Assembly (NCBI GenBank): GCA_963817895.1
Contig: CAWFQB010000002.1
Location: 448,001-512,000 of the forward strand
Length of the DNA: 64,000 nucleotides
DNA from: an uncultured Chthonomonadaceae bacterium
GTDB lineage: Bacteria; Armatimonadota; Chthonomonadetes; Chthonomonadales; Chthonomonadaceae
Direction of reading: 5' to 3'
The notes under the pieces were generated by a model. It worked only from the letters and a program-made list of their open reading frames with translations. It ran no database searches and was not told the DNA's origin. Within the stretch, counting starts at the first letter, position 1, and each line of letters starts with the position of its first letter. Below, piece by piece: positions 1-64,000 of the stretch. The position numbers and the translations under genes are program-made.

Positions 1-551
1 CCATAAACGTTTTGCAGCAACAGTAGATGGCTGATGAAGTCCGAGGGGCGCACCGTCATGGCCGAGTCGAAGTGACTGCCGCCCGGAGTCCGAAAAACGA
101 CATAGATAAAAAACAGCGTGAACACCAGGGAAAAGTAGTAGGGCGGCAGAATACGCCGGAAGCGCCGCATAAAGAAACGCCGCACCCCACCTTTAAGCTG
201 TCCATTATTTTTCACCACCGGCAGCATCAGGCAAAAGCCGGAAATTACGATAAACACGCTCACTGACAGATGGCCGAATATCAACAGATAAGAGAGAAAA
301 CTGTATTGCGCGGGCGGAACCCCTCTGTCAACCCACAGTTCCAGATAAAAATGGTTGAATACGACGACCAGAGCAGCCAGGGCGCGCAACCCCTCCACAA
401 ATACAAGATAGGGCTTTCGATCCTCCTTGCGTTCTTCAGTTTTACGTTCTTCAGTTAACTGCGAAGCGGCATTTATAATGCTGCCGCTGCCATACGCGCC
501 TGCAATCTCCAGCGGGGGAGCCGTCAGCGCGCCACTTCCTGCTATTTCCAT
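1..551 (-). CDS. Acyltransferase family 3 (OafA/YrhL-like O-acyltransferase), runs off the window edge
   Basis: Manual translation from ATG 551 (GAGG upstream) gives ...YLVFVEGLRALAALVVVFNH...GHLSVSVFIVISGFCL...FFMRRFRRILPPYY, the classic AT3 motifs. Not in the ORF track. Confidence 0.85.
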   Translation of the reverse strand, partial: MEIAGSGALTAPPLEIAGAYGSGSIINAASQLTEERKTEERKEDRKPYLVFVEGLRALAALVVVFNHFYLELWVDRGVPPAQYSFLSYLLIFGHLSVSVFIVISGFCLMLPVVKNNGQLKGGVRRFFMRRFRRILPPYYFSLVFTLFFIYVVFRTPGGSHFDSAMTVRPSDFISHLLLLQNVY

Positions 552-574
552 GCGTCTGCCTCTATTTAGGTGTT

Positions 575-2155
575 TTAATCTATGTCCAGCAATATCCCAT
601 CCGCCTCAGTTTTAGAGGGCGGAACGGTGTTCAGTTGATCCTGAATGGATTTTACATTGGACAAGATACCGACGAGAAGCCCCAGAGCTACGGTCTGTCG
701 GCAAACCGTCAGCATCAGATCATATTTGCCGTAGATGTACAGCATGATAATGAACATAATGGGCAACAGGCCGACCGTCAGCAGTTCCGGGTCTTTTATC
801 TCCTTGAGGATATGTATGCCCTTGATGATGACAGCGGCCATCAGCATCCAGAAGCAGAAAAAGCCGAGATTTCCCGTTCGCATCCAGAGCCACAGAATGC
901 TGTTGTGAGGGATGTATTTCAGAAAATCCGTCGTCAATTCAACCAGGTAGATTGGCTGGTAAAAGGGCTGTCCAAAACCAATGCCGATCCACGGACTGGT
1001 ATCGCGGGTTGCCTTCAGGTCAAAGTTTTCCGCATAACGGTACGCATCTGAGGAAGCGTCGCGCGAGTTCGGCTCACTCTGAGACCGAATAGCGCGCGCG
1101 GGCAGCGCCCACGCGCCCTGTCCGTTCCAGGCGGCAGCGATGTACGGTACTCCGATAATGGCCAGAAGAACCGCCAGTTTCGCGATCTGCGCGCGGCGGG
1201 ATTTGACGATGGAGCCGAGAATTGGCATCAAGGGCAAAAACGCGATCATAAACGCGCCGATGCCCGCGCGGCGCTGATTGCCCAGCAACGCTATGGCTGT
1301 GGCGGGAACCGATAGCAGCGCCACCCATCTCAGCCGCGCCTCGGCGCGCGTGGCGACGGTCAGCAAGGCAATAAAAAGCGTCAGGTTCAAAACCAGACTC
1401 TGGTCGTGACTCATAAAACCTGCGGGTGTGACCTCTCCCGACGCGAAAAACCCTTCCAGCGCCAGCAATCCCTGAATGCCCAGGCTGACCGTTAATACCC
1501 ATAGCAGCGCTTTGACATGTTCTTTGGTGCGTATCAGGTTGACGGCCAGGATGTATACCAGCAGCATCTGCGCCTGCGCGCGCACCTCATACAGCGCGAT
1601 TGTGCTGTCGCCGTGTTTGAGGTTGCCGCGAACAAAGCCCATAAACACCACAAGCCCGTACAGCATAATGTTCCAGAAGAACACGCCCTTTTCAAAGCGT
1701 TCCTCGCGGCCCGTCACCATGCGGATGATCCACGCCAGAAAGGTGACGATCATGATGCCTTCCGCCGGACTGATAATCAGCATCTTAAAGGCGTAGGTAT
1801 TCGCGAACGCCTCCCCGATGGAACTGCCATTCAGCCAGAACGGAATATTTTCCGACAGCACATGCGCGGAGTGGTTGATTTGTATCCCCGGAAACATGGC
1901 GACGCCGATAAGCAGCAGATGTATTCCAACGCGCGGATTGCGCCATATCGCGACGGGAACCGCCATGCAGACCAGCATCACCAGCCCGGAACCAATGACG
2001 AACGTGGTTCTATCCTCGTTGGTGGATCGCATCACGGTCAGCATCACGCCGAACACCAGAGCGAGGATGAGAACCATAAAGCCCATCACCAGCCGGCGGC
2101 GATTGGTCTGCGCCTGTTTTAGATTTTGCAGGGAAGGAAATTGTGTATCCAGCAT
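575..2155 (-). CDS. O-antigen ligase/Wzy-like polysaccharide polymerase
   Basis: Multi-TM protein with GIGFG...PHNSILWLWMRTGNLG Wzy_C motif. Start set at MLDTQ because the longer ORF reads through a repeat element. Confidence 0.8.
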   Translation of the reverse strand: MLDTQFPSLQNLKQAQTNRRRLVMGFMVLILALVFGVMLTVMRSTNEDRTTFVIGSGLVMLVCMAVPVAIWRNPRVGIHLLLIGVAMFPGIQINHSAHVLSENIPFWLNGSSIGEAFANTYAFKMLIISPAEGIMIVTFLAWIIRMVTGREERFEKGVFFWNIMLYGLVVFMGFVRGNLKHGDSTIALYEVRAQAQMLLVYILAVNLIRTKEHVKALLWVLTVSLGIQGLLALEGFFASGEVTPAGFMSHDQSLVLNLTLFIALLTVATRAEARLRWVALLSVPATAIALLGNQRRAGIGAFMIAFLPLMPILGSIVKSRRAQIAKLAVLLAIIGVPYIAAAWNGQGAWALPARAIRSQSEPNSRDASSDAYRYAENFDLKATRDTSPWIGIGFGQPFYQPIYLVELTTDFLKYIPHNSILWLWMRTGNLGFFCFWMLMAAVIIKGIHILKEIKDPELLTVGLLPIMFIIMLYIYGKYDLMLTVCRQTVALGLLVGILSNVKSIQDQLNTVPPSKTEADGILLDID

Positions 2156-2172
2156 TAAAAATATCTCACAAT

Positions 2173-2265
2173 CGGTGTTCGGTGTTCGGCTAAAAACCCT
2201 CCGGACAGAAATTAGTTTTGCGCTTCTGTATCTTCCGAACACCGAATACCAAACACCGAACACCG
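2173..2265. repeat. Inverted-arm heptamer element, unit GGTGTTC/GAACACC
   Basis: cggtgttcggtgttcgg ... ccgaacaccgaataccaaacaccgaacaccg. Confidence 0.8.
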
Positions 2266-2273
2266 TATTCCCG

Positions 2274-2408
2274 TCAACCCTTGAGCCAGTTGAAAATGAT
2301 GATGGCGGCAACCAGAAGGCTGACGCCGGCCCAACCGCGCCAGGAGAGTTTCCGGGTCATCAGCCCGATGGCAACGAAAACATATAAAAGCTGATAGTCG
2401 AATTTCAT
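2274..2408 (-). CDS. Small (44 aa) membrane protein
   Basis: MKFDYQLLYVFVAIGLMTRKLSWRGWAGVSLLVAAIIIFNWLKG; its ATG overlaps the GH44 TGA stop (ATGA). Confidence 0.6.
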   Translation of the reverse strand: MKFDYQLLYVFVAIGLMTRKLSWRGWAGVSLLVAAIIIFNWLKG

Positions 2409-4045
2409 AACGATGACCTTGAAGGCAGCCGCAGCAGAGTCAGAGATTCCGCAGGCAGCAGCAGCCGCGCCGCGCCCTCCCGCGTAGTAGTATCGGGATA
2501 TTGTACGATACTTTTCAGGCTTGCGCCAGAGTAACTCCATATTTGGGCGCGGCGAGTCCCCGCAAGGCCGCGCATCCGTACCGCCACCTGCCTCGCTTTG
2601 CCTTTGTTAATTAGCATCAGGGTCTTGTCTCCCGTTTGCGCGTCATTTGCCGCGTAGCAGGAAACCACATCGGGCGCGTCCGAGCGGGCGGGCAGGGCAA
2701 TATTGCCCAGGCCGTTGCCTTTGCCGTCCGCGTTGCGGTACATTTTGAAAGCGAAAAAGGCGGGCGAACCGGGTGGCGGCGCGGTCCAGTAGCAGGCCAT
2801 GTCCACCTGTTCGCGCCCCAGTATGCCCAGAACTTCCCCCACTGCCAGCCCACCGTTTAACGTTGTTTCCGCGCCCCAGTTCCATTCGGTAAGCGCGAGG
2901 CGTGTGCCGGGATAATACTGTTGTATCCACTGATGCAGGCGCGGCAGCAATTGGACGGGCGCGTTAATCCACGACTCATCCGCGTACCCGGCATCCCATA
3001 ATCCCCGCGCGCTGCGCAGGCGCAGGGCGTTGGTTTCCGCGTCCGTCTTGCCCGCATACACGCCTGCCGCCTGCGGGTAAAAATGAACGTCCAGAACGTC
3101 CAGCGTCCGCCTGCCGGTTTGCCGGTCATGCCGCGCCGTCTGCTGCAAAAACCAGGGTATGAACGCCTGATTGCCATGCGCGCGACGGTCCGCATGGGCC
3201 GCGTAACTGTCCGTTCCCCGGTCGCGGGGGGAATAAAAATAGCCCGTCCATCCCCAGGACACTGGCCCGGTGATTTGCGCGGTCGGGTCTACGTCCTTCA
3301 CGGCGTCTGCCATATCCAAAAATTGCCGCAGCAACTCGTCGTAATCGGGCTGAACCGGGTGCATGTCGGTATGGGTGACATCCCACAAATCCGGCTCATT
3401 GTCCATCGCGTAGAAGCGGACGCCGCCTTCCGCCGCCCTTCCGAACGTTCGCTTCAAGCGCGCCAACCACTCATCCTGATACACCATCTCATCCTTGAGG
3501 TCGGGCGGATCGGCAAATGGGCGCGGCTTGCGCGGCAGGGAGCGGAGGGAAACCTGTGTTCTGTTTTCGGTCGGATCGTAGCCCGCAATGGCTTCCGAAC
3601 CCGGCGCTATGGGCACTCCCCCGGATGGCGGCACGTTCAGAGAAGCGTGGCGCGGGTCGCTGTCGCGAGCCACCCAGCCCATTGTGGGTATGGTCAGCAG
3701 AAACTCCGCTCCCTGCGTTCGCGCCGCGCGAATAGCATTATCCGCGCTGCCGGAGGGCGAATGGTTTGTGATGCCGTAGTTGCCGTTGGCGAACTTCCAG
3801 TCCCGCGCCGCGTTCCAGCTGTTGCCCTGTTCCCAGTTATAGCGCGTACTCGGATTGCCGCCCCAGCGCGCAAGCGGAACCTGCAATTGTCGAAAGTGTT
3901 CCGGCGCGGGCAACGCCATGCCGTAAATCAGCGGGCTGATCGGCCCAATCGGATGCGCCGTATCCACGACAATGCCGATTTCTTGAGCCTCCGTAATTTT
4001 CGCGGGAACGGGCGGTCTGCCCGCCACAACCGCCAGAACTCCCAA
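2405..4045 (-). CDS. Glycoside hydrolase family 44 (endoglucanase-like)
   Basis: RWGGNPSTRYNW, MDNEPDLWDVTH, DVLDVHFYP and LTEWNWG motifs; start uncertain. Confidence 0.8.
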   Translation of the reverse strand: MGVLAVVAGRPPVPAKITEAQEIGIVVDTAHPIGPISPLIYGMALPAPEHFRQLQVPLARWGGNPSTRYNWEQGNSWNAARDWKFANGNYGITNHSPSGSADNAIRAARTQGAEFLLTIPTMGWVARDSDPRHASLNVPPSGGVPIAPGSEAIAGYDPTENRTQVSLRSLPRKPRPFADPPDLKDEMVYQDEWLARLKRTFGRAAEGGVRFYAMDNEPDLWDVTHTDMHPVQPDYDELLRQFLDMADAVKDVDPTAQITGPVSWGWTGYFYSPRDRGTDSYAAHADRRAHGNQAFIPWFLQQTARHDRQTGRRTLDVLDVHFYPQAAGVYAGKTDAETNALRLRSARGLWDAGYADESWINAPVQLLPRLHQWIQQYYPGTRLALTEWNWGAETTLNGGLAVGEVLGILGREQVDMACYWTAPPPGSPAFFAFKMYRNADGKGNGLGNIALPARSDAPDVVSCYAANDAQTGDKTLMLINKGKARQVAVRMRGLAGTRRAQIWSYSGASLKSIVQYPDTTTREGAARLLLPAESLTLLRLPSRSSL

Positions 4046-4121
4046 CAGGCCACACGCCCCAATTATAGATTTTCGATTTTCGATTGCCGATTCCCCTGTT
4101 TAAGCTGCCGGGGTTGAGGGC

Positions 4122-5271
4122 TTATGTCAGCGCAGCGTCTTTGATGGCGGCAGAAGTGGAAACGGGCATGGAAATCGCTGCCAGCGCTTCCTCCACTGTG
4201 GAGTAAAAATTCAAAGCCTCATCGCCATGCGCGGCGCGAAGCGTCTGCAGCACCCGCGCGTTTGCCCCGGCCAGGCACACTTCACATCCGGTATGCGCGG
4301 CGCGGCGCGGCAGGTTGAGCAGCGCGCCGACAATGGCCGCGTCAATCCCGCTCACTGCCGTTAAATCCAGAACCAGATGCGCGGGCAAATTCAGGATGCG
4401 CTCACAGCGCGCGTTAAGTTCCGGCTGTTGCCCCGCGTCCAATTCACCCTGGGCGCACAGCACAATACTCTCTTCGGCGCGGGATTCCGTCCACAGCGCA
4501 GGCTTGCCCGTTTGTTTCGCGCGGCTCACGCGCCATTGAACAACAAAACGGCTTCCAAACTGCCCCACATCCCGCGTATACCGCTTCCATAACCGCTTCG
4601 GCTCCTGCGACAGACGGAATACCCATTCCAGTCCCGTTTTTTGCATCCACCGGGGCGCGCGCGTTATTTGCCCCGCAATGAAATCGAAGGTTCCCCCCAC
4701 GCCGATACAAACGGGGACATTTCGCAGCGCCTCGCGGTTGCGGTGTATCCACTTTTCCTGCTTGGGATTGCCAAAGGCAACCAGCAGGATGTCGGGGCGG
4801 GCATCTTCAATGTCGCGCAGCAGAGGCCCATTGTCCATGCTTTCCAGAGGCTGCGCAGGCGGGGAGACGCAACCCACGATTTGCAAATTGGGGTGCGTTC
4901 TCAGTAGATTCGCTTTTGCCTGCTGCGCCACTTCCGGCTTCGCGCCGAGCATGTAAATGCGATAACCTTTTTCCGCTGAAAGCGCGGCCAGCGCAGGCAC
5001 AATGTCCGCGCCTGTGACGCGCTCCGGCAGAGGCATGCCCAGGCGCGCGCGACGCCCATACCAGCGGCATACCATCCGGCATAACCAGATCGGAGTAGCG
5101 CAAAATGTGACGCAACTCCGCATCCGACTCCGCGTTGATGACAAAATCCGCGTTTGCCGTTGCCACCTGATGAAAGCTCTGTGCCCGGATGAACTCTTCC
5201 AGACGCGCCATCACGCCCGACATATCCAGAACATCCACGGGAGTATTGAGTATACAGACGAGTTGACGCAT
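4122..5271 (-). CDS. WecB/TagA/CpsF (WecG-like) glycosyltransferase fused to a C-terminal STAS domain; frameshift near 5045
   Basis: N-part VATANADF...VMPDGMPLVW (ORF 4807-5271) joins ERVTGAD, AFGNPKQEKW, GVGGTFDF, GLEWVFRL and STAS-like LVLDLTAVSGID (ORF 4122-5144). Confidence 0.85.
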
Positions 5272-5281
5272 TGTGAAATCC

Positions 5282-5402
5282 AGATACGAGATATGAGATA
5301 CGTGATACGAGTAGAAGAACTAACCAGATTGATCGCATCTGCCATACAGCGCGCCCATTCATCAGTGAGGCACTCGTATCTCGTATCTCATATCTCGTAT
5401 CT
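5282..5402. repeat. Inverted-arm heptamer element, unit GAGATAC/GTATCTC
   Basis: agatacgagatatgagatacgtgatacgag ... ctcgtatctcgtatctcatatctcgtatct. Confidence 0.85.
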
Positions 5403-6889
5403 ACTTACTTAACTCATGCCGCTCAGTGCGTTTCCATCCGCCGGCGGAACGGCTTGCCGCCATGACGACGTACACACTCAGTTTCCATACGATATAAAAG
5501 GGCGCCCGCAGCAGGGAAAATACGACGCGGGCGGGCATCCGGGCGATCCACATGCCCAACAAAAGATAACCGGCTTGCAGCAGTAGAACCAGACCCCATA
5601 AACTCGCCGCGAATAGAGCCACGCGCCAATGCAGAATTGCGCCTGCCAGCGCACACAAACCGCCAAGCAGCACGGGAACGGCAAACATTTCGGCGAACGG
5701 CGGCACGATCAATTCTATGGCGCGGTCACGCAGCAGGCGATTGCGGGTACGCAGACTTTCGCGCAGCAGGGCGGGAGCGACCGTAAACAACAGGCGATAG
5801 CGCCCGCCCTCCCACCGCTGACGCTGACTCGACGCCTGCGCGCCCGTCGTGGGCATTTGCGCCCACACGCAGGCTTCGGGCGTAAAGGCGATGCGATAAC
5901 CGACGCGGCACAGGCGCAGGGCGTATTCGATGTCTTCGGTAATGGACTCGCCGGACCAGGGGACGCGCTCGACTACTTCGCGCGCAAAGCACATGCCGTT
6001 CCCTTTAAGACCGTCTGAAAGGCGCAGGTGTTCCCGTCCCAGGGGCTTCACCACATGCGCCAGAGCCAGAGCGCAGCTCATCAGGCGCGTTCGCCAGCTT
6101 TCGTCCGTATTCAGCACGTCGTAACGCGCCTGTACCGCCCGATTGCCCGCGCTTAATTCGTTCGCGAACACGCGCAGCAGATTGGGGGACACGAACGTAT
6201 CGGCATCCAGAATCACCACAGCGTCGAATTGCCGGGCGCGTTCCCAGGCGGCCAAATTTTCAGCGTCGCCCTTTTCCTCTTCGGAAGTGGGAAGCAATCG
6301 CGTCGTTGGTTTTGGAACGGTTTCAGAATTCGTGTTTTGCCCTGCCGCCAATTGGGAATACGGTTGGAAGGCCGCGCCTGACTGCATCAGCCAGTTAAGA
6401 GTATCTTCCAGCGCGTAGCCTTTGCCGATACGTTCGGTGTCGAAGCGCTCTAACGCCAACGCGCCGGATTGCCGCGCGATGCGGGCGGTTGCATCCGTAC
6501 AGTTATCGGCGATAACCACAACCGAAACCGCGTCCTGCGGATAATCCAGATGGCGCAGGCCGTTCAGCGCCGCGCCGAGCAGCAGTTCCTCGTTGTGCGC
6601 CGGCAGCAAAATAACAAAGCGCGGTGTTGCGGAAACCGATTGGCCCGCCGCTTCGATCCCGGCGCATTTCTGTCCGCGTGACTGACGGTGAAGCCAGGTC
6701 GGGACGCGGCAACGTGACCACGCGCTGCCTGCCGGGAAGGGCATGAAGCAGCAGACGCCACAGATACAGCGCGCAGGCGGCGAAAAACAGCCAGGGCAGC
6801 GCTATCAGCGCGACAAAAACGATCTCTCCCGGCGAAGCGAAAGTACCCAAAATCTCGACCTCATCAACCGCTAAACGCTTGATACGCAA
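5401..6889 (-). CDS. GT2 glycosyltransferase (processive-type motifs); frameshift near 6755
   Basis: LPAHNEE, ADNCTD, GKGYAL, ILDAD, ITED and QRQRW motifs; N-terminal TM segment lies in another frame. Confidence 0.85.
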
Positions 6890-6918
6890 CGCTTAACGCC
6901 CGACTCGCAACTCTGGTG

Positions 6919-7647
6919 TCAGGAGAAGAACTTTTGCAGCAGCTTCGGCATGGCGGTTTCCGTGCCGTTGAGTACCACGCCCAACACGCGCTCGTTGCCG
7001 ATGGCTTCCATAGCCCGCTGCACGATTTCGCGGGGCGTCACGCCTGCCGCCACGACCATGACAATGCCATCCACGATGGAAGCCAGAACGCGCGTATCCG
7101 CGACGGGCAGGACCGGGGCCATATCCAGAACGATGAACTCGTTCATAATGCGCAACGCGCTCATCACTTCCTGTAGACGCGGGGAACGCGCCAGTCGGTA
7201 GGGATTGGCGGCGGCGCGGCCTGCGGGAACGATAGTAAAGTTGTCCAGTTCGGTCTTCTGAATTACATTGGTAAGGTCGTCTTCGCCGCCCTCCAGAATG
7301 TCCACCAGGCCGGAGCAGGGCGGCAGGTTCAGGCGGGTCTGCAAATCCCAGTTGCGCAGGTTGGCGTCCACCAGAGCCACGCGCTGCGCCGAGTTCTGGG
7401 CAATCGTGCCGGCGAGGTTCATGGCGACGGTTGTTTTGCCTTCGCCATATACCGCGCTGGTCACACCCACCACAAAGCAGCGGGAGGGGCTGGACGCGCG
7501 CTCCAGATCGGCATGCAGGCGCGCGTACTCTTCCGGGATCGCCAGAACGCCGGTCCCGTTTTGATTCCCGTTGGAGCCGTTCCCATTGGCGGAATGGCCC
7601 AGGCGGGACAGAGCGGATCCGCCCCGCGGTAAAGTCTCATTTGACAT
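6919..7647 (-). CDS. CpsD/CapB family BY-kinase (tyrosine kinase domain)
   Basis: VTSAVYGEGKTT Walker A, LVDANLR, VLDMAPVL, LGVVLN. Confidence 0.85.
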   Translation of the reverse strand: MSNETLPRGGSALSRLGHSANGNGSNGNQNGTGVLAIPEEYARLHADLERASSPSRCFVVGVTSAVYGEGKTTVAMNLAGTIAQNSAQRVALVDANLRNWDLQTRLNLPPCSGLVDILEGGEDDLTNVIQKTELDNFTIVPAGRAAANPYRLARSPRLQEVMSALRIMNEFIVLDMAPVLPVADTRVLASIVDGIVMVVAAGVTPREIVQRAMEAIGNERVLGVVLNGTETAMPKLLQKFFS

Positions 7648-7781
7648 ACTTCAATTCGTCCTTTTCAGATAACGCTTCCGCTTCCGGCGCTGCCCTCCGG
7701 CAGTGCGCAGGTTTATAAATCTGTCTGTGACGCGCCGCGCATGATAGCGTCGTCACCGCTCCGAGCGAAAGTCGGGAGAAC

Positions 7782-7877
7782 AGGTTGTTAGGTTGTTAGG
7801 TTGTTCGTTATTAAGTTTCCTGATGCGCGTATGTTCTTGCTAACCTAACAACCTAACAACTAACAACTAACAACCTA
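7782..7877. repeat. Inverted-arm element, unit AGGTTGTT/TAACAAC(C)
   Basis: aggttgttaggttgttaggttgtt ... taacctaacaacctaacaactaacaactaacaaccta; includes the stop codon of the minus-strand gene. Confidence 0.85.
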
Positions 7878-9369
7878 CCCCGATAGGCCGGGGCGATTGT
7901 TGTCGCCGCGCGCCAGTTGCTTGCGGGCGGCTTTCTTCGTGTGATCCATGCGCGGCAGGACGGCGAGGACGGGCTTACCCAGATATTTTTCCACTTCCGT
8001 CGGCGTGCGCAGCGAATGATCCATAGATTCCGACAGCAAGGAGAAACAGAACGCGATCAGCAGGCCGAGCAACGGGCCGGCAGCCAGCATCGTGGCGCCG
8101 CGCGAGCCGCCCTTTTCCGGTTCCGCTTCCGGGTCCAGAACCGTCTGCATCTCTTTGGCTTTCAGTTTCTCTTCGCGAATTTCGTTCAGGCGCGCGCCCT
8201 CCAGGTCGCCGCGCAGACTGGCATGAAGACCCGCGTACAGGCCCATATCCTCGGTCATGTACTTAAACTTCAGCGCTTCTTCCGGCGCGACGCGCGCTTT
8301 CACGTCTACGGCGTCCCGGGCGGCGAGTGAGGATTGCAGCGTGGATTGCAGGTTGGCAATCGCCAGGTCCTGATCTGTAAGCTGCGTTTTCAGAGATGTA
8401 TATTGCGGGTTGTTGTTGACGCGAATTTGAACCGCCGGACCTTTTTTAGGCGTGGCGGCGGCCTTCGACAGCTCCTCCACTTTAGCGATAGACTTGTCGT
8501 AGTCTTCCTGAGCCGCCTTTACAAGCGGGTGCATATCCGTGTGGTTCAGTTTCAGCGCGTTCAGCTTCTTTTCGGCGTCATCGCGCGCCTGCACCGCGTT
8601 GCCATATTCGGGGGACGCGCCCGGTCCCAGATAGGTATACTGATCGTCAATGGTCGGCTTGGTTGCCTGCAAAGCGGAAGCGATAAAGTTGCGCTGTTTT
8701 TGCGCGCCATCCAGTTGGCTTTGCAGCCGCTTCACTTCTCTGTCCTGCTGCACCCACTCCTGATTGGCGGTTTCGAAGCTTTGCGCCGGATCATGAAGCG
8801 TTTGCAGCTCATACGCTTTAACCTTCTTATCCAGATCGCGCTGCTTGTTGCGGTACTCGTCCACCAGATCGGACAGCAATTGTTTGCGCGTGGTCGTCAG
8901 GATAGTCTCCTGATCCAGAACGTTGCGGGCGTATTCGCTGTAGAACGCTTTGACAATGCGCCGCGCAGTCCTGATCTTCCCAGTGGCAGGTGATTTCCAG
9001 CAGGCTGCCGCCGTCGGAACTGTAGGAGAGCGCGCCGCTCACTTTTTTGCAGAACTCCGCGAACTCGAACTCGTTTTTGCCGGTTGCCAGCGGGCGCATG
9101 GCCTGCTTGATGAAGTTGGGGTTGCGCACCAGCGCGTTCAAAACATCGAGTTTGAACTTGATCGTGCCGCGCTCCGTATCCTCCTGCGCTCCCACCACCT
9201 GCGAACCGGTGAGGATGACCAGCATACGCGCATTGTAGGACTTGGCGCGAAACAGGTAGAACCCTGTGGTCGCGATGGAAGCGAGAATAATCGAGATGAT
9301 AAAGAGCCGTTTCGAACGGAACACCAATTCTACATAGTTGAACAGGGGCGAAGAGCCATATACGCGCAT
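7875..9369 (-). CDS. Polysaccharide co-polymerase / chain-length determinant (Wzz/Wzc-N, GumC-like); frameshift near 8960
   Basis: GGAGG RBS before ATG 9369; N-terminal TM, long coiled coil with YTD/HP-like NHTDMHPLV, C-terminal TM and DHSLRTPTEVEKYLGKPVLAVLP. Confidence 0.8.
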
Positions 9370-9572
9370 TCCAGTACCTCCAGCGACAAACAGCGCCAAA
9401 ACCGGCAGAGTGAAACCAGGTTGAAATCGAAATTGAAATCCGAGTCTGCGGCGCAAGTGGACGCGAAACATCGGGAGACTGCGATGAGGAGAAGAGGTTT
9501 GCAGCGAAGCGGACGTATGCGCGTAAAAGCGCATCACAAAAACAGTCCTGCGCAAGCCTGTAATTCTTATAT

Positions 9573-9588
9573 TGCAAGAATCGTGCCA
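9573..9588 (-). promoter_or_regulatory. Sigma-54 (-24/-12) promoter of the EPS operon
   Basis: Minus strand reads TGGCAC-GATTC-TTGCA, an exact match to TGGCAC-N5-TTGCA, about 200 nt upstream of the first operon gene. Confidence 0.75.
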
Positions 9589-10012
9589 ACTTGCGCGCCG
9601 CGCCTGACTCTTCTAAAAATTATTCCTCATTGAGTTTACCAGTAAATGTTCGGGATTGCGCATTTTCTTACTTTCGCCACTCCCTTCAGGCCCGTTCATC
9701 CCGCTGCCGCCCTGTTTCCGCGCGTTTCTCTCGCCTCCGTTTCCCGCGAAACCGAAAATTCAGGAAAAGAATACTCAGATTGAATGGCGCGAACGTCAGG
9801 TATTGTCGGATGAAAACGGAGACAGGTATAGAGTGGCGGCAAAGGAATCTCGCGTTCAGGAACCATCCTGCCGCGCTGCCCCGTAGAAACCCGTACAATG
9901 CGGCGGCAATTCACCGGGCGGAACAACCGTTGCGAAAATGTAAGAATCTGCGCGAACACCGCACACAATTAAGCAAGCGCATTTTGAGTTTTGGTGTCGC
10001 CAAAATCAGCGT

Positions 10013-11344
10013 TTGCTGCGTCTAGTACGTGTACAGTGTCCGTTTCTGGTTCCCGTCCCACCCTTTGCAAGGCCTGGAATCACAAACCCGGTAATTATTT
10101 TGCGAATAGCTGCGAACATGGCGTGTTTGCAGTCGGCAGGAGCGCGCGTGGAAAACAATCGTCCCCCTATTTCGGAAGAACCAGACCCGCCGGACGCAGA
10201 CGCGGAAGCGGCTGTCGGAACTGGAACCCCTGCCGTTCCCCATCGTCAGCGTCCTGATGCTTCTGATTATCACGGCCCTGTTTCTGGTGATGTGAAGATG
10301 GGACAGGGAGATGTTCGGCGCGTGGCGTACTTGTTTGGCGACAAGGAGAACGATCTTATCCGCGCAGGACAATGGTGGCGGCTGATCACGCCTGTTTTCC
10401 TGCATGGCGGCTGGGAGCATCTGCTTGCCAACAGCCTGACGCTGGCGCTGCTTGGTATGCCGATGGAGCGCATTTACGGGTCGCGCAAATTCTTTCTGAT
10501 TTATATGCTGGCGGGAATTGCGGGCAATGTGAGCAGTTACCTGTTTTCCCCCGCCACATCGCTTGGCGCGTCGGGCGCGTTGTACGGACTGATGGGCGCG
10601 GGGCTGGTGTTTCCGTTGCGTTTCAAGCGTTTCATTGATCCGCGCGCCCGTAAAGCGTTCCTGACCCAACTGGTGTGGGCTGCCGGCATCAATCTGAGCC
10701 TGAACTTCTGGCCGAACACGGGCCTGCATCTGGACAAATTCGCGCATATCGGCGGAATGATTGGCGGGGGATTGGCGGCGTTGATATGGATGCCGGATGT
10801 ACTGGAAGAGGAACCGGCTCTCCCCTCTCAGCCGCTCGTTCTCTGGAGCGCGGTCGGGGTGATGCTGTTTACGGTGGGCATGGCTGGCTGGCTGCAATGG
10901 CAATCCGCGCAAAACACGAAACGGAGCGTCGCGCCCTATTACACGCTGAACCCGGAGGACCCCTGGTGGGGGTTACAGATTCCGGCGGGTTGGATACCCC
11001 GCGATACGGTCGGGCAGGAGGGGGTTGCATGGCAGGGACCGGATCATGCCACTCTGCAAATTCTGGACAATCAGGACGACCCTCAAATGTTGCAGGAGAC
11101 AGACGACGACCTGAAAACGCGCAAAGCGCAGAGGACGCCCTGTGCTGTGGACGGCAAGGACGGCATAAAGGCCGTCTACACAAACAACGATACTACAGTA
11201 GAACTGCACCGCATTGTTACGGACGGGCGCACCATCAACATCCTGCTGACCTGCCCCACCTCCGCCTGGCCGCGCGTACAGCCGACCTTTGAAGCCGTAA
11301 TTGCCGGCATACGTTTTATTCACGCGCCGAGGTTAGGGAAGTAG
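10013..11344 (+). CDS. Rhomboid intramembrane serine protease with extra C-terminal soluble domain
   Basis: WWRLITPVFLHGG..HL..N, GASG and AHIGG motifs; start uncertain (may be 10118 or later). Confidence 0.85.
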   Translation: MLRLVRVQCPFLVPVPPFARPGITNPVIILRIAANMACLQSAGARVENNRPPISEEPDPPDADAEAAVGTGTPAVPHRQRPDASDYHGPVSGDVKMGQGDVRRVAYLFGDKENDLIRAGQWWRLITPVFLHGGWEHLLANSLTLALLGMPMERIYGSRKFFLIYMLAGIAGNVSSYLFSPATSLGASGALYGLMGAGLVFPLRFKRFIDPRARKAFLTQLVWAAGINLSLNFWPNTGLHLDKFAHIGGMIGGGLAALIWMPDVLEEEPALPSQPLVLWSAVGVMLFTVGMAGWLQWQSAQNTKRSVAPYYTLNPEDPWWGLQIPAGWIPRDTVGQEGVAWQGPDHATLQILDNQDDPQMLQETDDDLKTRKAQRTPCAVDGKDGIKAVYTNNDTTVELHRIVTDGRTINILLTCPTSAWPRVQPTFEAVIAGIRFIHAPRLGK

Positions 11345-11430
11345 GTTGTTAGTTGTTAGTTCGATAGAACTAGCTAATTTTGCCAACTTAATAGACCTAT
11401 TTGCCTAACAACTAACAACCTAACAACCTA
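11342..11430. repeat. Inverted-arm element, unit (A)GTTGTTA/TAACAAC, between convergent genes
   Basis: taggttgttagttgttag ... ctaacaactaacaacctaacaaccta; each end contains the stop codon of one flanking gene. Confidence 0.85.
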
Positions 11431-12210
11431 CTTCCTTTCTATCGGCACAATGATCTCTTGTTGAGCCACTTTGTTGTCGTTCGCGGTCCAGAAGGAGAGC
11501 GCGACATGGACGTTCGGCCCGGCAATGCCATGCGGCAGGGGCAGGCGCAGCGTTGTGGTTCCGGCAGCGTCGAAGTGACCGGTGGCGTAGGTTGTTGTAT
11601 TCGAGTCGTGGGGCGCGTTGTCGGCGGCCAGTTCGGCATGGTAGGTAAGCGGTTCCAGCATAGCGGCCTTTACCGCATCGGCCTGCATGGAGACAACAAG
11701 CGTCCCGCTCGCCGGAGGCAGTCGCCGTCCATTCGCTATGGGTGGCGGTAATGGGTGGCAGCGTCAGGTTTTCGGCAGGCTGTGACTGCAAATGCAGAAC
11801 GCGCGCAATCAGGCCAAACGGCCCCAGCGCGGCCCGTTGGCTTTGTACCACCTCGAGGCTGCTCAGAGCAAGAACAAGCGCGGTGGCGGCGTAGGCCAGG
11901 GTTCGGGGCCGGAATAGCGTCGCGCAGATTGTCCAGACTCCACCCCGCGCTCCTGACCGGGGGCGCGGAATCTGGCGTGTTCCGCTTCCAAGTGCGCTTC
12001 CAGAGCGTGCATAATCCCGGCATGAAGGCGGGCCGGCGGTTCTACATAGGCGACTTGATCCAGTTGTGTCCAGACGAGTCGCAACGCGACCATCTCTTCG
12101 CGGCAGGCGGGACAGGCCGCCAGATGGTTATCCACGCTGACCGTCATGGCCGGGTCCAGCGCGCGTTCGATGTAGTCCGAAAAAAATTCGTTTGCCTGTT
12201 GACAGTGCAT
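11428..12210 (-). CDS. Zinc-finger (zf-HC2) anti-sigma factor; frameshifted
   Basis: MHCQQ...SDYIE...HLAACPAC ZAS motif; C-terminal part in ORF 11428-11688; directly downstream of the ECF sigma gene. Confidence 0.75.
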
Positions 12211-12223
12211 GGCGGTTCCTGAG

Positions 12224-12325
12224 AGTTGTTAGGTTGTTAGGTTGTTAGTTGTTACGTCTTTAGGTTTACATGTGAAACTACTTCTGAGAACCTGATAACC
12301 TAACAACTAACAACCTAACAACCTA
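12224..12325. repeat. Inverted-arm element, unit AGGTTGTT/TAACAAC
   Basis: agttgttaggttgttaggttgttagttgtta ... taacctaacaactaacaacctaacaaccta. Confidence 0.85.
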
Positions 12326-12359
12326 CCGAATGATTGCCTTTGGTTTGACGACACCCTTT

Positions 12360-12939
12360 TTAGAATAGTTCCTTCAGGGGCGTAAGTTTTTCGCGCAGGG
12401 TCAGGCGGGCGCGGTTCAGCCGGGATTTCACGGTTCCAATCGGCAGGGCCAGCACGTCGGCGATCTCCTCGTAGGAGAGTCCCTCCGTGTGGTACAGCAC
12501 AATCATGGCGCGTTGGTAGTCGGGCAGGGTATCAATGGCGGTTTGGAGCATATCGCGGCGCTCATGGGCTTCGGCAAGCAGAGCGGGCGTTGGGGAGGGG
12601 TCTTCCACCTGGCGGGCAACGCTGTTTTCTTCCAGTTCAATGTACTCTTCGAGCGAAAGATGCTGTTTGTTGCGCGAACGCTTGCGGCGATCCAGATAGA
12701 CATTCGTGACGATGCGAAACAGCCACGTTGAGAAATTCGAGTTCGCCGCGAAACAGCTTCAACGCCTGAAACACGCGAATAAACGCATCCACGCTGATGT
12801 CATTGGCCTCGTCGTAGTGACCGCTCAGGCGATAAGCCAGATTGTACACCCGCTTTTCGTAGCCCTGTATGAGCATATCGAAGGCGCGGCGGTCGCCCTG
12901 TTTGCACTTTTCAATTAAGAGTCGTTCGGTGTTGTCCAT
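12360..12939 (-). CDS. ECF RNA polymerase sigma factor (SigW/RpoE-like); frameshift near 12743
   Basis: GDRRAF...VYNLAYRL, then in the shifted frame NFSTWLFRIVTN, and region 4 GLSYEEIA...PIGTVKSRLNRAR. Confidence 0.88.
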
Positions 12940-12943
12940 GAGT

Positions 12944-13025
12944 TAGATACTAGATACGAGATATGAGATACGAGGGCTTGATGCTGAACACTTGTCCTTT
13001 CTCGTATCTCGTATCTCGTATCTCA
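12944..13025. repeat. Inverted-arm heptamer element, unit GAGATAC/GTATCTC
   Basis: tagatactagatacgagatatgagatacgag ... ctcgtatctcgtatctcgtatctca. Confidence 0.85.
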
Positions 13026-13532
13026 TCCCTTATTTCCCAGTTCGCGCAGCAGGCGTTCCTCTTCCTGAGAGAGCGTGTGGCTGGGACGGCCATCCTGAAT
13101 GGCTTTGGCGTAAACGCGGATGTCCATGCGGCTGTATACGCTGGTCAGTACCAGGCCGTCACCCTGCGCGTTCAGCAGGGCGAGGGAAAAACTCTGTTCG
13201 CCGCCCACGTCCTCGAAAGCGTCGTAGCGGAGCAGGTGAACGCGCTGCAAGCATCCGGGCATTTGCGCCTGTAGGGTGGCGAGGGCCTGTTCCAGCGCGG
13301 TCATGCGGCGTTCCGTTTGTTCCACTTTGTCCAGGTGCGCGTTCAGCGTTTGTTCCAGATTATGGCCTTCCCCGCCGCGAACAAGAGCATTGAGCCGCAG
13401 CGTAAGCCGTCGCAGGCGCACTGCGCTCGCAATCCAGGCGCACAGCAGGAACGCGACAAGCGCGGTCAGCGTCAGTAGTAACAGGGCGGCGTTGTCGCCG
13501 CGCAGCAAATCGCCGCGTACAATATCAGGCAC
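13023..13532 (-). CDS. DUF4446 family protein
   Basis: N-terminal TM, coiled coil, RYDAFEDVGGEQSFSLALL...YAKAI...LSQEE. Confidence 0.8.
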   Translation of the reverse strand: MPDIVRGDLLRGDNAALLLLTLTALVAFLLCAWIASAVRLRRLTLRLNALVRGGEGHNLEQTLNAHLDKVEQTERRMTALEQALATLQAQMPGCLQRVHLLRYDAFEDVGGEQSFSLALLNAQGDGLVLTSVYSRMDIRVYAKAIQDGRPSHTLSQEEERLLRELGNKG

Positions 13533-13545
13533 GAAGTAACCTCAC

Positions 13546-13649
13546 GAGATAGGAGATAGGAGATACGAGATACGAGGGCAATGCGTCCATTGAACCGGAC
13601 GTTCTTTAATGCCTCCTATCTCCTATCTCGTATCTTCTATCTCCTATCT
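13546..13649. repeat. Inverted-arm heptamer element, unit GAGATAG/GAGATAC, between divergent genes
   Basis: gagataggagataggagatacgagatacgag ... ctcctatctcctatctcgtatcttctatctcctatct. Confidence 0.85.
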
Positions 13650-13664
13650 TAAAAGGAAGCCGCT

Positions 13665-14207
13665 ATGTCTCGTTCCGTTCGTCGCCAGGTAGCGTTTGTC
13701 GCTGTGTTTCTCATCGTCGTGCTGGCCTTTGTGACCATGTTTCGCATGGCGGTGGTGCGCGGCAATTCGATGGAGCCTACGTATGTCAACGGCCAACTCG
13801 CGCTGGTGCGGCGGCGCAACGGGTTCAGCCAACCCCTGCGCCACAACGATGTGATTCTGGTGCGCCAGAAGCGGGATGTGATTATCAAGCGCGTGTACCG
13901 TCTGGAGGGCGAAGAGATGACGGACACCTACCCCTATCCGGTAAGTGGAATGCGCGAAGATCTGAAGGACTATTACGAGCAGCAGCCGGTGATGCGCGTA
14001 CTCGGCGGGCCACCCACCCATTACTTTGTTCCGAAAGGGTATCTGGTGGTGCTGGGCGACAATCAGCGCGTGTCGGAAGACAGCCGCGCCTTCGGCCCCG
14101 TTCCCCTGCGCGATGTTCTGGGCGTTGTCGTCAACAGCCCGCCCCCGCCCTACGCCGGGGAAGCGCTACAGTCCCCATTTGCGGGACAGAGCGGACGAAG
14201 GTTTTAG
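13665..14207 (+). CDS. lepB: Signal peptidase I
   Basis: GNSMEPT, IIKRV and VLGDNQRVSEDSRAFG motifs. Confidence 0.85.
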   Translation: MSRSVRRQVAFVAVFLIVVLAFVTMFRMAVVRGNSMEPTYVNGQLALVRRRNGFSQPLRHNDVILVRQKRDVIIKRVYRLEGEEMTDTYPYPVSGMREDLKDYYEQQPVMRVLGGPPTHYFVPKGYLVVLGDNQRVSEDSRAFGPVPLRDVLGVVVNSPPPPYAGEALQSPFAGQSGRRF

Positions 14208-14308
14208 GGTTTCAGGGTTTTAGGGTTCTATGTGTCAGGCATAAGAGACATTCTCAATATTCGACACCCATTCCCTAAAACCATAGAACCCTAAAACCCT
14301 GAAACCCT
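14199..14308. repeat. Inverted-arm element, 9-mer unit TTTTAGGGT/ACCCTAAAA
   Basis: ggttttagggtttcagggttttagggttcta ... ccctaaaaccatagaaccctaaaaccctgaaaccct. Confidence 0.8.
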
Positions 14309-14361
14309 CTCCCTCTCATTGTAGCACTTGCCGTCCCGCTTGTAAATACCGGATTGAAGCC

Positions 14362-14892
14362 ATGAGCAATACTGTACCCGACTTTCCCACTGTTTTATGG
14401 GGTGAAGCCCGCGCGACCTTTGTTCCTATCGGGTCTTTACTGCCTGACGGAAACATTGCAGCGGCTCTGGTATTCGCGTTTGAGGCGGGGCAATTCGCGC
14501 TTGCGGATATTGCGGGGCGCGGGTGGTGCATCCCCGGCGGCAGGCTGGAAGCGGGCGAAACCCCGGAACAGGCGGCGCGGCGGGAAACGTGGGAAGAGAT
14601 CGGCGCGACGCTCGGCCTGCTGCGTCCGCTCGGCCATTGCGTTCTGTTCGATCCCCTGCCCGCCTCGGATGCTTCGCCGCTTGCTCATGCTGAAGAACTT
14701 CCCACCCGCCTGATTGCCATGTACCTTGCCGATGTGCTGACGCGCGCCGAAATCCCGTCCGGCAGCGAATTGCAGGGTGTCCGTCTTGTGCCTTATGAAG
14801 ACCTGCCCGCGTGTTACTTTACGTGGGACGCGCTGATGGAAGCAATGTTCGCTTACGCAAGGGAAAAGGAAAAAGGAGAAAGGAGAAAGTAA
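14362..14892 (+). CDS. NUDIX hydrolase
   Basis: Nudix box PGGRLEAGETPEQAARRETWEEIG. Confidence 0.88.
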   Translation: MSNTVPDFPTVLWGEARATFVPIGSLLPDGNIAAALVFAFEAGQFALADIAGRGWCIPGGRLEAGETPEQAARRETWEEIGATLGLLRPLGHCVLFDPLPASDASPLAHAEELPTRLIAMYLADVLTRAEIPSGSELQGVRLVPYEDLPACYFTWDALMEAMFAYAREKEKGERRK

Positions 14893-14933
14893 CGGCAACG
14901 ACGCTTTTGCCTTTCTCCTTTTTCCTTTTTCCT
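14859..14933. repeat. Inverted-arm heptamer element, unit AAAGGA(G/A), between convergent genes
   Basis: aagggaaaaggaaaaaggagaaaggagaaag ... cttttgcctttctcctttttcctttttcct; the left arm encodes the NUDIX C-terminus. Confidence 0.75.
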
Positions 14934-15698
14934 CACTGATGCGCTGCCCATAACGCCGCATTGTACAGCACCGTTTGCACATTCTTGTCGAAATACGTCG
15001 GGTAGGTTTCGTGGCCGGGGCGGAAGTAGAACACGCGGCCCGCGCCTTCGCCCTCGCCGACGCCTTTGCCCGGCCCCGATGTAAAGCCTTCCGTTTTGCC
15101 CCGCCCGACTGTCCAGCAGATGCCGCAGGGGAAATATTCGCCGCCGGTGGGAAAGTAGGATTGAAAGACGAGGCATTGAGGCGGCGGAACGTCGAAGGGC
15201 GCGCCGTACATCTCCTCTCAGGGACAGCACAAAATCGGATACGCCTTTCGCAATCGGATGATGGGGGGCGCAAACGGTGATTTCTTCCACATCGGCGGGC
15301 GTTTCCTCGCGCCAGCCGCCCTTGAGATGGCCGGGACAGCCCAATACGGCCTGCAAGGTTTTGGAATAGTGCGCGGAGTGGAGGGCCACAAAGCCCATGC
15401 CGCGCTCATGAACGTGCCAGTACACGCGCATCATGGTATCGTCGCTGACTTCCCGGTGACGGGCATGTCCCCACCAGAACAGCACGTCCGTTTGATGCAA
15501 AACGTCGTCGCGGCAGCCCTGTTCCGGATCATCGAGATTGGCGGCAGTGGCGATGATTTTGCCGTTTCCCATCGCGTTCAAGCCACTCGCAATCGCGCCG
15601 TTGATGCTGTCGGGGTACAGCGATTTGGGCGCGTGCGTGGGCGCTTCATCCCACACCAGTACGCGAATCGGCTTTGTTGCAGTTGTATCGTCTGTCAT
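14933..15698 (-). CDS. ThuA-like (trehalose utilisation, class I GATase fold) protein; frameshift near 15220
   Basis: IRVLVWDE, DVLFWWGH, GMGFVALHSAHYSK, then EEMYG.PFDVP and GRVFYFRPGHETYP. Confidence 0.85.
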
Positions 15699-15868
15699 TG
15701 GTTTCCCTCTCCTTTGCAATCAAATTGGCGTTGTTTCTGAACTGCTGCAAGGTTGCGCATAAGCAGGCGAAAACCCTGCTTTCTGCGACATGAAATGTGT
15801 AAAGAGTTGTGGCAGCTACCACAATATGACGGCCTGCAAGCGTGGTAAAATAGGATAGGAGGAAATCC

Positions 15869-16141
15869 ATGAAACCAGAATACTATGCTGAAGATGAAGT
15901 GCAGCGGCGTGGGCGGGAACTGTATGAATGCAGTATTCGCGCTCAGGTAGAAACGGAAGCGAACATCGGCAAAATTGTTTCCATAGATATTGAAACAGGC
16001 GATTACGAGATAGATGCAGACTTGCTTGCGGCAGGGGATCGTCTGCTGGCGCGACACCCGGATGCCGCCATTTGGGGGGAACGCATCGGCTATGACGCTG
16101 TTTATGCGGTTGGCGGTGCGCGAACCCGGACAACGCTATGA
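15869..16141 (+). CDS. Small hypothetical protein (DUF5678-like)
   Basis: GGAGG RBS; RGRELYE...GKIVSIDIETGDYEID...RIGY; overlaps the next gene (ATGA). Confidence 0.65.
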   Translation: MKPEYYAEDEVQRRGRELYECSIRAQVETEANIGKIVSIDIETGDYEIDADLLAAGDRLLARHPDAAIWGERIGYDAVYAVGGARTRTTL

Positions 16142-16506
16142 TGCAAGGCTACGTCGTTGGTTCGCGGGCATGTTTGCCGGTGGTGATTTCATCGCCTATT
16201 CTGTCGGATGTACGCATCGTATTCGCCATTGATACAGGTTTTGAAGGGGCTTTGACCCTGCCCCTTGCAACAATTATAGCGCTTGGCCTGCCGAAGCAAC
16301 AGGAAATATCCGCCAAATTAGCGGATGGCAGCCTGACAAAAGTAGGCGTGTATCGAGGAAGCATTTTCTGGCACGGCGTAACAGTGAACCTTGCTGTTCT
16401 TGCTATGGATAGCGACCCTCTTCTCGGAACCTCTTTGTTGGACGGCAATCTCCTGTTTATTGATTGGGCAGATCAGGGCGAAGTTCGCATTGAACAGCGT
16501 CCGTAG
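16138..16506 (+). CDS. Clan AA (retropepsin-like) aspartic protease, AF_0612-like
   Basis: IDTGFEGALTLP, LADG and PLLGTSLL motifs. Confidence 0.8.
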   Translation: MMQGYVVGSRACLPVVISSPILSDVRIVFAIDTGFEGALTLPLATIIALGLPKQQEISAKLADGSLTKVGVYRGSIFWHGVTVNLAVLAMDSDPLLGTSLLDGNLLFIDWADQGEVRIEQRP

Positions 16507-16534
16507 CGTCGAATAAGGTAAGCAACTTCCTGCC

Positions 16535-17350
16535 TTACTCACCGGGGCGCAGGAGTTGTTCGGCGGGTGTGGTGTCGGACGCGGCTTGGGCGGGACGCAA
16601 CAGAATATCCGGGCGCGTGGCGGCGGGTTCGCTGGCCCGTAACAGGGTTTCCGCCTGCTGAAACCGCCCCGTGTTGCTTTCAAGATACAGCAGACACTCC
16701 TGCGCGGCAAGCGCGATGCCCTCCTTCCATTTCGCGGGGTACATCTTTTCATGCAGGCGACGGACGGCGGGAATGGCAGATGCATCTCCAACCTGTTCCA
16801 ATGCCTTTAAGCAGGCGAGCGTCAATTCTTTGTCATGATTGGGATGCTTCAACGGCAGCAATAATGCGGCTTTATCCTCTTTACTCCACAGTGGCGCATG
16901 GTCAGCGCGGATTTGCGGCAACAGGCGTTTGATCGCTCCACGTAAACCTTTTACTCCTACGTGTTCTTGAGCAAACTCCAGGCGCAACATTGGCGCGATA
17001 AAACGAACATCATTCACTTCAGATAATAACTCGCTAACGCGCCTGCCTGCCAAATTGTACTTTTTGGTGTAAATACCTTGTGCCATAGAGGAGATAATTG
17101 TCGTCAGAACTATCTGTAAGAAAGACCCAACGCCCTGATTGGGCAGATGCAGTAGGGCTGCCAACGCACACCCCAACATAAAAATTGCGATGTATACGGC
17201 CCATCCTCGCCGGAAACGCTTTCGTCTATTACGGCTTTCCAGAAGGACGAGTTGCAGCAGGTCGTCGGGCGGCAGGGCGCGGGCGTCGCGCAGGGCGGCG
17301 TCACGAATGGCGGGATCGCGGCTGTTGAGTTGGTTGAGAAGTTGCTGCAA
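16535..17350 (-). CDS. Hypothetical membrane protein with HEAT-like repeats and a repeated LLR(A/P) tail
   Basis: AGGAGG RBS before TTG 17350; two TMs; LKALEQVGDASAIPAVRRL; C-terminus TLLRAS..ILLRPA..QLLRPG. Confidence 0.7.
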   Translation of the reverse strand: MQQLLNQLNSRDPAIRDAALRDARALPPDDLLQLVLLESRNRRKRFRRGWAVYIAIFMLGCALAALLHLPNQGVGSFLQIVLTTIISSMAQGIYTKKYNLAGRRVSELLSEVNDVRFIAPMLRLEFAQEHVGVKGLRGAIKRLLPQIRADHAPLWSKEDKAALLLPLKHPNHDKELTLACLKALEQVGDASAIPAVRRLHEKMYPAKWKEGIALAAQECLLYLESNTGRFQQAETLLRASEPAATRPDILLRPAQAASDTTPAEQLLRPGE

Positions 17351-17374
17351 AGATGCGCCTCCTTTTGTCTTGAA

Positions 17375-17543
17375 CCGGCATATAAAATGCCGGGTATTAG
17401 GCCTACGGCCAATTGTCCTGTAGCAGTCCCATTCTGTCATTGAACATACCATTTTGAGTACATATCGCATAGTTTTCTAGAACCTTTTGTTCACCAGACG
17501 ATTGGCCGCAGGCCTAACTACCCGGCATTTTATATGCCGGGTA
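17375..17543. repeat. REP-like palindrome doublet (CCGGCAT-N5-ATGCCGG) in inverted orientation
   Basis: ccggcatataaaatgccgggtattaggcctacggccaat ... attggccgcaggcctaactacccggcattttatatgccgggta. Confidence 0.75.
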
Positions 17544-17555
17544 TCCTCAAATGCG

Positions 17556-20212
17556 CTACCGTCCCGCCAATCTTGCTCCCACCGTAGAACCGGGGTACGG
17601 CGTTTGGGAACCTTTGACGGCTTTCCATAAGACGCGATTCAATTCGTCCGGGTCGCAACGGTCGTAGGCGGAAAAGTCCAGTTTCGGCGCAGTTTTGGTA
17701 GAAGCGGTTTTGGCGGGCGTAGCGCGGGCGTTGAGGGCGGCAAGATCGGTACGCGGTTCCAGAACCCGGAACGGCGTCAGATCGGCGCGGTCGCTGAAAC
17801 TGCTGAATAGCGGGGTCGCGCCCGCGTCGTACTGCGTCATGGGCGGCAGGCCGAGCAGCAGTTCCATGCTGCGCAGAAAAGACGACGTGGTGTAAAACGT
17901 GTGGTCTACGGAACGCCGCTTGATGTACGGGCTGACGACAAGCCCAACGGTTCGGTGCGCGTCTACATGGTCCGGGCCGGCCTGCGCGTCGTCCTCAATC
18001 ACGAAAATCGCCGTTTTGGGCCAGAAGTGGGAGTGGCTGACCGCATCCACGATTTTGCCCAATGCGTAATCGTTGGAAGCGACAGCGGCCCAGGGCGTCG
18101 GCTGTCCGGGCGTCAGGCCAACCGTGTGGTCTTCGCCCAGCGACATCACCATGTAGTTGGGCCAGTCGCCGTTTTGTTCCGCCTGCTTCAACTCCTCGAT
18201 GAACGCATCCGCCCGCTGATAATCGCGGCGTTTGCCCTGCCGGGCGGCCAGTTCCCACGCCAGGCTGATGTGTCCGCGCAGGGCGGGCGAGGCCGAGGTG
18301 GCGACGGGCGCGGTTTCCGTATTGGAGGTGAAACTGGTAAACTCGCCGTATGTGCGGTACGTCAGGCCGTGTTTGGCGCAGTTGTCCCACAGATAGCCGC
18401 CGGGTGACGCGGATACCGCTTCGTTTCCGGGCGCGTCCCCGCGTGACGGCGTGGCGTAGTTGCCGGGATACACTTTCTCCGTCCAGTCCGTGCAAAAGGC
18501 CGCGTTGCACCACTGATGCCCGTCTTCCGACACTTCGCCGTTGCAGTACAGGTTGTCCAGCAGAACGAACTGCCGCGCAAGGGCGTGATGGTTGGGCGTG
18601 ACCGTTTCGCCGAACAGGGTTAAATTGGGGTCGCCGTTGCCGCTCTTGATGTCGCCGAACATCTGGTCATAGGTGCGGTTCTCCTTGATGATGTACAGGA
18701 TGTGTTCAATCGGCGATTTATGGCCTACGGAGGACGGAATAACGCTGTGCGCCGGTTTCTCCGCCGTTTGCAGTTAAATAATCGTCGCGATACGGGCAGC
18801 CGGCAATGACCTGTGACGTATACTGCGCCAGTTGTTTGTCGTCCGGCATGTCAATGATGGAAACCGCGCCTTCCAGCGTGGAACAGATGTAATCGAAGGT
18901 GACAACCTGATCGTGATTGGGGCCGTAGGATTGTGTCGGGCCGTTGTTGTAAATGGTCAGGCCCACTCCGCCACCCGACCGGGGAAAGTTCGGCTTGCTG
19001 CGCAGTCCTTTGCCCGCGCCCACAAACAGTTTTTTGCCGTCTTTGGAAACCGCAACCGCAGTGGGATACCAGCCGGTCGGAATAAAGCCGACAACCCGCG
19101 ATTCTTCTGGATGGCTCACGTCAATCACGGCCACGTCGTTGTTGTCCGCGTTGGTCACGAACAGGCGTTTGCCGTCCGGGGCAAGCGCGAGGGCGTTGGG
19201 CGTGCTGCCGGTGGGGGATTTGGGAAACAGACTGGTACGAATGGTTTCCTGAATGGCGTTTGTGGCCGTGTTGACGACGCTCACCGTATTGCTGCCGCGA
19301 ATTCGCCACCCACAGCCGTTTGCCGTCCGTATCGAACAGCAGCGCAACTGGCTGCTGCCCAACCGCAATATCCCCAACTTTCGCCAGCGTGGAAGTCTCG
19401 AATACGGACACGGACGCGCTGCCCTGATTGGTCACGTACAGGCGTTTGTGGTCGGGCGAAAGGGCAACGGCGTTGGGATGGTCGCCCGTTTTCGCGGTTG
19501 CTTTCGCTCTGCCCGTTTGCGGATCCAGCGCAAAGCAGCGTGTCCCGCTGATTGTTCAGCACATAGAGCGCGCCGTCGTCCGGGTTGACCGCGATGCCCG
19601 CGATCCAGGCGTTGGCCTTCGCTGTTTTGGGCCGGATATACGGCGCTTCCCGCCCGATTAGATTGCCGACCGGCAGGGGTTCTTTGCGGATCAAATCGCC
19701 GCCCCGCGCGTTCCAGCCGAACCGCCACAGCAGCCCGCGCCCGCCGCCCGACACGTACAAGTCGGGCAGGCTGTCACCTCGGCCCGTTGCGCCTGCCGCG
19801 CCATTCGTGGAAGTCGCAGCAGCCGTTGAGCCGAAGCGGGAACTGGCCCGAACGCCATGCCTTCCCACGTTTGATCCAGCGTTTGCGTGGTCTGTACCTG
19901 CTCGTTGTTGGCGTCAATGGCGAGAATCTGGCAGGGCGCGTAACCCGCCGTGCTGACCAGCAGCCAGTTGCCGTCCGGCGACAGGCGCATATCAAGGGGC
20001 ATATCTCCCGTTGCGATTTGCCGCCCCGCCGGCTGCAGAACCCACCCGCTCGGCAGCAGAACGCCCTCTTTCGCGACATGCGGCGTATCGGTTCGCGCCC
20101 GCGCCGTTGCCGCCATCTCTCGCGCTTTTTCCGCTGAGTATGACCGGACAGCCCACCATGTCAATGGCGCGGTACATGCCAGTAATGCTGATGCAGTGAT
20201 TTTGAGTCTCAT
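17556..20212 (-). CDS. Secreted YncE/YVTN beta-propeller + phosphoesterase (alkaline-phosphatase-like) protein; several frameshifts
   Basis: Signal peptide MRLKITASALL; LLPSGW.L.PAG; propeller repeats (GSTPNALALAPDG, IPTGWYPTAV); YIIKENRTYDQMFGD; EDDAQAGPDHVDAHR. Confidence 0.8.
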
Positions 20213-20224
20213 TTTTCTTTCCGT

Positions 20225-20246
20225 TACCCGGCATTTTATATGCCGG
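20225..20246. repeat. REP-like palindrome, third copy
   Basis: tacccggcattttatatgccgg, identical to the copy at 17519. Confidence 0.7.
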
Positions 20247-20374
20247 ATGCTGTAGACGCTTGTTCCCGATTCTGTTGTTGAGGATAATTCGACGCCACAG
20301 GCAGGAATTCCCGCCATGCAGGTACAATGGAGAGAGAAATCTATATCCAATCTCCGTAAAGGAACCAACAACCT

Positions 20375-20677
20375 ATGGTAGAGCATATTGTGCTGTTTCG
20401 CTGGAACGCCGACGCCACGCCCGACGCCATTGAAAGCGCCCTGACCGAACTCCGCGCCCTGAAAACCAAAATACCCGGCATTCTCGACCTGACCTGCGGC
20501 GCAAACTTCACTGACCGGGGCAAAGACTTCACGCATGGCCTGATCGTCCGCTTCACGGACAAAGCCGCGCTTGAAGCTTATGGCCCGCATCCCGAACACC
20601 AGCGCGTCGTGCAGAACTTCATCAATCCCATCCGCGCCGACATTCTCGCTCTCGACTACGAGGCATATCCCGTGTAA
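20375..20677 (+). CDS. Dabb family (stress-responsive A/B barrel) protein
   Basis: MVEHIVLF...IPGI...FTHGL..F...YGPHPEH...LDY. Confidence 0.88.
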   Translation: MVEHIVLFRWNADATPDAIESALTELRALKTKIPGILDLTCGANFTDRGKDFTHGLIVRFTDKAALEAYGPHPEHQRVVQNFINPIRADILALDYEAYPV

Positions 20678-20683
20678 TTCGCT

Positions 20684-21826
20684 ATGAAAATTCTTTACCG
20701 CTATATGTGGGGCGAGATGTTCGTGCCGTTTCTGATCGGGCTGGCCGGCGTCGTGATGATGCTGACCGGCTCGGTGCTGTACAACAACGCCGACACGTTT
20801 CTGCAAAACCAGATTCCGATATGGGAAGTGGTCCGGCTCGCGCTGTATTTCGTGCCGTTCCTCATCAACATGACGATGCCCGTCGGCATGGCGATGGCCG
20901 CGTCGCTTGCCGTCAGCCGCATGGCCCGCGACTCGGAAATCACGGTTTTGCGCGCGTCCGGGGCCAGTCTGGTTCGCATCTTCATGCCGATTTTCGTGAC
21001 GGGCGCGATCGTCAGCGTGGCGGATTTTTACTGGGGCGAGTACGTGGTTCCCGCCGCGTTCACGCGCTTCAGCGCCATTATGAACGACCTGCCCATGCAC
21101 CTTAAATCGTTCACGCCGCCGAGCGGGGAGTACATCGTTTCGCCCGACCAAAGCTACGTGATCGGCGTTCGCAATATGGTTCCGAAGCCGGGATACATTG
21201 AACTGCGCGGTGTTCACATTGATTCGGGCTTCCGTTCCTTGAACGCGGCGGAAGCGCAGCCGTTCGTGCTATCGGCGGACAAGGGGCGTTACCAATCGGG
21301 CGACTGGATACTGGAAGACGCGCAAATTTATACGTACAGCGTAAAGGATTCGCGCGCCTGGTCGCGGGGCAGCGCGCATCGCGTCACCAAACACATCAAC
21401 GTAGACCCGCAATCCTTTTCCAGCAACTTTGTCTTGCAGTTGCCGATGGGCAAGATGGCGGGCAGTTCCACCAAAACGTTTGCCCAGTTAGGCGAGGAGA
21501 TACGCGCCAACCGCCGTATCGGAAGCGTGGATGTGTCGGCGGAACTGGACTATCACTTCAAGCTCTCCGTGCCGTTTTCGTGCATGGTCATGGCCCTGTG
21601 CTGTCCGCCAATGGCGCTGCGCTTCGCGAAGGGCGGCGGCTTCATGGGAACCCTGCTGTCTATCTGCCTGGTCTTCGTCTACTGGAACACGATGCTGCTC
21701 GCCCGCATGTTAGGTACCCCCACTCCGGGCAGCCCCCACGCCCTCGTCCCCCCTCACATCGCCGCCTGGTCACAAAACGTTCTATTCGTCGTTCTGGGTA
21801 TTATCGTGTTGAAGAAGAGTGAGTAG
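20684..21826 (+). CDS. LptF/LptG family permease
   Basis: ILYRY, SRMARDSEITVLRASGASL, KLSVPF, AAWSQN. Confidence 0.85.
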   Translation: MKILYRYMWGEMFVPFLIGLAGVVMMLTGSVLYNNADTFLQNQIPIWEVVRLALYFVPFLINMTMPVGMAMAASLAVSRMARDSEITVLRASGASLVRIFMPIFVTGAIVSVADFYWGEYVVPAAFTRFSAIMNDLPMHLKSFTPPSGEYIVSPDQSYVIGVRNMVPKPGYIELRGVHIDSGFRSLNAAEAQPFVLSADKGRYQSGDWILEDAQIYTYSVKDSRAWSRGSAHRVTKHINVDPQSFSSNFVLQLPMGKMAGSSTKTFAQLGEEIRANRRIGSVDVSAELDYHFKLSVPFSCMVMALCCPPMALRFAKGGGFMGTLLSICLVFVYWNTMLLARMLGTPTPGSPHALVPPHIAAWSQNVLFVVLGIIVLKKSE

Positions 21827-21832
21827 GAAGGG

Positions 21833-21985
21833 AGGTAGATAGGTAGATGGTAGATAGGTAGTCGGTAGCTGATGATTACAACATTGCTTTATCACGGGCA
21901 GCATGATAGCACAAACCACTGTAGAAGCGATCAAGATGACAGCGCTTTTCTACCTATCTACCATCTACTTTTCTACCCATCTACT
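21833..21985. repeat. Inverted-arm element, unit (A)GGTAGAT/ATCTACC
   Basis: aggtagataggtagatggtagataggtag ... ctacctatctaccatctac...ctacccatctac. Confidence 0.75.
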
Positions 21986-22144
21986 TTTTTTATGGTAAAC
22001 CTTCCGGTTGTTGTGGAATAACGTAGTTGTAACCGTAAAAAAGCGCCGGAGCCGGAAAAATCAACGGCATGCGCGACGGATACAAGAACGTAAATTACCG
22101 AACAACGCCCTCTTAATAATAAGAGTGATAAGGAACCACAACAA

Positions 22145-22381
22145 ATGAATAGCCAGGCCTCACATACGTCCGAAGCCGTGCGTTTGACCAAGCGCGAATT
22201 AGAAATTTTAGCATTGATTGTGGAAGGACACTCCAGCAAGCAGGTGGCGGATATGCTGTTTGTCAGCAAGCGCACGGTGGACTTTCACCTGGATAATATC
22301 TATGAGAAACTGCATGTGACCAACCGGATGCAGGCCATGCAGCGCGCCAGCCGCCTCGGATTGTTGCAGTTCGCCGCGTAA
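22145..22381 (+). CDS. Stand-alone LuxR-type HTH regulator
   Basis: LTKRELEIL...GHSSKQVA..LFVSKRTVDFHLDNIYEKLHV.NR. Confidence 0.88.
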   Translation: MNSQASHTSEAVRLTKRELEILALIVEGHSSKQVADMLFVSKRTVDFHLDNIYEKLHVTNRMQAMQRASRLGLLQFAA

Positions 22382-22437
22382 CGCAATATAACGTTCGCTA
22401 CAGTTAGTGCTAAAGTGAATAGTATAGTGAATTATTA

Positions 22438-22477
22438 CAGGCCGTTCGCCGCTTTTTCAAAAGCGGCGAACGGCCTG
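22438..22477. terminator. Bidirectional intrinsic terminator-like hairpin
   Basis: caggccgttcgccgcttt / aaagcggcgaacggcctg, a perfect stem between convergent genes. Confidence 0.7.
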
Positions 22478-22492
22478 TTTACATGTTATGGA

Positions 22493-23170
22493 TTATTCTT
22501 CTGTGAGCGCGAGCAACTGCTCCACGAATTTCGCCTGTTCCGTACCCTCTTTGCCTTTGAGCCACTCTTCAAAAAGCCGGCGGCTTTCCACCCGCAGAAT
22601 GTCGCCGATGATTTGCGGATTGGCGCTTTCCGGACTTTGGGGCGGGCGGACGCGCTGTGTGCCGTTGTCGGCGGGCGCTTTCATTCCGAACAGCACGAGG
22701 GCGACGCCCGCTTCCATCGCCGCGCCCAGACACATCACGCACGGCTCCAGAGTGGATACCAGAATTACGTCTTTACTGTCGAGCGGAATCGCGGGTTCCC
22801 CCCTGCCATTGCCCGCCGCGCTTTGAAAGGCCATGATTTCGGCATGTGCGATCTTGCTTTGCAGGCCGTTCATCCGATTGTGTCCCCGCGCCACAATCTC
22901 GACTTCGTGATACTCTTCGTTTTGCGCTTCCGGTTCCTGCGCTTTGGAGTTTTGTTCTTGCTGCTCTTGACCCGCCTCCGCATTTTCTGTATTTTGCCGG
23001 TTGATTGCATTGCTGACCGGGCGGGCGATGATGCAGCCGATGGGCGCTTCCCCCTCCGCCACGCCCCGTATCGCCTCTGCCAGCGCTTCGCGCATCAAGT
23101 ATTCCTGCTGCTGCCGGGTCAGACGGGGCGCGCTTGCTCTGGGCTTTTCTTCCTCTGGTTCCATTGCCAT
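22493..23170 (-). CDS. Nucleoside deaminase (TadA/CDA superfamily)
   Basis: GEAPIGC, HAE and TLEPCVMC motifs; start set at MAMEPE. Confidence 0.8.
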   Translation of the reverse strand: MAMEPEEEKPRASAPRLTRQQQEYLMREALAEAIRGVAEGEAPIGCIIARPVSNAINRQNTENAEAGQEQQEQNSKAQEPEAQNEEYHEVEIVARGHNRMNGLQSKIAHAEIMAFQSAAGNGRGEPAIPLDSKDVILVSTLEPCVMCLGAAMEAGVALVLFGMKAPADNGTQRVRPPQSPESANPQIIGDILRVESRRLFEEWLKGKEGTEQAKFVEQLLALTEE

Positions 23171-23172
23171 GC

Positions 23173-24290
23173 CTATTTGCCCCCTGCCGGATGGTAGCCC
23201 GCTTTGAGGGCGTCTTTTTCGGGCATGTATTTGCCCTCTTTGGTTTTGCCGTAGTATTGTGTGCCGGGTTTCCAGTACGCGCCGCTGCGCGTGTTCACCC
23301 ATACCTGATTTTTCGTGCCGCTGATTGGCGTTCCAAAACTGCCCCCGGTCACGTCGAAACTGCCGCGCTTCACCTTGCGGCTGTGTCGTGCCGCGCCAAA
23401 ACCGGCAACGCCCGTAAAAGAGCTTCCCGCCGCGCCCGCATCGCGTTTCTGGCGCAAAGCCTGCGCGGTTGCGGATGGCAGCGCGGTGAAAAAATGCAGA
23501 CTTGTCGCCTGCTCCAATTCTCCGGCGGTGACAATGTAGCGGCTCCACATTTGTTTGGAAACGGTATTGACGTTAGGCATTTTCACGGCGATGACGCGCG
23601 TTTGCGAGGTGATACGCCCTTTATCATTGCCTGTCTTGTCGGGAATGACCACAACCACTTTCCAGCCGAAATCGGGAACCGCGATCCCCACTTTGCCAAT
23701 CGTCTGATGCGTCGGCGCAGAAAACCCGTGTCCGCATACGATATACAACTCGTTGCCCTTTTTCGTCAGATCGCGGCAATACGTTTCCAATTGTTCCCAC
23801 GGGCCGGCGTTCAGTGCCGTGCGCCTGCGGCGTCATGTTGGTCATCAGGAACACGGCGTCGTTGTTCTGCGCGCGTGTCGCTGCGGTCAGCGGACGGGCA
23901 ATTGTGGCCCCGGTCATAGCCGCTGTTCGTATAATCTCCGGGCGTGACAACCGTAAAGCCGGACGGCAGGGACGTGTCAGGCACAAACTGCCCCCGACCC
24001 GTGGAACCCACATCCCCGGCATTGAGATGCCACGCCACCCAGTTGGGAAACCGGAGCGTGTTGTTGTAGGAGAGCGCGTACTGCGGGCGTTGAATCAGAA
24101 AGTGATCGCGGTTGGAAGGCGAAGCGGAGGCGGAATCCGGCAGTCCCAACAGCGGCTGCGCCGGTGTCACGTAATCCGCGCCCGCGAACGAACCCGCTCC
24201 CAACCCCAACGCCAGCATCAATCCGGCAGCAGGCAGAACACGCCGCAGTGAACCCTGCAAAAACGAACGTCGCAACATCATACGCTTCAT
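23173..24290 (-). CDS. Secreted DNA/RNA non-specific endonuclease (NucA-like); frameshifts near 23800-23870
   Basis: Signal peptide; YALSYN..PNWVAWHL; SGYDRGHNCPSADR; FLMTNMTPQ; WKVVVV. Confidence 0.85.
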
Positions 24291-24314
24291 AGGTCACTCC
24301 CAAAGAAAATGTTG

Positions 24315-24412
24315 TCTTGAACCCTGATTTTTCATGATAGGGATGATTACCATAATGAAGACCGGTCTAATCCTGTTAATCCCTTAATCCTGTAAATCCG
24401 GGTTCAAAACAA
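24315..24412. repeat. Inverted-arm element, TTGAACC..GATTT / (TAATCC)n..GGTTCAA family
   Basis: ttgaaccctgatttt...gatgattac ... taatcctgttaatcccttaatcctgtaaatccgggttcaa; a related half copy lies at about 62921-62955. Confidence 0.6.
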
Positions 24413-24426
24413 TCTGTAGACAAACA

Positions 24427-25239
24427 TTACGAGGCGGCTCCGGCGTACCAGTCCAGCATCGTATCGGGCTGCATCCTCGCGCCCGTGTATTGCAGGAACA
24501 ACGCTTCCCACGAAAGCCCCTGTGCCGCCGCTTCCGCCTGAAATTCCGCAACGGTTCCTTCGCGCTGAATACGCCCCTCGCGCAGTATGGCGATGCGGTC
24601 ATATAAACGCGCGGCCATTTCCAGCAGATGCGACGTGAAGAAAACCGTCACGCCCTGTTGTGTGGTAAGGCGTTTCAGTAATCCGCAAAGGGTATGGGTG
24701 GAAGCCGCGTCTACTCCGTTGAAGGGTTCATCCAGAAATAAGACGCGGGGCGCGTGAATCAGGGCGGCGGCGAAGGCGGTCTTTTTCTGCATACCGAGCG
24801 AGTATTCGTGTATGGGACGCCGCGCCGAATTCGTCAGTTCCAGGCGTTCCAACAGATCGGCGGCGCGGCGACGCGCTTCCCCGCCGCTCAATCCGTGCAT
24901 CTGCCCCGCAAATTCCAGAAATTCCTGCCCCGTCAGCCGCTCGTAAAGCGCGACATCTTCAGAAACCACCCCGATATGACGCCGAACTCCGATGGGGTTG
25001 CGAATCACGTCTACGCCCGCCACCCGAATCTCGCCCCGCGTGGGCGGCGCGAACCCGCACAACGCCCGAATCGCGGTAGATTTACCCGCGCCGTTTTGCC
25101 CCAGGAACCCGAAGAACTCGCCGGGGCGCAGTTGCAGTTCCAGACCATCCAGAACCACGCGCTGCCCGTACGTATGCGTGACCTGCCGCGCTGATACGCT
25201 GAGTTCGTCCATTGTTATGTTCATAGTGATATTCACCAT
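24427..25239 (-). CDS. ABC transporter ATP-binding protein
   Basis: GQNGAGKST, YSLGMQKK, FLDEP, SH motifs. Confidence 0.9.
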   Translation of the reverse strand: MVNITMNITMDELSVSARQVTHTYGQRVVLDGLELQLRPGEFFGFLGQNGAGKSTAIRALCGFAPPTRGEIRVAGVDVIRNPIGVRRHIGVVSEDVALYERLTGQEFLEFAGQMHGLSGGEARRRAADLLERLELTNSARRPIHEYSLGMQKKTAFAAALIHAPRVLFLDEPFNGVDAASTHTLCGLLKRLTTQQGVTVFFTSHLLEMAARLYDRIAILREGRIQREGTVAEFQAEAAAQGLSWEALFLQYTGARMQPDTMLDWYAGAAS

Positions 25240-25252
25240 TGTTATTGAGAAT

Positions 25253-26935
25253 TCATTCCCCAAAACCGTCCAACGCGGCAATTATTTTATACTCGCGTTT
25301 CGCCAGCAGAACGCTCGTTCCGTACACGGACAGCCCAGTCAATCCTGCCACGTAACTGATCGCGCCCATCACGCCAACCCATTCAAAGGGTTGTTCAAAG
25401 GAAAGCAACCGGCCAACGGGAACAAGCAGCAGAACGGCAAGGCATCCGACAGCAATGTAACCTGCGGAAAGCGCTTCGGGCGGCTCTATGCCTTTGCGCT
25501 TGCCGGATGGCGCAATGGCGAAGGGGCGCAGAATGGAAACTACATTTCCGAGCGACATGAGAACCATCAAAATCAGCGGCAGCCACAGCATAAAGCGGGG
25601 AATGTGGCCCGGAAACCCCGCTACCACGCACAATCCGGCAATGGCAGGGCTATCCAGACAAAGGAGGAGCAGCAACAGCGCGACATTTTTGCCGAACAGC
25701 AGCGTTCGGCGCGGAACGGAAAAGCCGAACAGCAGCGCGCCTGTTCCGGCCTCATTGCCGAAGCGGTTGCACAGCAATTGCATCTGCCACAATACGTTGT
25801 ACAGCAACGCGCCCACGCCGAGAAACTCTTTCACGTTGTACACGGGGTTGCGGCTCATGTCCGGCGACAAAAACGCGAACACGCACAGCAGCAGGACACT
25901 GGCGGGTTTGCGCAGGCGCAAATAGTTGTGGGGCGCGCGCAGCAGCAATCGCCATTCGGTCACTACAACGTACAACCATTGTGAGCGTATTCCGGCACGG
26001 GATTGCGATCTGGTCTGTATTTCGAGACTTCGTTGTTGGCGCAGGGGTTCTGCCTGCGCTTTCCGTCATAGAAGCATTTGCCCCACGTAATGCCAGCAAT
26101 GCGCCGCTTCCGGTTAAACCGAGACAAACAATTAGCTGGCTCAACGCCCCGGCCAGTCCGCCCGCATCCGCGTTGCGCGTACAGGTTACGGCGTGAGCGG
26201 CCATAGTGGAGGGCAGAAGCGGGGCAAACAGGGTTGGGGACACAGACGGCGCAGCCAATGGCGTAAGCCGAACTTCTGATACTGTCGCGCTGGTCAGGGA
26301 CGCGAACGCGGGCGGCATCCCCACGCACAGGCCAAGCAGCAGGAACACGGTCAAGGCGGGAATATCCGCCCATCGCCGCAGCCGACGCGCCCCCCAACTT
26401 CCAAAATAGATCAGGCGGCGCGCCAGCAGGCCGGTTTGAATACGCAAAGCAGTCCAAACGCGACCATAACAACGCTTGCCTGCGCCCATTGCCCACCGGC
26501 AAGCAGGCGCGCGACGAGTGGCAGGGTGAGCAGCAGGGCCAGAACAGGGCCGGAATATCCACCAATCCAGCCAGAATTTCTGAGGCCAGTATTTGAAGCG
26601 GGCGCAGGGCAAAGGGGCGCAGAACCGCAGACGGCGGCGCGTAATTCAGCAGCGACACAACGCCGGGAAGCAATAGCGCCGACAACCACAACGCCTGCAT
26701 CAGCAGCCACGCCTGCCGCAACGCCGCTTCCGCCTCGCCAATGGGCAGGAGTGTCCATTGCGCGGCCAGCACGGTTGCCGCGTCCCAACGCCGCCAATGC
26801 CAGCGCGATTGCCATGAGCAGCGTCCACAGCACGGGCGTCGGCGACTGCGCGAACTGGTTGCGGGCCGCCTGAAAGCGCAGGCGCAGCAGAACCCCAACC
26901 GGCTTCCAGAACAACATGCTTATTCTCATTTTCAC
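25253..26935 (-). CDS. Putative ABC-2-type permease; several frameshifts
   Basis: Hydrophobic segments spread over ORFs 26411-26935, 25963-26898, 25752-26612 and 25253-25975 (NRFGNE..GALL...LFGKN); upstream of the ABC ATPase. Confidence 0.55.
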
Positions 26936-27120
26936 AAGTTATACCATTGTATATCAGGGTACTCCCCTTCCCCCAGGTTGCGCATTTCTGCTTCGCTTTG
27001 AAATGCGCTTTTGTGGAGAAGGGGTATGTCCACAAGTGGACGCCATCCATTGAGGACTACTCTTCGCAAAGCGGGCGTGTAATACCTCGCTTACGGAACC
27101 TATCGAACCTGCGTTTCAAA

Positions 27121-27166
27121 AAACACAAGATGCTCAACCCCAATAAGAGTTGAGCATCTTGTGTTT
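27121..27166 (-). terminator. Intrinsic terminator hairpin after the SDR gene
   Basis: aaacacaagatgctcaac / gttgagcatcttgtgttt, perfect 18-bp stem with T-run on the minus strand. Confidence 0.7.
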
Positions 27167-27188
27167 GGTAGCGGTTGAAGAGAATGAA

Positions 27189-28085
27189 CTATTGCTTCCA
27201 GCCGCCGCCGACTTCTGTACCCGTAGTCATCGGCTGCTGTATGCTGCCGCCCGTATCCGGGTGGGGTTCGGCGTCCATCAGGGATTTGTGCGTCACTTTC
27301 GCCATCATGTGTTCGGTCAGGCCGGGGAACAGGTTGTGCATCATGGTGAAGCCGGGACCGCCCGCGCCTCCGACAGCAACCTCGTCTTTGGGATCGCTGA
27401 CAAGGCTTACAAGCGCGTCTATCACCTGTTCCGGCTCGTAAACCGGTGGAATGGGAACCACCTGATGGCCGGTATAGTCCGCCGCGTGTTCAAAGAACGG
27501 CGTGTCCATCGAAGTGGGAAACACGGTGCAAACGCGGATGTTTTCGATCTTGTTCACATCGAGTTCCTGCCGCAGTGCCGCGCTCAGGCCGACAACGCCA
27601 TGCTTGGCGGCGGCATACGAGGCGAAGTAGGGCGCGGGAACTTTGCCGATGACGGATGCGACGTTGATAAGAGTTCCGCTCCCCTGCGCATAGAATTGCC
27701 GCATGGCGAAGTAGCTGCCGTAGATTGTGCCGAGCAGGTCGGTTTCAATCACCTGCACATGCTTGTCGAGCGGAACCTCCTCAAAGCGCCCAATCGCGCC
27801 CCCGCCCGCGTCGTTGATCCACACATCAATGCGCCCGAACGTGGAAAGCGCGGTCTGCGCCAGTTGCTCCACATCCGCCTGCTTGCTGACATCGGTTGGC
27901 GCGGCAATCGCCCGCCCGCCCTGCGCCTCGCACTGCCGCGCCAGTTCTTCCAGCAGGTTGTCGCGCCGGGCCGCCAGTACCAGATGCGCGCCCTTGCCCG
28001 CCAACTGCAACGCGGTTCCCTTGCCGAACCCGCTGGACGCGCCCGTAATCACAACTACCTTGCCGTTTACATCGTTATGTGCCAT
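27189..28085 (-). CDS. SDR family oxidoreductase
   Basis: TGASSGFG, DVWINDAG, YAAAK. Confidence 0.92.
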   Translation of the reverse strand: MAHNDVNGKVVVITGASSGFGKGTALQLAGKGAHLVLAARRDNLLEELARQCEAQGGRAIAAPTDVSKQADVEQLAQTALSTFGRIDVWINDAGGGAIGRFEEVPLDKHVQVIETDLLGTIYGSYFAMRQFYAQGSGTLINVASVIGKVPAPYFASYAAAKHGVVGLSAALRQELDVNKIENIRVCTVFPTSMDTPFFEHAADYTGHQVVPIPPVYEPEQVIDALVSLVSDPKDEVAVGGAGGPGFTMMHNLFPGLTEHMMAKVTHKSLMDAEPHPDTGGSIQQPMTTGTEVGGGWKQ

Positions 28086-28233
28086 GATGCTTACTTGTGT
28101 CTCCCTGTCTTGCCATCTGCCGTTTACACGCTGCCGCGCCTGCCGCTTTGGGAACAATGGCGCGTAAACTTCCTTCTTGTTTACAACGGGCGTGGCGCAA
28201 AGTTCCTGTGAAACGTCAGAAAGGGGCAGATAT

Positions 28234-28785
28234 ATGCCATTCGATTACGCTCTAGATTTCCACACAACCGACTTCCGCGCGCACCCGGAACTGTATCGCA
28301 TAGGCAGGGGCGAACAGGGCGTGTTGTCGGTGCAGCCATATAAAGCGGAGATACTGCCCTACTGGCGGTTTGCGACGGTTGAAGCGGCGCAGGCGTCGGC
28401 GGAGAAGATATACGCGCTGTTCGAGGAATACAAAGAGAAAGAGGATTTTGTGGGCATGGACATGGCGCGCAAGTTTTTGCAGATGGGCTATACCCGCGCC
28501 CGCCGCTATGCCAATCATCCGAGCGGGCGCAAATACGAACATAAGGCTGAGGGTTCCGACTCAGCGCGGCAGGAAATGGATTCGCCCGCCGCTCCCGTTC
28601 TGCGCCCGCCCCATTCAGCAGAGCATCCTCACGCGGACGAGGAAGTTTTGCCACAGGCGGCGGATTGGGCGACGAGTGAAAAGGCGCAGGCCGCGCGGAT
28701 ATTCTACGGCTACTATGAGCAAGCCAAAGACGACCCCGAATACGTCCGGCTCAAGCAGCGCCATATCGAACTATATGGCAAATAG
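28234..28785 (+). CDS. DUF4385 family protein
   Basis: YRIGRGEQGVLSVQPYK.EILPYWRF, DFVGMDMARKFLQMGYTRARRYANH. Confidence 0.85.
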   Translation: MPFDYALDFHTTDFRAHPELYRIGRGEQGVLSVQPYKAEILPYWRFATVEAAQASAEKIYALFEEYKEKEDFVGMDMARKFLQMGYTRARRYANHPSGRKYEHKAEGSDSARQEMDSPAAPVLRPPHSAEHPHADEEVLPQAADWATSEKAQAARIFYGYYEQAKDDPEYVRLKQRHIELYGK

Positions 28786-28861
28786 AATGGCAGTTAGCAA
28801 TGTGGATGGACGGGGCTACGGTCTTAAATTTTGAGGCGGCAATGGGTATATCGGAGCGGCG

Positions 28862-29290
28862 TTACTCGCCTGCGGGCGTGTTGTCGAGCCAGCGTCCGAT
28901 GATGCGGGCAAGGCCCTGCGGCTGCGGGCGAAAACCGAGTTTGTCATAAAATGCCAGCGTGTCGTCATCGGATTGCAGATACACATGCTGTCCCGGCAAG
29001 TCGTTCAACAGCAGGGTAATCATCTGCGCGGCAATCCCCCGTCTGCGGTACGCGCTTTGTGTCCATACATCCACAAGATAGGCGTTGCACACGCCATCCG
29101 ACAGAACCCGCGCCTTGCCGATAATGCGCCCCTCCGCCCACGCGAAGCAAAAACTGTGGCTGTTGGCGAAGGATTGGCGCAACTGCTCCCCGCTGCGTCC
29201 GTTGTCAAAATGGTCGGCGCGCAGGTCGGCTTTCAGGGTATCCCAATCAACGCTGTCCAATGCGCGCGTGTAAATGATTTCAGGTTCCAT
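28862..29290 (-). CDS. GNAT acetyltransferase
   Basis: ARVLSDG...AYLVDV...YRRRGIA...FYDKLGF. Confidence 0.88.
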   Translation of the reverse strand: MEPEIIYTRALDSVDWDTLKADLRADHFDNGRSGEQLRQSFANSHSFCFAWAEGRIIGKARVLSDGVCNAYLVDVWTQSAYRRRGIAAQMITLLLNDLPGQHVYLQSDDDTLAFYDKLGFRPQPQGLARIIGRWLDNTPAGE

Positions 29291-29622
29291 TGGCGGCAGA
29301 CTTCCTCAAAAGAAACCAGCGCGACACCGGCGTCCATGTCCGTCAGCGCCTGTTCTACAACCGTGATGCAGTCTTCGGCTTCCTCTCAGGGACTCTCGAA
29401 AAATTAAATTGTTCCACTTCGAGTCCGTGCAATGAATTGCGCGGCTGTGATAACAAAGTCCGCCTGCGCGGACTGGAACAGTTATTTTCGTGAAAGTCCC
29501 TTAGCGCCATTGTAACGACTTAGCAATCGCATCGCGATGAATTGACTGCGTTCCTCTTCCGGCAACGCAACAAACCGCGAGGCCACTTCATCCGGCAAAT
29601 CAATGGTGACTGTTAAACTCAT
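29290..29622 (-). pseudogene. Small antitoxin-like gene interrupted by an inverted-repeat element
   Basis: GGAGAGG RBS then MSLTVTIDLPDEVASRF..LPEEERSQFI; after the insert, EEAEDCITVVEQALTDMDAG..VSFEE. Confidence 0.45.
29388..29501. mobile_element. MITE-like element with imperfect terminal inverted repeats and internal REP palindromes
   Basis: agggactctcgaaaaattaaattgttcca ... tggaacagttattttcgtgaaagtccct; inside: ccgtgcaatgaattgcgcgg and agtccgcctgcgcggact. Confidence 0.55.
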
Positions 29623-29724
29623 GCTTCCTCTCCTGCAACAGACGAAAAGGGGAGCGCAGATAACTATGCGCCCCTTTATTATACACTGAAAGGCATTGCC
29701 TCAAACAGAAATAACAATGGGAAC

Positions 29725-29935
29725 GTGGGGTTCTGCTTGCTGAACCCTCTGTGTACAAGGGCGCAACCGTGTACAAAGCAAGGCGCAGCAAGCAGCGCCC
29801 CTACGTAAACGTTCACTTTGACCGTGTATTAGGGACTCACATACGCCTCTATGCCTTCAGTCCGCGAAGGCGGACTTCGTTACCGGGCGTCCACCCGCAG
29901 GGAAGAACACAGCCGCGCAATAAATTGCGCGGCTG
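29725..29935. repeat. Cluster of REP-like palindromes
   Basis: ggggttctgcttgctgaaccc; ggcgcagcaagcagcgcccctac (GTAG-type on minus); agtccgcgaaggcggact; agccgcgcaataaattgcgcggct (also at about 29425 and 35985). Confidence 0.6.
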
Positions 29936-30057
29936 CTTGCTGTCAACTACTTGCCACCGGGAGAGGCTGGCTAGCCCTTTTCTGCTTGTTCCCACGCCGT
30001 CTGTAGCGTATAATAGGAGAGCCACTGCAACAGACTCCAGAAAGCCATTTTTGATTC

Positions 30058-32181
30058 ATGCCGATAACGTCCCGCGCCGGCAAAAACTCCGGCGCGAAAA
30101 CCGAAAACAGTAAGACCGAGGAAGCCCGAAAGCAGCGTCGGCGTCAGCTTGAACCCGATTGCGACACGCTGGCGGAGTTTTTCGGGCCGACCGGTCCGCT
30201 TGCCCGCGAACTGCCCAATTACGAGGCCCGCATCGAGCAGATTCAGGTGGCGGAAGCCATTGAAGAGGCTATGCGGGAGGGCAAGCCCTGCCTGACGGAA
30301 GCCAGCACGGGCGTTGGCAAGTCCCTTGCGTACCTCGTTCCGGCTGTGCGGGCGGCGTTGGACGGCAAAGTGACGGTTATCAGCACCCATACCATCAGCC
30401 TTCAAAACCAACTGATTGAGAAAGATATTCCCCTCGTGTTGCGCATGTTTCCCAACGCAGAGGAGAACGTGCAGGCGACGCAGATGAAGGGGCGGGGCAA
30501 TTTCCTGTGCTTGCAGGATTTGGACAGCGCCCGTTCGGATTTGTTCGCGGCTGCCGACCCGCTGTTTCGCAAACTGGATACGTGGGCGCGGCGCAGTGAC
30601 ATTACGGGCGATGTGGCTGACTTGCCGTTCACGTATCCGCACTGGGGCGAAGTGGCGAGCAACATGGATACGTGCCGGGGGCAGGAGTGCCAGTTTTACG
30701 ACTCGTGCTTTTACTATCGGATGCGGCAGGCCGCGTATGGCAGCAAAATCATCGTCGTCAATCACGCCCTGTTCTTTTCCGACCTGCTGTTGCGGCGGGG
30801 CGATCCGAACGCGGGGATTATTCCCGATTACGATTACGTGGTTTTCGATGAGGCGCACCATCTGGAAGACGTTGCCACCAAAACCTTCGGCATCGAGTTC
30901 GGTTCGCGCCGTCTGGTCAATCTCATGGAGCGTATCAAGCACGTCAAGGGGCTGGATATTGACCGCAGCCGCCTGCAAATGCTGGAAGATATGAACGCCA
31001 GCCTGTTCGTGCCGTTTTTGCAGGCGGGGCGCAACGAGTTCGTGTTTGAGGACGTGCTGCATGACGAAAACCGCGCCCACGTCGAGAACTGGACAACCCA
31101 AACCTGCAACAGCATCGGGGAACTGCAAAACGATATTCTCAAAGTGGCGAAGGACGACGAGAACCTGCGCGACCGACTGGAAGGCATGGCGCGTTTGTGC
31201 GGGCGGGCGCGCGAAGAGCTGTCACAACTCTTTTTTCAGCAGGACGAGAACGCCATACGCTGGGCCGATATTTCGCTCATGGGCAAGGGCGACAAAAAAG
31301 AACCCCGCGTCACGCTGCACTTGACGCCCGTTTCCATCGCCAAAGTGCTGGAAGAGCATTTGTGGAACAGTGAACGCCTGCATAACAAAGGCGGCAGTAT
31401 TATCATGGTGTCGGCCACGCTCGCCAATTCCGGCACGTTCAGCTATGTGCGGCAGCGATTGGGCGTGCCGAGCGACGCGATTGAGCGCATTGTCGGCAGT
31501 CCGTTCAACTTCAAGCAACAGGCACTGCTGTATGTGCCGGGACATTTGCCCGCGCCCGCCCCGACCGGCGCGTACATGGATAAGATGATAGCCGAGATTG
31601 AGCGCATCCTGAAATTGACGGGCGGACGGGCGTTTCTGTTGTTTACCAGTCGGGCGGTGCTGAACGCGGTTTATGACCGTTTGAATGGCAGGCTGCCGTT
31701 CCCGCTGTTCAAGCAGGGCGACTTGCCGCCGGGTAAACTCATCGAAGCGTTCAAAGCCAGCGGCAACGGCTGTCTGCTTGGCGCGAAAACGTTTTGGGAG
31801 GGGGTGGATGTGCAGGGCGAGTCGCTGTCATGCGTGATAATTGATCGCCTGCCGTTCGCGGTTCCCGATTCACCTGTCACCAAAGCCCGCGTCAGCGTGA
31901 TTGAAAAGGCGGGCGGCAACTCGTTCCGCGATTATTCCATTCCGCAGGCGCAAATCAGTTTAAAGCAGGGTTTCGGACGGCTGATACGAACCCGCAATGA
32001 CCGGGGCATCGTGTGTATTCTGGACACCCGCCTGATAACCAAAGACTACGGCGCGGAGTTCGTACAATATCTCCCGCCCGCCAGTCGCGCCAGCAAATGG
32101 CCCCGCGTGGAAAAGTTCTGGCACGGCGAACCGGAGGCTGTATCTAACCTTTCCGCTCAGACAGAAACAGAAGCGGCGTAG
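30058..32181 (+). CDS. dinG: DinG/YoaA family ATP-dependent helicase with Fe-S cluster
   Basis: EASTGVGKSLAYL, KGRGNFLC, CRGQEC..YDSC, VNHALFF, FDEAHH, SATL, FWEGVDV, QGFGRLIR. Confidence 0.92.
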   Translation: MPITSRAGKNSGAKTENSKTEEARKQRRRQLEPDCDTLAEFFGPTGPLARELPNYEARIEQIQVAEAIEEAMREGKPCLTEASTGVGKSLAYLVPAVRAALDGKVTVISTHTISLQNQLIEKDIPLVLRMFPNAEENVQATQMKGRGNFLCLQDLDSARSDLFAAADPLFRKLDTWARRSDITGDVADLPFTYPHWGEVASNMDTCRGQECQFYDSCFYYRMRQAAYGSKIIVVNHALFFSDLLLRRGDPNAGIIPDYDYVVFDEAHHLEDVATKTFGIEFGSRRLVNLMERIKHVKGLDIDRSRLQMLEDMNASLFVPFLQAGRNEFVFEDVLHDENRAHVENWTTQTCNSIGELQNDILKVAKDDENLRDRLEGMARLCGRAREELSQLFFQQDENAIRWADISLMGKGDKKEPRVTLHLTPVSIAKVLEEHLWNSERLHNKGGSIIMVSATLANSGTFSYVRQRLGVPSDAIERIVGSPFNFKQQALLYVPGHLPAPAPTGAYMDKMIAEIERILKLTGGRAFLLFTSRAVLNAVYDRLNGRLPFPLFKQGDLPPGKLIEAFKASGNGCLLGAKTFWEGVDVQGESLSCVIIDRLPFAVPDSPVTKARVSVIEKAGGNSFRDYSIPQAQISLKQGFGRLIRTRNDRGIVCILDTRLITKDYGAEFVQYLPPASRASKWPRVEKFWHGEPEAVSNLSAQTETEAA

Positions 32182-32380
32182 CCCCCAGGGCCGGCGCATG
32201 ACGTATTTTTCCTATCTCATCAGCGAAATGAACGTTCGCCATAATGAGATTAAGATGGCCGGCCCTATACAACTCACTCTCCCTATGGACAATGCAATCT
32301 GCGCGTGGTAAACTGTCGCATATGCCGGGTATATCCGCATATTGCGTTTTAATACATCTGCGCGTTGAATTGTCGTTAGC

Positions 32381-33628
32381 ATGGGGAGAGTAGGCGTGGC
32401 CGAATATACTGTAAAAGATGTCCTGAACCGTTTCAATCCGAAGCGCACTCTGCTGGATTATGAATTGGATGCGTATTACATTTCCCGCCCACATGCGCCC
32501 TTGGAGAAGATGAAGGCGTTTCTGTTGAGCAATGAGGAGCCTGTCAAGGTACTGTTCAGCGGACATCGCGGGAGTGGCAAATCAACGGAACTCAGACGAC
32601 TGGCAAAAGGTTTGGAAACGCACTTTTACATCGTGCCGTTTTCGGTTGCCGGTATGCTAAATATGGCGGATTTGAAATATGCCGATGTGGTTCTGGCCTG
32701 TGCCGTCGCTCTGATTCGTAAGGTGATAGAGGATGGCAATTTCGTAACCCTTGATGACAAACTACAGCAAAACCTGTACGATTTTCTCACCAATGAGATT
32801 ACGAAAGAGACTACCATTGCGACAACAACCTCCGGCAATATTTCCGCGAAACTGACGCAGCTGATTCTGAGCATTGAAGCCAAGTACGGCAAGGAAGCAA
32901 CCACGCGCGAAACCATGCGCCAGAAGCTGTTTCCACGTCTCACCGACTTGATTGACCGGGTTAATTCTGTTTGCGTTGCCATCAAGAGCAAAACGGAACG
33001 CCTGCCGCTGATCGTGGTCGAGGACCTGGATAAGGCTCTGCTGACGGATACCCGCACGTTGTTCTTCGACAATGCCGTTGCGCTGAACAGTTTGGGGTGT
33101 CACGTCATCTACACATTCCCCATCGCGCTGTGCTACTCGACGCAGTTTCCGCCGCGCAAACGGGATTATGATAACCACTTTTCGCTGCACAATATCAACA
33201 TCAATCAACACGCCCTGCACAATGAACCAGATACAGATGGGCGAAACAAACTACGTGAGGTTGTCACCCGGCGCGTACAATCCGAACTGTTTGCCGGGAA
33301 CGCGCTGGATACCATTATTGATTTGAGCGGCGGATTGATGCGTGACCTTGTGCGTATTGTACGCAAATCGGCGCTGAACGCAATTACAGCCAATAGTCCG
33401 GTAATCACGGTTGAAATGGCGCAGCAGGTGGGAGCGGAACTCGGTGACGACTATCGGCGCATCCTGCTTCCTGCCCACTACGAGGCGCTGCGAACCGCCC
33501 ATAGAAGCAAGGAGATCGTTCCCAACGAAACGGTACAGCAATTGCTGGAAAACCTCAGTCTGTTGGAGTACCATGATGATGCCGTTTGGTGTGACGTCCA
33601 TCCGGTTGTTTTGCCCCTGCTCACATAA
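32381..33628 (+). CDS. P-loop ATPase (AAA+/STAND-like) with C-terminal winged helix
   Basis: Walker A FSGHRGSGKSTEL, Walker B IVVEDLDK, SGGLMRDL, C-terminal LLEY...WCDVHP; start may be GTG 32396. Confidence 0.85.
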   Translation: MGRVGVAEYTVKDVLNRFNPKRTLLDYELDAYYISRPHAPLEKMKAFLLSNEEPVKVLFSGHRGSGKSTELRRLAKGLETHFYIVPFSVAGMLNMADLKYADVVLACAVALIRKVIEDGNFVTLDDKLQQNLYDFLTNEITKETTIATTTSGNISAKLTQLILSIEAKYGKEATTRETMRQKLFPRLTDLIDRVNSVCVAIKSKTERLPLIVVEDLDKALLTDTRTLFFDNAVALNSLGCHVIYTFPIALCYSTQFPPRKRDYDNHFSLHNININQHALHNEPDTDGRNKLREVVTRRVQSELFAGNALDTIIDLSGGLMRDLVRIVRKSALNAITANSPVITVEMAQQVGAELGDDYRRILLPAHYEALRTAHRSKEIVPNETVQQLLENLSLLEYHDDAVWCDVHPVVLPLLT

Positions 33629-33661
33629 GTAGATTCGGCGCATAATCTCGTATATAGCAAC

Positions 33662-35965
33662 ATGAACCCGCAACTGCAAAAACTGATTACCCTGCTGACC
33701 TATTCGGATGATGGAGCGTTCGCAATCGCGCTTTATGATCGGGTCGCCATACGTCAGGAGATGCTGAAAACGCTCAAAGAACAGTTGAAGCAGCGTGTGT
33801 ACGAGTTGACGTTGACGGGCAGCCAGCGTAACCCAATAGACCTGATACGGAACCTCAAGCCGCAGACGGGCGAAGTCGTCTGCCTGTATGATATAGAACG
33901 CGCCTTTCCTGACGCGCTCGGCTATCTGGATTTGCAGCGCGAAGTTCTGGCGGATTTGAATATCTCCCTTGTGGTTTGGGTAAATCACTACGAGTACCGC
34001 GAACTTGCCACAAAAGCGCCGAATTTCTATGCTTTCCGAACGTCCACGTTCGACTTTACCAACCCCGCCGAAATTCCCGTTACCGAACCTCTGTTCGTGG
34101 GACGCGAACCCGATCTGGAAATTCTGCGTAGCCTGCTGGAAAAGGGCGGATGCGTGACGCTGACGGGATATGGCGGCGTCGGCAAATCCACGCTTGCCCT
34201 GCAACTGTCGCGCCGGATGCGTTCGCGATTTCAGGAAACGGTTTGGGTCAACTGCGAAACTCGTCCACTGTTGGGCGATATTCTGTTGCAAGTGGCTGTC
34301 GTGCTGATGGGCGAGGGGATGCGGCAGGTCGGCCCGGACGAACAGCGTAAGCGGCTGGCAAAAGCCTTGTGCGAACGTCCGTGCCTGATTATTCTGGACA
34401 ACTTCGAGTCGGTTGGCGAAGACCATGATTTGCTGCACTGGCTGAAAACGGTTTCTGCGCCAAGCGCGGTGTTACTCACGTCACGCCAACAGGTTCCTGA
34501 ACTTGACACGCCCAACTATTCCCTGCCCGAACTGCCCCCCAATGAAGCTATTGAAATGTTCACGTTGCGGGCGCGACAGGCCGGATGGCAGGGAGAAGAA
34601 GCCGAGATTGTGCCGCGCCTGTGCGAACTCATCGGCAATCTGCCCCTCGCAATCGAACTGCTGGCCGCCCGCGCCGACGAACTGCCCCTGTCGCAACTGT
34701 TGGAAGAGGTCGGCAAAAGCCTGAACGCGCTTGTTTCCGGTGACGACCCCTTACGCGCCGAGCGCCACCAGAGCATCGCCGCCTGTTTCCGCGTATCCTT
34801 CGACCGTCTCAGCGACACCGCCAGAGAACTGCTCAAACGTCTCAGCATCCTGCCCGATGGAGCCAGCGAACAAATCATTGCCAACTTCACCCAAATTCAG
34901 GACTTGCAAAAGTCCATTGAGGAATGTATTGCTCATTCCATGCTTGAGGCTAACGGCAAAAAATATAAATTTCATCCTCTAATCCGTCGCTTTGCTATGA
35001 CACAATTAGGTACAGAGTTGGTTAAGTGGCAACAAAAGCTTGTTGCTATCATGCATCGGATTGCCATTGACAATGACGACCCCAATGATCCTGAAAAACT
35101 TGCGGTGTTTGATGTAGAATGGCGGAATATTTGTGCTGCGGCCTTTGTTGCTACGGAACTTAAAGATTGGGAAGCAGTAGTTGAATTGTCTGAACATTTG
35201 AGCGACTTTCTGATTCTACGTGGATTGGTACTAGAAGCAGAACGTTTGATGAAGCAGGCTATTCCAGCGGCAAAAAAAGCAGTCGACCCTTATTGTGAAG
35301 CTGTCGTTTTGAACAATTTGGGTCAGGTTTGTATTCGGCTTCATAAATTCAACGAAGCCAAAATATATTTTGCTGAAGATTTATCTATTAGTCATAGGTT
35401 AGGTAATCTTCTTGGTGAGGCACAGTCGCATCATGACCTCGGCAGTGCCTTACTCGGGCTTGAACTACTTAAAGATGCAGAGCAGCAGGTACACAAGAGT
35501 GCCGAAATAGCGGAAAAATATGGTGAAAAGCGACTTATCGCTTTAAATCATTGTTTACTAGGACGAATTTACCACAAAAGCAAACAACTTGCTGCTGCAG
35601 AGAAGGAACATATAAAAGGCTTTGAATTACTTCTAGAATGCGGGAATTTCTTTGAGGCGGGGAAGGCTCTGAATAACCTAGCAAATATTTACCTATCGCA
35701 AAAACGATGGAAGCAAGCAGAGAAGTACTACCTCGAAAGTTTGCAACTAGCCCGTCGCTTTAACTACCGCCTTGACGAAGCTAGCGCTCTTTCTAATCTT
35801 GCTCTTGTTGAGTCAGGCCGTGGCAACAGGAGCAAAGCAATTGAACTAGCTGAAGCAGCATTAGCCGTTTTTCAATCTACTGAGGATGAGGAAAATATAC
35901 GAGAGGCATACAAGTTTGTATGTGATTTACAACAAAAGAAAGGAACAGTAAAGGCTATATTTTGA
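33662..35965 (+). CDS. STAND (NB-ARC) NTPase with N-terminal non-catalytic domain and C-terminal TPRs
   Basis: FVGRE, GYGGVGKSTLA, IILDNFE, LLTSR, GNLPLAIEL, FHPLIR; TPRs with LNNLG/LNNLA/LSNLA. Confidence 0.88.
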   Translation: MNPQLQKLITLLTYSDDGAFAIALYDRVAIRQEMLKTLKEQLKQRVYELTLTGSQRNPIDLIRNLKPQTGEVVCLYDIERAFPDALGYLDLQREVLADLNISLVVWVNHYEYRELATKAPNFYAFRTSTFDFTNPAEIPVTEPLFVGREPDLEILRSLLEKGGCVTLTGYGGVGKSTLALQLSRRMRSRFQETVWVNCETRPLLGDILLQVAVVLMGEGMRQVGPDEQRKRLAKALCERPCLIILDNFESVGEDHDLLHWLKTVSAPSAVLLTSRQQVPELDTPNYSLPELPPNEAIEMFTLRARQAGWQGEEAEIVPRLCELIGNLPLAIELLAARADELPLSQLLEEVGKSLNALVSGDDPLRAERHQSIAACFRVSFDRLSDTARELLKRLSILPDGASEQIIANFTQIQDLQKSIEECIAHSMLEANGKKYKFHPLIRRFAMTQLGTELVKWQQKLVAIMHRIAIDNDDPNDPEKLAVFDVEWRNICAAAFVATELKDWEAVVELSEHLSDFLILRGLVLEAERLMKQAIPAAKKAVDPYCEAVVLNNLGQVCIRLHKFNEAKIYFAEDLSISHRLGNLLGEAQSHHDLGSALLGLELLKDAEQQVHKSAEIAEKYGEKRLIALNHCLLGRIYHKSKQLAAAEKEHIKGFELLLECGNFFEAGKALNNLANIYLSQKRWKQAEKYYLESLQLARRFNYRLDEASALSNLALVESGRGNRSKAIELAEAALAVFQSTEDEENIREAYKFVCDLQQKKGTVKAIF

Positions 35966-36032
35966 TGGTTGATTTTACAGCCCCAGCCGTGCAATGAATT
36001 GCGCGGTCTCACTCCAATCTTCCGTTTTCGCA

Positions 36033-36061
36033 TTGCGGTTTCCCTCATTATGTGCTACACT
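36033..36061 (+). promoter_or_regulatory. Putative sigma-70 promoter upstream of cysE
   Basis: TTGCGG-N17-TACACT with TG extended -10. Confidence 0.35.
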
Positions 36062-36251
36062 TTGGGTGATGTTTAAATCTACATTGTCTGTAATTCATCC
36101 GGTTTAGAACTTGAATTGGGAACTACCTTCCGGTGGGAGAGGTAGAAAGGCGTACAGTTCCGCAGCAGGGTTGAAACGCGCGCAATGTGGCCGCGCAATC
36201 CATAGAAACAGCTGCGTGTCGGGCTGAAACGCAAAGGAAACTCAAATCATC

Positions 36252-37031
36252 GTGTTCGCGCGCTTGCGAGAAGATATACATACGGTTTTTCATAAAGACC
36301 CTGCCGCCCGCAGCCTGCTGGAAGTGCTGACGTATCCGGGTTTGCATGCCCTGTGGCTGTATCGTTTCGCGCATGGCCTGTGGCGACGCAAACTCAAACT
36401 TGGGGCGAGGTTTGTTTCCCAATTCGGCCGTTTTATGACCGGCATCGAAATTCATCCCGGCGCGACCATTGGCCGGCGTTTCTTTATTGATCACGGCATG
36501 GGCATCGTGATCGGCGAAACGGCCATTATCGGCGACGACGTGCTGCTGTACCATCAGGTGACATTGGGCGGCACGAGTCTGGACAAAGTGAAGCGTCACC
36601 CAACACTGGGCAACGGCGTTCTTGTCGGCATGGGCGCAAAGATACTTGGCCCGATTACCATTGGCGACCATTGCAAAATCGGCGCGAACGCGGTTGTCAA
36701 CAAAGACATTCCCGCCAACTGCACGGTTGTCGGTATTCCGGGGCGAATTATCCGGCAGGATGGGATTCGCGCCGGGGAAGATTATGCCATGCTGGGCTTG
36801 ACCGCTCCCTCCGATGCGGACAGCGGCGTCATGGACAACTTCATCAACCGCGTGGACCCGCAGGACGAAACCATCCGCGAAATGCGCCAGCGGTTGGAAC
36901 TGCTGGAACAGCACAGCGAAAAATTGGAAGAGCTGATTGCCCGTCTGGAAGCGCACGAGGGGCATCACCACAACATGGAACACGCGCCTGCCCGTGTGGG
37001 ACACGGTTCCCACCATTCCGAAAACAGATAA
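36252..37031 (+). CDS. cysE: Serine O-acetyltransferase
   Basis: [46 protein letters not shown]. Confidence 0.95.
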
Positions 37032-37203
37032 TTGTCTGTCACATTCCCCGCTCGGTAATGTTTCTTAAAAGTGTCCATGATAAAGCGTGACGGGCGCGAT
37101 GAATCGCTCCCCTGCAAGGTTTGTTTGCGGTTGAAGTCACCGCGCTCGAAGCGCAAAGTATCCCTGTTCGTGTAAATTGTGTAAGTAAGCGAGGTTCTCT
37201 TTC

Positions 37204-38960
37204 GTGTCAGCAACACCCAAAAAAGCTCCCAAAACTGCTCCGCAAGTCCGGTATTCCGGGCCTCGCCGCCTGTATGTCGTGACGCCCATCGCCCTGTTTG
37301 CCGTTGGAGGAGTGGGACTGCTCGGCGCGCGGGCGCGCGTGCCCGATAACGAGATTGCCCCCGGCGTACAGGTCGGCAGCCTGAAATTGGGTGGCAAAAC
37401 GCTGGAAGAGGCGCGTCCGCTGTTGCAGCAATGGAGCGAAGCGCGGCAGGCTGTGGAACTACAGTTGCATTTCGCGGACGACGCCCATGTCGCGAAAACG
37501 TGGACGATCAGCGCGCATAAATTGAAAATGGGTTTCGATATTCCCGCCACGCTTGAAGACGTAAGCAAAGCCGGACGCGAAGGCATGTTGGCGCAAATGT
37601 CGCATGTGCTGACCGGCAGCAGAGAATTCTGGTTCCCGCCCGCGTCGCCATAGACGACAATCAGGTACGCGCTTACGCGAGGCAGATCGCGTTTAAGGTA
37701 AACCGCAAGCCCCGCAATGCCCGCCTGAAACTTAACGGCACACAGATCGCGGCCTACATTCACGACAAACCCGGTCTGGGCGTGGACGTGGACGCTTCCG
37801 CGAACGCCATCACGCAGGCGTGGACACGTTTCAACGGCGCGACAGCAGATAGGGAACAGGATACGGAGGGGCAAGGAAAAAGGGAAGAGGGAAAAGCGGA
37901 TACGGGCAAAGCGAACACGGACGCGCCTGCTGCTGTTGATCCGAACGCGCATCAGAAGCCGGGTGGGGCGAACGGTTCCACGCCTGCTCCCACCCCTCCC
38001 AATCGGGAAACGCAGACGGCGCAAGCCGCGTCTGCCGTCCGCCGTCAGTCCCCTACCCCCGATGCCAGCATGGATAACGCGACCGGGCCGATTCCTGTGG
38101 AACTGTCCGCGAATGAAACGCCCGCAAGCGTCACCTACGAGGACATCAAGCAGATCAATGGCGTGTTGGGCAGGATGCAAACGGACATTGGCGGCACGGC
38201 AAACCGGCACAGCAATGTCGCCCTCGCCGCCAGCCGCATCAACGGCACTCTCCTGCGCCCCGGCGAAGTTTTCTCCTATAACAAAACCGTCGGCCCGCGC
38301 AGTCTGGAGTGTGGCTTCAAAAACGCCCCGGAAATCGTGAAGGGCGTCCTTAAGCCCGGCGTGGGCGGCGGCGTGTGCCAGGTTTCCACCACGCTGTTCA
38401 ATGCCGTTCTGCTGTCCAATCTGAAAATCGTGGATCGTTCGCACCATGCGTTTCCCGTTCATTATGTGCCGGCGGGACGCGACGCCACGGTTGTGGATGG
38501 CGATATGGATTTCAAGTTTCAGAACAGCACAGACGCGCCTGTTTATATCTACGGCAAGGGGCGCAACGGTTCGCTGAACTTCCGTATTTACGGCAAAAAG
38601 ACCCCGGGACGCGAAGTGTCCCTGGTACTCGGCAAGCGCAGCGAAAGCGGCTTCGGCACGGAAACCGAACACGATTCCAGCCTGCCCGCAGGCCATACGG
38701 AAGTAAAAGCGCCGGGACATCCGCGCATTGACGTGACATGGTATCGCGTGGTCAAAGAAAACGGGCAGGAGGTGAAGCGCGAACCCATCTCCACCCACTA
38801 CCGCGCCATTCCGTCCGTCGTGCTTGTCGGCACGGGCGCGCCGAGAACCAAAAGAGTTCTCCCTGCCAATGCCATAAAATCCGGCGTGAAATCTCCCGTT
38901 TCTCCCGCCGCGTCCGCCCCCGCCGCCGATGATGGCGCGGGCGCGGTTCCCAATCAGTAG
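37204..38960 (+). CDS. VanW family protein with PG-binding N-region and G5-like C-terminus; frameshift near 37625
   Basis: N-terminal TM + IAPGVQVG..KLGG; NR..NV.LAA..ING, FSYN..VGPR, GGGVCQVSTTLFNA, YVPAGRDATV. Confidence 0.85.
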
Positions 38961-38961
38961 A

Positions 38962-39068
38962 AGGTTTCAGGTGTCAGGTGTCAGGTGTCAGGAAAACACG
39001 TTTCTTTGTTCTCATGGTAGAGACGAGATGTACTTCCTGACACCTGAAACCCGAAACCTGAAACCTGA
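38962..39068. repeat. Inverted-arm heptamer element, unit GGTGTCA/TGACACC (TGAAACC)
   Basis: aggtttcaggtgtcaggtgtcaggtgtcagg ... cctgacacctgaaacccgaaacctgaaacctga. Confidence 0.85.
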
Positions 39069-39078
39069 CCCCTAACCT

Positions 39079-39827
39079 ATGCTTTATCTCGTCGCCACAC
39101 CCATCGGCAACCTGTAAGACATAACCCTCCGCGCGCTCGAAACGCTGCGAGCGTGGATGTTGTCGCCAGTGAAGATACCCGCAAAACAGGGATGCTGCTC
39201 AAGCATTTCGAGATTCAGAAGCCGCAAATCTCCTTCCACGAACACAACGAAGACCACGCCAGCAACCGGATTCTGGACATGCTGCGGGAGGGCCGAAGCG
39301 TGGCGATTGTCACGGACGCGGGAACGCCCGGAATCGCTGATCCCGGTTTCGTCATGGTGCGCAAGGCCATCGCGGAGGGACACGAATTCACCATGATTCC
39401 CGGCCCAACGGGTCTGATTATGGCGCTGGTGCTGTCCGGGCTGGCGGTTCACAGTTTCACCTTTCGCGGTTTTCCTCCCCAAAAATCCGGCCCGCGCAAA
39501 CGCTTCTTTGAAACGGATGCCGCCGCCCCCCATACCCTCATTTTCTACGAAAGCCCCTACCGTCTGGAATCCTGCCTGCGCGACGCGCTGGAAGTGTACG
39601 GCGACCGCAACGCCGCCCTTGCCAACGACCTGACCAAAATGTTCGAGAAGGTACAGCGCGCCCCGCTTTCCGTCCTGCTGCAAGCCGTAAAGGGCAAAAC
39701 TCTCAAAGGCGAGTACATCGTCGTCATCGCCGGCATCGAGCGCGTCAGCCGTGCGGCAAAGGATGAGGGCGGAAGGATGAAGGATGAAGAGGAGGACGCG
39801 GATACGGAAGAGGGTGACGATGAGTAG
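39079..39827 (+). CDS. rsmI: 16S rRNA C1402 2'-O-methyltransferase; in-frame TAA at codon 13 and a frameshift near 39150 (error or pseudogene)
   Basis: [19 protein letters not shown] then [34 protein letters not shown]. Confidence 0.85.
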
Positions 39828-39938
39828 AAAGGGAGAACAGAAGAAGCGAAGAAGAGACGAAAAGGAGAGTGAGGAAGAGGACAGAGAACAGGAAACAGGC
39901 AATGAGACTTCATCCCTCATCCTTCATCCTTCATCCTT
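39758..39938. repeat. Inverted-arm heptamer element, unit AGGATGA/TCATCCT, lying inside coding sequence
   Basis: aaaggatgagggcggaaggatgaaggatgaa ... ttcatccctcatccttcatccttcatccttt. Confidence 0.75.
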
Positions 39939-41084
39939 TGCCGCCACTATCAACTATCAAATATCAACTACGCATGGCTCTCTCCGCCTGCCCATCTATC
40001 TGCCGGACGCGACATTGGGCGTGGTGCGGGCGGTGGATGCGTCGGATTTGCGGGCGGTGGGTATTGAAGCGCTCGTGATGAACGTGTTTCATCTGATGCA
40101 GAAGCCGGGTTCTTCGACCATTGCCGCGCTTGGCGGGCTGCACAAAATGGCGGATTGGACGCGCCGATTATTACGGATTCGGGCGGATTTCAAGCGTATT
40201 CGCTTGTGCGGCAAAACGCTAAATTCGGGACATTGAGCGATCATGGGATCCGCTTCAAGCCGGAAGGCGCGGAGCGCGAGTTTCAACTGACGCCGGAAAA
40301 AAGCGTTCAGCTGCAAATGGCGTATGGCGCGGACGTGGTGATTTGCCTGGACGACTGCACCAATGCGAGTGACAGTCTGGACGAGCAACAGCGTTCTGTA
40401 GCGCGTACAATCGCGTGGGGCAGACGCTGCAAGGACGAATTTGTCCGGCAGTTACAGGCGCGTAAAATCACGTACGCGCCGGAGATAAAGCCGGATGATG
40501 CTCCGCGCCCCCTGTTGTTTGGCGTGGTGCAGGGCGGCGCGCAGGTGGAATTGCGTCAGGAATGCGCCCGCGCCCTGCTTGATATCGGCTTTGATGGTTT
40601 CGGATACGGCGGCTGGCCGCTGGATCAGAGCGGCAGCCTGCTTGCCGACATGCTGCAAGCGACACGGGAAGCCATTCCCGCCCAATTTCCCATGCACGCG
40701 CTCGGCATCGGTTCCCCGGAAAGCGTGATCTTGTGTTCGCAGATGGGCTACGGCATTTTCGACTGCGCTCTGCCGACCCGCGACGCCCGCAATGGCCGCC
40801 TGTACGTGTGGAAATCTGACCCCGCGCAAATGGATTTCACGTCTACAACGCTTGTCAAAAACGAGTGGCTTGATACGCTGTATATTGACGACGAAAAGCA
40901 CACCAAAGTAGACAGGCCGATTTCCGCTTACTGCGACTGCCCCACCTGCTCTCGCTACTCCGTCGGCTATCTGCGCCATTTGCGCAAAGTCGGCGAAACC
41001 CTCTACTTCCGCCTTGCCACCCTGCACAACCTGCGCTTTATGACGCAGTTAATTGAAGGGATAAGAGCAAAGGATGAAGGATGA
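39820..41084 (+). CDS. tgt: tRNA-guanine transglycosylase family protein; frameshift near 40155
   Basis: [41 protein letters not shown], zinc site CDCPTC...HN. Confidence 0.88.
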
Positions 41085-42005
41085 AGGATGAAGCGGTTTT
41101 GCCGATTGACGCGCTTGTACACGAAATTCAGGATAGCGCGAAATATCGGCACGTCTGCCCCGATTTGATACGGCGCATTGGTTCGCGTGAACTGGCGAAC
41201 CGCCGCAATCTCAAAGAAGCCGTCAAAGAAACTAAAAACACGCTGCATCAAATCGCCGGCGCGTTCCTCGACCCCAAAATGCGCTACGACATCTGGTTAC
41301 AGCAACTCCAACAAGCCGCCGCTCAATCCGCAACAGAGAACAAGGATACGACAGACAACGCGGATACATGCGATGCGGACACAATCAGCAACGCGGACAC
41401 AACATGTTGTGTCCCTACGGGAATTTTTCATCCCTTCCTCCTTCCTCCTTTGCTAGACATTATGACCAACCACGCCAGTACGCGGGAACGGCTGCCCCTG
41501 CTGGACACGTTTTACGCGCAAACGCTGGCTAAAGATCGCGCCTGTCCGCTCCGTGCTGGATTTGTGCTGCGGCCTGAACCCGCTCGCGCTTCCGTGGATG
41601 CCGCTTGCGCCCGATGCCACCTATCACGCCTGCGACCTGTACGGCGACATGATGACGTTCCTGAACTCTTTTTTTTCATTGGCGGGCGTGGCGGGAACCG
41701 CGCAAGTGTGTGATGTGGCTGCCAATCCGCCCACGCATCCCGTCCATTTGGCCCTGTTGCTCAAAGCTTTGCCCCCGCTGGAACAATCCGACAAACACGC
41801 CGCGCTGCGCCTGCTGCAAACCCTCAACGCCGAACACATTCTCGTATCCTTCCCCACCCGTACGCTGGGCGGACACAACAAACACATGGGCGGCCATTAT
41901 GAAACCCGCTTCCGCGCCCTGCTTGCGGACGAAGTTGAAAATAGCGGCTGGCAACTGGAACGCTTCGCCTTTGCCAACGAACTCTGCTTCCTTGTTTCCA
42001 AGTAG
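41081..42005 (+). CDS. ArmA/Rmt (FmrO family) 16S rRNA m7G1405 methyltransferase homolog; frameshift near 41535
   Basis: SAKYR..CPDL, K..LHQIAGAF, HASTRERLP, VLDLCCGLNPLALP, LLKALPPLE, VSFPTRTLGG, NEL. Confidence 0.85.
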
Positions 42006-42016
42006 ACAAAAGCAAT

Positions 42017-42165
42017 TTTGCGCCACAGAGGCACAGAGACACAGAGGTTTCACAGAGGGAAATGAGGTAAGATAAACCACAAAATATACAATCGCAGGTC
42101 TTCTTTTGATTCTCTTTCTCTTTTCTCTGTGAAACCTCTGTGTCTCTGTGCCTCTGTGGCGCAAA
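42017..42165. repeat. Inverted-arm element with perfect 41-bp arms built from CACAGAG units
   Basis: 42017-42057 (tttgcgccacagaggcacagagacacagaggtttcacagag) is the exact reverse complement of 42125-42165. Confidence 0.9.
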
Positions 42166-42184
42166 TCTTCTCAGGAGTAGGAAC

Positions 42185-43354
42185 TTGATTGCTCGTGCCG
42201 CGCGTTTGGAAAAGATACCCCCGTACCTGTTCGGCGAGATTGCCGCCCTGAAGCGGCAGGCGATTGCTGAGGGACGGGATTTGATTGATTTAGGGATTGG
42301 CGACCCGGACCAGCCAACCCCGCCCTCCATTATCGAAGCGTTGAACCGGGCGGCGCATGACCCGGAAACGCACCGCTACGATGAAAGCAATGCGGGTTGG
42401 ACGCCGTTTCTGGAAGCCGTCGCGACGTGGACAAAACGCCGCTTCGATGTGGACGTAGACCCCGCTACCGAGGCCATGCTGCTCATCGGCAGCAAGGAGG
42501 GGCTGGCGCATCTGGCGTGGGCGTACATTGATCCGGGCGACGTGTCGCTGTGTCCCGACCCGGCGTATACCGTGTACAAGGTGAACACGCTGATGGCAGG
42601 CGGCGAAGTGGTGACGATGCCGCTGCGGGAAGAAAACGGCTTTCTGCCCGATTTCGCGGAAATACCGACAGAAGCGGTGAAACGCGCCAAACTGCTGTGG
42701 CTGAATTATCCGAATAACCCGACCGGAGCCGTCGCGCCACTCTCGTTTTTTGAAGACGCGGTACGGTTCGCGCGGGAAAACGATCTGCTGCTTGTCAACG
42801 ACGCCGCGTATGCCGACGTGTACTACGACGCCGACAAGAAACCCGCAAGCGTATTGCAGGTTGCGGGCGCGAAGGATGTGGCGGTAGAACTGCACTCGCT
42901 GTCCAAAATGTTCAATATGACCGGCTGGCGTATCGGCTTCGCCATCGGCAACCCGGACGCGATTGGCGTGATCAACAAACTTAAATCCAATCTGGACAGC
43001 AAGCAATTCCCCGCTATTTCCCTTGCCGCCGCCCATGCCCTGCTGCACGGCGACAACTCCGCCACCTTAAACCTCTACAAAAAGCGGCGCGATATTCTGT
43101 GCGACGGCCTGAACGCGATAGGCTGGAACGTCCGCAAGCCCGACGCTTCGCTGTACATCTGGACGCGGGTTCCCGATGGATACGATGCCATGTCGTTCTC
43201 GAAACTGCTGCTGGAAAAAGCGGGCGTACTCGTGATTCCCGGCGTCGGGTATGGCGAGTGGGGCAAGGACTATATTCGCATGTCCCTGACCGTCGTGGGC
43301 GACAAAAACGGCGAACGCTTGCAGGAGGCGGTTGAGCGTATCAAGGCAATGTAG
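42185..43354 (+). CDS. dapL: LL-diaminopimelate aminotransferase (class I/II PLP aminotransferase)
   Basis: PPYLF, IDLGIGDPD.PTP, LIGSKEG, NYPNNPTGA, DAAY, SLSKMFNMTGWRIG; AGGAG RBS before TTG 42185. Confidence 0.8.
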   Translation: MIARAARLEKIPPYLFGEIAALKRQAIAEGRDLIDLGIGDPDQPTPPSIIEALNRAAHDPETHRYDESNAGWTPFLEAVATWTKRRFDVDVDPATEAMLLIGSKEGLAHLAWAYIDPGDVSLCPDPAYTVYKVNTLMAGGEVVTMPLREENGFLPDFAEIPTEAVKRAKLLWLNYPNNPTGAVAPLSFFEDAVRFARENDLLLVNDAAYADVYYDADKKPASVLQVAGAKDVAVELHSLSKMFNMTGWRIGFAIGNPDAIGVINKLKSNLDSKQFPAISLAAAHALLHGDNSATLNLYKKRRDILCDGLNAIGWNVRKPDASLYIWTRVPDGYDAMSFSKLLLEKAGVLVIPGVGYGEWGKDYIRMSLTVVGDKNGERLQEAVERIKAM

Positions 43355-43421
43355 GAGAGGGAGAGTGAAGAGGGAGAGTAAAGATGCATTTTCTCTCACT
43401 CTCACTCTCCACTCTCACTTT
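43355..43421. repeat. Inverted-arm element, GAGAGT(G)/ACTCTC units, between convergent genes
   Basis: gagagggagagtgaagagggagagt ... ctctcactctcactctccactctcact; a single arm also at 44844-44870. Confidence 0.65.
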
Positions 43422-43422
43422 C

Positions 43423-44757
43423 CTACATTTCCAGATCGAGGCCGAGCCGTTCCAATCCCGTTTCCGTAACGAGGAAATCGTGTTCCAGACGGACGCCGAT
43501 GCCTTCGGACGCGATGTATAAACCCGGTTCAACGGTGATGACGTTGCCCGGTTGGAGCGGCATTTCGCGGTCGGCGAACTGAACGGCGTCATGCACATCC
43601 AAACCTAAATGGTGGCCCAGGCCGTGCGGCATAAATGCTTTCATGGTCTGTTCTTTGCCGTCCGCGTCCAGAGCGCGGAGCGGTGACTCGTCCAGAAACG
43701 CTTTGCACCGGTCATCTAGAGATTTCAGGCTGTCTTCGCGCGGTTTGTACTGCGCCAGCGTATGCTCGAACGCGGCCTTGACCAGATTGTAAATGTCGCA
43801 CTGCCTGTCCGTCATGCCTCCGCCCACCGCGTAGGTTCGCGTCAGGTCGCCGCAATAGTGATCCACTTCCGCCCCGATGTCCACCACCACTAAATCCCCC
43901 GCCTGCAGAATGTGATGGTTGTCCTCGTAGTGCAGCACCGTCGCGTTGCGCCCACCGCCGACAATCGTGGAAAACGCGAGGCTTGCGCCCCGGCTGCGAA
44001 ACGCCTGAAAAATGGCCGCTTCCACTTCGTATTCGCGCTTTCCCGCGCCATTGGTAATCATCTCGCGGGCAATCCGCTGTCCCTCCGCCGTGACGTCAAT
44101 CGCCTGCGCGATCCGCTCCACTTCGGCAGGGGATTTCACCAATCGCTGCTCCATGATTCCAGGCGACACGTCCCGAAACTGCGCAGACGGGGCAAGGCGG
44201 GCAATGTGCTGCATCAGGGCGTATTCGCGGGTGGACTGCGCCTGTTCGCCATAAGGCGTTACGGTATACAGAACGGGATTGCGCCGCAGCCAGGCGGTCA
44301 ACGCGCCCCATAAACTGCCCGCATCCACGACTTTTTCTATTCCCGTCGCTTTTTCCGTTTCTTCGCCCGGTCCCAAACGCGGCCCCATCCACAATTCGGT
44401 TTGCGCGTTGCGGGCGGGCAAAAACAGCAGTTCGCGCGGGCTTGTTGTGAGATTGCGCAGTCCCGCGCCTGCCTTCACCTCCTCCGGCAGCAGGAGGAGA
44501 AACGCGCCGGGAGTGGTCACGCCCGTCAGGTAAAAGAAATTGCTGTTCTGCTGATAGGTGGCGGGCTTCACGACCTCTTCTTCCGTCGCGCCCCTTACTA
44601 AAATAATGCCGTCAGGATAGCGCAGACGCAGGGCTGCGCGTCGCGTCTGAAACTCTTCGGGCGCAAACCCGGCAAGCGGAACGGGCGGCGTCAGCAATTT
44701 GGAAGCCACGGTATCAGCAGCATCGGCGGCAGAAACCGGAACAGGCGGAACGGTCAC
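43423..44757 (-). CDS. pepP: Xaa-Pro aminopeptidase (M24B)
   Basis: QNSNFFYLTG, VKS..E, LHY, VDIG, GDLTRT, HGLGHHLGLDVHD, TVEPGLY, GVRLE. Confidence 0.9.
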   Translation of the reverse strand: MTVPPVPVSAADAADTVASKLLTPPVPLAGFAPEEFQTRRAALRLRYPDGIILVRGATEEEVVKPATYQQNSNFFYLTGVTTPGAFLLLLPEEVKAGAGLRNLTTSPRELLFLPARNAQTELWMGPRLGPGEETEKATGIEKVVDAGSLWGALTAWLRRNPVLYTVTPYGEQAQSTREYALMQHIARLAPSAQFRDVSPGIMEQRLVKSPAEVERIAQAIDVTAEGQRIAREMITNGAGKREYEVEAAIFQAFRSRGASLAFSTIVGGGRNATVLHYEDNHHILQAGDLVVVDIGAEVDHYCGDLTRTYAVGGGMTDRQCDIYNLVKAAFEHTLAQYKPREDSLKSLDDRCKAFLDESPLRALDADGKEQTMKAFMPHGLGHHLGLDVHDAVQFADREMPLQPGNVITVEPGLYIASEGIGVRLEHDFLVTETGLERLGLDLEM

Positions 44758-44846
44758 GAAATATTCTCCTGAGTGGAATTGGGGCGGTGTTCAAAATAAC
44801 TTCTTCGATTTGCGCGTCGCTTACTGCGGCAAAACCGAGCGTTCTC

Positions 44847-45482
44847 TCACTCTCCACTTTCACTCTCACTTACCGTTTTTTCACCCATTAGTTTCGCAAG
44901 GTTGATTGTCAGGCCGGGAAAGATGGCGGGCTGAAAATCTTCGCCCTTGCCAATAGTGTTGATAGTAACCGGCTGATCTGGCTGAAAATGAAGTTCTTCC
45001 AGAATCAGCGTGTTCGGGTCAATAATCCAATACCACGTCACGCCGTTACGCCGGTAGACGCGCTGTTTGTGAACGCGGTCACGTCCCTGATTGGTGGAAA
45101 GTATTTCGTCCACAAGTTCAGGAACGCCATGCACCTTATCGTCGGCGGGATCAATGCGCGCTCCCCCGTTGGCAGCAAGGAACGTTATGTCTGGAATGTA
45201 CATTTTGCCGTCCGGCAAATAGACATCCACATCCATGACAACCTCGCCAATAGGATTGGAGATAAGATAATCATCAATGGGATGGGTCAGACGGTACATC
45301 AGACGTTGGTGTCGGCTTTTCGGGGATACCATCGGGTTCTCCTCATCATTTCGGGGAATCAGCAGGCCATCCTCGAACTCATAATAGGGCGGGCCTTCTC
45401 CCATTGCGATGAATTCTTCCAGCGTGATACGCTTTTGCGGCAATACTGGCATTTCCACATGCGGTTTTGAGATTGTCGTCAT
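44847..45482 (-). CDS. Uma2 family (DUF820) PD-(D/E)xK-like endonuclease
   Basis: YEFEDG, SP...HQ, IPDI, PELV.EILS, K...Y...GV.WYWIIDP. Confidence 0.85.
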   Translation of the reverse strand: MTTISKPHVEMPVLPQKRITLEEFIAMGEGPPYYEFEDGLLIPRNDEENPMVSPKSRHQRLMYRLTHPIDDYLISNPIGEVVMDVDVYLPDGKMYIPDITFLAANGGARIDPADDKVHGVPELVDEILSTNQGRDRVHKQRVYRRNGVTWYWIIDPNTLILEELHFQPDQPVTINTIGKGEDFQPAIFPGLTINLAKLMGEKTVSESESGE

Positions 45483-45625
45483 GGTCGTTCTTGCTCCGGG
45501 CTACAGCAAACTTGTTTTACGCCGATTACTACGCCACAGCAGCCGTTACCGGAACGGCTGCCGCATTGTTTCCCCATTTGCGTGTATTCGCGTGTATTCG
45601 CGGCTAAACTTCTCCCTGATGCTTT

Positions 45626-46408
45626 CTACTTCACGCCGCGCGGAATGGAAAGCGGGTCAATGCCGCGCAACATCATGCCCTGACCGCGCGATTCGTGCGT
45701 GGCAATGGTGGGCGGGTCGGCGGGATCGCGCATCTGCACGAGCAGGGTTGTCCGCGCCTCCTGACTGACGTTGATGCCCGAACCGTGAATCGTCAGGTAC
45801 GAGAAGAACAGCACATCTCCGGCTTTGGCCTCGCACGGAATCGCGCTGTCAATCGGGTACTGCTCGAACGGCAGATGCCAGCCGCCCTGCGAACTGTGTT
45901 CCAGTATGCCTAACTTATGGCTGCCCGGCACGACGCGGACGCAGCCTTTTTCAATCGGCGCGTCGTCAAAGTGGATAATGGCGGCCATCATGGTATGGTT
46001 GTCGTGCGGGAAATAGGGCGCGTCCTGGTGCATGGGGAACGGAGAGCCTATTTCGGACGGCTTGATGAACATTTTGGTGTGGTGCAGTTGAACGTTCGGG
46101 CTGCCGATGATGCCGCTTACCCGGTCGGTAAGGCGCGGGTCGCAAATCAGGCGCGTAAACGCGGCGGAGTAGAATTGAACGTTGTGGCAGTGCAGAATTT
46201 TGGTATCTTTGGCTTCGGGCATGGCTTCTCGCGCGCTGCCCCAGGTCGCGTCCATGTTCTGCTGCGCGCCCAGTCGTTCTGCGAGTTCATGACACTCGCG
46301 GCGCATGTCGGCGGCCTCATCGGGCGCCAGCAGGCCCCGCGCCACTATGTAGCCGTTTTCCTGATAAAAAGCGAGTTCGTCGGGAGTAAACATCGTTGAC
46401 TTCTCCAT
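45626..46408 (-). CDS. PhyH family 2OG-Fe(II) dioxygenase
   Basis: FYQENGY, HQD, VVPGSH, AGDVLFF...HGS..N...R. Confidence 0.9.
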   Translation of the reverse strand: MEKSTMFTPDELAFYQENGYIVARGLLAPDEAADMRRECHELAERLGAQQNMDATWGSAREAMPEAKDTKILHCHNVQFYSAAFTRLICDPRLTDRVSGIIGSPNVQLHHTKMFIKPSEIGSPFPMHQDAPYFPHDNHTMMAAIIHFDDAPIEKGCVRVVPGSHKLGILEHSSQGGWHLPFEQYPIDSAIPCEAKAGDVLFFSYLTIHGSGINVSQEARTTLLVQMRDPADPPTIATHESRGQGMMLRGIDPLSIPRGVK

Positions 46409-46572
46409 TTCGGATTTCTCTTTTGGCTGTCTGCCAAACGCGGTAAAGATGATATGGTTACTGTTCGCAATTCATGCGCCCGGTTCCTCCTGTATCTGCC
46501 GCTTTTCCCAATGACAGTTCGGGCGAGACGCGCAATCAAGTTCACTCAACCCATGCAGGCGACATAAAATAG

Positions 46573-46620
46573 CCCCTCTCCTGGCGCGTAGCGCGGTCAG
46601 GAGAGGGGTTGGGGTGAGGT
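46573..46620. repeat. CCCCTCTCC...GGAGAGGGGTTGGGGTGAGG palindromic repeat
   Basis: Near-identical copy at 60211-60260 and a variant at 61556-61637. Confidence 0.75.
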
Positions 46621-46621
46621 A

Positions 46622-48757
46622 TCACGCGGCTCTGGCAAGCGGCTGCGCCTGCCGCATCAGTTCGATGAAGGCGGGGGCCAGATCGGGATCGAACTGTGTG
46701 CCTGCGCCCCTGCCGATCTCCGCAAGCGCGATTTCCAGCGACAAGCCTTTGCGGTACGGGCGGTCGCTGGTCATGGCGTCGAAAGTATCCGCAAGGGCCA
46801 GATAACGCGCCATCAGAGGAATCGCTTCGCCCGCCTGTCCGTCCGGGTAGCCCTTGCCGTCCCATCGCTCATGATGGTGGCGGACGCCGGGGAGGGTTGC
46901 GGCCAGTTGCGGCGCTTTGCGCACAATCACTTCGCCCAGAACCGGGTGCGTCTCCATAACGGCGCGTTCTTCCTCATCCAGTCGCCCCGGCTTTTTGAGA
47001 ATCGCGTCGGGAACGCCGATTTTGCCCACGTCGTGCAGTGTGCCGGTCGTGTGCAGCAAATCCAATTCGGGTTGCGTTGCGCCGACATGCCGCGCCAGCG
47101 AAGTGGCGTATTCGGCGACGCGCTGCGAATGGCCCTGCGTATACGGGTCTTTGGCGTCAACAGCTGCGGCCAATGCTTGAATGGTCGCCAGACTGCCATC
47201 TTTGAGAAACCGGTGCAACTGGTACGGGTCGGCATCCTGATCCGCGCCCGGCACGCTGTCAAACCTGCAAACGCGGTCGCGTCCCAACTGTTTGGCGCGG
47301 GATACGGCCAGTTCCGCCGCCAGCAGCAAACCTTCGCCCTGCCGTGTCTGCGAACCGAACGCGGCGCACCCCACGCTTAATGTAAACCCTCCGTTCGTGG
47401 CTTTCTGAATTTCGCCGCGAAACCGTTCCGCCCAGGTTTCCGCCTGCGTTAAATTGTGCTGCGGCAGCAGGGCAACGAACTCCTCGCCGCCATACCGCGC
47501 CGCCACCGCCACATCCGGCAGGCACAGGCGCAATTGTTCCGCGAGTTGTTTCAGGGCTTCATCGCCCGCCCCGTGTCCGCGCTGCCGGTTGTATTCCTGA
47601 AAGTGGTCTATGTCGAACAGCAGAAGGGACAGAGGTTCGCCCGATGCCGCGCAACGCCGCGTCTCCTGCGTGAGCCGCTCCTGAAAACGACGGTGGTTGT
47701 CCAGCCCCGTCAGCGGGTCGGTATCAATCAGGGCCAGCAGCCGCTCCTGGCTGTCGCGCAGGGAAACGGTCATGTCGTTGAAGACGGTTTGCAGCAGGCC
47801 GATCTCGTCGCGCCGATGCGCGTCGAAGCGTTGCGGCCATTCTCCCCGGCTCAACATCGCCGCCGCCTGCACAACGCCGTCCAGCGGGCGCGTCAGCCCC
47901 CGCGCCACAAACGCGCCCCCGCTCATAGCAAGAACCAGCGCGCCGCTCAAAATCAGCATCAGTAGGCGTTGAAATCGCTGATATGGCAGCAGGGCGGCAT
48001 TGTACGGACGCAAAATCACATAGCCCATATCGGGCTGAATTGGTTTACCGGGCAGGGGCGCGTACAGCAGCAGGTAGCGTTCGCGGCCAAGCCGCGTCAG
48101 CGTGGGCGTATTGCGCGGCGTGGGCAATACGTCGGGGAGAGGCAGGGACGCGCCCACCACATGCCCCTGCCGCACAAACGCGATATCCGTATTCAGGGCG
48201 TGGCGCAGTTCTCCTGCAAGGCGCGCGTCAATCAGGCTGTACGTGGTAAACGTCATCAGCACGACGTGACTGGCCCCATCCACAACGGGTACGGATACGG
48301 CCAGCATCAGTTGTCCATGCCGCGAAATCACGCCCGACCAGCAATCTCCGTCCAGCGCTCGCGAAATGCCGGGTTCACGGCTGTAATCCTTCCCCGCCTG
48401 TTCGCGGCTATCCGTCGCGCCCATCAATTGCCCGTCCTGATCGGTCAGCAGAGCCGCGTCTGTGTGCATTTGGGGCAGCCACTCGCCCAGAGAATCGGCA
48501 ATCGTTGCGGCATTGGCGCTGCGCAGGTACAGCAGGCGAGGCTGACGCGCCAGCAGTCGGCATTTATCGGTCAGGCCGGCGTTGCGCTCCTGAAGCAGTT
48601 GCGCGAGGACGCCGCCCGTCGCTTCCACGTCGCGCCGGATGGTCCGATCCGTTTCCATGTTGGTCAGCATGGTGACGGACGCCAGCAGAATCGCCGTCAA
48701 TCCGGCGACCGTTCCCGCAATCAGCAGTAAAATTTGCGCGCGCAGCGTGAGACGCAT
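46622..48757 (-). CDS. Membrane sensor with periplasmic (Cache-like), HAMP, GGDEF and HD-GYP domains
   Basis: Two TMs; DEIGLL...FN.M; TDPLTGL, YGGEEF; HDVGKIG, HHERWDGKGYP, ADTFDAM. Confidence 0.92.
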   Translation of the reverse strand: MRLTLRAQILLLIAGTVAGLTAILLASVTMLTNMETDRTIRRDVEATGGVLAQLLQERNAGLTDKCRLLARQPRLLYLRSANAATIADSLGEWLPQMHTDAALLTDQDGQLMGATDSREQAGKDYSREPGISRALDGDCWSGVISRHGQLMLAVSVPVVDGASHVVLMTFTTYSLIDARLAGELRHALNTDIAFVRQGHVVGASLPLPDVLPTPRNTPTLTRLGRERYLLLYAPLPGKPIQPDMGYVILRPYNAALLPYQRFQRLLMLILSGALVLAMSGGAFVARGLTRPLDGVVQAAAMLSRGEWPQRFDAHRRDEIGLLQTVFNDMTVSLRDSQERLLALIDTDPLTGLDNHRRFQERLTQETRRCAASGEPLSLLLFDIDHFQEYNRQRGHGAGDEALKQLAEQLRLCLPDVAVAARYGGEEFVALLPQHNLTQAETWAERFRGEIQKATNGGFTLSVGCAAFGSQTRQGEGLLLAAELAVSRAKQLGRDRVCRFDSVPGADQDADPYQLHRFLKDGSLATIQALAAAVDAKDPYTQGHSQRVAEYATSLARHVGATQPELDLLHTTGTLHDVGKIGVPDAILKKPGRLDEEERAVMETHPVLGEVIVRKAPQLAATLPGVRHHHERWDGKGYPDGQAGEAIPLMARYLALADTFDAMTSDRPYRKGLSLEIALAEIGRGAGTQFDPDLAPAFIELMRQAQPLARAA

Positions 48758-48771
48758 AGGAGTATCCTGAG

Positions 48772-48870
48772 AGTTGTTAGGTTGTTAGGTTGTTAGGTCT
48801 TGAGGCTATCAGAAGGGGTTTATAACTTCCTGACGACTAGCAACCTAACAACCTAACAACCTAACAACTA
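48772..48870. repeat. Inverted-arm element, unit AGGTTGTT/AACAACCT
   Basis: agttgttaggttgttaggttgttagg ... caacctaacaacctaacaacctaacaacta. Confidence 0.85.
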
Positions 48871-49464
48871 TCTCCTCATTAATGACAGCGTTACGGGCTT
48901 CATGGCAGCGGTGACGGCAAAGGACTGCGTGAGTTTCGCGCCGCTTTCGTGCCATACATGCAGCGTGTACGAGCCGGGAGGTACGTCCTTTAACACAAAC
49001 CGGCCCTGTTTGTCCGTGACCGCGTAAAAGGGCGTATCCACGACCACGATGTACGCGCTCATGTCCGAATGAACGTTGCACAGCAGGGCGACCACGCCGA
49101 TTTTTTCCATTTTGATGGACTTGCTCGCGCCGCGCGGATACATGCCTAAATCGAACTTGGAAGCGTCGAAATACGCGAAGACGTTATGGAAAACCGTATC
49201 GTTGTTGGGAAACTGCATGGTCGTGCCGCGCGTTACGCAGCTGACATGCGGCGAGAACATTTTGTCGCGCTGATCTATGATTGCTTTGGACAGAGGAACG
49301 GCTTTCGCCTCGCCTTGCAAATAGACAACGGCATCCCGCGCCATTCCCCTGTTCGGCAATGCCACCTGTCCCTCTACATCGGCGGCAAAAGCGCGTCCCG
49401 CTCCGGCAAACAGCGCCATCAGGCAAAACGCTGGCTTCACCCAACCTACAGCAATCGTTTTCAT
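48868..49464 (-). CDS. Secreted cupredoxin-like protein (often annotated 'methylamine utilisation' or carboxypeptidase regulatory-like)
   Basis: Signal peptide; DQ....FSP, FPN.D...HNVF, FDLG.Y, CNVHSDM, VPPG.Y....WH. Confidence 0.75.
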   Translation of the reverse strand: MKTIAVGWVKPAFCLMALFAGAGRAFAADVEGQVALPNRGMARDAVVYLQGEAKAVPLSKAIIDQRDKMFSPHVSCVTRGTTMQFPNNDTVFHNVFAYFDASKFDLGMYPRGASKSIKMEKIGVVALLCNVHSDMSAYIVVVDTPFYAVTDKQGRFVLKDVPPGSYTLHVWHESGAKLTQSFAVTAAMKPVTLSLMRR

Positions 49465-49608
49465 GTTCAAAACTCCTTGCCGTCTATTGTGGTTCGTTTA
49501 TAAAAAATCTCAACAGCAAGGTGAAGTTTTCCCCGATGCTCCCGATAATTTTGCCGACACAATCTTCCAGCCACCCCGCTGAAGATCAGGCAAGGATATG
49601 GGAAGTCA

Positions 49609-50595
49609 ATGGTATTCAGAAAAAGTAAATTGGGCATGGCTCTGCTGACGCTTGCATTGCTGTTGGGGAACAGTCGGACCGCATGGGCGCAGGTAGAGCG
49701 GCCCGTTGTCGAACTCAATACCGACATACGCAGCCGGGTGGCGGGTGTGGGGAAATCGGGGACAGGGCTTTATGACGCTTCGGCGCGGCTGACGGCGGGA
49801 CTTGCGCCCGGACTGCGCCTGAACATCTACGGCAACCGGCGCTACGGCAATCTGCTGCCGCAGCAAGCCACATTGGAAAAGCAGTGGGGGCCGCAGCGAT
49901 TGCAGGCGGGCATGGTTCGCCTGCCGTTCGGCATTTACGACACGCGGGAAACGTATGCGTCCGGCCTGATTGACTACCCGATGCCCCGCTCCGATTATTT
50001 TTTCAATTCCGTAGATTGGGGAGCGCCGGGAATCGCGTTCAGTGGCGGTTCGCCCACTGTGCAGCTGGAAGCGGCCTATTTTAACGGGCGGTCTTCGGGC
50101 TTGTGGGGCAACGCCAACCCTGTCGGCGGCGCGGCTTTTCGCGCGCAAACCTACGTGAAGGGCGTGATACTGGGTGTAAGTCGTTGGGACGGATTTTCCG
50201 TGACGCAATACAACAAAGACACGCGGCAGAACGTTCATGTAACCGGGCTGGACTGGCGGTTCACACAACCGCATTTACTGGTGCGCGGCGAGTTCCTGCT
50301 CGGCAGTTTCGGGAACGACCATGCGAACGGTAGTTATGTGGACGTGTACTACCACCTACCCAAATACGCGAAGTTCACCCTTGTCGGACGATTGGAATAC
50401 CTGAAACCCGGTCAGGCCGACCCCACAGGCCGACAGATCACACTGGGGTTGCGCTATGCCGCCACGCCGCAATGGATATTCTCCGTCAACTGGCGAAAAA
50501 ACAACGGCGAAAATTTCTACAAGCCCTCGTGGACCCCCTTAGCGGGCCGTTCCGGCGACTGGCTGTTTCAAGCGTACCACAAACTGCATTTCTAA
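49609..50595 (+). CDS. Putative outer-membrane beta-barrel protein
   Basis: Signal peptide (AWA-Q); G...LPFG; amphipathic strands; C-terminal Phe. Confidence 0.6.
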   Translation: MVFRKSKLGMALLTLALLLGNSRTAWAQVERPVVELNTDIRSRVAGVGKSGTGLYDASARLTAGLAPGLRLNIYGNRRYGNLLPQQATLEKQWGPQRLQAGMVRLPFGIYDTRETYASGLIDYPMPRSDYFFNSVDWGAPGIAFSGGSPTVQLEAAYFNGRSSGLWGNANPVGGAAFRAQTYVKGVILGVSRWDGFSVTQYNKDTRQNVHVTGLDWRFTQPHLLVRGEFLLGSFGNDHANGSYVDVYYHLPKYAKFTLVGRLEYLKPGQADPTGRQITLGLRYAATPQWIFSVNWRKNNGENFYKPSWTPLAGRSGDWLFQAYHKLHF

Positions 50596-50619
50596 TCTGT
50601 CTGTTATTGGCTTCCTTTC

Positions 50620-51792
50620 TCAGACAGAAGATGTTTGCAAGGCATTGTTCAGCAGGGGCGAACCGGCGGGAACGCCCTGCGGCAGCAGTTGGTACTGCGT
50701 GGTTCGGCGCATGGGAGTGTACCCGGCTTCGCGAATCAGCCGCTCCATCTCTTCAATCGGCATGGTGAAGGCGCAGCCTGCCGACGAAACCACATTCTCT
50801 TCCATCATGGTGCTGCCGAAGTCGTTCAGGCCGTAACCGAGGGCGATTTGCGCCACTTTCGGGCCTTGCGTGACCCAGCTCGCCTGCATGTGGGGAATGT
50901 TGTCCAGCATCAGGCGGGCGACCGCGACCGTGCGCAGATAGTCGAAAGCGGACGCGCGCTCAATGCTCAATTCGGTTCCGTCCGGCTGGAACGACCAGGG
51001 AATAAACGCGGTAAATCCTCCCGTTTCGTCCTGCAATTCGCGCGAACGGACAAGATGCTCGATCCGGTCTTCCGCTGTGTCCACGCTGCCGTACATCATC
51101 GTGACCGTTGTTTTCAGTCCGGCTTTGTGCGCTTCCCGCATACAGTTCAGCCACGCGTCGGCGGTGTCTTTGTAGGGCGAAATCTCCTGCCGCACCCGAT
51201 CTGTCAAAATCTCCGCGCCGCCGCCGGGTACGCTGTCCAGCCCCGCCGCTTTCAAGCGCGCGAACATTTCGGCCTGCGACAATTTGCTGATGTTGGCGAT
51301 GTAAATCAGTTCGGCGGGCGAAAACGCATGGAGAATGACGCCGTACTGCCCGAACTTTGCTTTAATGCTGTGCAGCAAATCCTCGTACCATTCGATTTTC
51401 AGTTTGGGGTTTAGTCCGCCCTGCATCAGAATCTCGATGCCGCCTACGTCCACCATCTGCTGAACTTTGTCGAAAATCTGCTCTTTGGAAAGCGTATACC
51501 CCTCTTCATGCCCTGGCACACGGTAAAACGCGCAGAACTTGCAGCGCACCCAGCAGACGTTGGTATAGTTGACATTGCGCCCGACCACATACGTCACCAG
51601 ATTATTCGTATCCGGGTGCAGGCGTTCGCGGACATGGTTGGCGAGAAAGCCGAGTTCGGGCAAATCGTGGTGCGCGAACAGACGCAGGCCGTCCTCTGTC
51701 GTCAGCCGCTCGTTCGCAAACACCTTGTCGGCAATGTCGTCAATGCTCCGCGTCCGCGCCGCTGTCGTCAATTCGCGCTCTAAAATCGCCAT
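50620..51792 (-). CDS. mqnC: Cyclic dehypoxanthinyl futalosine synthase (radical SAM)
   Basis: RNVNYTNVC...CKFCAF, LMQGG, PGGGAEIL, AFIPWSFQ, QASWVTQG, NDFGSTMMEENVV. Confidence 0.88.
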   Translation of the reverse strand: MAILERELTTAARTRSIDDIADKVFANERLTTEDGLRLFAHHDLPELGFLANHVRERLHPDTNNLVTYVVGRNVNYTNVCWVRCKFCAFYRVPGHEEGYTLSKEQIFDKVQQMVDVGGIEILMQGGLNPKLKIEWYEDLLHSIKAKFGQYGVILHAFSPAELIYIANISKLSQAEMFARLKAAGLDSVPGGGAEILTDRVRQEISPYKDTADAWLNCMREAHKAGLKTTVTMMYGSVDTAEDRIEHLVRSRELQDETGGFTAFIPWSFQPDGTELSIERASAFDYLRTVAVARLMLDNIPHMQASWVTQGPKVAQIALGYGLNDFGSTMMEENVVSSAGCAFTMPIEEMERLIREAGYTPMRRTTQYQLLPQGVPAGSPLLNNALQTSSV

Positions 51793-51916
51793 GATGGTTT
51801 CTCCTACCCCATTCTACGCCCACCGCGAAACCGTTGTTACGCCCTACGAACAGTATACCAAACTATGTGAGAAATTTCACGAACTATTTACAAACCGGGA
51901 ACACGGAGAGAGGACA

Positions 51917-52084
51917 AGGAAATTTCACCACCAGGACACCAAGTACACCAAGAGGACAGAAACAAGAGAACAGCATTTCAAGAAGTTGAATTAGCCCTTA
52001 CCTGTGCTTTGCTGTCATGCCTTTTCAACGCCTCTTTGCATTTGTCTTCTTGGTGTCCTTTGCGTCTTGGTGGTGAAATTTCCT
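51917..52084. repeat. Inverted-arm element built from CACCAAG-like units
   Basis: aggaaatttcaccaccaggacaccaagtacaccaagaggaca ... tgtcttcttggtgtcctttgcgtcttggtggtgaaatttcct. Confidence 0.8.
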
Positions 52085-52089
52085 CTGGT

Positions 52090-53382
52090 TTATCTGTGTT
52101 GAAGCGTGTGGGCGGCGATGTCTCGGCGGTAGTGGATGCCGTCGAAGTGGAGGCAGCCTAATCCGGCGTAGGCGCGGTTGGCGGCGGTTTGCACATCTTC
52201 GCCCACTCCGGTGACGCTCAGGACGCGCCCGCCATCGGTCACGATTTCGCCATTAATTTGCCGCGTACCCGCGTGGAAGACAAGGCAACCTTTGCTTTGC
52301 GCCGCCTGTTCCAGTCCGTTGATAGGTTTGCCGGTTTCAAAATCGCCGGGGTAGCCGCCGGATGCCGCTACCACGCACACGGACGCATGGGAACGCCACT
52401 GCGCCGTGTGTTCGCTCAGGCTGCAATCGGCTACGCCCATGAGCAGGGGAACCAGATCGCTGTCGAGCAGGGGAAGCACGGCCTGCGTCTCCGGGTCGCC
52501 CAATCTACAGTTGAATTCAATGGTTTTCAGGCCGTCCGGCGTGACCATAATGCCCGCGTACAACACGCCGCGATAGGGGATGCCCAATTCGCTGATAGCG
52601 TGAATGGCGGGGCGCAAAATCTGCTCGAGGGCGGCTTCCACCACATCCGGCGGCAGAATGGGAACGGGGCTGTACGCGCCCATGCCGCCCGTATTCGGCC
52701 CCATGTCACCGTCGAACGCGCGTTTGTGATCCTGCGAGGGGACAAACGGGATAATCGCGTTGCCGTCCGTAAGCGCCATGATGGATGCCTCCTCGCCAAC
52801 AAGACACTCCTCAATCACAACCGTATCGCCAGCCGCGCCGAAGATGCGATCTCCCATAATGCGATGGATGCCCGCAGCCGCTTCGTCCGCGTTCTTCGCG
52901 ACAATCACGCCCTTGCCTGCCGCCAACCCGTCCGCTTTAATCACGATGCGCGTATCCGCAGAATGGCAGCGGTAGAACTCGTCCAGACAGGTTCGCGCTT
53001 CCGCCAACGAGTTGCAAATCCAGAACGGTGCGGTGGGAATGTCGGCGGACTGCATTAGTTGCTTGGCGAATACCTTGCTGCCCTCCAGTCGAGCCGGCCC
53101 GCTTGCCGGCCCGACAATCGGCAGTCCCGCCGCTTCAAACCGATCCACCAGTCCCGCCATCAGGGGCGCCTCCGGCCCGACAACCGTTAAATCCACGCGA
53201 TTGTCAACGGCAAAGCGCGTCAGCCCGTCCACATCGCCCACACTGAGCGGAACACACTCGGCTATCTGCGCGATTCCGGCATTACCCGGCGCGCAATAAA
53301 TTTTTGTCCCAAGAGGACTCTGCGCGATCTTCCACGCCAGCGCATGTTCGCGCCCCCCACCCCCGATTATCAGTACGCGCAT
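52090..53382 (-). CDS. purD: Phosphoribosylamine--glycine ligase
   Basis: GGGGREHALAW, APGNAG, VGPEAPL, LEGSK, KADGLAAGKGV, GPNTGGMGAY, EFNCRLGDPE. Confidence 0.97.
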   Translation of the reverse strand: MRVLIIGGGGREHALAWKIAQSPLGTKIYCAPGNAGIAQIAECVPLSVGDVDGLTRFAVDNRVDLTVVGPEAPLMAGLVDRFEAAGLPIVGPASGPARLEGSKVFAKQLMQSADIPTAPFWICNSLAEARTCLDEFYRCHSADTRIVIKADGLAAGKGVIVAKNADEAAAGIHRIMGDRIFGAAGDTVVIEECLVGEEASIMALTDGNAIIPFVPSQDHKRAFDGDMGPNTGGMGAYSPVPILPPDVVEAALEQILRPAIHAISELGIPYRGVLYAGIMVTPDGLKTIEFNCRLGDPETQAVLPLLDSDLVPLLMGVADCSLSEHTAQWRSHASVCVVAASGGYPGDFETGKPINGLEQAAQSKGCLVFHAGTRQINGEIVTDGGRVLSVTGVGEDVQTAANRAYAGLGCLHFDGIHYRRDIAAHTLQHR

Positions 53383-53488
53383 ACTCAAATTCCTTCTGCC
53401 TTGAAGTTGTTCGATACAGCCGTTCGATGCGGCTGTATTCCTCTCAACCAACAACCTGACAACCTAATAACCTAACAACTTTCCCGTG

Positions 53489-56160
53489 CTACTCCTCAAG
53501 ATCGCCCGGCGCGCGATCCGTCATATTCTCGAAACGCGTATATTGCGGTATGAAGCCGACGAATACTTTTCCGGTCGGGCCGCTGCGGTGCTTGGCAAGA
53601 ATAAGTTCCGTTTCTTCGATCTTCTCGTAGTCCCGGTTGCCCTGCTGCTCGTCCGCCCCCTCCTCTTTCGCCTTGTAATAGGCGTCACGGTAGATAAACA
53701 TAACAATGTCGGCTTCAGCCTCAATGGACCCGCTGTTGTGCGCGACAATGCCATTCGCAAGGAAATTGGCGCAATCCACTTTGATGTCGAACGTTTCCTG
53801 TTCGCCTGCGGCTTCGATGCTTTTGATTTCTTCCCATAACAGGTCACTTTCCGCCCATACGCGCAATTCGTCATCATGCAGGCGAGTCGCAATGTCTGCG
53901 CAGGAAGCGCGATTAGGGCGTTTATTCTGATCCTTCCAGTACAGGCGTCTGCCTTCCAGTTTGCGCCCCTGTTGCCGTAAATGCTTTGTTTTTTCGTACA
54001 TCAACTGTGAAATTTCAACCGGCAGGCCAAACAAACTGCCGTTAGTCACGGAGGCCGGGAGTTGTCGTATGGCCTGTTGTAGCAGAGCGGCTTTTTTACC
54101 CGTTGGCTGTACCTGCTCCGCAAAACGCTTCAGGTTCTCCGCAAACGCCAGAATGCTCACGCGGTATATGGGCTGAGTCGCCTTATCGCTCATAGTTCCA
54201 TCGTTGATTAAAGCAGTAACGCCTAGCCGCAGCAGCAGGGCTTGCACATCCGCAGCCAATCGTCTGCTGACCGTATCAAAATGAACGCTGCACTGAATCT
54301 GATTGTTCGCAACGCGAAATTTCACGCAGCCATCCGTGGCGAGATAGCCTGCGAGAAACTCCGCGCCCCGACCTCACCGGCCTCAAATACCCAATCCGAC
54401 ACAAACTTGGTGTTATCTTTCTGCCCGAAAATACCGAGGCAACGCAGCCATTCGCGCAAAGGATTGCCGTAAGGACGTCCGTAGCCATTCTCGTATATGC
54501 AGGTGAAATCGCCTTCCTGATAGGTGCCGTATGCCTTCTTTTCACGCCAACTCACGTCAGGAAAATACTTTGCGACAATACTGCGCGCGTCTTCTACAAC
54601 AGCAGGGTCAGAGCCACAGAAACCGACACTGCGATGTTTCTGGTATGTGCCATCACCCACAAGGTAGCCAAGCAATCGGCATAAGTCTTTACGGTCAGGG
54701 TTTTCCGCGCCATGCGACGGCAGACGCAGGGCTGACGCAAGAACATCTCCAACTTTCAATTCATCTAAACGTTTCCAGCCGCCTGCCGTTAAAAATGGAT
54801 GATTGGCTGAAGCCGTAACCTGACGTCCGGCGCGCGTTGTCAGCGTCCACACGGGCTTGATGCCGGTTGACCAGACATCCTGAACCTGATACGCGCCTAT
54901 TTTTTGTTCGCGTCCCATGCCTAAAATCGTGCTGCCGGGTTGAATGTCGCGAATGGCTATCTGCCGTCCGGTATGCGCGTCCGTCAGCCGGGTATCGCCA
55001 ACCACGCACTCGCGCAGGTCCGAAAGCATCGGGCGTTTATCCGGCCTCGATTCCACAGCGCGGGATAATTGCGAAAGCGCAATTACGGGGACGCGCAGTT
55101 CTCTCGCCAGTTGCTTGCAGGCGCGGGCGATTTCGGAAATTTCCTGTGTGCGGTTGTCCGTCTTCTTGTGTGAGCGCATCAGTTGGAGATAGTCAATAAC
55201 CACCAGCCCCAATCCCTGCTCGGCTTTCAGGCGGCGGCATTTAGCGCGCATCTCCATTGCGGAAATATCAGGAGAATCGTCAATATAAATGGGGGCCTCC
55301 GACAGGCGACTGATGCCTTCGCCCACGCGCTGCCAGTCATCGCCCTGTAAAGAGCCGTTACGCAGACGGTTGGAATCCACTTTCGACTCGGAGCAGATCA
55401 TACGGGTGACAAGCTGCTCTTTCGACATTTCCAGACTAAATATCGCAACCGGCACGTTCTCATTCATTGCTATATATTGCGCCAGTTGAACAGTTAATGA
55501 TGTCTTTCCCATGCCAGGCCTGGCAGCGACAATAATCAAATCGGAGGGGTTCAGGCCGTTGGTTTTGAAGTTCAGGTCGTCGAACGGCGTCATGCGCCCG
55601 CCGCCCGTGCCTTTGTTTTCGTAGCGCTTTTCGATACGATCCAGTTCTTCGTCGAGCAGGGGGCGGATGTGATAGAAGAACTGCCCCATGCGCCGCTGCC
55701 CGATCTCGAACACGAGTTTTTCGGCGCGGTCTACAACCTCGTCTACCTCATTGAATTCGGAATACGCCAATCCCTGTATCTGTGTGCCGACATCCATGAG
55801 TTTGCGCAGAATGGCTTTCTCCTCCACCATCTTCGCGTAATACTCGATGTTGGCGGCGGTGGCGGGGGCTTCCATCAGGTTTTGCAGGTAGAATCGTCCG
55901 CCCGCCAGTTCGCCCCGGTCCCGGTCATTCAGTTCCGCCATCACAGTCAGAATGTCTACGGGTTCGTCGCGTTCGGCAAGTCCGAGCATCGCTTCAAAAA
56001 TATAGCGGTGCGCGTCGCGGTAAAAGTCGTCGGCCTTGAGGATTTCCGCCGCTTTTTCTACGGCGGGGCGTTCAATTAGCATGGAACCCAGCACGGCCTG
56101 CTCGGCTTCCAGATTCTGCGGAGGAACACGGTCAAAAGGCGACATGCGATCTAACGCCAA
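53489..56160 (-). CDS. dnaB: Replicative DNA helicase containing an intein; 1-nt frameshift at about 54360
   Basis: PPQNLEAEQAVLG, AARPGMGKT, FSLEMS, IDYLQLM, LSQLSR, RPMLSDLRE|intein|SGSIEAEAD, AKHRSGPTG. Confidence 0.95.
53735..55008 (-). mobile_element. DnaB intein with LAGLIDADG homing endonuclease (about 425 aa)
   Basis: Starts CVVGDT, block B ASANHPFL, LAGLIDADG motifs LLGYLVGDG and FLAGYLATDG, ends NFLANGIVAHN/S. Confidence 0.92.
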
Positions 56161-56177
56161 GACGGACTCCTTAAAGG

Positions 56178-56360
56178 CAAAGGATGAGGGATGAGGGATG
56201 AAGGATGGAGATACCGGTGTTCAGGTATTCAGGAAAATGCTGAACGCGAAGGATGAGTAATGGATAATGAATGAAATACGAAGCAAGAAGAAGGAACCCG
56301 CAACGCTTGCAATAAGCAGCCATTACGGGTCGCAGGATAATTCATCCCTCCTCCTTCATC
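56178..56360. repeat. Inverted-arm heptamer element, unit (A/G)GGATGA/TCATCC, degenerate
   Basis: aaaggatgagggatgagggatgaaggatgga ... ttcatccctcctccttcatc. Confidence 0.6.
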
Positions 56361-56957
56361 TTACGCTTGCTCGTCAGATTCCTCAGAGGGAGTGTCTACA
56401 GGCGCGGCGACAGGCGCGGCAGCGGCCTGAGTTGCCTGAAGCGCGGCGGCTTCTTTAGCGGCGGCGGCTTCGGCGGCGACGCGGGCTTTTTCGCGGGCTT
56501 CCAACTGCTCCAGCGTCACGATGTCAATGGTGAAGGGGACAATCACGTCGGGGTGCAGTTTGGCGGTCAGTTCATACGTGCCTGTGAGCTTGATGGGGTC
56601 AATCAGGCTGATTTTGCGCTTGTCCACCGCGACACCGGTCGCGCTTTGCAGGGCTTCGGCAACATCGGCTTCAGTCACGGCTCCAAACAGGCGGTTGGAA
56701 CGCGGGCTGGCTTTGCCCATGATTTGCAGTTGAACGCCGGTAATTTTCGCGCCGTTGGCCTGCGCGTCCGTCAATTGCTGCGCGCTTTTGGCGGCTTCGC
56801 GGATCATGCGCGTGGCGTGAAGCTTGGTCACGTCTTTGGTGGCAACCAGCGCCAGTTGGCGCGGGAACAGGTAATTACGGGCATAGCCGTTAGCGACAAC
56901 GACGATTTCGCCGTCTTTGCCGACTTTCGGCACGTCGCGGGTTAGAATGACTTTCAT
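56361..56957 (-). CDS. rplI: 50S ribosomal protein L9
   Basis: MKVIL..DV..VG..G..V.V..GYARNYLFP, RLFGAVT, PIK..G.Y....KLH. Confidence 0.95.
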   Translation of the reverse strand: MKVILTRDVPKVGKDGEIVVVANGYARNYLFPRQLALVATKDVTKLHATRMIREAAKSAQQLTDAQANGAKITGVQLQIMGKASPRSNRLFGAVTEADVAEALQSATGVAVDKRKISLIDPIKLTGTYELTAKLHPDVIVPFTIDIVTLEQLEAREKARVAAEAAAAKEAAALQATQAAAAPVAAPVDTPSEESDEQA

Positions 56958-56973
56958 AACATTATCCTTTGGC

Positions 56974-58477
56974 TTAATTGTTCAACTGAACGCCGATAGT
57001 GGGGATCGGATCGCCGCGGAAGATGCCGTCTGCGCCCGCCCAAATCGAAACATTCTTTTTTACCCTAATTAGGCCCTTTACGTCAAGGCGTGGATGGTTC
57101 GCGTCGTATAAATCTGCGCGCAAACCCGAATAGGGGAAGCCGCCGTATTCCAGCCCCACGCCCAGTTTGGACGCATGAAGGCCGTAACGGGCGAGCAGCG
57201 TGTCGGAAAATTTGGTTCCCACCTGCAAGTTCAGGCGCGTATCTTCGCCCAGATCGTACAGGCCGAAATCAATTAGATTGCGCCTGCCGATGGGGACGCG
57301 GGCATCCACGTCCAGCCGGAAATGGGCCGGGTCCACCGCTTCCTGCGCGTCCACAAGCAGTTGTACGGGCGGCAACTTGGGCGCCCGAACTTTGTCTGCC
57401 GCGCCGGAAAATTTGCCTAAAATAGTATTCAGTTTTTCCAGCGCTGCCGCGCTGCGCTCCGTCGTCAGTTTCAGGTTGACAGCGGAGTCTTGAGATTGGC
57501 TTGCAGGGCCGGGTCGCCGGTCAGTTGGTGAATGTCGGACGCGATCTGGCGGCTGCTCGACAGCGTGGAACGGGCCAGTTCAATCGTCTCCTGAAGCGAC
57601 GATTGCAGGCGCGGGTCGCTCACCTGTTCGGTCAGTTTGCGCACGACGTTGTTGGCATCGTCTATCGTGTTGCCCAGCTTGCCGATTAGCGCCAATCCCT
57701 GATCCGACAATTTATCGAACTTGCCTTTGCTGCTGTTGATAACGGTATTCAGGCTGCGGCTCAGATTATCGGTTGTTTTGCGCGTCGTTATGGAAAGTTC
57801 CTTGAAATTCTCGGTTGTTTCCAGCAGATTATTTTTCAGGCGCGGGTCGCCTATCAGCGCCTTGCCCCGCGTCATGGTGTCGTTGGAATTGTCTACCAGT
57901 TTGTTGGTCTTATCCAGCAGCGTGTTCAATTTGGTAAACGAGGTACTCATTCGGGTATTCAGATTGCTGAAACTGCTGTTCAGATTGGCGACGGTCTGCG
58001 ACAATTGCGGGTCAATGCTCGATAACGCGCTGGCGGCTTCGCCGCCCTCGACAACGGCGGTTCCATCCTTCGGCAGCGTATGAACAACGGCAGCCTGATT
58101 GGGCGCAGTCGGGTTCGCCGCTGTCTGCGCAGGCGTGAGGGGCGGGCGAACCTCAATGGTGGGAGTGGTAATCAGCAGCCCGGACGCGATCACGAACTGA
58201 TAGTCCGCTGGAATCTCAAATTGCTGGTTGATGGCAAGCGTCACCGTAGGCGTCAAAACTCCCCGACCGACTCCAGTTTCACATCGTGAACGTCCCCGAT
58301 GCCGACGCCCTTCAGCCGCACCGCGCTTTGCTTTTGTAGGCCGCGCGTGTCTTTGAAGTGAACGCGAACCGTGTAGGTATTCGGGTTGAAGCCGGAGAGG
58401 TAGAACGCGGCTCCTATTGCCAGCGCAAAAGCAATCAGAACCAACAGCCCGACTTTTATAGCGGATTTACCTTCCAT
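56974..58477 (-). CDS. mlaD: MlaD/MCE family protein with long helical region; frameshifts near 58258 and 57490
   Basis: AIKVGLLV, F.DTRGL....VRLKGVGIG.V; coiled-coil middle; beta-rich C-terminal domain. Confidence 0.8.
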
Positions 58478-58492
58478 AATGTGCGGCCTTTC

Positions 58493-59269
58493 TTATGGCG
58501 CTTGCTGCGAACTCACGGCTTTTGGAGCCAGCGCGTCGCGTTCCGGAAACAGAAACGCGCGCACAATCGCGTTGGACGAGGTTTTCACGGCTGCCGGAGT
58601 GTCTTCGATCACGATTTCACCCTGATGCAGCATGGCAACCCGATCCGAAATACGGAATATAGACGGCAGATGGTGCGACACCACAACCGATGTGACCTTC
58701 AAACGCTGGCGCGTGTCCATAATCAGTTCGTCAATGGCGTTGCTGGTAATCGGGTCCAGTCCACTCGTCGGCTCATCGTAATACACGATGGACGGCTGCA
58801 TGGCAAGGGCGCGCGCCAGTCCCACGCGCTTTTGCATGCCGCCCGATAATTGGGAGGGAAACTGCTTTTCCAATCCCTCCAATTGCACTTCCGCCAGTCG
58901 GTCATGGACAATCTGGTTCAGTTCCGCCCGCTTCACCCTTTTGCGATGCCGCGTCACGCCGAAAACGATGTTGTCATACACATTCAGCGAGTCGAACAGG
59001 GCGGCGTACTGAAACACAAGCCCCATTTTCAGCCGCACTTTGTCCAGTTGGTTCTCGTCCAGACGGGTAATATCCTCGCCATCAATAAGAATTTCGCCCG
59101 ACGTGGGGCGCAGCAGCCCGGTCATCAATTTCAGCAGGGTGGTTTTGCCGCTGCCCGATTGCCCCATAATGCTGACAATCTGCCCCGATTCGACTTCGAG
59201 ATTGACGTTGTTCAGCACCCGCTTACGCGGCACATCGTACACCAGATTGCGGACACTGATTGCGCTCAT
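58493..59269 (-). CDS. mlaF: MlaF-type ABC ATPase
   Basis: GQSGSGKTT, FQYAALFDSL, LSGGMQKRVGLARA, YDEPTSGLDP. Confidence 0.9.
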   Translation of the reverse strand: MSAISVRNLVYDVPRKRVLNNVNLEVESGQIVSIMGQSGSGKTTLLKLMTGLLRPTSGEILIDGEDITRLDENQLDKVRLKMGLVFQYAALFDSLNVYDNIVFGVTRHRKRVKRAELNQIVHDRLAEVQLEGLEKQFPSQLSGGMQKRVGLARALAMQPSIVYYDEPTSGLDPITSNAIDELIMDTRQRLKVTSVVVSHHLPSIFRISDRVAMLHQGEIVIEDTPAAVKTSSNAIVRAFLFPERDALAPKAVSSQQAP

Positions 59270-59280
59270 AAAAATAATTT

Positions 59281-60123
59281 CTATCTGTCTGCCCTGCCGG
59301 TCATGAGTGGCGCGAGGAAGAAGTCGGCGACGAAGATGAGCAGGACGCACAGCACGACGGAACTTGTGGTGCTGCGGCCCACGCCGGTTGCGCCGCCCTT
59401 TGTGCGCAGTCCCTGCTGACACGCGACCACGCCCACAATCAGGGCAAAGACGACGGATTTTATCAGGCCGTGCGCCAGGTCTTCCAGCCGCGTAAATTTA
59501 TGCACGGATTCTAAAAATTCGGCGTGGGGAATACCATTCATTCCGGCCAGCACGTAGCCGCCGATCATGCCGAACAGGTCCGCGAACAGGGTGAGGAGAG
59601 GCAGCATCAGCACAGCCGCCAGCACGCGCGGCACAACCAGATAGCGCGTGGGCGATACGGCCATTGCGCGCAACGCATCCACCTGTTCTGTTACGACCAT
59701 CGTGCCTATTTCTGCTGCAATAGCGGCTCCCGCCCGCGCCGCGAACGCCACGCCGCCCAGTACAGGGCCGAGTTCGTTAAGAAACGCGAAGCCCAGCGTG
59801 CCGCCCACAAACGCCGTCAGCCCACCGTAGGATTGCGCCATTGCGGTAACATACAGCGAGAAAACGGCTCCCGTCGCAGTGGTCACGACAAGCACGATCC
59901 ACACGCTGTCCACGCCGATAGAGGCCATTTGCGTCATCAGGTCGCGGGTGTTCACGCCGCCGCGAACAATGGAGCCGACGAGTTGGGCAGTCAACTGCGC
60001 GGATTCCCCGACAAAGGTGAGAACCGACGTTACCGCCGCGCTCACGCCGCCCTTCAAGCGGGGCGCGATCTCTTCGGCATGCGCCGCCGTTCCGGGTTTT
60101 TGCTGTACCGCCTCGTTTGTCAT
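59281..60123 (-). CDS. mlaE: MlaE-type ABC permease
   Basis: ELGPVL, AEIGTMVVTEQVDALRAMAVSP..YLVVPR, GATGVGRSTTSSVV. Confidence 0.92.
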   Translation of the reverse strand: MTNEAVQQKPGTAAHAEEIAPRLKGGVSAAVTSVLTFVGESAQLTAQLVGSIVRGGVNTRDLMTQMASIGVDSVWIVLVVTTATGAVFSLYVTAMAQSYGGLTAFVGGTLGFAFLNELGPVLGGVAFAARAGAAIAAEIGTMVVTEQVDALRAMAVSPTRYLVVPRVLAAVLMLPLLTLFADLFGMIGGYVLAGMNGIPHAEFLESVHKFTRLEDLAHGLIKSVVFALIVGVVACQQGLRTKGGATGVGRSTTSSVVLCVLLIFVADFFLAPLMTGRADR

Positions 60124-60210
60124 ACTCCTAGTATACCGACCCTGCCCCTGCTACGTCAACGCCCAACACCCTCGCCCTGCAAGATTAACAAAACAATAGC
60201 GCATGAAAAG

Positions 60211-60260
60211 CCCCTCTCCTGGCGACGAAGGAGCGACCAGGAGAGGGGTTGGGGTGAGGT
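60211..60260. repeat. CCCCTCTCC...GGAGAGGGGTTGGGGTGAGG palindromic repeat
   Basis: Matches 46573-46620 with a different loop. Confidence 0.75.
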
Positions 60261-60263
60261 AAT

Positions 60264-61526
60264 CTATGGCAATCGAACCTGTTTGCGGGTGGAAAGAGAT
60301 TTGCCGTTTTCATCCGTCTGGAATGGCCCTTTGCTGTACAGGTCGTAACCCGTTCCTGTGATCTGGTATGCCATGCTGTCGCCCGTAAAAGGATCGTCCG
60401 TCAGATGCCCGACATGCAGGTCGGCGAGGCTTTTGGGCCAGAAATTGTGTTCCCATTTGTAGCGGCGAATGGCGGCATGGACGCCGAGCAATCGCATCAT
60501 CGCCTGCGTCTGATCGTACTTGTCGCTCACCTGATGAAGCGTGGGCGTGAGCAGTTCCACCAATTTGCCGCCCGGCGTCTTGTCTTTGAATTCCTGAAGC
60601 GGCTTGCGCTCTTTGACGGGAAGTTTCAAATTAGCGATAGCGCTGTCACAATACGCGGTCATCAGGATACGAGCGCGGTCAATGATGGGACTTATATCCT
60701 GCGGATGTGTTTTCAGATGCGCCATCAACGCCTGCGTGTCCGCGTCCGGGGCTTCATCATCCGAATTCGATTGACTGACGATCTGTTCCAGCCTTCTGGC
60801 ATCGTTGCGCATGGTATCGAGCATACGCAATGCCAGCTGTTTTTCGCCCGCGAACACCTGAATGGAGGGCGAAGGGGCATCCAGCCACTCCTCCACAAAG
60901 CACTGCAAATGGCTGCACTGATACTCCGACAGTTGATTGAGATGCGCGGCAAAACTTTTCAGGACAACGGCTTGCATCGCCACGCCGACAAGCCCGCTGA
61001 TGAGCGTGTCCGACTGCATCCGGTAGCCGAAGCGCAGGCCATCGCTCATCGCCTCCATCGCGGCGTCAACGCGCCCGTCCGCGAAGCACACGTAGATTTG
61101 TATACCGAGCAGGCGAGCCACCTTGCGAAATTCGCTGTATTCGGGAAAAGCCGTATTCTCGTCTATGTTGACATGCGGCGAATGGACGGGTTTGTCGAGG
61201 CTATGACGCAGCAGTTGCAGTGTCTGCTGAATGGTCGTCTCGGCAAGCAGGCGGCGTTTCAGCGTCAGCGACGCGCCCTGTTCGGATGCGGCATCCACCA
61301 TCTTGTTGTTTTGGATCAGGTCGCCCGCCTGTACCCAATCCTCGTAGGCGTTGGTGTGCGTTTGTGTTTTGAACAGGAGGGGAAAAGACGGGGGCCTGGG
61401 CGGTTCCGGCTCGTCCTGCGCCCGCGCCACACCGCACAACAGGCACAACGCCCCCGCGCTCCACAACGCCGCCAACGGTTTGTGGAAACGCGGCAAAAAT
61501 CCACATGCTTGCTGATGTCCTCGCAT
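60264..61526 (-). CDS. Secreted hypothetical protein, paralog 1 (pseudopilin-like C-terminal motif)
   Basis: Signal peptide ARA-Q; NAYEDW; LISGLVG.A; IRRYKWEHN.WP.SLADL...DPFTG....Y.....YDLYS.GP. Confidence 0.75.
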   Translation of the reverse strand: MRGHQQACGFLPRFHKPLAALWSAGALCLLCGVARAQDEPEPPRPPSFPLLFKTQTHTNAYEDWVQAGDLIQNNKMVDAASEQGASLTLKRRLLAETTIQQTLQLLRHSLDKPVHSPHVNIDENTAFPEYSEFRKVARLLGIQIYVCFADGRVDAAMEAMSDGLRFGYRMQSDTLISGLVGVAMQAVVLKSFAAHLNQLSEYQCSHLQCFVEEWLDAPSPSIQVFAGEKQLALRMLDTMRNDARRLEQIVSQSNSDDEAPDADTQALMAHLKTHPQDISPIIDRARILMTAYCDSAIANLKLPVKERKPLQEFKDKTPGGKLVELLTPTLHQVSDKYDQTQAMMRLLGVHAAIRRYKWEHNFWPKSLADLHVGHLTDDPFTGDSMAYQITGTGYDLYSKGPFQTDENGKSLSTRKQVRLP

Positions 61527-61555
61527 CCGCCTCTCTCCTTATCGTAAGTGTCTGG

Positions 61556-61637
61556 CCCTCACCCCAACCCCTCTCCCAAAGTTGGGAGAGGGCTAATAAT
61601 TTTAGCCAACCCTTCTCCCAACTTTGGGAGAGGGGCT
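61556..61637. repeat. CCCTCACCCCAACCCCTCTCCC repeat doublet
   Basis: ccctcaccccaacccctctcccaaagttgggagagggct ... ccttctcccaactttgggagaggggct. Confidence 0.7.
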
Positions 61638-61692
61638 AATGATCTTGTGAGCGAGTATCAAGAGTTATTGTTTTCGTGAATATTTGCGCCTG

Positions 61693-62918
61693 TCACAATC
61701 TTATGGGTCGGGTGGGCATCGAAGGCGCTCTGCCCTGCGAATCGCGCTCCACCTCTCCGAAACTGCTCAGGTCGTAGGTGTCGCCGTCGCGCCTGTACAG
61801 GAAACCGTTGCCAGTGAAGGGGTCGGTATTCAGCGCGCCGATGTGCAGGTCGGCAAGGCTGTCCGGCAACCGGTTATATTCCCAACGGTAGCGATGCAGG
61901 GCGGCATGGACGCACAACAGGCGAAATGTCGCGTCCCGCCGGTTATACCTGGATATTGTATAGTTAAAAGAGGGGTCAAGGACAGTGAACAGCTTGCCGC
62001 CGAGCGTTGTCGTTTCTACTTCATGAAGGGGATTGCGCTCTTTGAGGGGCAGTTTCAGGCCGGCAAGGACGCTTTCATACCGGATGCCAATCAGCGTTTT
62101 GGCTTCGTCCAGAGCCGGACCGATGTCGCCGGGGCGGGATTGCAAACGTTCAAGCAAGGCCTGCGCCTCCGGGTGCAGGTCTTCATCGTCAGGATAGCGC
62201 TGGACAACGCTCAACGCTAACGCTTTTACATCGTTGCGCTTCGCGTCCAAATCCTGTAACGCCTCCTGTTTTTGTCTGGCGAGGACTGCGCCTATCGGCG
62301 AGGGCAACTCGAGCCAAGCTTCCATCATACGCTGCAGTCGGCGGCAGTGGTATTCCGAGAGTTGATCCAGATGACGGGCAAAACTTTTCACCACAATGGC
62401 TTCTATCGCGACGCCGACAAACCCGCTTAACGACGCGCCGGATTGCAGGCGGGAACTGAAGCGCAGGCCGTCGTTCAGCATTTCCAGCGCGGCGTCAATG
62501 CGCCCATCCGCGAAATACACCTGAATTTGCGTACCCATCAGCCGCGCCAGTTTACGGAATTCGGCATACGCGGGCCAAAGCCCTCCCCCTCTTGCGGGCT
62601 GCTCGGAACCTGCGCGGGCTTGTCCAGACTGGTATGCAGCCGCAGCAGCGCCTGCTGCACAATCGGATCATTGCAAAGTTGGCGTTTGAGCGCGAGCGGC
62701 GCGTCCGGTTCCAGCATCGCGTCCGCCAATCGGTTGTTTTGCACCAGATCACCCGCGTACACCCAATCCTCGTAAGCGTTCAGGCCAACAGGGTTTTGGA
62801 ACAGCGTGGGAAATACGGGCGGCTTGGGCGGCTCCGGCTGGTCCTGCGCCCGCGCCACGCCACACAGCAGGCACAAGGCTCCCATGCCCAGCAAAATTTT
62901 TGACAGCGCGTTCCTCAT
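61693..62918 (-). CDS. Secreted hypothetical protein, paralog 2; frameshift near 62540
   Basis: ORFs 62538-62927 and 61693-62538 together align end to end with paralog 1. Confidence 0.75.
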
Positions 62919-63052
62919 GGTAATCATTTAATCCTGTAAATCATGGTTCAAGACAGGGTGAGATGTTGATTTTTGACGAGTCTTTGCAGGGGCCGGTTTC
63001 AGCAGATGTGGCGCAATTTTGCGTTGTGGAACTATTTTTGACGCTTTGGAGA

Positions 63053-64000
63053 TTACAGGCGCACAGGCCGGGGAGGGGGCGAGTCGGAACGTTTCGTAAC
63101 GCCTGCCGACATTGGCCCGAAACTGCTCAGGTCGTAGGCGTCGCCCTCGCGCTTATATAAAAATCCCTCGCCGGTAAACGGGTCGGTATTGAGCGCGCCG
63201 ATATGCAGTTCCGCCAGCGTATCCGGCAAGCGGTTGTGTTCCCATCGGTAGCGGTGAATGGCGGCATGAACGCCGAACAGCCGTATTTTCGCTTCGAGCG
63301 CATCATAAGCATTCGCGCTATAACTGATTTCGGTTTCCGACATCATGATAGCTAACAGCTTACATTCCGGCGAATCGCCTCCTGGAAAGGGAGGCTGGAT
63401 GCGCCTGGAAATGGGCAAACTCAAATTGGCAATCGCGGTGTCGTAATATTTCGCGGCAAGCAATGCGGCGCGGCGCATCATGTCGGCAAGGCCTTCGGGG
63501 TGTTGCAGGGCGTATGGCCGGATCGTGTCCAATCCATCTCCCTCCGCGCCTGTGGGATTCGTCAGGCTTGCCTTGAGGACAGTGAGCAGCGCGTCCGGGT
63601 CAATTCGCCGGTTGTCCAGGCGATGCAGTATATCCCGCTCCCTTTCAATAAGCATGGTTGCGGCGAACGAAGGGGTTTGCAGCCATGCTTCCGCGATATG
63701 CTGTACGCGGCGGCACTGGTACTCCGACAACTGATCCAGATGCGCGGCAATCGCGCTCAATACCAGCATCTCGCTGACAATGCCCGACTGCCCGCCAATG
63801 AACGTTTCGCCCTGTATGCGCTGCCCGAATTGCAGCCCTTCAGCCAGCGAGTCTACACGCGCCTTCCACATTGCCATCCGCGCAGCGAACATGGATTTCT
63901 AAAGCAAGCAAACGCGCCAGATCGCGCAGAGCGCCCAGTTCCGGGTAGGGTCTGCCCGCATCCAAATTGCGCCGGGACATTTGTACGGACTTGTTCAAAC
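63053..64000 (-). CDS. Secreted hypothetical protein, paralog 3 (5' end outside window; frameshift near 63890)
   Basis: HLDQLSEYQC and HAAIHRYRWEHNRLPDTLAELHIGALNTDPFTG, shared with paralogs 1 and 2. Confidence 0.75.

Follow-up and report, generated by a model that had tools for sequence, protein, structure and literature searches.

How might an NLR-like receptor act together with the ATPase encoded just upstream of it, when an enzymatic effector is recognisable in neither protein (Pfam, PADLOC and NCBIfam)? The question is raised by two plus-strand genes in the window, by which we mean the whole 64,000-nucleotide stretch of an uncultured Chthonomonadaceae genome that was analysed. The original prediction had read them as a 415-aa ATPase followed, 33 nt later, by a 767-aa NB-ARC-TPR protein, and the open reading frames, their spacing and their Pfam domains were all confirmed. 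Gene A (32,381–33,628) encodes 415 aa when read from its ATG. Its start is probably the GTG at 32,396, which would give 410 aa, as this codon is preceded by a GGAGAG motif, the database protein is 410 aa long and homologues begin there. Gene B (33,662–35,965) encodes 767 aa made up of a pseudo-ATPase domain, an NB-ARC module (a STAND of the AP-ATPase type) and a TPR sensor. The pair does lie between dinG and cysE, as had been proposed, with a DinG-like helicase (30,058–32,181) upstream and a cysE-like acetyltransferase (36,252–37,031) downstream. A sigma-70-like match with an extended TG (32,286–32,314, plus strand) upstream of gene A is a consensus match only; such matches number 8 in the region against 3.5 expected.

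Gene A is an AAA+ ATPase of the ORC/Cdc6/TnsC-like type. It carries Walker A (GHRGSGKS, 32,561), Walker B (EDLDK, 33,011), a sensor-1 threonine (near 33,113) and an SGGxxR motif (33,326), all on the plus strand, and its cis (nucleotide-binding) half-site is intact. There is no arginine at residue 257, the position assigned by inference as equivalent to the arginine finger. The best fold matches were TnsC (Z 16.6, rmsd 3.7, 285 aligned) and Cdc6/Orc1 (Z 15.4, rmsd 4.7, 275 aligned), and the C-terminus, a winged-helix-like helix plus beta-hairpin, lines up with the terminal winged helix of Cdc6/Orc1, which agrees with the wHTH-like end originally proposed. A helical insert of ~105 residues lies between strands 2 and 3. 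In KAP NTPases, membrane-spanning segments interrupt the NTPase domain. No insert of this type was found in gene A, where the model gives a soluble helical bundle and the best 19-residue hydropathy is 1.57. The KAP profile PF07693 (E ≤ 0.001) matched 18 of 61 ATPases, the window's ATPase not among them, and was often present in the Atlas look-alikes of one ATPase homologue (P0059).

The first 132 residues of gene B (33,662–34,057, plus strand) form a five-stranded AAA+ core lacking Walker A and the helical lid. No nuclease, TIR, SIR2 or protease motif had been seen here, and residues 1–138 indeed lacked a match (E ≤ 0.1) to any family in Pfam, PADLOC or NCBIfam. The suspicion that this domain is a degenerate P-loop fold was borne out by a confident model (pLDDT 94), with Cdc6/Orc1 (2qby) as the top match (Z 11.5, rmsd 3.1, 135 aligned), followed by TnsC (Z 11.2) and MuB (Z 11.1); BrxB was absent among the best 50 fold matches listed. 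PDB sequence searches with the ATPase and domain alignments returned nothing informative. Profile-profile comparison of the domain with gene A gave 1.5% probability and so does not show that the domain arose as a duplicate of A. Downstream, the NB-ARC module (34,094–34,995, plus strand; PF00931, residues 157–357) exceeds its Pfam cut-off, as do the TPRs (PF13424, TPR_12). Its motifs are intact: Walker A (GYGGVGKS, 169), Walker B (LIILDNFE, 242), LLTSR (271) and GNLPLAI (325), with FHP (437) as an MHD-like motif. No segment of gene B exceeds a hydropathy of 1.5 (19-residue Kyte-Doolittle).

The two proteins had been suggested to make contact through the N-terminal domain of B. Complex prediction with this domain and A scored 0.92, against 0.00 for the best of three controls, which were unrelated proteins rather than other AAA+ domains. 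The mark used for this score is reached by 116/157 solved pairs and 2/215 mismatched pairs. Runs shared at least 94% of contacts, and partner pLDDT was at least 91. The predicted interface joins A residues 58–59 (the P-loop), 213, 316, 320 and 323–331 to B residues 90–94 and 120–129, and includes B Arg126 (codon 34,037) and Arg93 (codon 33,938), the latter invariant in 148/148 pairs. While the score may reflect likeness to solved AAA+ neighbours (ORC, TnsC, BrxB-BrxC), the modelling makes it highly probable that the pseudo-ATPase domain binds A at its nucleotide face.

The domain also probably donates one or more arginines that A lacks, although contact between arginine and phosphate is not something the tool reports. 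Of the 148 pairs, 84 have the finger-position arginine on the partner alone, 40 on the ATPase alone, 1 on both proteins and 23 on neither; within the window's clade, 0/62 ATPases and 53/62 partners have it. Across four independent tree pairs (FastTree only), exchanges of the finger arginine in the same direction averaged 2.4 and in the opposite direction 0 (sign test p 0.25–1).

The original prediction had treated the locus as an ATPase plus STAND-TPR module, and both elements are present here. However, 40 of 53 partners carry TPRs only and no second NTPase, so STAND-TPR does not belong to the core, and the locus is better described as an ATPase/pseudo-ATPase module that happens to carry NLR-like cargo. 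The constant core is the ATPase and the pseudo-ATPase domain, and NB-ARC is optional cargo. As had been expected, the two genes co-occur: the domain is encoded directly downstream at 158 of 169 evaluable ATPase loci (63/70 in another set), with the genes overlapping or near-abutting, and this genome holds five copies of the module, all linked (5/5). Module copies within one genome are divergent, at 19–26% mutual identity. We found two single-chain fusions of ATPase, domain and TPR. The remaining ATPases (11/169) have no adjacent partner, and solo ATPases with intact motifs persist, as in Thermoflexus, where they look intact and the domain was unmatched in 4/5 genomes. Other cargoes include TIR-NB-ARC-WD40, DUF4062-NACHT-FGE-sulfatase, NACHT-HEAT, 2H phosphoesterase and nSTAND1-WD40. 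The domain family comprises 4,612 representatives at 50% identity from bacteria and methanogen-type archaea, and none of 61 domains scanned had a Pfam or PADLOC model.

The best explanation, held at a little short of even confidence, is that the pair is a sensor-gated ATPase switch of an immune or conflict type. The dead AAA+ domain of the partner would dock on the ATP site of A and would likely supply the arginines that A is without, so that A would be fully active only once the partner engages. Modelling predicts a 1:1 complex with the geometry of neighbouring AAA+ protomers. By analogy with known STAND biology, the TPRs would bind a foreign or stress-related ligand, the NB-ARC would exchange ADP for ATP and then oligomerise, and the clustered dead domains would recruit and fire several ATPases. 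The ATPase itself may then be the output, conceivably by consuming ATP or by using its winged helix and helical insert to act on DNA or a protein; we regard this part of the scheme as evenly balanced. Pointing to the ATPase as output are the predominance of TPR-only partners and a related ATPase fused to a vWA protein, at the effector end, in one VMAP-MoxR-vWA operon. Counting against the explanation as a whole are the absence of a recognisable enzymatic effector, the lack of a defence-island signal and of a recurrent third gene, the distant NCBIfam matches of B, the 23 of 148 pairs with no finger arginine and the solo ATPases.

The same docking could also serve the reverse logic, in which the ATPase regulates or remodels its partner, as BrxC or MoxR do for clients: it would restrain, load or recycle the receptor, and the source of toxicity would be the cargo or the products of genes at other sites. 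The predicted interface is compatible with either direction, and BrxB links BrxC to the effector PglZ in the available text of PMC13326643. Some cargoes bring candidate effectors of their own, namely TIR_2 (locus L025), DUF4062 (L002) and 2H phosphoesterase (L009), with weak cyclase matches at L004, L011 and L016, so at those loci the ATPase need not be the effector. Nonetheless, we consider this unlikely, as a partner consisting of a dead domain and TPRs, the commonest form, offers no effector to restrain, no linked effector gene recurs, and the ATPase itself fills the effector slot of two proteins, one of them the vWA protein of the ternary operon.

The low-GC 3' part of gene B, encoding the helical/TPR sensor (34,922–35,965, plus strand), has a GC3 of 0.33 versus 0.66 upstream, and identity to a close homologue is 94% across residues 136–420 and only 27% across the TPRs, so the TPR sensor was likely swapped in recently, judging from sequence. 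The locus does not belong to a conserved core: within Armatimonadota the module is present in 17/201 genomes, with a patchy, multi-copy distribution and often broken copies. Cyanobacterial plasmids carry it as well, and on one of them it lies amid integrases and toxin-antitoxin genes. It was unmatched in 50,697 phage records and in two scans of viral contigs. Taking the sensor swap, the distribution and the varied cargoes as pointing to conflict, we lean slightly towards a conflict role.

Genomic context has so far given no support for the proposed defence role. PADLOC matches (E ≤ 1e-10) were found for 15/150 flanking proteins and 17/150 control proteins, a coarse comparison as it counts single-protein matches rather than called systems. 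No third gene recurs beside the module among 694 neighbour ORFs, where only response regulators, ABC transporters, TPR proteins and genus-specific synteny were recurrent. Roughly 1 Mb separates dinG from cysE in comparison genome G001, in G002 dinG was not found with the query used, and in both other genes lie upstream of cysE; thus, no clean empty site is shown. The REP-like palindromes reported nearby are real, with three sites in the window versus 0.01 expected by chance, one of them (35,987–36,006, plus strand) 21 nt past the B stop codon. They were ruled out as a component of the system, since the 19 sites are spread genome-wide and none is within 134 kb of the other four module copies.

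The lack of defence-island enrichment and of phage or viral matches would suit a non-immune signalling switch, in which a metabolite or protein of the host would be sensed by the TPRs and the ATPase would use its winged helix to bind DNA, or would remodel a complex of the host, on the model of AfsR- and MalT-type STAND regulators. The NCBIfam models nearest to B, all far below cut-off, are those for the regulator AfsR and for a TPR protein of RiPP biosynthesis; the genome encodes dozens of NB-ARC-TPR proteins that are distantly paralogous to B; and non-defence STAND clades are interspersed with defence ones in the available text of Lee et al. (PMC13581612). We judge this switch unlikely as well, because exchange of a whole sensor between near-identical genes fits an arms race better, broken copies and patchy presence fit one better than housekeeping, NACHT, NB-ARC, WD40 and FGE cargoes are freely exchanged, and neither a shared neighbour nor an operon target was found. 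A selfish addiction pair, with one protein toxic and the other neutralising, would explain linkage and patchy spread without sensing, and fits the tight gene arrangement, the plasmid copies and the multiple divergent copies per genome, but it is very improbable, as it would make large sensor cargoes with intact STAND motifs dispensable and as solo ATPases with intact motifs persist and single-chain fusions exist.

Returning to the sensor-gated switch, the module would work like the BrxB-BrxC pair of type I BREX and the predicted nSTAND2 pair, but it belongs to neither family and not to Avs either. Like BREX, it combines an ORC/Cdc6-clade ATPase with a small inactive AAA+ domain lacking Walker motifs and lid (available text of PMC13326643 and PMC12839542), and the inactive domain is predicted to sit at the ATP site, supply an arginine and bridge the ATPase to another module. 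In the available text of PMC13326643, BrxB gives R182 to the BrxC ATP pocket and the BrxB:PglZ complex lifts BrxC ATPase activity 2–6 fold, with ADP release suggested by the authors as a possible cause. However, no PglX, PglZ or BrxA was present here (none among 150 neighbours scanned), none of 61 domains matched BrxB (Pfam, PADLOC), and BrxC was not among the PADLOC matches of 61 ATPases. The models place helices after strand 4 where BrxB, as far as described, has a beta-sheet cap; the domain here shares its chain with TPR or STAND cargo that varies; and the 410-aa ATPase of this clade is without its own finger arginine, whereas BrxC is described as retaining R330.

The nSTAND2 systems, as presented in the available text of Kaur et al. 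(2021, PMC8195603), are likewise mobile two-gene operons in which an active STAND-like NTPase is paired with an eroded one that carries varying modules at its C-terminus, with a predicted counter-invader role. However, both nSTAND2 proteins are described there as keeping an arginine finger, versus 1/148 pairs here, and the inactive protein as combining a wHTH with an effector of the GT4 or HEPN type (PMC8195603); GT4 and HEPN were absent among 53 partners (E ≤ 1e-6), and the nSTAND2 profile PF20702 matched 0/61 ATPases (E ≤ 0.001) and 0/61 domains (E ≤ 0.1). B resembles Avs/bNACHT proteins in placing a TPR sensor after an intact STAND NTPase, and among its relatives are proteins with the WD40 and FGE-sulfatase sensors that are listed for defence STANDs (available text of PMC13581612). 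In contrast, the N-terminal position, where those proteins have an enzymatic or membrane effector, holds a pseudo-ATPase adaptor in B, and in this family STAND is optional and the upstream ATPase nearly always present. PADLOC 2.0, a 2023 library that lacks newer Avs types, gave no Avs or bNACHT profile match, and on B (E ≤ 0.1) it gave a generic TPR model and three weak matches only. TnsC, MuB and Cdc6/Orc1 (PDB 7mbw, 8xvb, 2qby) are the closest solved folds of A and the dead domain; they differ in identity (10–16%), in the large helical insert of A, in the absence of transposase or origin context here and in the placing of the active-site halves on two different proteins. MoxR-vWA ternary systems (iSTAND, VMAP) differ in their adjacent MoxR and vWA genes, absent at the window and not recurrent elsewhere. 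The present pair was not found described in the literature searched; parts of the PMC13581612 and PMC8195603 supplements lie outside it.

It is possible, though on balance rather doubtful, that the family represents a widespread, unnamed prokaryotic immune system with a split AAA+ active site, in which a plug-in adaptor lets any receptor arm an effector ATPase. The receptors would be TPR, NB-ARC, NACHT, WD40 or FGE-sulfatase, and the ATPase TnsC/Cdc6-like. The finger arginine is borne by different proteins in different lineages, by the ATPase in cyanobacterial-type pairs, and on this reading the adaptor would be an activator in one branch and a cap or inhibitor in another. The known N-terminal element of bacterial NLR-like receptors is an enzyme. 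In its place, B has an adaptor that is predicted to make up the missing part of the active site in another protein, the ATPase. If a defence role is confirmed, prokaryotic immunity would gain an effector class and a rule for its modular wiring; if it is not, the family would still clearly exemplify, outside BREX, how an ATPase and a pseudo-ATPase can share a catalytic residue.

ORF calls and motif and profile scans confirmed the two open reading frames, their spacing and the motifs given in the original prediction: an AAA+ ATPase gene (gene A, 32381..33628 (+)) followed by a 767-aa partner (gene B, 33662..35965 (+)). GTG 32396 is the probable start of gene A (410 aa), whose sole Pfam match, to AAA_16, was weak and below cut-off. 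The NB-ARC core and TPRs expected in B both scored above cut-off, and its N-terminus, described as lacking nuclease, TIR, SIR2 or protease motifs, had no match over residues 1–138 in Pfam, PADLOC or NCBIfam. The REP-like palindrome reported beside the pair is indeed present 3' of B, but it is a genome-wide repeat (19 sites in G000, the window's own genome) and is absent near the other module copies there. Long inverted repeats built of short tandem units (7-mer type) also occur at 38962-39066 and 39753-39944, intergenic or within low-complexity gene ends.

Lack of co-occurrence had been named as one finding that would speak against the prediction. We obtained 413 homologues of gene A at E ≤ 0.001 (7,999 candidates scored) and fetched 80 genome loci with an ATPase alignment, of which five ended inside the ATPase and five had no downstream room. 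A homologue of B's N-terminal domain lay directly downstream in 63 of the remaining 70; the exceptions were six loci of Thermoflexus and a further one whose room was 245 nt. In a wider set that adds relatives, plasmids and 80 metagenome loci, the domain was found in 158/169 evaluable loci, a count that is partly circular because the domain profile was iterated on the same downstream segments. As a specificity check, this profile matched exactly five places in the 7.5 Mb of G000, each behind an ATPase (5/5). Pairwise identities of ATPases and partners are correlated (Mantel rho 0.55, permutation maximum 0.20), which shows co-inheritance, not co-evolution. The profile matches 4,612 representatives at E ≤ 0.001, with no consistent Pfam or PADLOC family match among 61 domains scanned. 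In Thermoflexus (L010, L017, L018, L043, L044 and L052), a lone ATPase with intact motifs lies ahead of a response regulator at a site that is conserved, and the partner domain was found in 1/5 genomes searched.

The suggestion that B begins with a degenerate P-loop fold agrees with structure prediction (pLDDT 94), in which helix-strand units follow AAA+ order, Walker A is absent and Walker B is a mere remnant. AAA+ proteins fill the fold matches of this "dead domain", led by Cdc6/Orc1 (Z 11.5, rmsd 3.1, 135 aligned), with TnsC (Z 11.2, rmsd 2.8, 134 aligned) and MuB (Z 11.1, rmsd 3.1, 134 aligned) close behind. The ATPase model (pLDDT 95) is nearest to Tn7 TnsC (Z 16.6, rmsd 3.7, 285 aligned), other near folds being Cdc6/Orc1 and archaeal STAND-type ATPases. 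Its Walker A Lys (61/61), sensor-1 Thr (59/61) and Arg316 (42/61) are conserved, Walker B is kept and Lys213 is invariant. Co-folded with ATP and Mg, ATPase and domain scored 0.92, compared with 0.00 for the best control (controls were non-AAA+ proteins); the mark used was reached by 116/157 solved pairs and 2/215 mismatched pairs. Runs shared at least 94% of contacts, with partner pLDDT of at least 91, and the predicted interface sets the P-loop and lid helix of A against B 90-94 and 120-129. This predicted docking favours the proposed coupling of the sensor to the upstream ATPase, although the pass may reflect likeness, because similar complexes have already been solved (ORC, TnsC, BrxB-BrxC).

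The arginine finger of AAA+ proteins lies just before strand 5. Among 153 pairs (five skipped as truncated or misaligned), domain Arg93 is present in 148/148, and a second domain Arg sits immediately ahead of strand 5. In ShTnsC, Q185 and R189 complete the pocket in trans (10.1101/2021.05.25.445634), and cyanobacterial-type ATPases of the family share this Q-x-x-x-R spacing. With the ATPase finger provisionally placed at position 257 from that spacing, 84 pairs have the finger Arg on the partner alone, 40 on the ATPase alone, 1 on both and 23 on neither; within the window's clade, 0/62 ATPases and 53/62 partners carry it. The ATPase-only state requires four changes on a tree built without the finger columns. 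The pattern is suggestive of finger exchange between ATPase and partner: the tree yields four independent pairs, none in the opposite direction, a number too small for the sign test to reach significance (p 0.25–1). The Arg of GHRG in the P-loop (32567-32569) and the finger Arg of the ATPase itself almost exclude each other: 78 pairs have just the first, 40 just the second, 1 has both and 29 have neither, a pattern that comes largely from one clade.

Cargo was scanned in 53/63 partners, leaving out short or truncated ones. Forty have TPRs and nothing else behind the domain; NB-ARC or NACHT was matched in eight (E ≤ 1e-6), another three are WD40 proteins whose NTPase matches were weaker, and two gave no match. 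Cargoes include TIR-NB-ARC-WD40, DUF4062-NACHT-FGE-sulfatase, NB-ARC-TPR with a 2H phosphoesterase and, in cyanobacteria, nSTAND1-WD40. Besides the window's NB-ARC-TPR, G000 has four copies with differing cargoes (C6:376076-381154 (-), C10:23067-25981 (+), C10:85518-88309 (+) and C1:609699-612474 (+)), comprising NACHT-HEAT, TPR, a TPR gene split into two ORFs (C1) and one with an internal stop in the ATPase (C10:85518-88309). Since ATPase and domain stay constant while the cargo varies, the module is one of ATPase and pseudo-ATPase, and the NLR-like architecture is one of its cargoes. G000 also holds two extra ATPase fragments (C2:682.4 kb, C11:35.8 kb), and its many distant NB-ARC-TPR paralogues (dozens, ~22–32% identical to B), spread over numerous contigs, lack the dead domain. 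Elsewhere, fusions join family ATPases to vWA domains, to ABC-type ATPase domains or to additional STAND domains, the ABC-type domain (AAA_15/AAA_21) being joined to an N-terminal ATPase in P0276, P0280 and P0281; two are fused to domain plus TPRs, each a single record and one with an internal deletion. A Calothrix plasmid (AP018277.1, L119:7851-15358) has a two-to-two arrangement, with two tandem ATPase genes before a WD40 protein bearing two dead-domain copies.

At codon 420 of B, GC3 drops from 0.66 to 0.33, a level as low in only 2/1,493 long open frames of G000. P0271, on another contig, shares 114/135 positions with B in the domain, 267/285 in residues 136-420 and 88/322 in residues 446-767; this gradient recurs in the more distant L001 and L007. 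The simplest reading of these sequences is that recombination near the NB-ARC end likely swapped B's sensor; judged from the assembled sequence, B's uninterrupted reading frame and the full length of both proteins speak against a mis-assembly.

The module's predicted working resembles that of BrxB-BrxC (BREX), where BrxB gives R182 to the BrxC ATP pocket and BrxB:PglZ raises BrxC ATPase 2-6 fold (PMC13326643). Its organisation is like that of the nSTAND2 pair, itself a prediction (PMC8195603). Membership tests failed for both and for Avs. A partial affinity to the KAP family is suggested by matches in 18/61 ATPases, and AAA_35, which bears on a possible identity with the Npun2340/2341 family, is absent from the Pfam matches of the module's ATPases. 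We found no description of the pair in the literature, though supplements or subscription papers may contain one.

We tentatively propose, at somewhat under even chances, that ligand binding by the TPRs would turn NB-ARC on, as in known STAND biology, after which the dead domains would engage the ATPase, as the docking predicts, and complete its site in trans, probably donating the arginine, as conservation and BrxB suggest. The ATPase itself would then be the output, the weakest step; the reverse, in which the ATPase regulates the partner, is rather unlikely.

Strong ATPase matches (E ≤ 1e-15) occurred in 12/41 genomes searched, own included, and six more gave short weak matches only; in a phylum sample, 17/201 genomes had the ATPase at E ≤ 1e-25. 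Searches of 40 relatives gave no close match to B, and in two congeners other genes occupy the corresponding flanks. In one of these (G001), dinG is followed by a pair of genes (L103:4702-6689) that matches AbiEii weakly (E 8e-4), a hint that this site takes variable cargo. Module homologues are present on nine cyanobacterial plasmids; none was found in phage records or viral contigs. The check for defence-island enrichment gave none: PADLOC matched 15/150 flanking proteins (157 were picked, with five near-duplicate loci left out) versus 17/150 controls (206 were available, taken from remote regions in ten of these genomes), mostly generic folds in both, and no third gene recurs beside the module. 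On a Nostoc plasmid (NZ_CP040291.1, L115:6048-11221), a VMAP-MoxR-vWA operon has a vWA protein ending in a family ATPase, with no partner domain downstream. This is the slot assigned to the effector by Kaur et al. 2020 (PMC7159879), a point in favour of a conflict role. Non-immune signalling is about as improbable as regulation of the partner, if anything slightly more so, and an addiction module is very improbable. The two-gene module is real, widespread and unnamed, a variation on the theme of an active plus an inactive ATPase.
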